NCBI GenBank assembly: GCA_904063045.1
Contig: CAJFCJ010000105.1
Span: forward strand, 1 to 39,320
Origin: Dimorphilus gyrociliatus
Taxonomy: Eukaryota > Animalia > Annelida
DNA: 39,320 bases
Direction of reading: 5' to 3'
Shown: piece after piece, positions 1 through 39,320 of the stretch
Layout of the letters: the number at the start of each line of letters is the position of its first letter
Position numbering within the stretch: the stretch's first letter is position 1
The notes under the pieces: generated by a model
The model's input: only the letters and a program-made list of their open reading frames with translations
The model's database searches: none
Told to the model about the DNA's origin: nothing
Made by a program: the position numbers and the translations under genes

Positions 1-920
1 GATAGTTTAATGTTTTTACAGTAAATTTCACTTCTCTATCACCTTCCTCCCAAAGTGTGTATAGTTTTATTACCTGTTCAGTCTCATAGATATACCAATT
101 GAAATATTAATTATTTGATTGAAAACAAAAGATAAAATGCGTGTTCCACACATTCAAATATATACTTTTTCGCTATCAGGATAATAGAATATTCCATTTG
201 GAAGATCTTCATCTGCTGGATAGTAAAATTGGCTTTTATTATAATCCCTGTCTTCAAATTCACATTTTTCTAGAAAGTAAAATGTCTCATTGTATTTAAA
301 TGAAAAATGAAATGTATTACCATTTTTAATGTGACGTAGTTTTTCTATTGGTATTTTGATAATACAGTCATAATTTATGCTTAATTTACTAACACTTCAG
401 TTATGCCTTGTGCCATCGTTCCTATAGAAATAAATTGAAATTCTAATTGCAGACAATGCTGTAAAACTGTTAGAGCTCTTTCAAACACTGCACCTATAGC
501 GTTTTTTGAAATATTTATAAGGATTATTATTTATCGATTGTCTATTTTAGATTTAGATTACAAAATCATTGATCATGCTTTCTTTTCTTTTGAGATTAAC
601 ACATTTACTCATTGATGTTGAATAAATCCAACAAAGGAACTGTCTCTAGTTTTGTTAAGTGTTTATTTGAGAAACTACTAGCAACCTTTGTAATGAAAAC
701 TGTTTAAAATCTTAATGAACTATTAAAATGAAAGTAGGAAATCCATTTAGATTATATATAGATATTTATAATATAATAACCACAGAGATTAGGGTTACAG
801 GTAAATCCATACCCATAGGGGTGAATGTCTTACGATGACCAAGGAAAACGGTTGTTGTTGATATTTATAGAAATAAAAAAATATGATAATATATTTATTG
901 AAGAGCTATTATACTATATG

Positions 921-1199
921 CTAACTCAAGAAAACAATGGATTCATCAGCTAATATCCTTCCAAGCCTATAATCATCCCAAATTTCAAATATTTTCTGTA
1001 CTTTATTATTCAGTCTATTGTACCATCCTTCCACACTATTATTAGTCCCTATTAATAATCCAAAGACTGACCAATTCAATGGTTTCCAAGTAGAATTCAA
1101 AATCCAAGTATTTTCGAAATATTCCAGCAAGTCTGAAAATGTTCTCAGGATTAGCGTTAAGATTGCATAGGGTCCCCAAAGAAATTTTGGGTTAATCAC
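921..1199 (-). pseudogene. Mutator/Phantom transposase C-terminal remnant
   Basis: WSVFGLLIGTNNSVEGWYNRLN matches the E-containing motif (IRTNNDxEGWHxRLN) of the intact transposases in this window; lacks the upstream DD region. Confidence 0.8.
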
Positions 1200-1731
1200 T
1201 TATGGACTTATACAGTTTTGGCTATTGATTATAAATCTGCAAAAATCGACCTCAAAATGTTTTAACTTTGGCTGTTGTTTTTAAAAACGTTTAAAAAAAC
1301 TACTATCATTCTATAGAGATAAAAAAACAAACTTCCAATGCGTTTTTAAAGTTGATATTTATTAGGAACATGTAACTTGGGCCTATTCAACTTTTTGTCT
1401 AAAGATATACCTAATAGTGCTTTTAGTTTACCTATTGTTTTTTTTATAACTTTTAAAAAAAATTATACATGCAAGGTCATAATTTGGGTCAAGAATTTTT
1501 ATTGATGCATGATGTTTGTTTTTGTGAGATGCAAGCTCATACAAAATTTGAGTACAATTGGAGTAGTATTAACAAAGTTACAGTTCGCAAAAGTTCGATA
1601 AAATGTCTGGAGTCTTTTTTTTAATGTTATGTATTGTTTGCAAGTGTGAATTTTAACTTGGGAAAAGTTCTTATTACGTTTTCAATAAAGGTATTGATTC
1701 ATTTTGACTCTTGAATATTTTTGATAGTAGC

Positions 1732-1866
1732 CACCTGGTGGATGGTATTGATATTAGACACCTGGTGGATGGTATTGATATTAGACACCTGGTGGATGGT
1801 ATTGATATTAGACACCTGGTGGATGGTATTGATATTAGACACCTTGTGGATTGCTTTGATATTAAC
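1732..1866. repeat. 27-bp minisatellite, 4 perfect copies plus 1 degenerate
   Basis: Unit CACCTGGTGGATGGTATTGATATTAGA starts at 1732, 1759, 1786 and 1813; degenerate copy at 1840. Confidence 0.95.
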
Positions 1867-1984
1867 CCTGGATAATATTTGAGAATTTTAGAGAATATTG
1901 AAGAATATTTGATAATAATGTTATAATTTGAAAGTTGATTGATGGACAATTTTTGTGCACTTAGAAATAATAACATGACAATAT

Positions 1985-2045
1985 TTAGACTTTGACCAAG
2001 TGAACCCAGGCTTTTTGAAATGTATAAAAGGAATTACATTACAAA
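1985..2045 (+). mobile_element. Short fragment of LTR subfamily B (U3/TATA region)
   Basis: TTTGACCAAGTGAACCCAGGCTTT..AAATGTATAAAAGGAATTACATT matches the reverse complement of about 5465-5515. Confidence 0.6.
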
Positions 2046-2396
2046 GTCAATTTTAAGAAAATTTTTCTTTAAGATTTTTGAATTTAAAATATTTCAGTTG
2101 TTGAGTAAATTTGAAGAAAGAGAATTGAGTTTGGCCCTGGAATTAGTATATCATCATCAATTTCAAAAACAATGTATTCAAAGTCAATACTGCTGCTAAT
2201 TTGTTAAATATAAAACATTGATCAATACTACTTCCTATAAATAGAACAATATTGGTTGATCAATAAATGAAAGAAATCTGAAGAGGAGAGACATCGCATT
2301 AAAAAATTGGAATATTTTTTCGCAAAAGTGACTCAGTATTGACATTGAAGCAATTGGAAAAACAATCTACCTCAGCAAAATTAGCCTGCTGATATG

Positions 2397-2417
2397 TATA
2401 TATATATATATATATAT
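2397..2417. repeat. (TA)10 microsatellite
   Basis: Direct reading. Confidence 0.9.
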
Positions 2418-2605
2418 CTGTATTGGTAATTCTTTAGATTGATTATGTAAGTGACAAATACTCTCTTAATCTAAAAAGAACAGATAATAGAAGCCATTTT
2501 GAGTTTAAAAATCAGCTCTCTTCACACTGTAACCAGAAATTAAAAAGAAATGTGATGAATATTTCCCAAAGGTGTGATTTTCATGTGAAAAGATATTTGT
2601 GAACA

Positions 2606-5181
2606 ATGAAAAATCCTCTTTTAAAATATCATGCAAAACAGATTAAAGCTGTTCTAGAAAATGATAAATTATTTAATAAAAAATTACAAGAGTTAAAAAT
2701 TAATTTAAATTGCTTTGATGATAGCAGCAAACTGTTGAAAATTATAGAAAGTATTCAATTCTTTGATAAGAAATATACTGAAATTGAAAATTTGATTAAA
2801 AATACATGGAAAAATGTAATTATTGAAAGAAAATATTCTTTTCAAATGGAATTTGAATTCTATCCTAAATTTTCATTGAACAATTAAAATTCTTCTAATA
2901 TTAAATTTGATGATATATTGACACCAACTCAACTTTTATTGAGAAATTGTAATAAAAATCAAGAAAATTTTGGCTTATTTTTCAAAGTTGAACAATTTTT
3001 AAATTATTTAAAATTTTTAAAAAATTTCAATCAAATAGTTTGAAAGAATTATATATTGAAAATTGTGGATTGGCAGAAGCGATTGAAATCAATTGTCCAA
3101 ATTTAAAAATATGTAAACTGGTAAAAGTTGGTAGAAAATTATATTTGAAACAATTTTTTAAAGACAATTTCAAATTACAAAAATTAAATATATCTGGAAT
3201 TTCATTATTAAATGATCTGGGAAAGAATTTCTTTGAAATATTAAGTAATTTGACAATATCATTATCATCTCTCAAATGTAATGATTGTTAAATGATTACA
3301 AAATCAAATGATTTACTTAATTTACTTAAAAATCACAATTGTTTAAATACTTTAGAAATGGATGGTAATCAAGTTGATTTGATTGATAAATTTGTTGATA
3401 CTTTGGATTTTTTTACATCTATTTTTTCAGCACATTGTCTAAAAGTATTAAAATTACCAATTATTAAATGCCCAAATAATCAAATAACAATGAAGACAGC
3501 AACAAATATTGATGATTTCTTGATGATAAAACTGGATTTGATATATCTAGATTTTGGTGGAAATTCTCTAGATAATATCTTGATATGTAATTTTATTAAA
3601 AAGCTAACTTCTTTTTCAATTAGTTTAAAAATCCTTGCTACAAATTGCTACAATTCAACTTTTAATGACTTATTGAATGATATTAATTTCTCTAATTATT
3701 CTAATTTTAAATATTTGAAAATTGTACATTCAAATTCAAATTTAAATTTGAAAGAGTTTAATGAACTTTTCACTTGTCCAAATAAGATCCTATCTCTAAA
3801 TGTTATAAGAAAAATTCACCTAAAAAATTGTCAACTATCTGATGATTTTTTAACAACATTGACAAATATTTGGACTGAACTAACTTCAATAAAAACTTTG
3901 GATATAAGTTATAATGAATTTACAAAGGATACTAGTTTAAATTTTTTAAAGATGATTAAACATGAAAAATTTCAACAATTTGATAATTTGTATGTACTTT
4001 GTTGTATTGTAATTGTAGGAAGTCCTAGCTCGTCACTATCAAATTCATCCTCTCCAATCATTTACCAATGTGCCAAAGTACTGGTCCAAATAGAACCTTT
4101 CAAGTTCGTCCACAAGTAGTCTTAATAAATGTAATTCCAGTAAAAATTAACCAACAAACACCAGTATTTCATTCAAAGAATATGTATTTGAGTAAATGAG
4201 TTTCTAGTTCTAAACAAGCAAGTTTGAACAACCAGCTGATGGTTAGAAAACTGAACTGACTACTGTTAAATTCGTAGGGTTTATATACTTTTCCAATAGT
4301 TCACAGTTCACAGATAAAAATATTCACACAAAGAAATGTAACAATTTGGATAAAGGGAAAGTTCAAATATACTTCCATGTTTGTTACTTTTTCTTTATCT
4401 TGGAGAACTTTTGCTCCCTATTTTAGTAGGTCAGAAAGTTGCCTAAGATGTAACAATTATTAATAGAAGTTGGATTGATTCCAAAACACAAAAATAGGAA
4501 AAGGTCAACTTGATGCCGTTTTAATATACAACAAATTATTAATAATAATTGTTTGTGTAAGATAATATGTTTCTGTGTAAAGGACTGGTAGGATAAAAGT
4601 ATTAAACTTAATCATCTAATATAGTATTGTGCATACAATACTGTTGAAAAGTGACAATAATCTAAAAACTCCAAATATAAATAGAATAGTGGAAGATATA
4701 ATTAATATTCATTAAATATGATGTGTATAATAATTTGGGTTAACATCTAGTTAGTTTAAATAGTGTATGTTGTAGTTTTAGGCGTGTAGAGTACTTTATA
4801 ATACTCTTTCAATATTGCTTTCCATTGATGAATGAAATGTAACAATTTGGGTGTATTGTGTGAATTTGTGAGCCTGGTTACAAGCTTATGTGTTTAGTAC
4901 CTACAAACTGCCTAAATGTGTACATTGTATATGCATCATTGTAATTGGAAAAATACGGATATATCTGAATATTTGAATTCAATTATGGAATTAAAATTTT
5001 TAAGAATTTTCAATTCAAAATCAAATGCTGCTAAACTGGTATCACATGCTGTTGTTGATGTAAATAATTCTTTTGAAAACAATTGACAGCATCTTAAATT
5101 GGACATTAAATAGTAATATTTTCTTTTTTTGCCACTCATCAAAACAAATACCAAGTGAATTTGATGATATTCACAAGTTTT
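2606..5181 (+). pseudogene. NLR paralog lacking NACHT (N-terminal domain plus LRRs), interrupted by a solo LTR
   Basis: N-terminus (MKNPLLKYH..NTWKNVIIERK..PKF..TPTQL) aligns with the NLR at 34723 (IRNNLLNYH..NTWTILMKERK..PKF..TPIQL). LRRs (VLKLPII, YLDFGGNSL, TLDISYN, LYMHHCN) align with 37200-37900. In-frame stops at 2885 and 3289, frameshift near 3030, LTR insertion at 3993. Confidence 0.8.
3993..4924 (-). mobile_element. Solo LTR (subfamily A), 932 bp
   Basis: TGTAC...GTACA termini; 5-bp TSD TTGTA (3988-3992 and 4925-4929); homologous end to end with 6416-7381; TATATAAA conserved on the minus strand. Confidence 0.9.
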
Positions 5182-5715
5182 CGTACTTGTTGTATTGTAA
5201 TTGTAGGAATTTCTGCTTCTTCAGAACAGTATTCGACCTTTCCAATCATTTATCAACTGAATAAAGTACTCAAACAAATAGAACCTTTCAAGTTTGTCCA
5301 CAAATAGTCTTAACAAATGTAATTTTGGTAGAAATTAATCAACAAAATGGCAGTATTTCATTTAAAGAGTATGTATTGAGTAAATGAGCTTTCTAGTTCT
5401 ATATAAGCAAGTTTAAACAACCAGCTGATGGTTGCAGAACTAAAATGAACTGCCAAACTGGGGAAATGTATTTCCTTTTATACATTTACCAAAGCTTGGG
5501 TTCACTTGGTCCAAAGATTACGAAGTTGAAATGTAACAGTCTTGCAATGCACATATAACAAAGACATGAAAAACTATTGCATCACTTATGGCTAAGATGT
5601 GGCACTGCAAAAACAAGCCTGCCTCTTCCGCATCTGTTTTTGAATAAGATGTAACAAGTTTGACATGCATTTTTTCTATATTGTTTGTTCCATCCTCCCT
5701 TAATTCCACATCTCT
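5182..5715 (-). mobile_element. Partial LTR, subfamily B
   Basis: Shares TATA-R-U5 with subfamily A (about 5182-5485); U3 differs from A but is homologous to 9480-9700; far boundary approximate. Confidence 0.7.
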
Positions 5716-6415
5716 CTTCTAAGTGGCTTACTCCTGATTCAGTTCTATTTGGACCAGTACTTACCTATAACCCCAGCAGGAAAGTACCTTATTATATTTA
5801 ATAATATTCTTCTTATCATTATAGAAAGGAAATATAAGTTTTTCATTTGAAATCTCAGAAATATGATCACTTTAATGTGGTAGGCCTATTTATGGAAAGG
5901 CACAAGCATCAGTTATGTTCAAAAAATTTACCCTGATCATTGAGTAGTGTCACTTTTAACCAGATTTTAACTATAAGGGTTTGCTATGTAAAGAAGGTAT
6001 TTATCATCTCTCAATGATTTATAATCTAGCTAATAGAAAAGATACTAAAAAGGCAACTTTTATTTAGTTCAAGACTACATACCTTCAGAGTTGGATTGCC
6101 TGCATAATGACAAATCTAATATGAGATTAAATAATTTTAATATTTCGAATGCACCCTTAAATGTCTTGATCTATATAAGACAATATCAGGTTGTAAAGCT
6201 ATTTCATTGGCAATTTTAAAAACTTTTGGAGAATATGATTGTTTTTTAAAATGTACTTGCATACCAAAATATTTTCAAATATTCAATATTCAAAAGTATA
6301 TTCAATGGTTACAATTAGTAATTATAAATATATATATATAGATATCACAAATATAAAAAACCATTATTGAACTGAATTTTTATTTCTAGATGATTTTAAA
6401 AAAGATTTTTGTGGA

Positions 6416-7381
6416 TGTACACATTCAGGCAGTTATTGTAAACCATATGCATATACTTACCTACAAGTATGCACAGTCTATAGAGTAACTCCAAATTGTT
6501 ACATTCCATTCACCTATGGAAAAGAAATATCAAAATAGTATTTAACAATACTCTGCCTGCCTAGTTAGTGTACAACACACCCTATTTTTATACTATTTAA
6601 AGGTAGTTGTAGAATATACTTACAACTAAACTTAAATTCTAGTTTTTATTAATTTGCACATCATATTTAATGATCATTAATTGTATCTTACACTATTTCA
6701 TATATATTTGAAGTGTGTAATTCATTGTCACTTCAACAATTATTGTAAGCACAATACTATTATAGATGGTCAAGTGAAGTTAACCTTACTCTGCCAATGA
6801 CTTATACTCAAATATTTTACTTTTGACAAACAATTATTATTAATAATTTGTGGTATTTAAAAACAGCTTTATGATGACCTCTGTCTATTTTTATGTGTTG
6901 GAACCAATCCAACATTTACCAAAAATTGTTACATCTTATGCAATTTTCTGACCTATTGACAACAGTTTTCCTTAACAAAGCAAAGTTAACAAATATGGAA
7001 CCATATTTGAACTTTCCTTTTATCCATAATGATACATTTGTTTTGTGTAGATATTTTTATCTGTGAACTGTCAACTTTTGGAAAAGTATATAAAGCCTAT
7101 GAATTTATCAGTAGGCAGTTCAGTTTTCTAACAGCTAACTTTGCGTTAAAACTTGCTTGTTTAGAACTAGAAACTCATTTACTCAATAAATACTCTTTGA
7201 ATGAAATACTGGTGTTTTGTTGGTAAATTTCTTGTAAAGTTTCATTTGTTGAGACAACTTGTGGACGAACTTGAAAGGTTGTATTTGGATCAGTACTTTG
7301 GTACATTGGTAAATGATTGGTGAGGATGAATTCAAATTTGATAAGCTCGAGATTCCTACAATTACAATACAACAAAGTACA
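6416..7381 (+). mobile_element. Solo LTR (subfamily A), 966 bp
   Basis: TGTAC...GTACA termini; TSD GTGGA (6411-6415 and 7382-7386); TATATAAAG near 7088, TCAGT initiator-like motifs near 7107-7120 and AATAAA near 7185 give a U3-R-U5 order. Confidence 0.9.
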
Positions 7382-7948
7382 GTGGAAGTTCAAATTTTAT
7401 AATATACACTCTGAAATATGTATCATTGGTCTATGGAGAAGATATTTAAATTGTTCTTCTTCTAGTAAATCCACTAACATTGGCATCTGTCTTTCCTTTT
7501 TGTTTTGCCATCACTTTCATTTCAATGATTTGTTTTAAATATTTTTTTGGGAGTGAATATGATATTTAGACCCCAAAGAGAAATTATTATTTCTTTGAAT
7601 GACACTGGCAGGACATTTCATTTTCTTGCTTCTAACTCCACATCTCCAAATTATGAAAGTTTTGTCTTTTCTTTTGATAACAAATGAGTGGCCATTAGAT
7701 ACAAGTAATTCTTTGCCTTTTTGACTTCCTGTAGGGAATATTCCGAATTTACCATTGCTGTCATAGTTCATCTCTGGTATACAAAAAAAAATTAAATTAA
7801 CTTATTCTATTAAATTTATTAGTACTATATATTTCAAAATTTTGTGGCCGTTTTCTGTCTCAATTGGGGCTGTTTTCTGTCTCAGTTGGGGCCGTTTTCT
7901 GTTCAAGTTGGGGCCGTTTTCTGTTGGGGCTGTGTTCTGTTGATCCCC
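7382..7948 (-). mobile_element. 5' end of a Phantom/MULE element (FLYWCH exon plus repeat-array TIR)
   Basis: ORF 7535-7771 GSQKGKELL..GHSF..IWRCGVRSKKMKCPA..HIH is a FLYWCH-type finger; tandem TGGGGCCGTTTTCTGT units at 7845-7940 end at a terminus reading GGGATCAACAG on the minus strand. Confidence 0.8.
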
Positions 7949-8260
7949 TTAAAAGAGGAACTCTTGTTGCATAACCGTTATCCATTTCTAAATTGCTTGC
8001 AAAGTCCAAGTTTAGCATTTCCAGACCTGTTTTAGTAATAACATAACCTCGAATATATTCACGACATAATGGGCATTGAGATTTAGGAAGACTGTTTAAA
8101 CATTTCTGACAACATACAACGTGACTGCATGGAAAGATAAGAGTATTAGCAAGTTGACTAAAGCACACTTTACATTGAAGATTGTTTCTCACTTCTTCAT
8201 ATAGAAGAAATTCTTTATTTGATGAATTATCTCTGTGATTGTGGTGTGTGATAAAAGAAT
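7949..8260 (-). CDS. C-terminal RING finger exon (IAP/MDM2-type C3HC4), 3' tail cut by a MULE terminus
   Basis: CKVC-x11-CSH-x3-CQKC-x7-CPLCREYI; upstream exons not resolved. Confidence 0.8.
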
Positions 8261-9479
8261 TTCCAATTATGAAGAAAAATTAATATTAATTATACCCTTT
8301 AGACATTCTGAGTTACTGATAAATACACTGAGAGTAGACTATAGGCTATAATATAAAAAAATTATTAAAATAAGTTAACTATTATAAATAAAGATACCAA
8401 ATGTATAATACTTTCAGATTATACCTAATCTCTTTTTCTGGTGGAATTCATTATAACCTCTTTCCTAACTCTTTCAGACATTCAATGTTTCGTATGGAGT
8501 TGATTATTTCTTCAAATTCCATAAATTCAATATGGATTTTACCACCTCATTCCTGGAAAACATGGCAGTTTGTGATCAGATCTCAGTAAGTATTGATAAT
8601 GTTAATACATTAAAAATTCAATGATTTTTTGTTCTTTGGATTACTTGCAGCTGCTTACACTAAAATAAATTTATGATTGCTTGATAGAATCTAATGAAAG
8701 TTTAATAATCTAGTTAGATTTAAGGAAAGTATCAATGATATTAATCAATCAAATGTAAAATTACAATAAAATTTATAAATCATTCCAATTATACTTAACA
8801 AATAATGCAGGGTTGTAAAAGATTTATTCAGATTTGAAATTCTAGTGTCTCTATCACCATCTTTCCTGTCTCATCACTTTTTAATTTATATGAATTTACC
8901 AAATTTGTCTAGACTCTATGACCTATTTTCAACACATTTTGAAGTATTATAATCATTGATTTCATTGTTAGTAACATCTGCTACTGATTGTAAAAAGAGA
9001 CATTAAAATAATTATTGTTGTGAATGAGAATAGGTCATTATTCACTTCTATTGAAGGCAATATGCAACCAAGGTAGAAATGTTTCAATACTATTAAACCA
9101 TGGTTGAAAAAGCATACTTTCTTGGCAAGAATCTCGAAGAATCAAACTTTAACAAAGCTAGTTTAAAAATTTCTGAGAAATTTGGAAAGAGATTAGATAA
9201 GGATGTTTCAATAAAGTTGACTTGCTGAGATCTGGTCATTTATTCAGCTGAGAAACTGCTATATTCAGTTTTCTGGGAAAAAACTGCCATTATATGACTC
9301 AAAAGACAATCTGAAGGCAAAATTTTAGGAGATCAGTCGAATCTTGTGAGAAATATTGATAAGACAGTTCCGGTTTATCTTTTAAGATTTGGTGGAACTT
9401 TAGAAAGATTTTTAATTCGTAGAGTTAGCTTTCAGTACTTTAGAAAGAACTCTATTTCGTAAGAAATGGACTCTTTGAC

Positions 9480-9879
9480 CATAACATATGGTGTTTACTT
9501 GGGAATTAACAAAGGAACAAAGAACATGGAAAAGATGCAGGTCAAACACCAGATGCTGATAAGGCAGGCCTGTTTACTGTGGCACATGTTTGGCATTATA
9601 TTTTATATGTGTGATATAACAGTCTTTCATATTTTTGTTACATGAGAATTATGAGACCATCAGATTTCAACTTTGTAATCCTTTGACCACTTGAGCCCAA
9701 GCAATACTGCCATTTTGTTGATTAATTTCAACTGAAATTACATTTGTTAAGACTACTTGTGGACGAACTTGAAAGGTTCTATTTGTGTGAGTAGTTTGGT
9801 AAGTTGATAAATGATTGGAAAGGACAAATACTGTTCCGAAGAAGCAGAAATTCCTACAATTACAATACAACAAAGTACA
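9480..9879 (+). mobile_element. Partial LTR, subfamily B, with an internal deletion
   Basis: Ends in ACAACAAAGTACA (LTR 3' end); 9480-9700 is homologous to the reverse complement of 5485-5715; lacks the TATA/R segment. Confidence 0.75.
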
Positions 9880-10764
9880 ATTGTCAACAGGAATGTAGGT
9901 TTAATTGGACCAGCTGGCTCCATAGTCTCTTCAACCAATGATATGGCTAAATGGTTAGCAATGATTTTGAACAAGGGCATTGCCTCGAATGGCAGAAGAA
10001 TACTACCCAAAGAAGCTATTGAATGTGTATTTACCAGCGAAATACTCTTTGATGATGTAGTAACTAATCTTTTAGGCAATAAACCACAACTAGGCCAAAG
10101 GACGAGTTATGGATTAGGCAATTGGAAAGGACATCAATCTGGTATTGAATACATTCAACATGGAGGGGATTTATTTGGTTTTCATTCAACACATGCTCTG
10201 ATAAGATCTTTAAAATCTGGATTTTTCTTCTCAAAAAATCATGGAAAACAATTGCTAGAACAATCAATTCTAGAAAATTCTATCAATAATATTTTATTGA
10301 CAACAATCTCCTTACAAGAAGCTTGTGATTTTCCATTCTTGGAGAATGCAAATTCCAACACATCATTTACAAAAAATAAACAAAACATTCCAATTTATTC
10401 TGAGTTAGTCGCAAGGTAAAGATTAAATAATGCCAATGTTACAAAATATACTGGTAGGTATGAAAATTGGGCCTATGGATCTATCAGCATTAAGACTATT
10501 GAAAGTGCACTTATCCAATTGTCTCTCAATTACAGAAATGCTGGACGATTTAATTTATTGTCATTTGACAATGAAATGTATATTGGAATTCCTAGACCAA
10601 GATCTGGGCCACCAATGCCTGAGATGTTATTTCATTTTGAAGAGGAAGAAAATGGAAAAATGAATAACTTAATCGCAAAAACATTTGAAATAACAGATCC
10701 ACCAATATTCCAAAGATCTTTAGGTCCAGAACCACCAGTTGATAATGAAAAGTGTATTGATTAA
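9880..10764 (+). pseudogene. Serine beta-lactamase-like protein, C-terminal half, with a DUF3471-like tail
   Basis: PAGSIVSSTNDMAKWL, YGLGNW and HGGDLFGF motifs, then YTGRYENWAYGSISI; one in-frame TAA at 10417 (10519-10764 continues in the same frame); SxxK/YxN half absent. Confidence 0.75.
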
Positions 10765-11075
10765 TGAATTTTATGTTTGTGAAATAAAAGACTGGTTCGT
10801 GTCTAGATCTTTTAAATTATGTATATTTTCTAATGTAAAAGTGAAAGAGAGTAGTAGCTAAAATACTTGCAAATCAATCACAAATCTAAATCTAATATAT
10901 TTCTTATTGAAATGTTAAGGTTGTTAAAGATAAGAAGACAATAGTGTTTACTCTATTTCGAAATTTATTTATTCAAAACGTGACTTTTATAAACTCTATC
11001 AGCAATTTGCCCTTATTTACCAGTGCATTTTTATAGTCCTTGACAAAATATACATACCATAGGATATCTTCCATT

Positions 11076-12561
11076 TTAACTAGTGGCGCCATCTCCCAAC
11101 AAATTATTAATGTCTTTAAGTTGATCTTCATTCAGATTGCAATTATCAAAATTTATAGTTTTTAAGGAGTTAGAAGATTTAAAGAGTCTGTTATAAATGT
11201 TTAAAAATCCATTATCTCCCATATCCGGATTAAATTCCATATAAATTCTCTCAATTTTTGAACAACCGTTCAATAATTGTCCAATAAGTACACTTTGATT
11301 CTCATTCAAATTACAAAATCCAAAAGCAATCTCTTTTAAAGTATTTGATGATTGAACTAATCCTTTGCAAATCGTTGATAATCCATTTCCCATTTCTTGA
11401 TTCCAACCCAGATTTATTGATTCTAGTTTGGAACAATTTTTCAATAAATTTCAAATACTTTTACATTGATCACCATTCAAATTGCATGAACAAAAATTGA
11501 TAGATTTTAATGATATTGATGATTGATGAAGATAATTGCTAAGATTTAATAAACTGTAGGCCATTTTGTCATTTTGCTTTAGATTAATTGTTTCTATATT
11601 CGAGGAGTTCTTTATTAAATTCCCTAAATGTTTGCATTGAAGACTGTTCAAGTTACAATCCACCTATTGACTTCTTGTAGGGTTTTTGAAGATTTTAAAA
11701 GTTGTTTCCAAGCATCAATGAGTATGCTTCCTAAATTTTTGTTTTCAGATAAATTGATACTTTGAACGTTGACACAACTCTTTAAATATTGCTTAAAAAT
11801 TTCCTTCTCGTATTCAGAGTTGCATTTCTTAGTAAAATCTATAAATAATGGATCGTCTCTTGGGAGATTGGGTCTATAATTTAAATTTTCAATTACATAA
11901 TCAATTTTGAAATCATCTAATATTATAATTTTTGGCATTTTGTCAAGAAATTCTTTTAAAGTATCAATTAGATTATCTTCCATAATATTCTCATTAAATT
12001 GATCCAAAAGATTTTCTCTGTAGGATCTAACATCATTAAAATCTCGAGAAATATTCTTAAAAATGTTGTTCAACTTTTCAGTGTAAAAACTATGAAGATT
12101 TTGTATTTGTTTTGAAATTTCTTCATTATTTCCTCTTTCTTCCTTAACACAAGATTTAATTAAATCATTTATATTTTCTTGTTTTGTCATTGACCTAATT
12201 TCGCAATAACAATGATCTTCTGTTAAACACTGTGTACATAGATTTTCAACATTATGAGTTTTACAATAAAGACTTGTTTCTTTTTGATGTTTTTCACATA
12301 ATTCATCATTCAGATATATTTTTTGAAATGATTGATAAAGAATATTTTTCTTTAATTATCAATTTCTCTTCTTGACAATTGAAAATTTTCTCTACAAACT
12401 GGACAGGTCATTACTGAATCATTTTTCACTAGTTTAATTAGACAATTAAGGCAAAATGTATGTTGACAAGGTAAGAATCTTGGATCCTTTTCAACCCATG
12501 GTTCTAAACAAATAGCACAAAGAAGATGCTCTTCTTTAATAAAATATCCACTGGCAGCCAT
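11076..12561 (-). pseudogene. TRIM-like RING - B-box2 - coiled-coil - RNI-type LRR gene
   Basis: RING CAIC..PCQHTFCLNC..CPVC; B-box CEKH-x7-CKTH-x5-CTQC-x4-HCYC at about 12200-12300, in frame with ORF 11648-12190; then 57-aa paired LRRs. Frameshifts near 12355 and 11665; TGA at 11451-11453. Confidence 0.85.
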
Positions 12562-12869
12562 ATTGTTTTCAATTTCTTATTTTTTATGCAGTAAAAACGT
12601 GACAATAATTTCCAAGTGTAGATGGCTTCACCAATATCACGTGATGATTAAAATGAAGATGCAATTTGTGTAGAATGTTCTTAAAAATGAGGAGAATCTC
12701 TAATCAAAGAATGAAAACACCATGTGTTGACCTACTTAATATGATTTTGTCTTAATCCTTATCTTGCTGTTATGCTGTTTATTTGTCTAGCCCTTTACAA
12801 TCGAATTTTGTACATTCTAAAATGTATTCTAATAATAAACATCTTTAGTTGACCTTGACCTCTAGTCTA

Positions 12870-13120
12870 AAGACTATTGGTAGCTTTATCTTGTAAGATT
12901 TCATCACATTTGCTCAGAATAATCCTGATTCTCTATTTATCAACACTTCAACATATAGAACATAGACCATCTGGAAAAGAAAGAGCTTAGTTTATATTAA
13001 AATCAATTTCGAGCTCCCCTGATAAAGAAACCCAATGGACTTTATGATGACAAAGTGAGCAAACACATTGCTTCAGCTTATTAATCTTTTTTTTTTACAT
13101 CCAAAACAATATGGTAGCAT
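12870..13120 (-). pseudogene. Degenerate PHD-type first exons of a Phantom transposase
   Basis: With a +1 A correction reads MLPYCFGC-x12-CSLC-x4-H..; second exon DGLCSIC..RIILSKCDE; Cys/His spacing identical to 29380 and 24835. Confidence 0.6.
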
Positions 13121-13713
13121 TGTGGCAAAAATCTCCTTTCAGCTTCTTTAACCTCGTGGTAAGAATTTAAAAAGTCCAAACTATTCAGTCTTTTAGGAAA
13201 TTTATATGCTCACTTGCATACATGCATTGCAGCATATATAGATATAATGAAATAATATAGTAGTTAGTAACTATATATTAACTATATATACTAACAACTA
13301 TATTATTTCATATAATGAAATAATATAGTAGTTAGTAATTATTGGGTGAAAATATGTTAAATTTTCCACCAGTTTCAGTAAGACAGAAAAATTCTACTTC
13401 CTTCTCTTACTCATTAGAGGTAATGTGAAAATTTATTATTTATTATTTTCAAAGCTATATTATTTTATTAATTTTTTAACACTACAAAGGAATTTTATAA
13501 TTAAAGGTTTATATAACATCCTAACCAAAAAATTGGTAATTTTAAGTTCATTTTTATCTTTTATTTTTATTTTTACATTGTAATGCTTGTGGTAATCTTA
13601 TTATCAACTTTTAAATATATATCATCCAATCATTCTGACTTTTCTTATCAATTTCACTCTAACAAATTATTATTTAGTAAGGTTTGAAAAAGAGTATTCA
13701 CAATCTTTCAATA

Positions 13714-14722
13714 ATGGAAAACTCATGCTATATCTGCAATGATCCCTTCATAGGCAGCCAAATTAAAGGCAAATGTTGTCTTTGTTTCAAAACATGCCAT
13801 ATCAAGTGCATTCAGGGTTTGTATTATTTATGCCTTTATAATAACAATAATTCAAATAATCCAGATCCAGTGTCAATTTCACCATTATGTTTGAGTTGTT
13901 TTCAAATTTCAAAAAGAAATTGTGTTGTAATCTTAAAGAGAATAGATGAAGAAAAAGAACAAAGCATAAATGAATCCAGAGAGGAATTGAGATTATCATT
14001 TTCTTTTGATAGTATAGAAAGCATTGCTGATTGTTTAATAGGAGTTCAAAGTTTTGTGAATGAGGAGGATATTATGTTCAGTAATGAAATTGAAATAATA
14101 CACTGACTACAGTCACTGGTGGAGAAATCTCCAAACACATAGATTTTGCCAGTAAGAGCAGTACATTAAAAGCAAAAGAAAAGCTACTACAACATGGATT
14201 TGCTCAGTTCGGAATAAATCTAACAAATGTTCTGCTACCATCATCCAAAGAGAAAAAAATTTTCATTGTGGAAGAAAAAACCATAACCACTCACCATTGA
14301 AAAATGCTGAACAGCAGATTGTCATTAGAAATGATATCAAAGAGAAATCTGCTAATGATATTAAATCATCAGGAAAAAGAATTGCTAAGGAAATTCTTTT
14401 GAAACATTCTCATGGAAAATGTAGTTTGCTCAATTGCAAAGAAGTAGCCAACTACAACAGGAGAAAAAATAGACCAGCTGAACCTGATGGTTTAAATTTT
14501 CAACTTGATTTAACTTGTGTGCCATTTGAATTTATGAAGAAAGATATTTATTCTGGCAATGAAAGAATATTAGTTTGTGCAAGTGATCATCAGTTAAAAC
14601 TCTTGTCTACTGCAAAGATATGGTACATGGATGGTACTTTCAAAATTGCAAAAGATCCATTTATTCAAATGTTTTCAATCCATGGCTTTTTAAAGAAAAA
14701 TGGAATATCTTTCAACTGCTGA
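13714..14722 (+). mobile_element. Truncated PHD-FLYWCH-MULE transposase
   Basis: CYIC-x12-CLC-x3-HIKC..CLSC finger; TWICSVRNKSNKCSA..HNH (FLYWCH) in frame with WYMDGTFKIAKDPF (first catalytic D); stop/frameshift near 14105; ends after IHGFLKK. Confidence 0.85.
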
Positions 14723-14859
14723 TCATTGTGTTAAAATGTTTAATTTTTCATCTTATTCTTATATTTTTAATCTATTCAATTCTATGGATTATAATTATCA
14801 GATACAATCAAAGGTACAGTGACAACATTGTAATTTCAAATAGAAATGATAAGAGTTCC

Positions 14860-15060
14860 AAATCTCATTCTGTAGAACAATAAATTTTGCATCCTTCAAT
14901 CAACAAAGCAACTGTTGAGAGTGATATTGCCATTCTTAAATTATAATCTCCTTTAGAATTTAATGAAAAAATCCAACCAATATGCTTGCCCAAATTGTTT
15001 GATGTTGAAAATAGTTTTGATTCTCAATACACAATTTTTAGCTTTGGATTAAGATCATTT
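14860..15060 (+). pseudogene. Trypsin-family (S1A) serine protease fragment
   Basis: SVEQ*ILHPSINKATVESDIAILKL*SPLEFNEKIQPICLP: Asp102 motif region with in-frame stops at 14881 and 14944. Confidence 0.8.
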
Positions 15061-15405
15061 TCTTCTGGTATTATCTCTTTGTTTAATGAAATTTTAATTC
15101 ACACTTCCAACAGTTTTTAAAGTTCATGTTGTGATTTCTATAAAAAGCTTCTATGAAAAGTGAAGAAAAGAAATATACCTTCTACTTTTTGTCAAAACAG
15201 GAAACGGAAATTGTAAAACAATGTATAAAATATACTTTTGAAATAAGGAAAACTCATATTAATTAGTCTGAAAATATTTTAAATCTTATAATAATTCTTT
15301 TACATATCTGAAATCACTATATTATATTACTTATTATATTTTTTATTAATTTTATATTTCTTTGTTTTTTCTTATTTATTGTATATAATTAGCAATTAAC
15401 TCAAA

Positions 15406-15457
15406 ATGCAACAAAGTAGGCTGAAATGTCCAAAGTGGGCCAAACTGTCACTGCACC
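15406..15457 (-). mobile_element. Orphan MULE terminus (GGTGCAGTGA type)
   Basis: Reverse complement GGTGCAGTGACAGTTTGGCCCACTTTGGACATTT matches the terminus and array at 31815-31935. Confidence 0.75.
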
Positions 15458-16955
15458 ATTTGAAAAAAGCTTCTTCAGAGTGTTTGATGACATTTGAAGT
15501 CCTTCACAAGTATTTAATAATCCATTTCTCATTGTTTTATTACATCCTAGCCAAATGTTTGCAGTATGGAACAATGTTTCTGCAAATCTCTAATCTGTTT
15601 ATGTTGTTCTTGATTTAAATCACACTGATTTAAATAAAGAGTCTTCAGAGTGTTTGATGACATTTGAAGTCCTTCACAAATTTTTAAAAACCCCTTTCCC
15701 ATATTACTATTCCCTGAAAGATTGATTGTTTCCAGTGTGGAACAATGTTTCAGCAAATTTCCAATCTCTTTAGCTTGTTCTTCATTTAAATCACAGTCAT
15801 TTAAATAAAGACTTTTAAGAGTGTTTGATGACATTTGAAGTACTTCACAAATATTTGAAAATTGATTTTCCATATTACTATTCTCTTCTAGAATGATTGT
15901 TTCAAGTATGGAACAATGTTTCAGCAAATTTGCAAACCCTACACTTTGTTCTTCATTTAAATCACATCGACCAAAACCAAGACTCGTCAGAGTCTTTGAT
16001 GACATTTGAAGTCCTTTACAAATATTAAATAAACCAATTCCCATTTTACTACTCCCTGATAAATTGATTGTTTCAAGTATGGAACAATGTTTCAGCAGAT
16101 TTGCAAACCCTACACCTTGTTCTTCATTTAAATCACATCGACCAAAACCAAGATTCATCAGAGTGTTTGATGACATTTGAAGTCCTTCACAAATATTAAA
16201 AAATCCAATTTCCATTTTACGACTTCCTGCTAAATTGATTGTTTTGAGTATGGAACAATGTTTAAGCAAATTTCCAAGCACTACACTTTTTCCTCTATTT
16301 AAATTACACCCATCTAAATGAAGACTTTTCAGAGTGGTTGATGACATTTGAAGTCCTTCACAAATATCTAAAAATCCAATTCCCATATTACTATTCCCTG
16401 ATAGATTGATTGTTTCCAGTGTGAAACAATGTTTTAGCAAATTTCCAATCTCTATACCTTGTTCTTCATTTAAATCACAGCCATGTAAATTAAGAGTCTT
16501 CAGAGTCTTTGATGACATTTGAAGTCCTTCACAAATATTTAAAAATCCATTTTTCATATTTCTACTCCATGCTAAATTGATTGCTTCCAGTATGGAAGAA
16601 TGTTTCAGCAAATTTCCAATCTCTTTACCTTGTTCTTCATTTAAATCACAGCCATGTAAATTAAGATTCTTCAAGGTGTTTGATGACATTTGAAGTCCAT
16701 TACAAAGTTTCAAAAATTGGTGTTCCTTTTTTATCTTCAATGATTGATGTTGACATTGCTTTGTATTGTTTTGTCAAGCTTCTGTTTGCATTGTGGACAG
16801 GAGAATTCAATATTGTCCTTTGGTAATTGTTGAATACTTTGAGAAAAATATGTATGTTGACAAGGCAGCATTTTTTGATCATTTCTCACCAACAATTCCA
16901 AGCATTTTGAACATTTAGTTTGTGTTTCATATGTTGTAGATCACTTGGCAGCCAT
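15458..16955 (-). pseudogene. RING-remnant plus tandem 57-aa LRR gene
   Basis: MAAK*..CSKC..LPCQHTYFSQS..CPQC (16955-16745) resembles the 12561 RING; frameshifted onto the 397-aa LRR ORF 15547-16740 with about seven 171-bp units; LRR continues frameshifted up to the TIR at 15457. Confidence 0.8.
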
Positions 16956-17867
16956 TTTGAAAACAGGACTTTTTTACTTTTGTTTTCTACAATTGTAGCT
17001 CTATCTTGTGTTTTTCTTCTGTGAAATTTCCTTACTTTTTTCAAACATATGAATAATAATTTATGATGTATTTTATTGTTATAGTTAGGAGTTATGAAAT
17101 TTTTTATATTTTTAGTTACTAGAGAAAATTTGTAAAAGGTATAACTAAAACATGGACAGCACTGTTTTATATAAAGAATATTTAATATTAATTAATCATT
17201 CATCTTGTTAACAAAATTAATTGCATAATATAACTCACACTCTCTAACCAGGAACAGTAAAATACAAAGAAACAATTTAAAACAAGCAACTCTTCAAAAC
17301 ACTATCAGGATATCTTTTCAGATTGAAATTGACACTATATCTTGATTTATTAGATTTGTTCATAATTGTATATAAAAATCAAAAATAGGCTGCTTTTTGA
17401 TATCTGCCATTCTATATGCAGATATCTATTTGAATTGCATCACAAGTAGTATATTCCACAGTATTTGATACAAAAAGAAAAATAATGATGGGAAAGACCA
17501 GAAATTCTTTCAATTACAATGCAATAAAGTACAAATGGAAAGGAATTCAGTGTTGATATTCCAATGTATTTTACACCTAATAGCGATCCATGGTCTTCTG
17601 CATCAGGGGATCCACATTTTCAACAAAAATTGTGGATTATCCCAATCAGATGACTAGATGATATAATATGTATTACACTTTACTATGATAGAAGTTATAT
17701 AATATGCAATATACTTATGAACTAAGTAATGTCCACCCTTTAAATAACAGCTATTAGGTAAATCTATTTAGAAGGGAGCTTTACTTTACATAAATCCCTA
17801 CTGTTTTGTACCAATCATCCTATTGTACAACTTTGGTTATATTTTACATGCTTGAACTCTATATGTT

Positions 17868-18487
17868 GTGAAAGCAAATCTTTTAGATTATTTAACTGGT
17901 CCTGCAAAGGATTTGGTGTTGGCTCTGGATGGAGAGCCTACTGTGGAGGAAATATGGAAAGCCCTCCATGACGAATTTGATCTGGATCCTTTGGAGTATC
18001 AAGAGAAATTGCTTAACTTAAAGCAAATGAATGGCGAAAGTGTGGTTCAGTTTGTTAATAGAGCAAAGAAATTGATAAAGAGGTTTTCTCCACCTAGACC
18101 AATGGAACCACAATTGCTTGCAACTATGAAAGAAATAAAACTGATGGAAGTTTTACAAAGAGGATTACAACAGGATATTCTACATTTAGTGTACACCTTA
18201 CATCCTAAATGTCAAACATTGGCAGAACTATATGAGGCTGCTAAGCAAGCAGAAACTTCATTAAAACTAACTCAAAGAAAACCGATCACAATGGTGTCAA
18301 AATTGGAAACTCAACAAAGAAAAGAGACCAAAAAGACCCAGGTAATCAGAAAAGATGCTTCTACAGAAACCCCAAATTTTTGGAATAGAAAGCATGTACC
18401 TGAGAACAAAAATGCCACTAAAGAAAGGTTTTCAAGCCAAAAATTCCAAAAGTATGCACCAACTCCAACAAACAGGTATTATAAGAA
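17868..18487 (+). mobile_element. Retrotransposon Gag (capsid) fragment
   Basis: YLTGPAK, LKQMNGESVVQFVNR (major-homology-region-like) and LQRGLQQDI; cut at 18488 by a MULE terminus. Confidence 0.75.
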
Positions 18488-20222
18488 GGGTACAGGAGAA
18501 AACGTCCACTGGAGAAAACGTCCACTATGAAACTTCAAAGTAAGATATAAGATATTTGATAGACGGAGTTTTTAGAGCAATTTGACAGGAAAAAATGAAT
18601 AATAAGAATTACAAATATTTAAATATTAATATATTGATTAAGTAAAAACAAGCATTATAACAAGAATGATTGACAACAGTGTAACAACATTAAAGAATAA
18701 AGGTATTTTAAACTGGTGAATAAATGTCAGAAGCTTTATTGAGTAAGTCCAGGGAGGTAATTGAGGCAATTTCAAATTGTTCCCATAAGCTGAATATTTT
18801 GCTCTGAATATTCTGATATGCTTTTCTTTGCTGTCTACAAATTTTCTTTTCACTCAGTAATTTTTTATATAGCTTTATCAGATCAGCTTCTCTTTTCAGT
18901 TCATCTAAAAGCAAATAGAATGCAGTGTTAGAGCAAAGATTCTTGTTAAGCCTGTGATGCCATCCTTCAAGATCATTATTTGTCCTTATAGCCTCACCAT
19001 AAACAGACCATACCTCTGGTTTATAAAATCCATTTATCCATTGTGTCTCAATGTACTCCAATAGAGACTTCCTTTCAATAGGACTTATTTCTTTAATAGT
19101 CTTAAATGTTGGTTCTATTAGATCAGAGGGCAGGAATGGTAATGCCATTAATTTCTTCATGATTCTATATTCAGCTTTTTTCTCCTTGACATCTTACATA
19201 ATCCTAATTCCTGGAAATAAATATGTCAGTTCTATCTAGACCTCGAATACTAAATTAAAGTATTACTTGAATCTTTCTGTATATTGCCTGTGTCCAGTGA
19301 AAAACACACCCTTTAATGTTTGCTTCAGGATAAGTGAATGATAGTGCTTTCCAAATAGCTTTTTCAAAGTCTACAACAACTTTTTTGGGGCTATGCCCCT
19401 TTGTTAAATCTTGTATTGTTAATTTAACAAATTACATTATTCAATTTAAAATGCAAAAAGGGTCTTTCACACATTTAAATGTGCCATCCATAAACCATAT
19501 TTTGCCTTTAGATAATAATTCAATTTGCTTTGTAGTTGAAAATATTAGTATTCTATCATTCTCTGTTTGTATATCCATTTGTAAAAAATCATCAGGAATA
19601 AAAGTTTTAGCCAAGTTGAAGTGAATACTTTGAGGTTCAGCTGGTCTAAACTTCTTTCTTGTCCAGTTTGCCAGTCTTGTACAATTATCTAGAGATGGAA
19701 TAACTTCACTAGAACTACAATGTTTCACCAGAACATCTTCAGCTAAACATTTTCCTGAACTACTGATATCTTTATTACAAGCATTTGTTTAGTTCATTCC
19801 TAATCATTATATTTATTTCCAAATCAGGTACTCTTTCATGAGAATGGGATAACTTTCCAGGATAAACACTGTTCCCATGCTGACTAACTGTTGCTGAACA
19901 TTTATTTCTTTTGTTCCTAACACTGCATATCCAGAATGTTGTCTTGTTTCTTTTTTCTTTAATATTGTAGCAGAAATTGTTGAAAAGTAGCAAATCTTTT
20001 CCTTTCTGGCTCATTCCCTTTAAGATTTTAAATGAATAACTTTCTTTCTCACAATCTGATTTTGGAGAAACTATAAATGAAACTTCCATCATATTATTTT
20101 GCTAAGCTGGAAGATCTTCAACTAAAACATTGTGTGATTCCATAATACTGCCATTTGTATCATTTCCACTTGAATTTCCACAATGATTTTCACAAACAAT
20201 AGTTTGCTCATTTCTATTATTT
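18488..20222 (-). mobile_element. Defective Phantom/MULE element (GGAGAAAACGTCCAC family)
   Basis: Terminus GGGTACAGGAGAAAACGTCCAC; FLYWCH 19775-20092, WFMDGTFK 19441-19728, VVDFEK..GCVFHW near 19300-19400, TNNDLEGWH 18708-19160; frameshift and internal deletion; 5' end cut by the next terminus. Confidence 0.85.
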
Positions 20223-20350
20223 GGGTGCAGGAGAAAACGTCCACAACTGAGGAGAAAACATCCGCAAGAGAAAACATCCACAGGAGAAAATGTCCACAAG
20301 AAAAAAACGTCCACAGGAGAAAACATCCACAACTGAGGAGAAAATGTCCA
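20223..20350 (+). repeat. Terminal repeat array of a second GGAGAAAACGTCCAC-family element
   Basis: GGGTGCAG terminus followed by about seven (G/A)AGAAAA(C/T)(G/A)TCCAC units. Confidence 0.85.
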
Positions 20351-20541
20351 TAGTGAAAGAGAATTTTTCTTTTTAAAACCTTTGGAGATTAAGATGGAAA
20401 GGAAAATTGAGAGAATAAATATATAATTTGTATTTATGATATTTTGATATGTTGAAAACAAAAACTAATAACTACAAAACAAACTGCAAAAAAATTATAA
20501 AAGACTAAGTTTATAACATGGTAACAAGCTAAATGAATGAG

Positions 20542-22562
20542 TTATGATGCAATATAAATGCTGGCTGCCTTCTCCAATAAATCTGATGCAGATATTAATC
20601 TGACCTCAAATTGCTCCCATAAGCCAAAGATCTGACTTTGAATTTTCTGATAAGGCTTTCTCTGTTGTCTACATATCTTTTTCTCACTTAATAATTTCTT
20701 GTACAATGTAATCAACTCTGCTTCTCTCTTTAATTCATCAATGATAACATATAATGAAGAATTGGCATGGATATTCCTGTTTAATCTATTGTGCCATCCT
20801 TCCAGGTCAATGTTGGTTCTGATTGCTTCACCATATATTGACCAGGTATGTGGTGGGTAATATAGCCACTGGTTCTTGATGTAATCAATAAATGGTCCTA
20901 AATGAGTTGAGGTTGTCTGTTCAATGTTTTTGAATGCATTTTCAATGATGTTTGATGGCAAAAATGGTAATGCCATTATTTTTTTCATTGCGTGGTAACA
21001 CTCTCCTTTTGCCTTATATTCACAAGAGTAGCCCAATTCCTAAAATTATTACATTTCTTAATTTTTTTGCAACAGATGATGATAAAAGTTACCTGAATTT
21101 TCCTATATACAGATTGGGTCCAGTGAAAGACACATCCTTTAATTATAACCTCAGGATAAACAGATGACAATGCTCTCCAGATACCTTTTTCAAAATCCAC
21201 CACAAATTTCATTGGGAAATGTTGATTGGTCAGCTCCTTTATGGACTTTTTTTTAAGAATTTTAATACTTAAAAAAATTGAAATTAAAAGTATGTATACC
21301 TGAAATAATTTCTTATAAGCTGTCTTTTTCTTCGATCCCATAAATGGAAACAGTAATGGAACTTGTTTCATTTCTCCATGTTTTTTGATGAACCCATGAA
21401 CTGTGAACAATTGGTAAAATGGGTCTCTGACACATTTAAATGTTCCATCCAAAAACCATATCTTTCCTTTAGACAGTAGTTCAATTTGTTTTGGAGTTGA
21501 AAAAATTATTATTATGTCATCTTTCATTTTAATATCTTTTACCAGAAACTCATCTGGTATAAATGATATTTCAAAATCACTTTCCATATTTTCATTAAAT
21601 GACAAATTTAGGTCAACCAATGAAGAATAATTTTTTAGTGTTTTTCCAACATATGTAATTTCTTCTTTAGTTAAATTGCATAATTTAAAATTAATTTCTT
21701 GTAAACTACCAGAAGACGATAGTAGTCTATTACAAACTTTGAAAAAACCAAGTTCCACATCTGTATTACATGATAAATTAATTCTGACTAATGAGGAGCA
21801 ATTTTCCAATACCTCTGCCAGATGACACGCTTCATTTTCACCTATTTTACAATTTGAAAAGTTAATTTCTCGTAATGTATTCTTTGATGATTTTAATATT
21901 CTACAAATGCTCTTAAATCCATCGCCTGTACCTTCATTGTATGATAAATTTACTTTTATCAAAGAGCAGCTGTTCTTCAAACTTTCTCCTAAATGTTTCA
22001 TTTCATTTGTATTTAAATTACATGATGCAAAATCAAGTTCTTGCAAAGTTTCAACAGAAGATTTTATTCCTTCAAAAATTCCTAAAAGTCCAACAGTTTC
22101 AATATTTGTATTTCCAGATATCTTAAATGTAGTTAGAGATAATAATTTCATTGTTTTTCCCAAATATTTCATCTCATTTTGTAGATTACATGATGTAAAA
22201 TCAATTGCTTGTAAACTACTGGCAGAAGATTTGAGCCCTTTGCAAATCTCCATTAAATTCTCTCCCATGTTTTCATTGTATGATAAATTTAATTTGACAA
22301 GAATGCAACATTCTCTTAAAGTCTCTCCTAAATGTTTTGCATTTTCTTTATTCAGGTCACATGACTCAAAACAAATATCTTGCAAAGTCTTAGCTGAATT
22401 TTTAAGTCCCTTGCAAATTTCTTGAAATCTTGAACTCACATTTTTATTGTAAGATAAATTAATTTTCACTAGAGAATGGCATTTTTCCAATTTCAATCCA
22501 AGTTGTTTTACTGAGTATGGGAAAAAACGTCCTTGGGAAAAAACGTCCCTGGGAAAAAACAT
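20542..22562 (-). CDS. Chimeric LRR - MULE transposase ORF (spliced: 22562-21300, 21245-21093, 21039-20542)
   Basis: About 11 RNI-type LRRs run in frame into FIPDEFL..WFLDGTFK; GT-AG introns of 54 and 53 bp at family-conserved positions; VVDFE, CVFH and TNIDLEGWH intact; nearest ATG (22562) lies inside the adjacent TIR. Confidence 0.75.
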
Positions 22563-25320
22563 CCCAGGGTGGGAAAAAACGTCCCAGTGTGGGAAAAAAC
22601 GTCCCAAGGTTAGGAAAAAATGTCCCAAGGTTGGGAAAAACAAGTAGTGGGATAAGATATTTGAATTTTAAAAAAGATTGCTCTATTTTGGGAACCAATG
22701 GCAATATACTGAGAATATAATAATTAATAATGAATATATGTTTATTAAAATGTATTAAAAATGAAAAAAGCTAAGAATGTTATACAAAGTTTAAAAGTTA
22801 CTAGAATAAAGTATAAAGTATGTTAAGACACTGAGAATTATTTTGAATAGATTAATGCAATCTTCTGCAAGAGGACAGCAGATGTAATCATTCCCAATTT
22901 GTATTCATCCCAAACAGCAAATACTTGGTTCTGCTTCTGGATGACACTTTTCTTCTGATACTTCTTTAGCCTTTTTTCTGATAGAAGTTTCTCTACAACT
23001 GGAATAAGACTTGATTCCTGTTTTAAAATATCTATGAGCATATAAAATGACCCTTTTGCAGGAGTCTTTTCATTATTCTTCTGTGCCATCCTTCAACATC
23101 ATTGTTGGTCCTGATGGCAAGACCAAATACAGACCAACAATTTGGTGTCCAAATTGAATGCTTAATCCAAGTACTTTCAATGTATTGGAATAAATCCAAA
23201 AATTCATTTCTCTCAAAGGCCTCATCTTTTAGCATGTAGAAACTGTTTAGAATGGCTTCATCTGGAAGAAAAGGTAATGCCAAAACTTGTTTCAGCAGTC
23301 CTGCCTTCTTCTTTTCCATATTATATTGTTGTGTGTATCCCAAATTCTACAATAATTTAATAATAAGGCCAACCACTGAATTTAAATATAAACTTACTTG
23401 AATTTTTCTGTAGACAGCTTGTGTCCAATGGAAGACACAACCTTGAATAGGAATATTAGGGTAAACTGAGTTAAGAGCACTCCATATACCTAATTCAAAA
23501 TCAACTACAAATTTGTCAGGTTGAAAACCATTTGTCAATTTTTGAATCTCCTTTTGATAAGATGAAGTTAATGAAACAGAATTAAGCAACCAAATCATAC
23601 TTACTTTAAGAATCATTTTGTACACTTTTTTTTTCTTTGATGTTAAAAAAGGAAATGCTAATGGAATTTGTTTTGCTTCTCCATCATTTTTAATAAAAGA
23701 ATGAACAGAAAAAAGCTGTACAAATGGATCCTTCACAGCCTTGAAAGTGCCATCTAAATACCATACTTTACTTTTACATAATAAAGACAGCTGGTGCTTA
23801 GAAGCAAATAGTAAAACTCTTTGATTTCTTACAACAATATCACTTTGAAGAAAATCATCTGGTATAAATGTTGTATTAAGTTCAAAATCAATTTCGTTTG
23901 GTTCTTTAGGCCTTGATTTTTGCCTATTGATATTGGCTAATCTCCTCAGATTTTCCAGTTTTGGTAGGTTATTTTCACTTTTATTTAAATTAATTAATAG
24001 ATCTTCAGCAATTGCTCTTCCAGATGACTTGATGTCTGCATTACAGATTGCTCTCAATTCTTTTCTAGCAGAAATATTCACAATAAGGCTTTTCCTTTTG
24101 TTATGATTGTGTTCATGTTTACTCTTTATGAAAATATTTCCTTTTTGTTGAATAATAACTGGACATTGAATATTCTTATTTCTAACAGAACATCTCCAGA
24201 TGGTTCTCTTGTCACTTCTAGATTTTATATTAAAAGCATAGCCATTGTTGGTCAAAATATCTTTCCCTTTTTGACTTCCACCAATAATAATATGAAATTT
24301 GTCTGAGCTTTCCGTATTCTCATTATTTTCAGTTTCATTTTCATGCAATAAATTTTCCTCCATATTAGAAGTATTGCTAACTTCTTTAAGACTACAATTG
24401 TCTTTAACCATATTATTATGAGCACAACTCAGAGCAGCTTTTACAATAGGATCATCATTGATCACATCTGATAAACTAATGAGACAATATCTTTCACTCA
24501 AACTTTTGCATGAAGAACACTTATCATCTTTCATTTCTGTAATATTAAGCAAAGTTAAATACATGTATGTTTTACATAGTAAATATCACCTTTACAGATA
24601 TGATGACAAAGTGAACATGTAGTTTCTTGAATCCTGAACTTTTCTGCACAATTATTGCAAAATACTCTTTCAGATTCTAAATTGAAAATGAAAAAAGTGA
24701 ATAATTTAATAAAAACATATAAAGAGACAGACCTTTGATGCATTTGGCATGGACATAATCTTGGCAGTCATTGCATTTCATCTTTCTCTGTCTGCCATAA
24801 AATCTTTTATTACAATTAATACAAACAGGTGCCATTACTAAGTTTCTGCAAAAATAAATTCACTTTCAACTATCAAATATGGCTGCCTATACAAAAATTA
24901 TAAATAATAACTCACTGGAAAGAAGTGTTCTTAAAAAATGTATAATCTTGTACTATTCAATAAACTAAATCAATACCAGAGTTTCAATGCTTAAAAAACA
25001 AATTAGCCTGAAAATATGCCAAGAAATGCAAAATTTATCTTTCACTTACAGACAAGACAAGGAAATAACTCATTTCTCTTTTAATAGCATTACATAATTC
25101 AGAGAAAACTGGTAAAAACATCACAATACATATCCCTTTCTTTAAAAATATTAATATTTTATTCTATAAATGAAATAAACAGCAAAGAGAAAAACATTTC
25201 TGATTATAAGTATAAATAATTATGCCAAGTATATCTTTTGCCAGGCATAGGACGTTTTTTCCTGTCCTGGGATGTCTTTTCCCAGGGACGTTTTTTCCCA
25301 AGGACGTTTTTTCCCGACCC
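22513..25320 (-). mobile_element. Near-complete Phantom/MULE element (GGGAAAAAACGTCC family)
   Basis: Inverted repeat arrays at about 22513-22645 and 25238-25320; no matching TSD in the flanks. Confidence 0.85.
22838..24835 (-). CDS. PHD-FLYWCH-MULE transposase (5 exons, one frameshift)
   Basis: MAPVCINC-x12-CNDC-x4-HAKC|ESERVFCNNC; introns 24677-24732, 24537-24589, 23551-23604 and 23347-23397; WYLDGTF, VVDFE, CVFH and TNNDVEGWH present; 1-bp frameshift near 23073. Confidence 0.85.
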
Positions 25321-26700
25321 CATATCATCTTTTAAAGAATTTATCACTGTGGTATTAAAAACTTCATTTTTTACACTGATCTCTTCAATTATACTCTTGA
25401 AATTATCAAATAAAGCTATGAATAAAGGAAGAAAGAGAAAAAAAATTAAAAAAAAAAATTTCTCCATTTTATTTTTACTTATTTCATTCATTCTTTCATT
25501 TGGTGAAGTATATACAAATATTTCAATTATTTCTAATGGAATTTCTTTAGTATCCAAAGTAACAGTTTTGAAAATATTTATATATTTTCCATTATACACA
25601 ATTTCACAAGTTAAATCATGAATTTCAAAATCTACTTGAATTTTCTTGGAATAATTTCTAATACAAAATGTACTTTTTGAATTGTAAATTGTTTCAGGTA
25701 GTTTGTTAACAGTAATTGAAAAAGTTGCGTTAGTTTGTCCATTATACAAAGCTTGATGAAAAAAAGAAAAAGTTTGTCAAAAACTTCTTTTTTTTTATTT
25801 ATTACATACATGGATTAAACTTTCCTGTATATAAGAAAACACTGTAAACAGTTTGTATTGTTATCATATCAATTAGAAAGTACGGTTGAATATTATAATC
25901 AGTATTAGATAGTATTGAATAAAAACATGTTAAATAGTTTCTATCGTAAGCATTTTCTTTGAAAAAGTTCAAGTATTGTCCTCCTGTTAATGTCTTGGTA
26001 TTATTCATATTTAATAATGTTATATCTGTTCAAAAATAGAAAATTAAACAATTAATTAATTATTCATTCATTTATTAAAAAATGTTTACTTTGATCTCCA
26101 ACATATTTTCCTTCAACATACACATCACAAAGAGTTAATGAAACATTTTCTTCTGTTAATTGTATTTTAACAAATGAACCAATTGCTCTACTTAAATTAT
26201 AACAACTATATTGATTAAAATGTTTGGAATTTGGTTTTTGTACTGGTTCATTAACATAAATTGAATGTGATTGGTTATTCATTAATCCAAGTCCAATTGA
26301 AATTGTAAATTTCTCTAATTCATAGGCTACAAAAAAAAAATATGGAAGATTTATTTGTTTGTTTTCTTCTATACTTACATTCGGCACTCTTAATGTTAAG
26401 TAGGCAAACTCTTTGAATTTCGTAAACATTTCCAAGGTCAACTGACCACCATGAAATATTTGATAATATTCTACCAGTTTTTGAACATGTTAAAATATCC
26501 TAAACAAAAATAAAAAATTCAAAGAAATTTAAATAAATAGAGAAAAAACAAAAAGTTTGTATTAACATTAATATCAATATTTTCATCATTAGCCTTCTCT
26601 GGTTGATGAACAAACATGCCATGATCTGCAATAGAACTCTGAAAAGATTGTTTTCCTTTTGCTAAATTTGTTTGAACAGTAATATATATGTTGAAATCTG
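25321..26700 (-). CDS. Tandem F-type lectin (fucolectin/FTP-like) domain gene, truncated at a MULE terminus
   Basis: TNLAKGKQSFQSS..KANDEN|CSKT..SWWSVDLGNVYEIQRV..GSFVKIQL..LTLCDVYVEG; second domain NAYDRNYLTC..PYFLIDM..GKYINIF..LEIIEIFVY; several short GT-AG introns. Confidence 0.75.
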
Positions 26701-27249
26701 TTGAGTAATATTTGATATTAACAAATTAAGGCAAATAAATAACTTTTATTTTTTTTGACTTATTAATATTGCTGTTAAAAGAAAATTGAAAGAAATTCTT
26801 CTTCTCTTCATCTTTTCTTTTCTTTCTTCTCTTTGATTAAGTGAACCAAACTGCTACTTTCTCAAAGGAAAAATATCTTTTAAATGCAAATTTTTCTAAT
26901 GAAGTTATAACAATATAAAATATTCAACATGTCTACAAACAAAAACAAACAATGTTTATACTTTTTAAAGCTTGTCAATTTTAAAATACATCTCCTACTA
27001 TTTGAATTGTAAGATATGATAAATATATTTTACTAATATAGCCTACATACAGAATCTATTAAAATTTTATTACATTAGCTTTAATAATGGGGGAACTAAT
27101 TGAAAAATATTGAACTATGTAATTTTAAATTCTCTTACTTAATGAAGATTTTAAGGAAGATGTCTATATCTTGCCACCTCTATCTATCTATCTTTCTATC
27201 TCTCTGATATTAGCCCATTTCCTTTTATGTAGAAAACTGACACATCAAA

Positions 27250-27690
27250 GACAACAACATTATTTCTCTTCTGTTACTATTAGCAACAAAAACTGTATTA
27301 AAGGATTGCCACTGGGTGGCAAGCATATTCAGCCCTTTGGTGAAGTATTTGGGCAATTTTGATCTAAAAGATCTTTTTACAGCTGTTTTCAATTTATCAG
27401 AATTGCAATGTTTCCAAAATAAATAATAGTCTGATAGAACAAGATCAGGGCTGTAATATCATTGATCCAATTATTGTAAGATATTGCCAAGTTTGCTGAC
27501 TGGTATGACATCTGGCATTGTAATCTAGTAAAAGCACTTGTTTATTTCATTTAACTCTATTAATTTTTTGCCTTAACCTCTTTGGAACTTGAATATAAAT
27601 TTGAGAATTGATTCTGATTTGTGAAGAAGCCCTCATCCATATCCCAAAAAATTTTGACAAAAAATTCTCTCCTTCCAGATCTAGATCCTC
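27250..27690 (-). mobile_element. Mariner transposase remnant
   Basis: INSQIY..KRLRQKI..VLLLDYNARCH..YSPDLVLSDYYLF..FTKGLNMLATQW resembles mariner LHDNARPH and YSPDLAPSDY motifs; stop and frameshift present. Confidence 0.75.
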
Positions 27691-27840
27691 CAATTTCTGG
27701 ATTGCTTTCAAATGTTGCTTTATTTTATGAAATTTATTTGAAATAACATCAGCATGTAAGAATGGTAATGCCAAAAGCTGTTTCATTTCAGTCCATTGTC
27801 CAGTATGGCTTTTATATTTAGCAGAATAACCCAATTCCTA
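27691..27840 (-). mobile_element. MULE transposase last-exon fragment
   Basis: Acceptor TTTGTAG then ELGYSAKY..KQLLALPFL. Confidence 0.75.
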
Positions 27841-27892
27841 CAAAATCCAAAAGAAAATATCAAACACAAAAAAATTGTTGACAGGTGAAACC

Positions 27893-28100
27893 GGGATGTG
27901 GTAGAAAACAGCCATAAATCTATGGTTTTACCCTAACCCTAACCCAGCCCTTGTTTTTGCCTAACCTTTTTGAATACCCCTAACCCTTAGATGGGACCCT
28001 CCTAAGAACATATCAACAGTTATCTTATTCCTCCTAACCATTTCCCAGGCTGAAATCTAACTTTCAAATATTTCATTTATGGCTGTTTTCGACCAGTCCC
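27893..28100. mobile_element. MITE-like element with telomere-type repeats
   Basis: Imperfect TIRs GGGA..TGGT(A/C)GAAAACAGCCATAAAT; internal CCCTAACCCTAACCC and further CCTAAC motifs; no TSD found. Confidence 0.65.
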
Positions 28101-28784
28101 ATATTAAAGGTATAGTTTGTCTATAAAAAATATTGCATAACTCATTTTCTATTCTTGGATTTTTTGTCTGCAGGAAATTAAAAAAATGACTAATGATTCA
28201 ATGCCAGAGGAGGTAGTTGTTGATTTTGAAAAAGGACTCTGGAAAGCTCTGAAATCTATTTATCCAGCAGCATCCATAAGAGGGTGTGCATTTCATTGGA
28301 GCCAAGCTGTGTATAGAAAGATTCAGGTAAGATGAATATGTTAATATTGCTACAGTTTAGCTTTTATTATCTATATCTTTAGAATTTGGGATACAGTAAA
28401 GATTATCAATCAAACATGAATAATGGAAGGTCAACATTAAAAAAGATATTAGCATTGCCATTTCTTCCTTCTACTACAATACCAACAATCTTTAATTTAA
28501 TTGAGAATGGTATGGGAGCAAGAAACAAATATGCTGATTTGTTAGATTATGTTCGATCTCAATGGATTGAAAATTCAATTTGGCAACCTCAACAATGGTC
28601 TATGTTTGGTTATAGTGTCAGAACAAGTAATGAAGTTGAAGCTTGGCACAGAAGATTGAACAGTAAAGTCTTAGCCAAAGGCTCCTTTTACCAATTGGTA
28701 GATGAACTAAATAAGGAAGCTTCTCTTATTGATGTTTATAAAAAACTTTTATCTGAGAGAAAGTTGAAGAACACCAAAAGAAAG

Positions 28785-31491
28785 GGGTCGGGTGTGAACG
28801 TACCTGGGTGCGAACGTACCCGGGTGCGAACGTACCCTGGGCGGGTGCGAACGTACCCAGGTACGTTCGCACCCTATTTTTATATTTATTTTATTTTTGA
28901 ATTTTTGAATAAACATGTACATTGACACCCTTTTTTCCTTCTGTTCCTTCATTATATATTTGTTAATATATTGATTAGATAGAATGCAGATATTAAATAG
29001 AATACATATCCCATCAATATTAAATTACTACTTTAAAAGAAAATGTTGTTGAAAGTGAAATAGCAGCCATTTTAATAGTGATAGTTTTATTAAATAAACT
29101 TTCACTTGGAATATTTATCCTTGCAAAAGTAAAGCTATATTTACTGAATAAATTTGGACAAAGTTCTTCTTGGAAGCTTCAACAGAAGTGAGTATTTATA
29201 TCTAATCATTGAGATTGTTGATTCATGATATTTTGATGTAATATACTATATTCAATTGTGAAAAAGCTGAATATTTTTCATAAATAAAATTTCAGCCATT
29301 TTGAATATTTGGAAAGGAAATTTATTGATAACTGGAAATATTTTTAGATAACCATCTACATTTGATTGAAGATTAAAAAATGGCTTTCAAATGTCACAAT
29401 TGTCATTCAACAATTTATGGAAGGCAAAAATATTTGAAATGCAGCCTTTGTAAGAATCTTATTCATAGGAAATGCACAGGTATGTAACTCTTTAATCAGC
29501 TTTCATGTAATTATATTTTTTAACATATTCTTATAGAAACACATAACATACCAATTTGCAAACCTTGTAACAAAAGAAAATGTACTGTCATGCTCAAGAA
29601 GTTAACTAATCTGGAAATTCATCAATTCAAAGTAAATTCTGAAGAAAGCTTTATTGATGAAAGAAATAAGATTGCTGCAGTTGAGGAATCAATATTGGAG
29701 GATGAAAATCATGTTCTTTCAGAATGCCAATCAATGGACCTAGACTCTTTGGAGGAAGTTGAAGAGAATGCTGAAGAATATTGTGAATCATCCACAAAAA
29801 GTGATTTTGAGATTGTAAAAGGAGGAAGTAGAAAGGGACATGACATTTTACTGAATGATGGATATTCTTTTGTTGTTAAACATAAAACACCATCAAGTAC
29901 TATTTGGGTGTGCAGTGTGAGAAGTAAGAAGAAAAGATGTGTGGCCAGAATAAGACAAAATGGAAATTTATTTCTCAAAGGCAATTTGGAACATAATCAC
30001 AACAGAAAAAAGAATTTAGAAGTGGATATTAAAGTGAAAACAGATTTGAAAATTGTTTGCAGAAGTGATAATCAAACATCTGGAAGAAGCATTGCTGAAA
30101 AAGTTCTTCTATCCTATGAACCCAATGCAACTTGTCTTCCTGATATCAACTATTTGAAGAGAATGGCAAACTCAAATAGACAAAAGTTTAGGCCAGTGGA
30201 ACCTAAAGTGTACAACTTTAATTTAGATGAAACATTTTTGCCTGATGAATTTTTGCAGAAAGATATTTGTGAAAATGGAGAAAGAATTTTAATCTTTGCA
30301 ACAAACCATCAGCTGAATTTATTATCAAAATCCAACTGTTGGTACATTGATGGTACTTTCAAGATTGTAAAAGAACCATTTTATCAACTTGTCACTATTC
30401 ACTCATTTGTTAAGAAGAGTGGTGATATGAAGCAAGTTCCTCTTGTTTTTATTTTTCTGACTTCAAAGCATACCAAAGCATACTTACAAGCATTTCAAGT
30501 AAATATTTCATATTATCTCTTCAAAAGTGATGATAAATAAAGTTGCTTTTTTGTAGCATATCAACAATCTTATCAATGATTTTCATCCAAAAAGAATTAC
30601 AATGGATTTTGAAAAAGGACTATGGAAAGCATTATCAAAAGTATATCCCCTCACTGAATTTCAAGGTTGTGTATTTCATTTCACACAAGCAGTATACAGG
30701 AAAATACAAGTCAGTTACATTCAAATATATATAACATTATCTATTAAATAACTTATATTATTGAATAGGCTCTTGGCTATGTAAAGAAATACAAAGAAAA
30801 AGGAAATGATTGGAAAGATTTCAGAAAATTGATGGCTCTGCCATTCTTGCCAGCACATATTATTCAACCAACATTTGACAGCATAAATGCAGAACTTTGT
30901 GAAAAAAATAGATTTTTGGACCTGCTGCAATACTTCCAAACAAACTGGATCAAAAATAAATTATGGAAACCAAATAACTGGTCAGTTTTTGGTTTGTCTA
31001 TTAGGACCAATAATGATTGTGAAGGATGGCATCAAAGAATGAATAGTAAGCTGCCTGCTAAAGGTTCTTTTTACATGCTGGTTGATGAGCTAAAAAAAGA
31101 GTCTGAGTTGATTGCAGTTTATGAGAAATTACTGTCAGAAAAAAGGATTTACAAACATCAAAAGAAAAAGTATATTGACATCCAAAAGAAAATTTTTGAT
31201 TTATGGGATGATTTCAAGTTGAACAAATTGACATCAATTGATCTATTAATGCAGACATCCCATATCTACTCTCCAGCATAAATATCATTTGTCAAGCTTT
31301 ATTGTTTTTTAGTATAATATTTAGTCTTTTAAATACATACTTTTAGATTTATAGCTAAATCTTTTATTCAAAAATTCAAAAATAAAATAAATATAAAAAT
31401 AGGGTGCGAACGTACCTGGGTACGTTCGCACCCGCCCAGGGTACGTTCGCACCCGGGTACGTTCACACCCAGGTACGTTCGCACCCCAACT
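28785..31491 (+). mobile_element. Complete Phantom-like Mutator element, 2707 bp
   Basis: 129-bp TIRs (28785-28913 and 31363-31491, about 5 mismatches) built from GGGTGCGAACGTACC units; 11-bp TSD CCAAAAGAAAG (28774-28784 and 31492-31502). Confidence 0.95.
29380..31281 (+). CDS. Intact PHD-FLYWCH-MULE transposase, join(29380-29479, 29537-30498, 30557-30709, 30769-31281), 575 aa
   Basis: GT-AG introns of 57, 58 and 59 bp keep the frame; CHNC-x12-CSLC-x4-HRKC-x8-CKPC; FLYWCH IWVCSVR..C..HNH; D (WYIDGTF), D (TMDFE), CVFH, E (NDCEGWH). Confidence 0.92.
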
Positions 31492-31669
31492 CCAAAAGAA
31501 AGAATATTTGAAATTACTGGTTAAAATATTCAAATTATGGGATGATTATGATTTAGGGTTAGGAACAGCAATGGATCTATTGGAAAAAGTATCAAATATA
31601 TATGTATCATAACTTGCATATTAACCTCTCTTGTCTAGCCCTGTAGTTTAATTCTTGATGTTTTTGGTG

Positions 31670-31814
31670 TAACTAACACATACATTTGGGAAATAAGGAT
31701 AATGAAAAGAAGCTGTTAATAAGAAGTGATTTAAAAACCAAAAGTAAAGAAAATCTAATACTAAGTGGAAGAAGAATTGCAGAAGAGGTTTTGATAAAGC
31801 ATACAGATGCAGAA
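31670..31814 (+). mobile_element. MULE transposase post-FLYWCH fragment
   Basis: IRSDLK..SGRRIAEEVL matches VKTDLK..SGRSIAEKVL of the intact copy; cut by the terminus at 31815. Confidence 0.7.
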
Positions 31815-31935
31815 CGGTGCAGTGAAATTTTGGCCCAGGACAGTTTGGCCCACTTTTGGACATTTTGGCCCAGTTTGGACATTTCAACCCAGGACATTTC
31901 GGCCCATTTTAGGACATTTTGGCCCACTTTGTTAC
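31815..31935 (+). repeat. MULE terminus with GGACATTTTGGCCCA repeat array
   Basis: CGGTGCAGTGA followed by about five TTTGGCCCA/GGACATTT units. Confidence 0.8.
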
Positions 31936-32236
31936 ATTTTGAGTTAATTACTAATTATATACAATAAATAAGAAAAAAACAAAGAAACATACAATAAATA
32001 AAAATAAAATAAGTGTACACTTATGAACTATGGTTTATAGATATTTTATAAATAGTACTTACCATATTGTAGAAGTGTTGAAGTAGATGTTGCCTCTGAG
32101 GTAAATGGTACCAAACTCCTAATTTGATTACCTACAACCCAGCAGGAGAGTACAATAAGTAATATAACATAGTAATTTCAGATATGTAAAAGAATTATTA
32201 TAAAATTCCAAATATTTTCAGAGTAAGGGATACCAG

Positions 32237-32475
32237 TGTACTTTGTTGTATTCTAATTGTAGGAATTTCTGCTTCTTCAGCACAGCAGTCAACCTTTCCA
32301 ATCATTTATCAACTTACCAAAGTACTCAAATAAATGGAATCTTTCAAGTTCGTACACAAATAGTCTTAAGAAATGTAATTTCAGTAGAAATTAATCAACA
32401 AAAGGCAGGTATTTCGTTTAAAGAATATGTATTGAGTAAATGAGTTTCTAGTTCTAAACAACTAAGTTTAAACAA
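32237..32475 (-). mobile_element. LTR R-U5 fragment
   Basis: Begins at the exact LTR 3' end (TGTACTTTGTTG) and stops near the start of R. Confidence 0.85.
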
Positions 32476-32844
32476 GCTCCTTGTCTTGCATACATGTTAC
32501 AAAAAGGATCAAAGTTTGTTGTAAGAAATGAAAATCATCTTCATAAGTTGCATAAAAATCTGGAAAATGTTCTTCAATCAAGAATGGACTTGAAAGAAAT
32601 GGCAACTGGTGACAATGGAAAAACTGTTAAAAGATGATATTATCCTAAAATTTAAAGAAGACTTGCCAGAACTAGAATCATTAAGAAAATCTTTTTGATA
32701 TAAAGAGAGTAAAGACCAAAGCATCCTAGAGATTTTGATTTTGAAATAAATCTGAATGAAATTCCAATGGATTTCTTATTAAGAGATATATGTAAAATTT
32801 GGTTCATTGATGCAACATTTAAAGTTGTTAGAGATCCATTTTAT
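32476..32844 (+). pseudogene. Degenerate FLYWCH-MULE fragment
   Basis: CLAYMLQKG..HLH..DFLLRDI..WFIDATFKVVRDPFY; cut by the GGGTCGACAGAAAACGTCCAC terminus at 32846. Confidence 0.75.
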
Positions 32845-32845
32845 G

Positions 32846-33290
32846 GGGTCGACAGAAAACGTCCACAAATGAGAAATTTCAAGACTAAATTTTGGATTGG
32901 GAAATGGTTAGGCAGAAGAAAACAGCAACTGATTTGTACTTAGGGGGGTCTCCTTCGTCTCAGAACCCTAAGAGTTGTACATTTCTTGACCTAAACAGAG
33001 AACTGGAGCCAATTTTGGGAGAACTCTGTTGAACCTAGACATATACAGAGCCCTGACCAAGGGAACCCCTCATTGAAACCTCTGTGGAGCCCTAACTTAA
33101 AGAGAACTCCCATACAACACCTAGAAGCAAATACTGTACCCTGACCAAGGAGAACCCCTACCATAACCAATACAAAGCTGGTAACATTGATTAACTAACC
33201 AGTTCCTAAAACTGACAACAGTTCTGTGAGTGGCCTAACCAAACCTAAACCAAACCCTAACCTAATGAAATATAAGTACTTCTACATTTG
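32846..33290. mobile_element. Orphan MULE terminus followed by a GC-richer repeat-containing segment
   Basis: GGGTCGACAGAAAACGTCCAC; internal duplication with CCCTGACCAAGG 88 bp apart; CCTAAC/CCTAAA cluster at 33233-33263. Confidence 0.5.
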
Positions 33291-34029
33291 CACCAGTCTA
33301 ATTCCTATAAAATAGAAGTCTTTCTAATGTACCCCTATATCTAAAGTCTAAGTATTGATATATCATTGTATCTAAGTGCACACACAATGCCAAACATTAA
33401 ACATTCATATTAAATTGTATTGAATAAGGTCTACCATTTTATAAAAAGATTTTTATACTGAATTGTTGTGTACAGTAAACCTAGTTGATTTTAAAACTAA
33501 ACAAATTGAATTTTTCTGAAAGAATATGGCAAAAGTAAGAATATTTTTTTTTAATTTATTAAATTATATTTTTTGGATTTTTTTAGGCAATTATATAGTT
33601 GAGATTTCAATAGCAATTTAGTAAAAATGCTGGAATATATGTTAAAGTATCTGTTGTCAGCCATTGCAACTAGACTTGGCAAATTACCAAATTTAATGTT
33701 ACCTGTTTTATTTGCTTACAAATCTTAGTGAAAGGTTGTTTATCATTCTATTCTACATTTTTCATCACCAAACACCTATTTAATTCTAACTATATTTTTA
33801 ATAATAATATTTCTCAATGATAATTATTGTCTAGTAAACTACAAACTCAACCCTTCACTATGACAACAATATATATATTCTTATTTCATCTTTTAAAGAT
33901 ACTAGATTATAGTATGGTAAAAAAACATCCTTTTGAGAAAATGTTATAGGAAAGGGATAGGATATTTCAATGGTGAAAATGTTGATCTAATTTGAGAACT
34001 AATAGTAATATAGTGAGAATATTCTAATT

Positions 34030-34210
34030 AAAAATAAATGTATGCTTATAAAAATGTATTAAAAATGTAAAAAGCTAAGAATGTTATACAAAGTTTTAAA
34101 GTTACTCAAATACAAACAAAATATGGTGAGACACTAAGAATTTTTTTGAATAGATTATTTGCAATCTTCTGTGAGAGGACAGCAGATTTAATCATTTGTT
34201 TCTCTTTAAA
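34030..34210 (-). mobile_element. 3' end remnant of the GGGAAAAAACGTCC-family transposase
   Basis: Closely matches 22740-22900 (AAGCTAAGAATGTTATACAAAG..GAATAGATTA..GAGGACAGCAGAT). Confidence 0.8.
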
Positions 34211-34331
34211 TAGCATCACATAGTTCAGAGCAAGTGGGTAAAATATTGCAGTACATTTTTCATTAAATTTATTACTAATTATGCCCAGTACATCTTTATC
34301 CATGCCTTGGACATTTTTTCCCATCTATGGG

Positions 34332-34568
34332 TGTACTTTGTTCTATTGTAATTGTAGGAAGTCCTAGCTTGTCGCTATAAAATTCGTCCTCTCCAATCAT
34401 TTACCAATGTGCCAAAGTACTGGTCCAAATAGAACCTTTCAAGTTCATCCACAAGTAGTCTAAATAAATGTAATTCCAGTAAAAATTAACCAACAAACAC
34501 CAGTATGTCATTCAAAGAATATGTATTTGAGTAACTGAGTTTCTAGTTCTAAACAAGCAAGTTTAGAT
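34332..34568 (-). mobile_element. LTR R-U5 fragment flanked by a 12-bp direct repeat, inside a degenerate MULE TIR array
   Basis: CCCATCTATGGG at 34320-34331 and 34569-34580; flanks resemble GGACGTTTTTTCCC units. Confidence 0.85.
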
Positions 34569-34722
34569 CCCATCTATGGGATATCTTTCCCAGGCATGTT
34601 TTTTCCCTAGGATGGTTTTTCTCAATCACAACCATTACATTAGTGATCATTAAAAAATTTCTGTGTAGGCTTCAAATCTTTTTTTTCCCAAAAAAATCTG
34701 TCAATAAATTTATATTTTACAG

Positions 34723-37700
34723 CACATTAGAAATAACTTACTTAACTATCATTATGAAAATATATTAGAATGTCTAAATGGTGATGAAAAATTTCAAACA
34801 TTTCTACTACAGGAAGATGTGATTAAAGACAATTGTTTATCTGAGCAATTAGATTTTGAAAAGCTTTTTAAGGAACATATTCAATATGTGCCAACATCTA
34901 AATTCCTTTTAATTTTACTTAAAATGAACACAGTAAAATGTCAAAGACTTTCAGAATTGATTAACAATACTTGGACTATTTTAATGAAAGAGAGAAAGAA
35001 TATTTTATTAAAGGATTTGGAAACAATTCCAAAGTTTCCATTTTTAAAAGAAAATCCTTCTCAGATTAATTTCAGTAAAATTTTCACACCCATCCAATTG
35101 GTATCATCAAAAAGTAATCTGGTTGTTGATGAAAATTTTGATGATGTTAAATCCTTTCAAAAGATTTTAATTGATGAGGAAAATAAAAGAATTTTGATTA
35201 GAGGAGATGCTGGTATGGGTAAAACTTATCATGCAATGAAAATTTTACATTCATGGGTTCATGATGACACATTTTTGGACAATTGTCTTCTTTTGTATAT
35301 CAAACTTGGAGCTGTTCAAAGAACTGCATGTAAAGAATCTTTGGTTGATGAACTGTTTACAAATAATTTTAAAAGAGACTCCTGCATTACCAAAGAACTC
35401 TTTCAGTACTTTTTTGAACAGACAGAATGCAAAGAAAAGATGATTCTTCTTTTGGATGGGGCTGATGAACTGAAATATGAAGATTCAATATTTAATGATA
35501 TTGTAAAAAAGTGTAATTTTACAATTTATCCAGTAATTGTTTGGGCAAGAAATTGGAAAATTAGACATGTTAGTGATACCTATGATTTTGTATTTGACAT
35601 CAATGGATTCAATGAAAGACAATTGAAAATTTATTTTGAAAAATTTTTTAATGAAGACAATTTACCTGATTTAAAACTACCATTTTACCATAATAAAAGC
35701 CATAAGAAATTAACCACTAATTGTTTCCACCATGATGGAAAAGTTATAAAGAAATCTGATATTCTTTTTCAAATGTTAAAAACAGAAAACAAAGAAGTTT
35801 TTAACATTTGTAATAGTCCTTTAATAGCCTGTTTAGTAGCTGGTATTTGGGAAGAAACAGATACAGATATTATAGGTACTAGATATTCTATTTTTGATCA
35901 ATCCATACAGATTCTATTAACTAAGGCTGGCATTGATTCTAAAAGTAATGATTATACGAAAATTTTAGAATATTGTTCAAAACTGGCTTTTGAAAATTTA
36001 CTTTACAATAAAGAAATATCAATAAATGAAATTGTAAAAAAGTCAGATTATATTGGTGGATTATTGATTCCAGTTAAGAAAAAATCATCTATGACTCAAT
36101 TTAAAGAATTTACATTTATTCATATTTTCTTCCAAGAATATCTAACTGCAAGATATATCATAAATTTATACCAAGATAGCAAGAAAAATGAATCAATCAT
36201 TCAATCACTAAAAACATATTTTGACAAGTTGGAAAATCTATTTTTATTGAAAAATGTTTTCAGTTTTCTTCAAGAAATAAATTATAAAGTATTTTCTCAA
36301 ATTATTGAAGAGAATAAAAATATTCTTATGGTGTTGGAAACTGATCAAAGAATTATTGATATAATAAATAGAAGGCATTCAAATTTAATTGAACTTGAGT
36401 CAATATCATTACCAACAACTATTATTAATATTATATTTAATTCCTATAAAAGAAATATCAAGGAAATCATTTCAAATTTGTTAAGATAAATCTACCAAAT
36501 TTTATTGAGATCTGTACCAGCCAATTGGAAAATATATTAGAAATTTTTAAAATCAATGGAGGTATTGAAGAATTATTAGAAATTGAAATAGTAAAAAAGT
36601 TAATGACAAAAATGCAAAAATTAAGAGTTTTAAGTATAACTAATATTTTCTTCAATGGATGTTTAGAATTGTCATCCTTTATACATTCAACTACAATAGA
36701 AGATTTAACATTAGAAAATTGTAATTTACAAAAATGTTCACCTAAATTTTTGAAAATGAAATTTGATTGTCTTTATTATTTCAATATTTCTGAAAATCAA
36801 TTTGAAGGTAAGGAGTAATTTTTCAAATATGACTATTTTAAAACAATCAATTTTTTAGATAATCAGCCCTTTGATTATATTCTGAGAAATAACAGAGATA
36901 TTATCTCATTAAATATTTCAAAATGTTTTAATTCAGGAAAACAATCAGAAAATCTAATAAATCTTCTTCAACAATATCCAAATTTATCATTTCTTAATTT
37001 TTCAGACAATATCATTCCAAATAATATCTGTAATACAATATTTACAAATCAAAATAACCAACTCAGAGGTTTACAAATTAACAATTGTAACACAGAACTT
37101 GATTCAAAAGACATGATTACATTTTTGGAATTCAATAAAGAAATAGAAATTTTGGAGTTAAAAGGAAATGTTTTAAAAGAAAATGATGAAAACTCTTTTC
37201 TAACAGCTTTATTATCATTGCAAATTGTAAAACATCTGAAATTGCCATTAATAGATCATAAAGAAATGATTTGGAAAAAAGAAAAATTGTCTCAAAATTG
37301 TAAAAGTTTAATAAATCTGAAATTGCTGGATTTGGGAGAAAATTCTTTAGAACATGAATGTATAACTGACTTTTTTGAACAAGTTTTACAAAGTTCAAAA
37401 TATTTATATACTCTTTTTTTAAGAAAGTCTAAAATTTCTTCCAAAGTTATAAACATTATGTCAAATTCTTATAGACAGGTAACTTCAAAAACAGAAAATC
37501 TTCAAAAGCATAAACTTTATATGATATTTAATTCATGTGAATTTGACTTAAAATTGGATGATATTACTAAATTTTTCAATGGTATGTTCTACTTCATTGA
37601 CTTAGATATATCTCATACAAAGGCACAATTGGTTATTGATAATCTCTCCAATCTAAAATCTCTTGAGCAAATTGAAAATTTAATTTTAGCAAAGTGTCAA

Positions 37701-39320
37701 TTAACTTCAAACGATCTAGCCAAAATTGGAAAATGTATTCATATATTCACATGTATAAAAAAGTTAGATATATCAGACAATCCAATTGATTCATTTGCTC
37801 TTTTAAATTTTTTCAAAACATTCACTATAAATAATCACAAATCAATTAGACAACTCTACATACACAAGTGTAATTTTCATTTGAAACATATTTTACAAAT
37901 TTGTCAAGCTATTCAAAGTTTATACAACTTGGATATTTTAAATTCATTATACAATCCTCAAACTGTCAATAAACTAAACACTACAGAATTGGAGAAAATA
38001 CTTAATTCAAAACTATTCAATTTGTGTTTTATTCAAAAACTTTTAAGTGATTTCTCAGATATATTAGATAGAAGATTATTAAAAATTTCAAACAGTTACA
38101 ACTTTCCAATAAATAACATACTAAATATAATTAAAGAAAATCAATCAATAGATATTGACACATTGGAAATAACATCACAATTAAATTCAACTCAAATATC
38201 ACATCTAAAAGCAGCTATTGAAAAAAACATTTCTTTTCAAACATTACAAGCTTTCCTCATTGATGATAAAAACATATCAGAGCATGTTTTAGAATATAAT
38301 GACAACAATGTTAAAGACAAATGTTCAGATTTAGTAACATTTCTCTTAGAACACATTAAAACAAATTGCACAAACTTGACCTTACTTAGATTAAGCAATT
38401 GTTCTTTTCAATATGGGTTTGGTCATATTGTTGGAGATGCAATTTGTAAACAAAGTCTACTGACAAAATTATTTTTAAGTGACAATCCAATTGGAACAGA
38501 AGTTGGAAAAAGTATTTTTGAAAATATTAAAAGAAATTGCACAAAGTTGACAGCACTTGATTTAAGCAATTGTGGATTTCAATCAGGAATTGGTGATGTT
38601 GTTGGAGATGCAATTGGTAAACAAACTCTACTAACTGGGCTATATTTAAGTGACAATCCAATTGGAACTGAAGTTGGAAAAAGTATTTTTGAAAATATTA
38701 AAACAAATTGCCAGAAGTTGAAAAGCATTAATTTCAATAATTGTGGATTTGAATCAGGAATTGGTGATGTTGTTGGAGATGCAATAGGTAAACAAACTCT
38801 ACTAACTCAGCTACCTTTAAATCACAATGCAATTGGAACTGAAGTTGGAAAAAGTATTTTTGAAAATATTAAAACAAATTGCACAAAGTTGACAGTCATT
38901 GATTTCCAGAATTGTGGATTTGAATCAGGAATAGGTCATGTTGTTGGAGATGCAATTGGTAAACAAACTGTACTAACTTGGCTATCTTTAAGGGATAATC
39001 CAATTGGAACGGAAGTTGGAAAAAGTATATTTGAAAACATTAAAACAAATTGCACAAAGTTGACAGTCATTGATTTCAAAAATTGTGGATTTGAACCAGG
39101 AATAGGTCATGTTGTTGGAGATGCAATTGGTAAACAAACTCTACTAACTGGGCTATATTTAAGTGACAATCCAATTGGAACTGAAGTTGGAAAAAGTATT
39201 TTTGAAAATATTAAAACAAATTGCCTGAAGTTGAAAAGCATTAATTTCAATAATTGTGGATTTGAATCAGGAATTGGTGATGTTGTTGGAGATGCAATTG
39301 GTAAACAAACTCTACTGACT
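34723..39320 (+). CDS. NACHT-LRR (NLR-like) receptor, running off the window
   Basis: Walker A GDAGMGKT, Walker B LLLDGADE, CNSPLIA and FIHIFFQEYLTA; 1-bp frameshift near 36469; intron 36808-36858; LRR frame then reads open to 39320 by manual translation; acceptor at 34722 implies a further upstream exon. Confidence 0.88.
38448..39320 (+). repeat. In-frame array of 171-bp (57-aa) LRR pairs
   Basis: Units start at 38448, 38619, 38790, 38961, 39132 and 39303. Confidence 0.95.

Follow-up and report, generated by a model that had tools for sequence, protein, structure and literature searches.

A 637-codon spliced reading frame in the annelid Dimorphilus gyrociliatus runs from ribonuclease inhibitor-type LRRs straight into the DDE core of a MULE (Mutator) transposon. 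The open LRR-to-Mutator frame is real in the DNA. Its best explanation, to which we give a probability of about 0.8, is that the chimera is young and single-copy, a by-product of one deletion after nested transposon insertions in a transposon-rich NLR/LRR island.

Sequence context and element boundaries

The window (the whole stretch of 39,320 nucleotides that was analysed; contig CAJFCJ010000105.1, assembly GCA_904063045.1) is AT-rich, with a GC content of about 29%, and carries about 10 FLYWCH-MULE pieces alongside a NACHT ORF and several LRR arrays (Table 1); its closest protein relatives belong to D. gyrociliatus. DNA transposons of D. gyrociliatus are Mariner and MULE; TEs amount to 4.87% of the genome, are either old or very recent copies, and are clustered in gene-poor, closed-chromatin islands, and the median intron is 66 bp long (PMC7854359).

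The termini of MULE copies A, B, and C were set by analogy with element D, an intact FLYWCH-MULE that is nested, in the same orientation, in the last exon of MULE E (28171-28787 and 31493-31609). A copy of D on contig CAJFCJ010000059.1 of the same assembly (GCA_904063045.1; L001, 12385-15109) has 99.6% DNA identity and a perfect 9-bp TSD, GTCTACTTA, and the copies of D point to very recent MULE activity. The second copy is located between the NACHT and the LRRs of gene model DgyrCDS14643 (P0009), which reads through it; because it is a full element with a 9-bp TSD, this model merges a transposon with an NLR gene.

At about 15455 lies a second LRR/5'-truncated-MULE junction. Past ...NTLKKL, the 7-unit LRR array at 15472-16740 gives way to the last ~230 bp of the 3' region of an E-family MULE. 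The E-family piece (15275-15470, minus strand; compared with 31838-32180, plus strand) includes the subterminal array and has the same orientation as the LRR gene.

Table 1. Features of the chimera and its surroundings, in positions of the window (a slash marks the breakpoint in the protein)
Feature	Position	Strand	Description
Chimeric frame	22562 (ATG) to 20542 (stop 20544-20542)	minus	637 codons spliced, stop-free
LRR fragment	21578..22512	minus	single-copy RI/NLRP-type LRR exon piece, 311 aa (22511-21579)
LRR/MULE breakpoint	21577..21578	minus	protein ...NENMES D/FEISFIPDEF...
MULE copy B	20223..21577	minus	5'-truncated; without 5' TIR, without FLYWCH
Copy B DDE core exons	21577-21300, 21245-21093, 21039-20545	minus	stop 20544-20542
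Intron 1 of chimeric frame	21299-21246	minus	GT..AG, 54 nt
Intron 2 of chimeric frame	21092-21040	minus	GT..AG, 53 nt; frame kept only if spliced
Copy B 3' TIR array	20223-20350	minus	terminus ...CTGCACCC at 20223
MULE copy C	22513..25321	minus	complete termini GGGGTCGGG...CCCATACTC; FLYWCH+MULE (Pfam)
Copy C TIR arrays	25250-25315 and 22519-22640		arms 94% complementary
MULE copy A	18488..20222	minus	5'-truncated exactly at B's 3' terminus; FLYWCH+MULE
Element D	28790-31492 (28781-31501 with TSD)		intact FLYWCH-MULE; 9-bp TSD CAAAAGAAA, ends GGGGTCGGG...CCCCAACTC
NACHT ORF	34819-36489	plus	
LRR arrays	15472-16717, 38355-39320, 11076-12190		171-bp period

The chimeric reading frame

The sole in-frame ATG upstream of the LRR piece (22562-22560) lies inside the 3' TIR array of element C, a foreign TIR, and no start, promoter, or upstream exon of the chimera's own was found; any transcript would start in C's TIR or upstream of it. 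Besides the spliced frame, an ORF at 20985..22643 (minus strand) is open over 552 aa with intron 1 read through. The splice positions match those of P0037 (DgyrCDS14576), a public gene model of the sister family, which is without exactly the 18 residues that read-through of intron 1 contributes. The family majority has an intron 1 one base shorter than that of copy B, so the 54-nt length is confined to this copy.

A preliminary description of the locus had the architecture largely right. The LRRs do join the MULE without a stop or frameshift, as the spliced frame and the unspliced ORF both show; the neighboring TIR does provide the ATG; the TIR array that it placed downstream at 20223 is there; and the LRRs stand where the DNA-binding part belongs. 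It needs adjusting in other respects. Both family introns had been called in frame, which is true of intron 1, at its length in this copy only, and true of intron 2 only when it is spliced. The D, D, CxxH, and E of the DDE core are indeed present, and the core also has private changes, among them N549I and a deletion of two codons. The junction, put near 21570, exists, and its exact position is 21577/21578.

No NACHT was detected in the chimeric frame (Pfam), and the only NACHT in the window lies on the opposite strand; the frame therefore lacks the NACHT/NB-ARC that would define an NLR with an integrated decoy domain. Word-based protein searches returned no public gene model of 222-966 aa covering the chimera. 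Among 1.84 billion representative proteins, none had the same junction, and an exact-product look-up of the last-exon ORF of copy B in public assemblies gave no record.

The LRR fragment

The LRR fragment consists of about 5.5 units of 57 aa, in alternating 28- and 29-residue repeats. Against solved structures, its best matches were ribonuclease inhibitor and the LRRs of NLRP14 and NLRP5 (E 1e-18 to 1e-9), and matches to ribonuclease inhibitor reached E 1e-17 and those to NLRP14 1e-14. By its 57-aa register and these structural matches, it is an LRR domain of the ribonuclease inhibitor/NLR type. Both of its ends fall in the middle of a repeat, one at the 3' terminus of copy C and the other at the junction with copy B. 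The fragment stays open over 311 codons in DNA of 29% GC; since this is expected of an LRR gene that was broken recently, its openness is no evidence of function.

The closest LRR paralogue in protein collections is P0011 (DgyrCDS14786), an LRR-caspase protein with about 40% identity. In P0011 the LRR array is followed by the caspase domain, so that an LRR-then-effector layout is native to this genome.

ORFs 25328-25749 and 26067-26441, upstream of C, were considered as further exons of the LRR gene, for which no support was obtained; they had no Pfam hit, and the LRR paralogues do not match there. Both ORFs are on the minus strand. The first has a hydrophobic stretch, FFFLIFFLFLPLFIALF, and the second (26064-26441 in its longer delimitation) ends in ...SLTLCDVYVEGKY, a motif reminiscent of discoidin/F5-8-C-like domains.

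MULE copy B

Copy B carries a DDE/CxxH transposase core, with the motifs DGTF, VVDFE, CVFH, and DLEGWH. Its exon 2 matched Pfam MULE with an E value of 1e-4 on a 51-aa piece, which is below the gathering score, and the MULE half as a whole is 47-59% identical to annotated FLYWCH+MULE proteins. FLYWCH was identified (Pfam) in copies A and C and in P0003, P0037, and P0069, and not in the frame of copy B, which starts one residue past an ...IHSN linker. A scan for the B-type TIR motif found units at the 3' end of B alone and, upstream, no inverted partner. Copy B thus has neither the N-terminal zinc finger (FLYWCH) nor the TIRs at both ends with a 9-bp TSD of an autonomous MULE; with one of its ends missing, a TSD cannot exist. 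Having one terminus and no DNA-binding domain, the product of the chimera would be unable to move as an element.

The B family is multicopy and recently active. Copy B differs from the majority unitigs of the family by 10 substitutions in 1222 nt (about 0.8%). Its private coding changes comprise 4 nonsynonymous and 3 synonymous ones, 7 in all and too few for a selection test. The residue changes (family to window) are R350I, A406P, T455I, and N549I, the last of which falls in the otherwise conserved TNNDxEGWH motif. In addition, copy B has lost two codons that the family has and gained one extra base in intron 1. The pattern looks like the neutral decay of a very young copy.

The junction and its read support

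Unitigs and contigs of four public runs were placed on positions 20000-23000 of the window (k = 31). In DNA run X1, the LRR part is covered by one unitig (21548-22541; depth, 132.5) with 0 differences from the window, and the summed k-mer depth over the MULE part is about 1200-2200, ~10-fold above that of the LRR part. The unitig extends 30 nt into the repeat at each side, the maximum for k = 31, and k-mers of both junctions therefore occur in the reads at single-copy depth, a support that would not be independent if X1 is, as is possible, the assembly's own data. The absence of the junction from raw reads, named beforehand as an outcome that would speak against the fusion, was thus not observed. 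K-mers common to other copies end at 22512/22513 and at 20223.

Other copies of the B family read ...PEELTDIHSN/FEISF at the breakpoint (slash), where the ...PEELTDIHSN part corresponds to the linker ...RPAEPQSIHFN of family A. Past 21577, these copies have one continuation, which is common to runs X1 and X2 (as loose ends). Run X2, which has another organism label, contains the MULE; its depth over 21616-22322 is zero, but the run is too shallow for this to be taken as an absence. In the RNA-labelled runs X9 and X11, from other organisms, there were MULE relatives of 90-95% likeness and no more than 35 nt of LRR, and no contig bridged the junction.

An 810-nt contig of run X9 is ~93% identical to the B-family MULE (20304-21397). 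It omits 20843-21109 (267 nt), a segment whose borders read GT..AG on the plus strand, the strand opposite the gene, and represents a relative with an internal deletion or else a spliced antisense transcript.

The codons at the junction, GAT TTT GAA ATA, fit both the LRR consensus (..D/G-F-x-x-I-C..) and the N-F-E-I of the MULE, and a few bases of homology there (ATTTT/DF) are plausible. The earlier suggestion that DFEI resembles both parents is borne out to this extent; on the LRR side the resemblance is to the consensus, which the parent may have shared. P0037 was examined as a relative spanning the junction and discarded: it matched query residues 259-482, where the LRR part is a spurious extension into the MULE linker.

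Flanking copies C and A

No 9-bp TSD was found at copy C; its flanks, AGATGATAT and AGTAAAACA, mismatch, so at least one of them has been rearranged. A simple insertion of C into a continuous LRR exon (...NSLK/QLGLKLEK..., at a TAAAA repeat) was rejected on the same mismatch once the termini were derived from D. The last exon of C has a frameshift, with frames overlapping at 23035-23089.

Copy A ends in ...CTGTACCC at 18488. It matches residues 643-1155 of P0037 (DgyrCDS14576) at 80-99%, with protein identity put at 95-99% over the portion that both have, and the window contains nothing of residues 1-642. Family members of A run past 20223 into another sequence, also absent from the window. 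When the lost 5' parts of A and B were sought elsewhere in the window, 0 matches were obtained at up to 3 mismatches. Just upstream of its FLYWCH exon, copy A has a private nonsense codon, TAG at 20101-20099 (within 20099-20104), in place of the CAG carried by DgyrCDS14576 and by most of the family, whose majority base at 20104 is G.

A repeat at 17863-18487, 98-100% identical to L001 278-832, carries a PNMA/gag-like ORF on the plus strand (17868-18530). The repeat homology stops exactly at the 3' terminus of A (18488), and A therefore abuts or interrupts a retroelement.

Origin of the chimera

From what is observed, namely the breakpoints, the difference in copy number, how young B is, which parts are missing, and the lack of a TSD at C, we infer an order of events and a repair mechanism as follows. 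A B-family MULE would have inserted into the 5' region of an A-family MULE lying in or just downstream of an LRR gene. A single deletion, with one end within the LRR exon (21578) and the other within B (21577), would then have taken the rest of the LRR gene, the 5' part of A, and the 5' TIR and FLYWCH part of B. End joining or an aborted gap repair would have produced it, probably by way of the short ATTTT/DF homology. On the C side, the cut through the LRR exon falls exactly on the 3' terminus of C; as C has no TSD, this side probably also reflects a rearrangement, e.g., a deletion adjoining the transposon end.

This single deletion would explain why 21577/21578 is the only irregular junction and why A is cut exactly at B's terminus. 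This order is not unique, and other orders also fit the data. An instance of one MULE nested in another in the same orientation is present in the window itself: D, with its perfect TSD, interrupts the last exon of E. The frame would be open because both halves descend from reading frames and the events are young; luck is then needed only for the in-frame join (1 in 3).

One of the two origins proposed in the preliminary description, a fresh deletion product at short homology, is therefore the one that we favor: B is young and 5'-truncated, the junction is single copy, the LRR has no start of its own, and both LRR ends are breakpoints related to transposons.

Alternative explanations

The chimera may instead be a newborn gene, transcribed outward from C's TIR and spliced, its product an LRR protein ending in a DDE nuclease. 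On a wider view, MULEs that were recently active in this miniature annelid might preferentially hit and rearrange NLR/LRR arrays and so act as an engine of receptor remodelling. Three MULE-LRR cases are at hand here: the LRR/B junction, the E-family 3' end at ~15455, and the 99.6%-identical D copy in DgyrCDS14643. The proposal is unlikely.

Less likely still is a capture resembling that of plant Pack-MULEs, by which a B-family element would have acquired a copy of the LRR fragment through gap repair from a gene elsewhere, the fragment travelling with that element now or at an earlier time. As in Pack-MULEs, a host gene fragment stands beside MULE sequence in the same orientation, with a possible chimeric ORF; here it lies directly upstream of the MULE core, and the junction is one of short homology. 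Pack-MULEs, however, have both TIRs and a TSD, usually lack the transposase, and have a parent gene elsewhere, none of which was found for the chimera. The upstream B-type 5' TIR is absent; the array found there (22519-22640) has the 3' orientation and is the 94% partner of C's own 5' arm, so that no two TIRs with a TSD enclose the fragment. The LRR piece is single copy in X1 even though B is only ~0.8% diverged, which argues against a recent parent copy, and the nearest LRR in protein collections is about 40% identical.

A functional new gene is very improbable. In this reading, which includes the ligand-sensing nuclease/recombinase or integrated-decoy protein of the preliminary description, an LRR sensor would be coupled to an active DDE nuclease or recombinase, or to the transposase as an integrated decoy, and expressed from C's TIR. 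A translatable product is possible, as the 637-codon spliced frame is intact with its DDE/CxxH motifs and splice sites, and native LRR genes with C-terminal effectors exist, e.g., the caspase of P0011. The junction is nevertheless a singleton without a relative that has it, even among the 1.84 billion proteins, and public models of 222-966 aa leave it uncovered. The frame has no start, promoter, or upstream exon of its own and borrows its ATG from a foreign TIR; the DNA-binding part and one terminus are gone; and without a NACHT it is not an NLR with an integrated domain. The private changes, at 4:3, look neutral, and one of them lies in the conserved TNNDxEGWH motif. The ligand-sensing or decoy proposal accordingly finds no backing in these data.

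That an assembler misjoined two repeats is very unlikely: multicopy MULEs make up the region, and the best DNA run could be the one behind the assembly, but one unitig of uniform depth and without a difference from the window spans into both repeats as far as k = 31 permits.

Comparison with known systems

Truncated copies of MULE/Mutator elements, and deletions beside Mu ends, are familiar from the literature on maize Mu and the P element. Copy B is like them in keeping one precise terminus while the other is lost, with an internal join to host sequence at short homology, and copy C corresponds to the adjacent element with a terminus and no TSD. The present case differs in its annelid host and in that the lost part has been replaced in frame by an LRR exon fragment, giving a long chimeric ORF.

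Host-transposase fusion genes likewise have host and transposase domains in one frame. Domesticated fusions of this kind usually retain a DNA-binding domain, show conservation between species, and are expressed, whereas the DNA-binding part is what the chimera has lost.

In a survey of domain co-occurrence, LRRs rank with the multicopy domains found most often together with TE domains, for the most part in few taxa (PMC12062965), and a MULE domain has been listed for predicted NLR proteins of Fabaceae (PMC11734081). In D. gyrociliatus itself, DgyrCDS14643, the top match with both domains, likewise has NLR/LRR and MULE in one predicted protein, with the MULE inside or beside an NLR gene. There, a complete D-like element lies between NACHT and LRR; in the chimera, a truncated element is fused directly to an LRR exon.

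Significance

The chimera is most likely an ordinary kind of thing in an unusual-looking form: young, single copy, and immobile. It shows that nested insertions and one deletion can yield a long chimeric ORF that looks designed. This is a warning to domain-architecture surveys, as the annotation of the same species already contains a merged model of NACHT, inserted MULE, and LRR. Were the chimera expressed, or were MULEs to target NLR/LRR arrays genome-wide, active DNA transposons would be connected, in an animal, with the turnover of innate-immune receptors.

Follow-up and report, generated by a model that had tools for sequence, protein, structure and literature searches.

Why should the transposase of an annelid DNA transposon begin with a chromatin-type zinc finger? 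The question is raised by a locus in Dimorphilus gyrociliatus (GCA_904063045.1, contig CAJFCJ010000105.1), of which we analyzed the whole 39,320-nt stretch, hereafter referred to as the window. A Mutator element of 2709 bp occupies positions 28784-31492, and its 575-residue protein is predicted to comprise, in order, a 44-residue C4HC3 cross-brace finger, a short basic patch, an acidic linker, a FLYWCH domain of the WRKY-GCM1 type and a MULE DDE core. Taken as a whole, the locus is reasonably well explained as a young FLYWCH-MULE transposon carrying a PHD-derived finger. The element opens a test of whether a chromatin-type finger in a DNA transposase serves end recognition or target choice.

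We found that the true ends of the element lie at 28784 and 31492, next to a 9-bp target site duplication (TSD; CAAAAGAAA) at 28775-28783 with an identical copy at 31493-31501, and insertion of the element would generate such 9-bp duplications. An 11-bp TSD had originally been proposed, which is explained by one chance base match at each end; the other TSD-bearing copies all have 9 bp. The terminal inverted repeats (TIRs) were intact, as had been claimed. They span ~130 bp each, at 28784-28913 (plus strand) and, mirroring it, at 31363-31492 (minus strand), and consist of an inverted repeat of 124 nt at 98% identity (28790-28913 / 31363-31486) plus imperfect 6-nt tips. Both are made of 15-16-bp subrepeats; in the 5' TIR, a 15-nt subrepeat occurs four times in direct orientation (28790-28857) and once inverted (28860-28874), followed by an AT-rich part. 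These subrepeats are presumably the putative binding sites of the transposase, and a 21-nt subrepeat unit differs in copy number among copies of the element. Long TIRs (~130 bp) and a TSD within the range of 8-11 bp (9 bp here) are features of the MULE superfamily.

The family comprises at least 17 full-length copies at 99.3-99.9% identity, and perfect 9-bp TSDs were detected in 16 of these 17. At least 11 copies have the same coding exons as the window copy, and nearly all point differences among copies are singletons; the variable sites were too few for their non-coding versus coding excess to indicate selection. The window copy has split an older MULE of another family, whose C-terminal coding part (plus strand) occupies 28386-28774 and resumes at 31502; tblastn with relatives crosses the breakpoint, and uninterrupted paralogues of this host MULE (L081 and L082) are 96-98% identical. 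A paralogous empty site is present and holds a single copy of the TSD. The near-identical copies, the TSDs, the empty site and the open coding sequence (CDS) bear out the view of an intact, probably recent Mutator element, and we consider its identity, recency and gene model very likely to be correct. The family has multiplied very recently and may still be active. Few animal Mutator elements look this fresh, with one and the same intact, expressed CDS present in at least 11 copies within a compact 78-Mb genome. The element therefore stands as a good candidate active MULE in an animal, and would be well suited to asking how so compact a genome copes with one.

The transposase gene lies on the plus strand and has four coding exons, a non-coding 5' exon and an open CDS of 575 codons. 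Coding exon 2 (29537-30498) encodes the last two finger ligands (C41 and C44, 29557-29568), the basic patch, the acidic linker, the FLYWCH domain (29827-30000, from Pfam) and the first catalytic Asp in WYIDGTF (30340-30360, located by alignment with relatives). Exon 3 (30557-30709) belongs to the MULE core and carries the second catalytic Asp in MDFE (30602-30613), and exon 4 (30769-31281) contributes the catalytic Glu (NNDCEGWH, 31009-31032) and, up to the stop codon, the helical C-terminal part. All three catalytic motifs are intact, exons 2, 3 and 4 each contributing a single catalytic residue, and alignment of the exons with full-length relatives is colinear and gap-free and shows the D, D and E motifs preserved; the open reading frame and DDE triad described originally are thus indeed intact. 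Pfam likewise supported the proposed combination of FLYWCH and MULE, with a FLYWCH match in exon 2 that exceeds the cut-off (residues 97-154; 30.7 vs 23.6 bits; E = 3.5e-7) and MULE matches at 27.6 bits in exon 3 (equal to the cut-off) and weakly in exon 2, the low MULE scores being due to the splitting of the domain across exons.

Splicing was examined in contigs assembled from two runs, X1, which is RNA, and X2, which has no recorded library type. Intron 2 (30499-30556; 58 nt, GT..AG) is removed at the joint 30498>30557 in X2, and an X1 contig has the last 17 nt of exon 2 abutting exon 3. Intron 3 (30710-30768; 59 nt, GT..AG) is removed at the joint 30709>30769 in both runs, with zero mismatches in the contig from the RNA run. 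Intronless DNA copies are an unlikely source of these contigs: all genomic copies found keep their introns, and no match breaks at exon borders.

A MULE-type DDE transposase with a conserved D, D, E triad is a hallmark of the superfamily, and a FLYWCH finger N-terminal to the DDE core is a feature of Phantom. The element is fairly likely to be a FLYWCH-bearing, Phantom-like member of the Mutator (MULE) superfamily, a DNA transposon that is autonomous and moves by cut and paste. The Phantom family of Mutator-like elements was reportedly treated by Marquez and Pritham in 2010. In the classification of Dupeyron et al. (2019; PMC6446971), Phantom is group 20 of the Mutator-like elements and includes Muta1 of Aedes aegypti. 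Our element resembles Phantom in being an animal MULE with a single transposase gene, FLYWCH ahead of the DDE core, a TSD within 8-10 bp (9 bp here) and long TIRs of variable length, but differs in its additional N-terminal C4HC3 finger and three coding introns. Rehavkus (Repbase; arthropods and annelids) is also related to MULEs: it has annelid hosts, long TIRs and a 9-bp TSD, and it encodes a PHD finger; compared by description, however, its PHD lies within or C-terminal to the transposase domain, whereas the finger is N-terminal here. Membership in Rehavkus was rejected on its minisatellite before the 3' TIR, as no minisatellite or tandem array was found between the stop codon and the 3' TIR (31282-31362).

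Exon 1 and the start of exon 2 encode the C4HC3 finger (C5, C8, C21, C24, H29, C32, C41 and C44). The ligands sit exactly where they had been placed by the original prediction, six in exon 1 and two in exon 2, across a phase-1 intron. In D. gyrociliatus, 10 or more diverged MULE families retain the finger, with its eight ligands, start codon and phase-1 intron, and matches to the finger exon were found at no fewer than 150 genomic positions. M1, C5, C8, C21, C24, H29, K31 and C32 are invariant in 13 of 13 family representatives (36-76% identical), and the CxxC after the intron is conserved, with CxxxC in one family (L032/L033). Between families, dN/dS of the finger is 0.1-0.5. Judged from its sequence, the shared finger is far beyond chance, and its retention through the divergence of at least 10 local families suggests that the element needs it. 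Three further fingers had been listed in the window. Those at 24734-24835 (minus strand; FLYWCH-MULE body at 23032-24564, same strand) and 13714-13815 (plus strand; MULE core at 14297-14722) proved to be homologous finger exons at the N-termini of transposases from two other MULE families. The one at 13120 did not hold up: to be read as an intact copy it needs a frameshift in an A-run and it lacks the Cys after the His, so that it represents a decayed fragment upstream of a RING-LRR gene. No naturally intronless local finger was found among the genomic matches; the long open frames considered as such were intron read-through (L031 and L032) or a decayed deletion copy (L052).

We further compared the finger with 138 related proteins, and found an N-terminal Pygopus-type PHD ahead of FLYWCH and MULE in 23 of them, from cnidarians, molluscs, crustaceans, one echinoderm and amphioxus. 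These 23 share the spacing C-x2-C-x12-C-x2-C-x4-H-x2-C-x22/23-C-x2-C, and the local finger has equal spacing through the sixth ligand, with RQ and HR motifs at matching positions. The link between the two was detected by hhalign (E = 4e-5, probability 70%) and BLASTP (E = 2e-5); a word search with the P0004 PHD alone returned nothing beyond its own close cluster. The relatives' fingers bear precomputed Pfam PHD_Pygo matches, and the AlphaFold model of one relative superposes on Pygopus PHD structures (TM 0.6-0.7, 35-40% identity). The top 11 Foldseek matches of this PHD model are all Pygopus PHDs (E ~7e-3), the weak E-values being attributable to the small domain. In all 13 local families the ligands follow the PHD order (C-x2-C ... 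C-x2-C-x4-H-x2-C ... C-x2-C; C4HC3). PHD fingers typically have a last loop of ~12 or more residues and Trp residues near the seventh ligand and before the His. In contrast, the last loop of the local families has 5-10 residues, and the Trp positions are not conserved. The window copy has 8 residues against 22 in the outside PHDs (range 22-23), which corresponds to a loss of ~14 residues, and the position two before the zinc-binding His, occupied by Trp in 23 of 23 outside PHDs, is L, I, F, Y, T or K locally. With exon 1 alone, which holds 6 of the 8 ligands, scores remained below the Pfam thresholds for PHD (13.5 vs 24 bits) and PHD_4 (17.6 vs 30.6 bits), and C1 domains, also below threshold, scored at least as well.

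Together, these comparisons lend moderate support to homology between the local finger and accepted PHD fingers, and descent from a PHD appears likely. The finger is probably a shortened form of the PHD of a widespread, undescribed group of marine-animal Mutator elements, and would descend from an N-terminal Pygopus-type PHD ancestral to this marine-metazoan PHD-FLYWCH-MULE clade. The proposed "PHD-type finger" therefore stands as a real, spliced and selected C4HC3 domain that is PHD-derived by homology, but with a shortened last loop and without the conserved cage Trp. In both structure and Pfam comparisons the ancestral transposase finger matched the Pygopus PHD best, while the local finger lacks ~14 of its last-loop residues and the conserved Trp. 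The D. gyrociliatus genome also has its own Pygopus-like genes, with a canonical long finger.

The N-terminal finger architecture is not unique to this element. Proteins combining PHD_Pygo, FLYWCH and MULE occur in Montipora foliosa, Actinostola, Palaemon carinicauda, Saccostrea echinata, Pinctada imbricata, Holothuria leucospilota and Branchiostoma; they share the domain order, and their FLYWCH-MULE bodies are 37-39% identical to the local element, but they have the 22-23-residue last loop and the invariant Trp before the His that are missing locally. One such element, L079, also has TIRs of 16-nt subrepeats, but its gene is intronless (one gene checked). As to whether the architecture has been catalogued, such proteins are public in several phyla with precomputed Pfam matches, but the MULE literature searched tabulates Phantom fingers only as none, FLYWCH or SWIM, with no PHD. 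The comparison thus exposes a PHD-FLYWCH-MULE clade across at least five animal phyla that is undescribed in that literature. In a tree restricted to unnamed relatives, PHD-bearing proteins were dispersed through the entire clade, local families included, and the sole aphid FLYWCH-MULE protein in the set formed a distant, long-branched outgroup. In the databases, the PHD_Pygo-FLYWCH-MULE proteins are annotated merely as uncharacterized proteins.

What, then, might the finger do? Its net charge is +5 to +8, and exon 1 carries +5 to +7 in 11 of 12 families compared with 0 to +3 in the outside PHDs. We tentatively favor a role on DNA or in the transpososome, a possible though far from secure reading in which the basic, shortened finger would help the transposase to bind nucleic acid or to assemble on the subrepeat-rich ends, as the piggyBac finger does. 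The C-terminal cysteine-rich domain of piggyBac likewise gives a DDE/DDD transposase a small cross-brace zinc finger; after being regarded as a PHD for a long time, it proved to bind repeats located in the transposon ends (PMC5861402). However, piggyBac belongs to another superfamily, and its finger is C-terminal with C5HC2 ligands; no sequence relationship with the local finger is claimed.

Alternatively, the finger might be a protein-protein module for transposase multimerization, host-factor recruitment or regulation, which we regard as unlikely. Cross-brace fingers (PHD, RING, FYVE and C1) are mostly protein or ligand adaptors, and the structures closest to the ancestral domain are complexes of the Pygopus PHD with BCL9/Legless HD1. 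The Pygopus PHD binds BCL9 via its back face. The 86-residue, acidic-rich linker that sets the finger apart from the DNA-binding FLYWCH domain would also suit such a module. Against this, what the local finger has lost is the greater part of the loop joining its sixth and seventh ligands, a loop that contains the first helix of the model (residues 47-54).

The original prediction favored a chromatin-reading transposase that may choose targets by histone state. On this view, a working PHD reader would tether the transposase to nucleosomes of a given histone state and bias where it lands, for instance toward closed-chromatin islands of transposons. The Pygopus-type PHD family binds methylated H3K4, and descent from it favors this reading. 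The insertion context points the same way: of the 17 young insertions, 4 interrupt the coding sequence of another MULE (binomial P for at least 4 of 17 ~1e-4, given that MULEs make up just 1.5% of the published D. gyrociliatus genome), and for 8 of 17 the 1.5 kb of flank examined contains MULE coding sequence. Moreover, every full copy sits on a small, repeat-rich contig, and transposons cluster in gene-free, closed-chromatin islands according to the genome paper. However, the same bias would arise equally from local hopping, selection against genic insertions, and a repeat-broken assembly into small contigs. Histone reading is not supported because the last loop has been cut from 22 to 8 residues, the cage Trp, invariant in the 23 outside PHDs, is not conserved, and a net charge of +5 to +8 is unfavorable for binding the basic H3 tail. 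A working chromatin reader is thus improbable, and we infer that a role with nucleic acid or end assembly is more likely than the reading of methylated histone H3 tails. Slightly more doubtful still is the idea that the finger tethers the transposase to transposon-island chromatin, with new copies landing in "safe havens" such as other MULEs. If true, DNA transposons would have their own equivalent of the way in which LTR retrotransposons are guided to integration sites by chromodomains or Sir4, one inherited from an old, undescribed marine-animal clade of PHD-bearing Mutator elements. The shortened local finger amounts to a natural deletion experiment on what the PHD of that clade does.

Descent from a PHD was also weighed against other zinc-binding folds. 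A C1-like domain (diacylglycerol/phorbol-ester or atypical C1) is very improbable, although the exon-1 peptide profile placed the C1 domains of PKC delta and theta first in the PDB (E = 4.8e-6 and 1.3e-4) and Pfam C1_1 was the most frequent exon-1 match (11 of 13 families, best E = 1.6e-5). These scores fall under the gathering thresholds (18.9 vs 26.5 bits). C1 domains follow H-x12-C-x2-C-x13/14-C-x2-C-x4-H-x2-C-x7-C, with the N-terminal His as a ligand, whereas the spacers of 13-14 and 7 are 12 and 8 in the local finger. Such a His is impossible here because Met1 lies 4 residues before C5, behind an in-frame stop (TAA at 29374-29376, two codons 5' of the exon 1 ATG). The fourth ligand of that zinc site comes from the C-terminal CxxC, a PHD/RING arrangement unlike that of C1, and the local finger is positionally homologous to the PHDs of sister transposases. 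The RING-CH (RINGv) pattern, offered originally as an alternative, is C-x2-C ... C-x-C-x(4-7)-H-x2-C ... C-x2-C. The C-x2-C-x4-H spacing does not fit it, and RINGv was absent among the Pfam matches of the 13 families.

At the 5' end of the gene, two extra exons had been proposed. One is an additional coding exon, coding exon 1 (29380-29479, plus strand), which runs from Met1 to the first base of codon 34; the other is a 53-nt upstream extension of the large exon. Intron 1 (29480-29536; 57 nt, phase 1, GT..AG) shares its phase with other families, in which it measures 48-63 nt. The assembled contigs confirmed introns 2 and 3 for the exact family; intron 1 was seen spliced out, with C41 and C44 kept, only in X1 and X2 contigs of sister families, one of which has a 1-nt gap. 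That exon 1 lies outside the transposase, as an upstream or chance open reading frame with translation from Met 29590, is close to refuted and barely credible: no exact-family contig in X1 or X2 spans the exon 1-exon 2 junction and the program-made list of open reading frames begins at 29590, but the start codon, eight ligands, intron phase and frame are conserved in at least 10 families with dN/dS <0.5, sister-family transcripts are spliced precisely at this border, and outside relatives encode the homologous finger and the transposase in one uninterrupted frame. Upstream of the coding exons, the presumed 5' UTR (28914-29187, plus strand) includes a separate non-coding first exon whose end lies at 29187, and in X2 contigs this exon is joined by GT..AG joints at 29187>29296 and 29187>29348.

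A whole-genome search recovered at least 17 full-length copies of the Mutator element (28784-31492; 2709 bp) with 99.3-99.9% identity, as well as older and truncated copies at 79-96% identity. The full-length copies (2709-2793 bp) differed mainly in singletons and in how many 21-nt units the 5' terminal inverted repeat (TIR) contained, and at least 11 had the same coding exons as the window copy, while private frameshifts or a nonsense codon occurred in a few copies. The 124-nt TIRs (28790-28913 and 31363-31486) are 98% identical with imperfect terminal six bases, and each end consists of four arrayed 15-nt subrepeats and a further one in reverse orientation. Reading the flanks revealed a 9-bp target site duplication (TSD) in 16 of the 17 copies (CAAAAGAAA in the window element); the 11 bp originally predicted had included one chance match on either side. 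The element interrupts the C-terminal coding region of an older MULE from a different family, two paralogues of which (96-98% identical) continue uninterrupted across the site with the 9 bp present once, providing a clean empty site. Because the copies differ mostly by singletons and at least 11 share identical coding exons, these data, together with the TSDs and the empty site, confirm that the element is intact and recent. The 21-nt unit count varies at 28820-28842, and likewise in otherwise near-identical copies (L007, L009, L010 and L012-L016), with no such variation in the 3' TIR. We also observed a ~980 bp piece between both TIRs of this family (contig C64, 190823-191802), which probably represents a non-autonomous copy that arose by internal deletion; derivatives of this kind were few.

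Exon-by-exon reading yielded 575 codons in exon 1 (29380-29479; 33 codons plus one base), exon 2 (29537-30498), exon 3 (30557-30709) and exon 4 (30769-31281, stop codon included), with an in-frame TAA two codons upstream of the ATG. Scanned exon by exon, FLYWCH exceeded the Pfam cut-off in exon 2 and the MULE domain was divided between exons 2 and 3. The motifs WYIDGTF, MDFE and NNDCEGWH are all intact, one in each of the three large exons, and exons 2-4 aligned colinearly with full-length relatives, no segment being gained or lost. The sequence was present in only two public runs, both as assembled contigs uninformative for expression level: a marine metatranscriptome (X1, RNA recorded) and a run of 'organism A' (X2, library type not on record), the latter also containing unspliced pieces. 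A GT..AG joint at 30709>30769 was found in both runs and a joint at 30498>30557 in X2, and a mismatch-free X1 contig ran from the end of exon 2 through the complete exon 3 into exon 4. In X2, a donor at 29188 is used by two alternative introns of the 5' UTR, so a non-coding exon precedes coding exon 1. As for the predicted splicing of the 5' finger exon onto the transposase, removal of intron 1 was evident in relatives, but no bridging contig of the exact family was found among the X1 and X2 contigs: a sister-family contig abundant in X2 is precisely 57 nt shorter at this point, with both final cysteines still encoded, and in X1 a contig from a different relative is missing 58 nt, comprising the intron and a 1-nt gap. 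A spliced X1 contig over 30557-30817 matches exons 2-4 of the window element's family identically, which implies that the host, or a very close relative, was expressing the element in the environmental sample.

Exon 1 contributes the finger ligands C5, C8, C21, C24, H29 and C32, and the start of exon 2 adds C41 and C44. This exon has at least 150 genome matches, with identity down to ~40%, and at least 10 diverged families begin with Met and share the six ligands, followed by a phase-1 intron (48-63 nt) and, 5-10 residues on, a CxxC (CxxxC in one family, L032/L033). Across 13 representatives (36-76% identical to the window copy), M1, C5, C8, C21, C24, H29, K31 and C32 were invariant and Q16 nearly so, with a between-family dN/dS of 0.1-0.5. 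Judged from these comparisons, the finger exon is real, coding and under selection, since the design is shared, the ligands are invariant across families and dN/dS is low. The finger loci at 24835 and 13714 proved to be the N-terminal parts of further FLYWCH-MULE or MULE genes; the one at 13120 turned out to be decayed, with an A-run frameshift and the Cys after the His gone. That decayed exon (12990-13125, minus strand) directly precedes a RING-LRR gene's RING exon (12352-12561, minus strand). The family at 24835 has further Cys/His-rich stretches in its next exons (CxxC ... CxxCHHxC, then CxxC; 24555-24743 and 23347-24564, minus strand), which may form a second finger. In another decayed copy (L052; contig C190, 11912-12398, minus strand), the intron and sixth ligand are deleted and the finger halves are fused in one frame.

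Taken alone, exon 1 gave only sub-threshold Pfam matches spread across cross-brace families (C1_1 in 11, PHD in 8, PHD_4 in 8 and FYVE in 6 of 13 families), and its profile ranked PKC C1 domains top in PDB, with Pygopus and KMT2D PHDs far lower. C1 identity was rejected because an N-terminal His ligand cannot exist, and the RING-CH-like fold proposed as an alternative does not fit the ligand spacing. The strongest evidence on the kind of finger came from proteins related to the transposase body. The nearest of these outside the genome share 37-39% identity over this body, some with precomputed PHD_Pygo, FLYWCH and MULE matches; a second search with a coral protein as query listed 120 relatives, and among the 138 proteins collected overall, 23 (from cnidarians, bivalves, a shrimp, a sea cucumber and amphioxus) carry an N-terminal C4HC3 finger (residues 4-130) ahead of FLYWCH and the DDE core. 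All 23 have the local spacing C-x2-C-x12-C-x2-C-x4-H-x2-C, with RQ and HR placed alike, but possess a loop of 22-23 residues and an invariant Trp ahead of the His, and in most an aromatic residue, as a rule Trp, stands two positions ahead of the seventh ligand. The local exon matched the outside PHD fingers in profile-profile comparison (E 4e-5, probability 70%), and the coral finger gave a BLASTP match at E 2e-5. The AlphaFold model of one outside finger (mean pLDDT 72) matches Pygopus PHD structures (TM 0.6-0.7, 35-40% identity). In a quick tree, PHD-bearing models were dispersed over the entire clade, near-identical pairs differed solely by the finger's inclusion in the gene model, and the three local families clustered within the clade or at its base. 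These sequences are most simply read as a clade that ancestrally carried an N-terminal PHD, whose last loop became shorter by ~14 residues in the local lineage. The predicted PHD-type finger is probably PHD-derived by homology, with a shortened loop and an exon 1 that is sub-threshold by itself. One PHD-FLYWCH-MULE gene (L079; eukaryotic contig, ENA metagenome) is intronless and flanked by TIRs of 16-nt subrepeats (3766-3850 and 6125-6182), an arrangement of the ends shared with the window element. Two host genes on large scaffolds encode a C-terminal canonical long-loop Pygopus-type PHD (L037:1141-1782, minus strand, C6; L038:822-1163, plus strand, C7), and the one with its finger after a Pro/Gly/Met-rich region is likely the worm's own Pygopus.

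A 2019 MULE survey lists Phantom fingers as none, FLYWCH or SWIM, and PHD solely for Rehavkus (PMC6446971); a 2006 study mentions PHDs at the C-terminus of certain MULE-like proteins from Ciona and C. elegans, and a 2026 arthropod survey mentions neither PHD nor FLYWCH. Since these surveys list no N-terminal PHD with FLYWCH-MULE, the design, though present in public databases, is undescribed in the literature as far as searched, and the shortened local finger represents a new form of it.

Compared with outside PHDs, most of the last loop is missing from the local finger, and instead of a conserved Trp ahead of the His its families have L, I, F, Y, T or K; in PHDs that read methylated H3K4, this Trp is a cage residue. 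The net charge of exon 1 is +5 to +7 in 11 of 12 families (0 to +3 in outside fingers), and downstream come a basic patch and, after it, an acidic linker. The piggyBac cross-brace finger, long presumed a chromatin PHD, binds transposon-end repeats (PMC5861402). Given the loop and Trp loss, the basic charge and this precedent, we rank a role in nucleic acid binding or the transpososome first, with modest confidence. The original prediction that the finger may direct insertion by chromatin state is favoured by the insertion sites: three or four of the 17 young insertions (L001, L004, L013 and L016 on C105, C191, C44 and C47, the fourth perhaps ~50 bp off) lie within regions encoding the transposases of other MULE families; eight have MULE coding sequence within 1.5 kb of flank. 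MULEs account for 1.5% of the published genome, giving P ~1e-4 for four or more of 17; however, local hopping, selection or assembly fragmentation would fit this bias equally well. The full copies are all on small repeat-rich contigs (numbered 35 or higher), and on this subject the D. gyrociliatus genome paper reported no more than DNA transposons of Mariner and MULE type, with transposons clustered in closed-chromatin islands.
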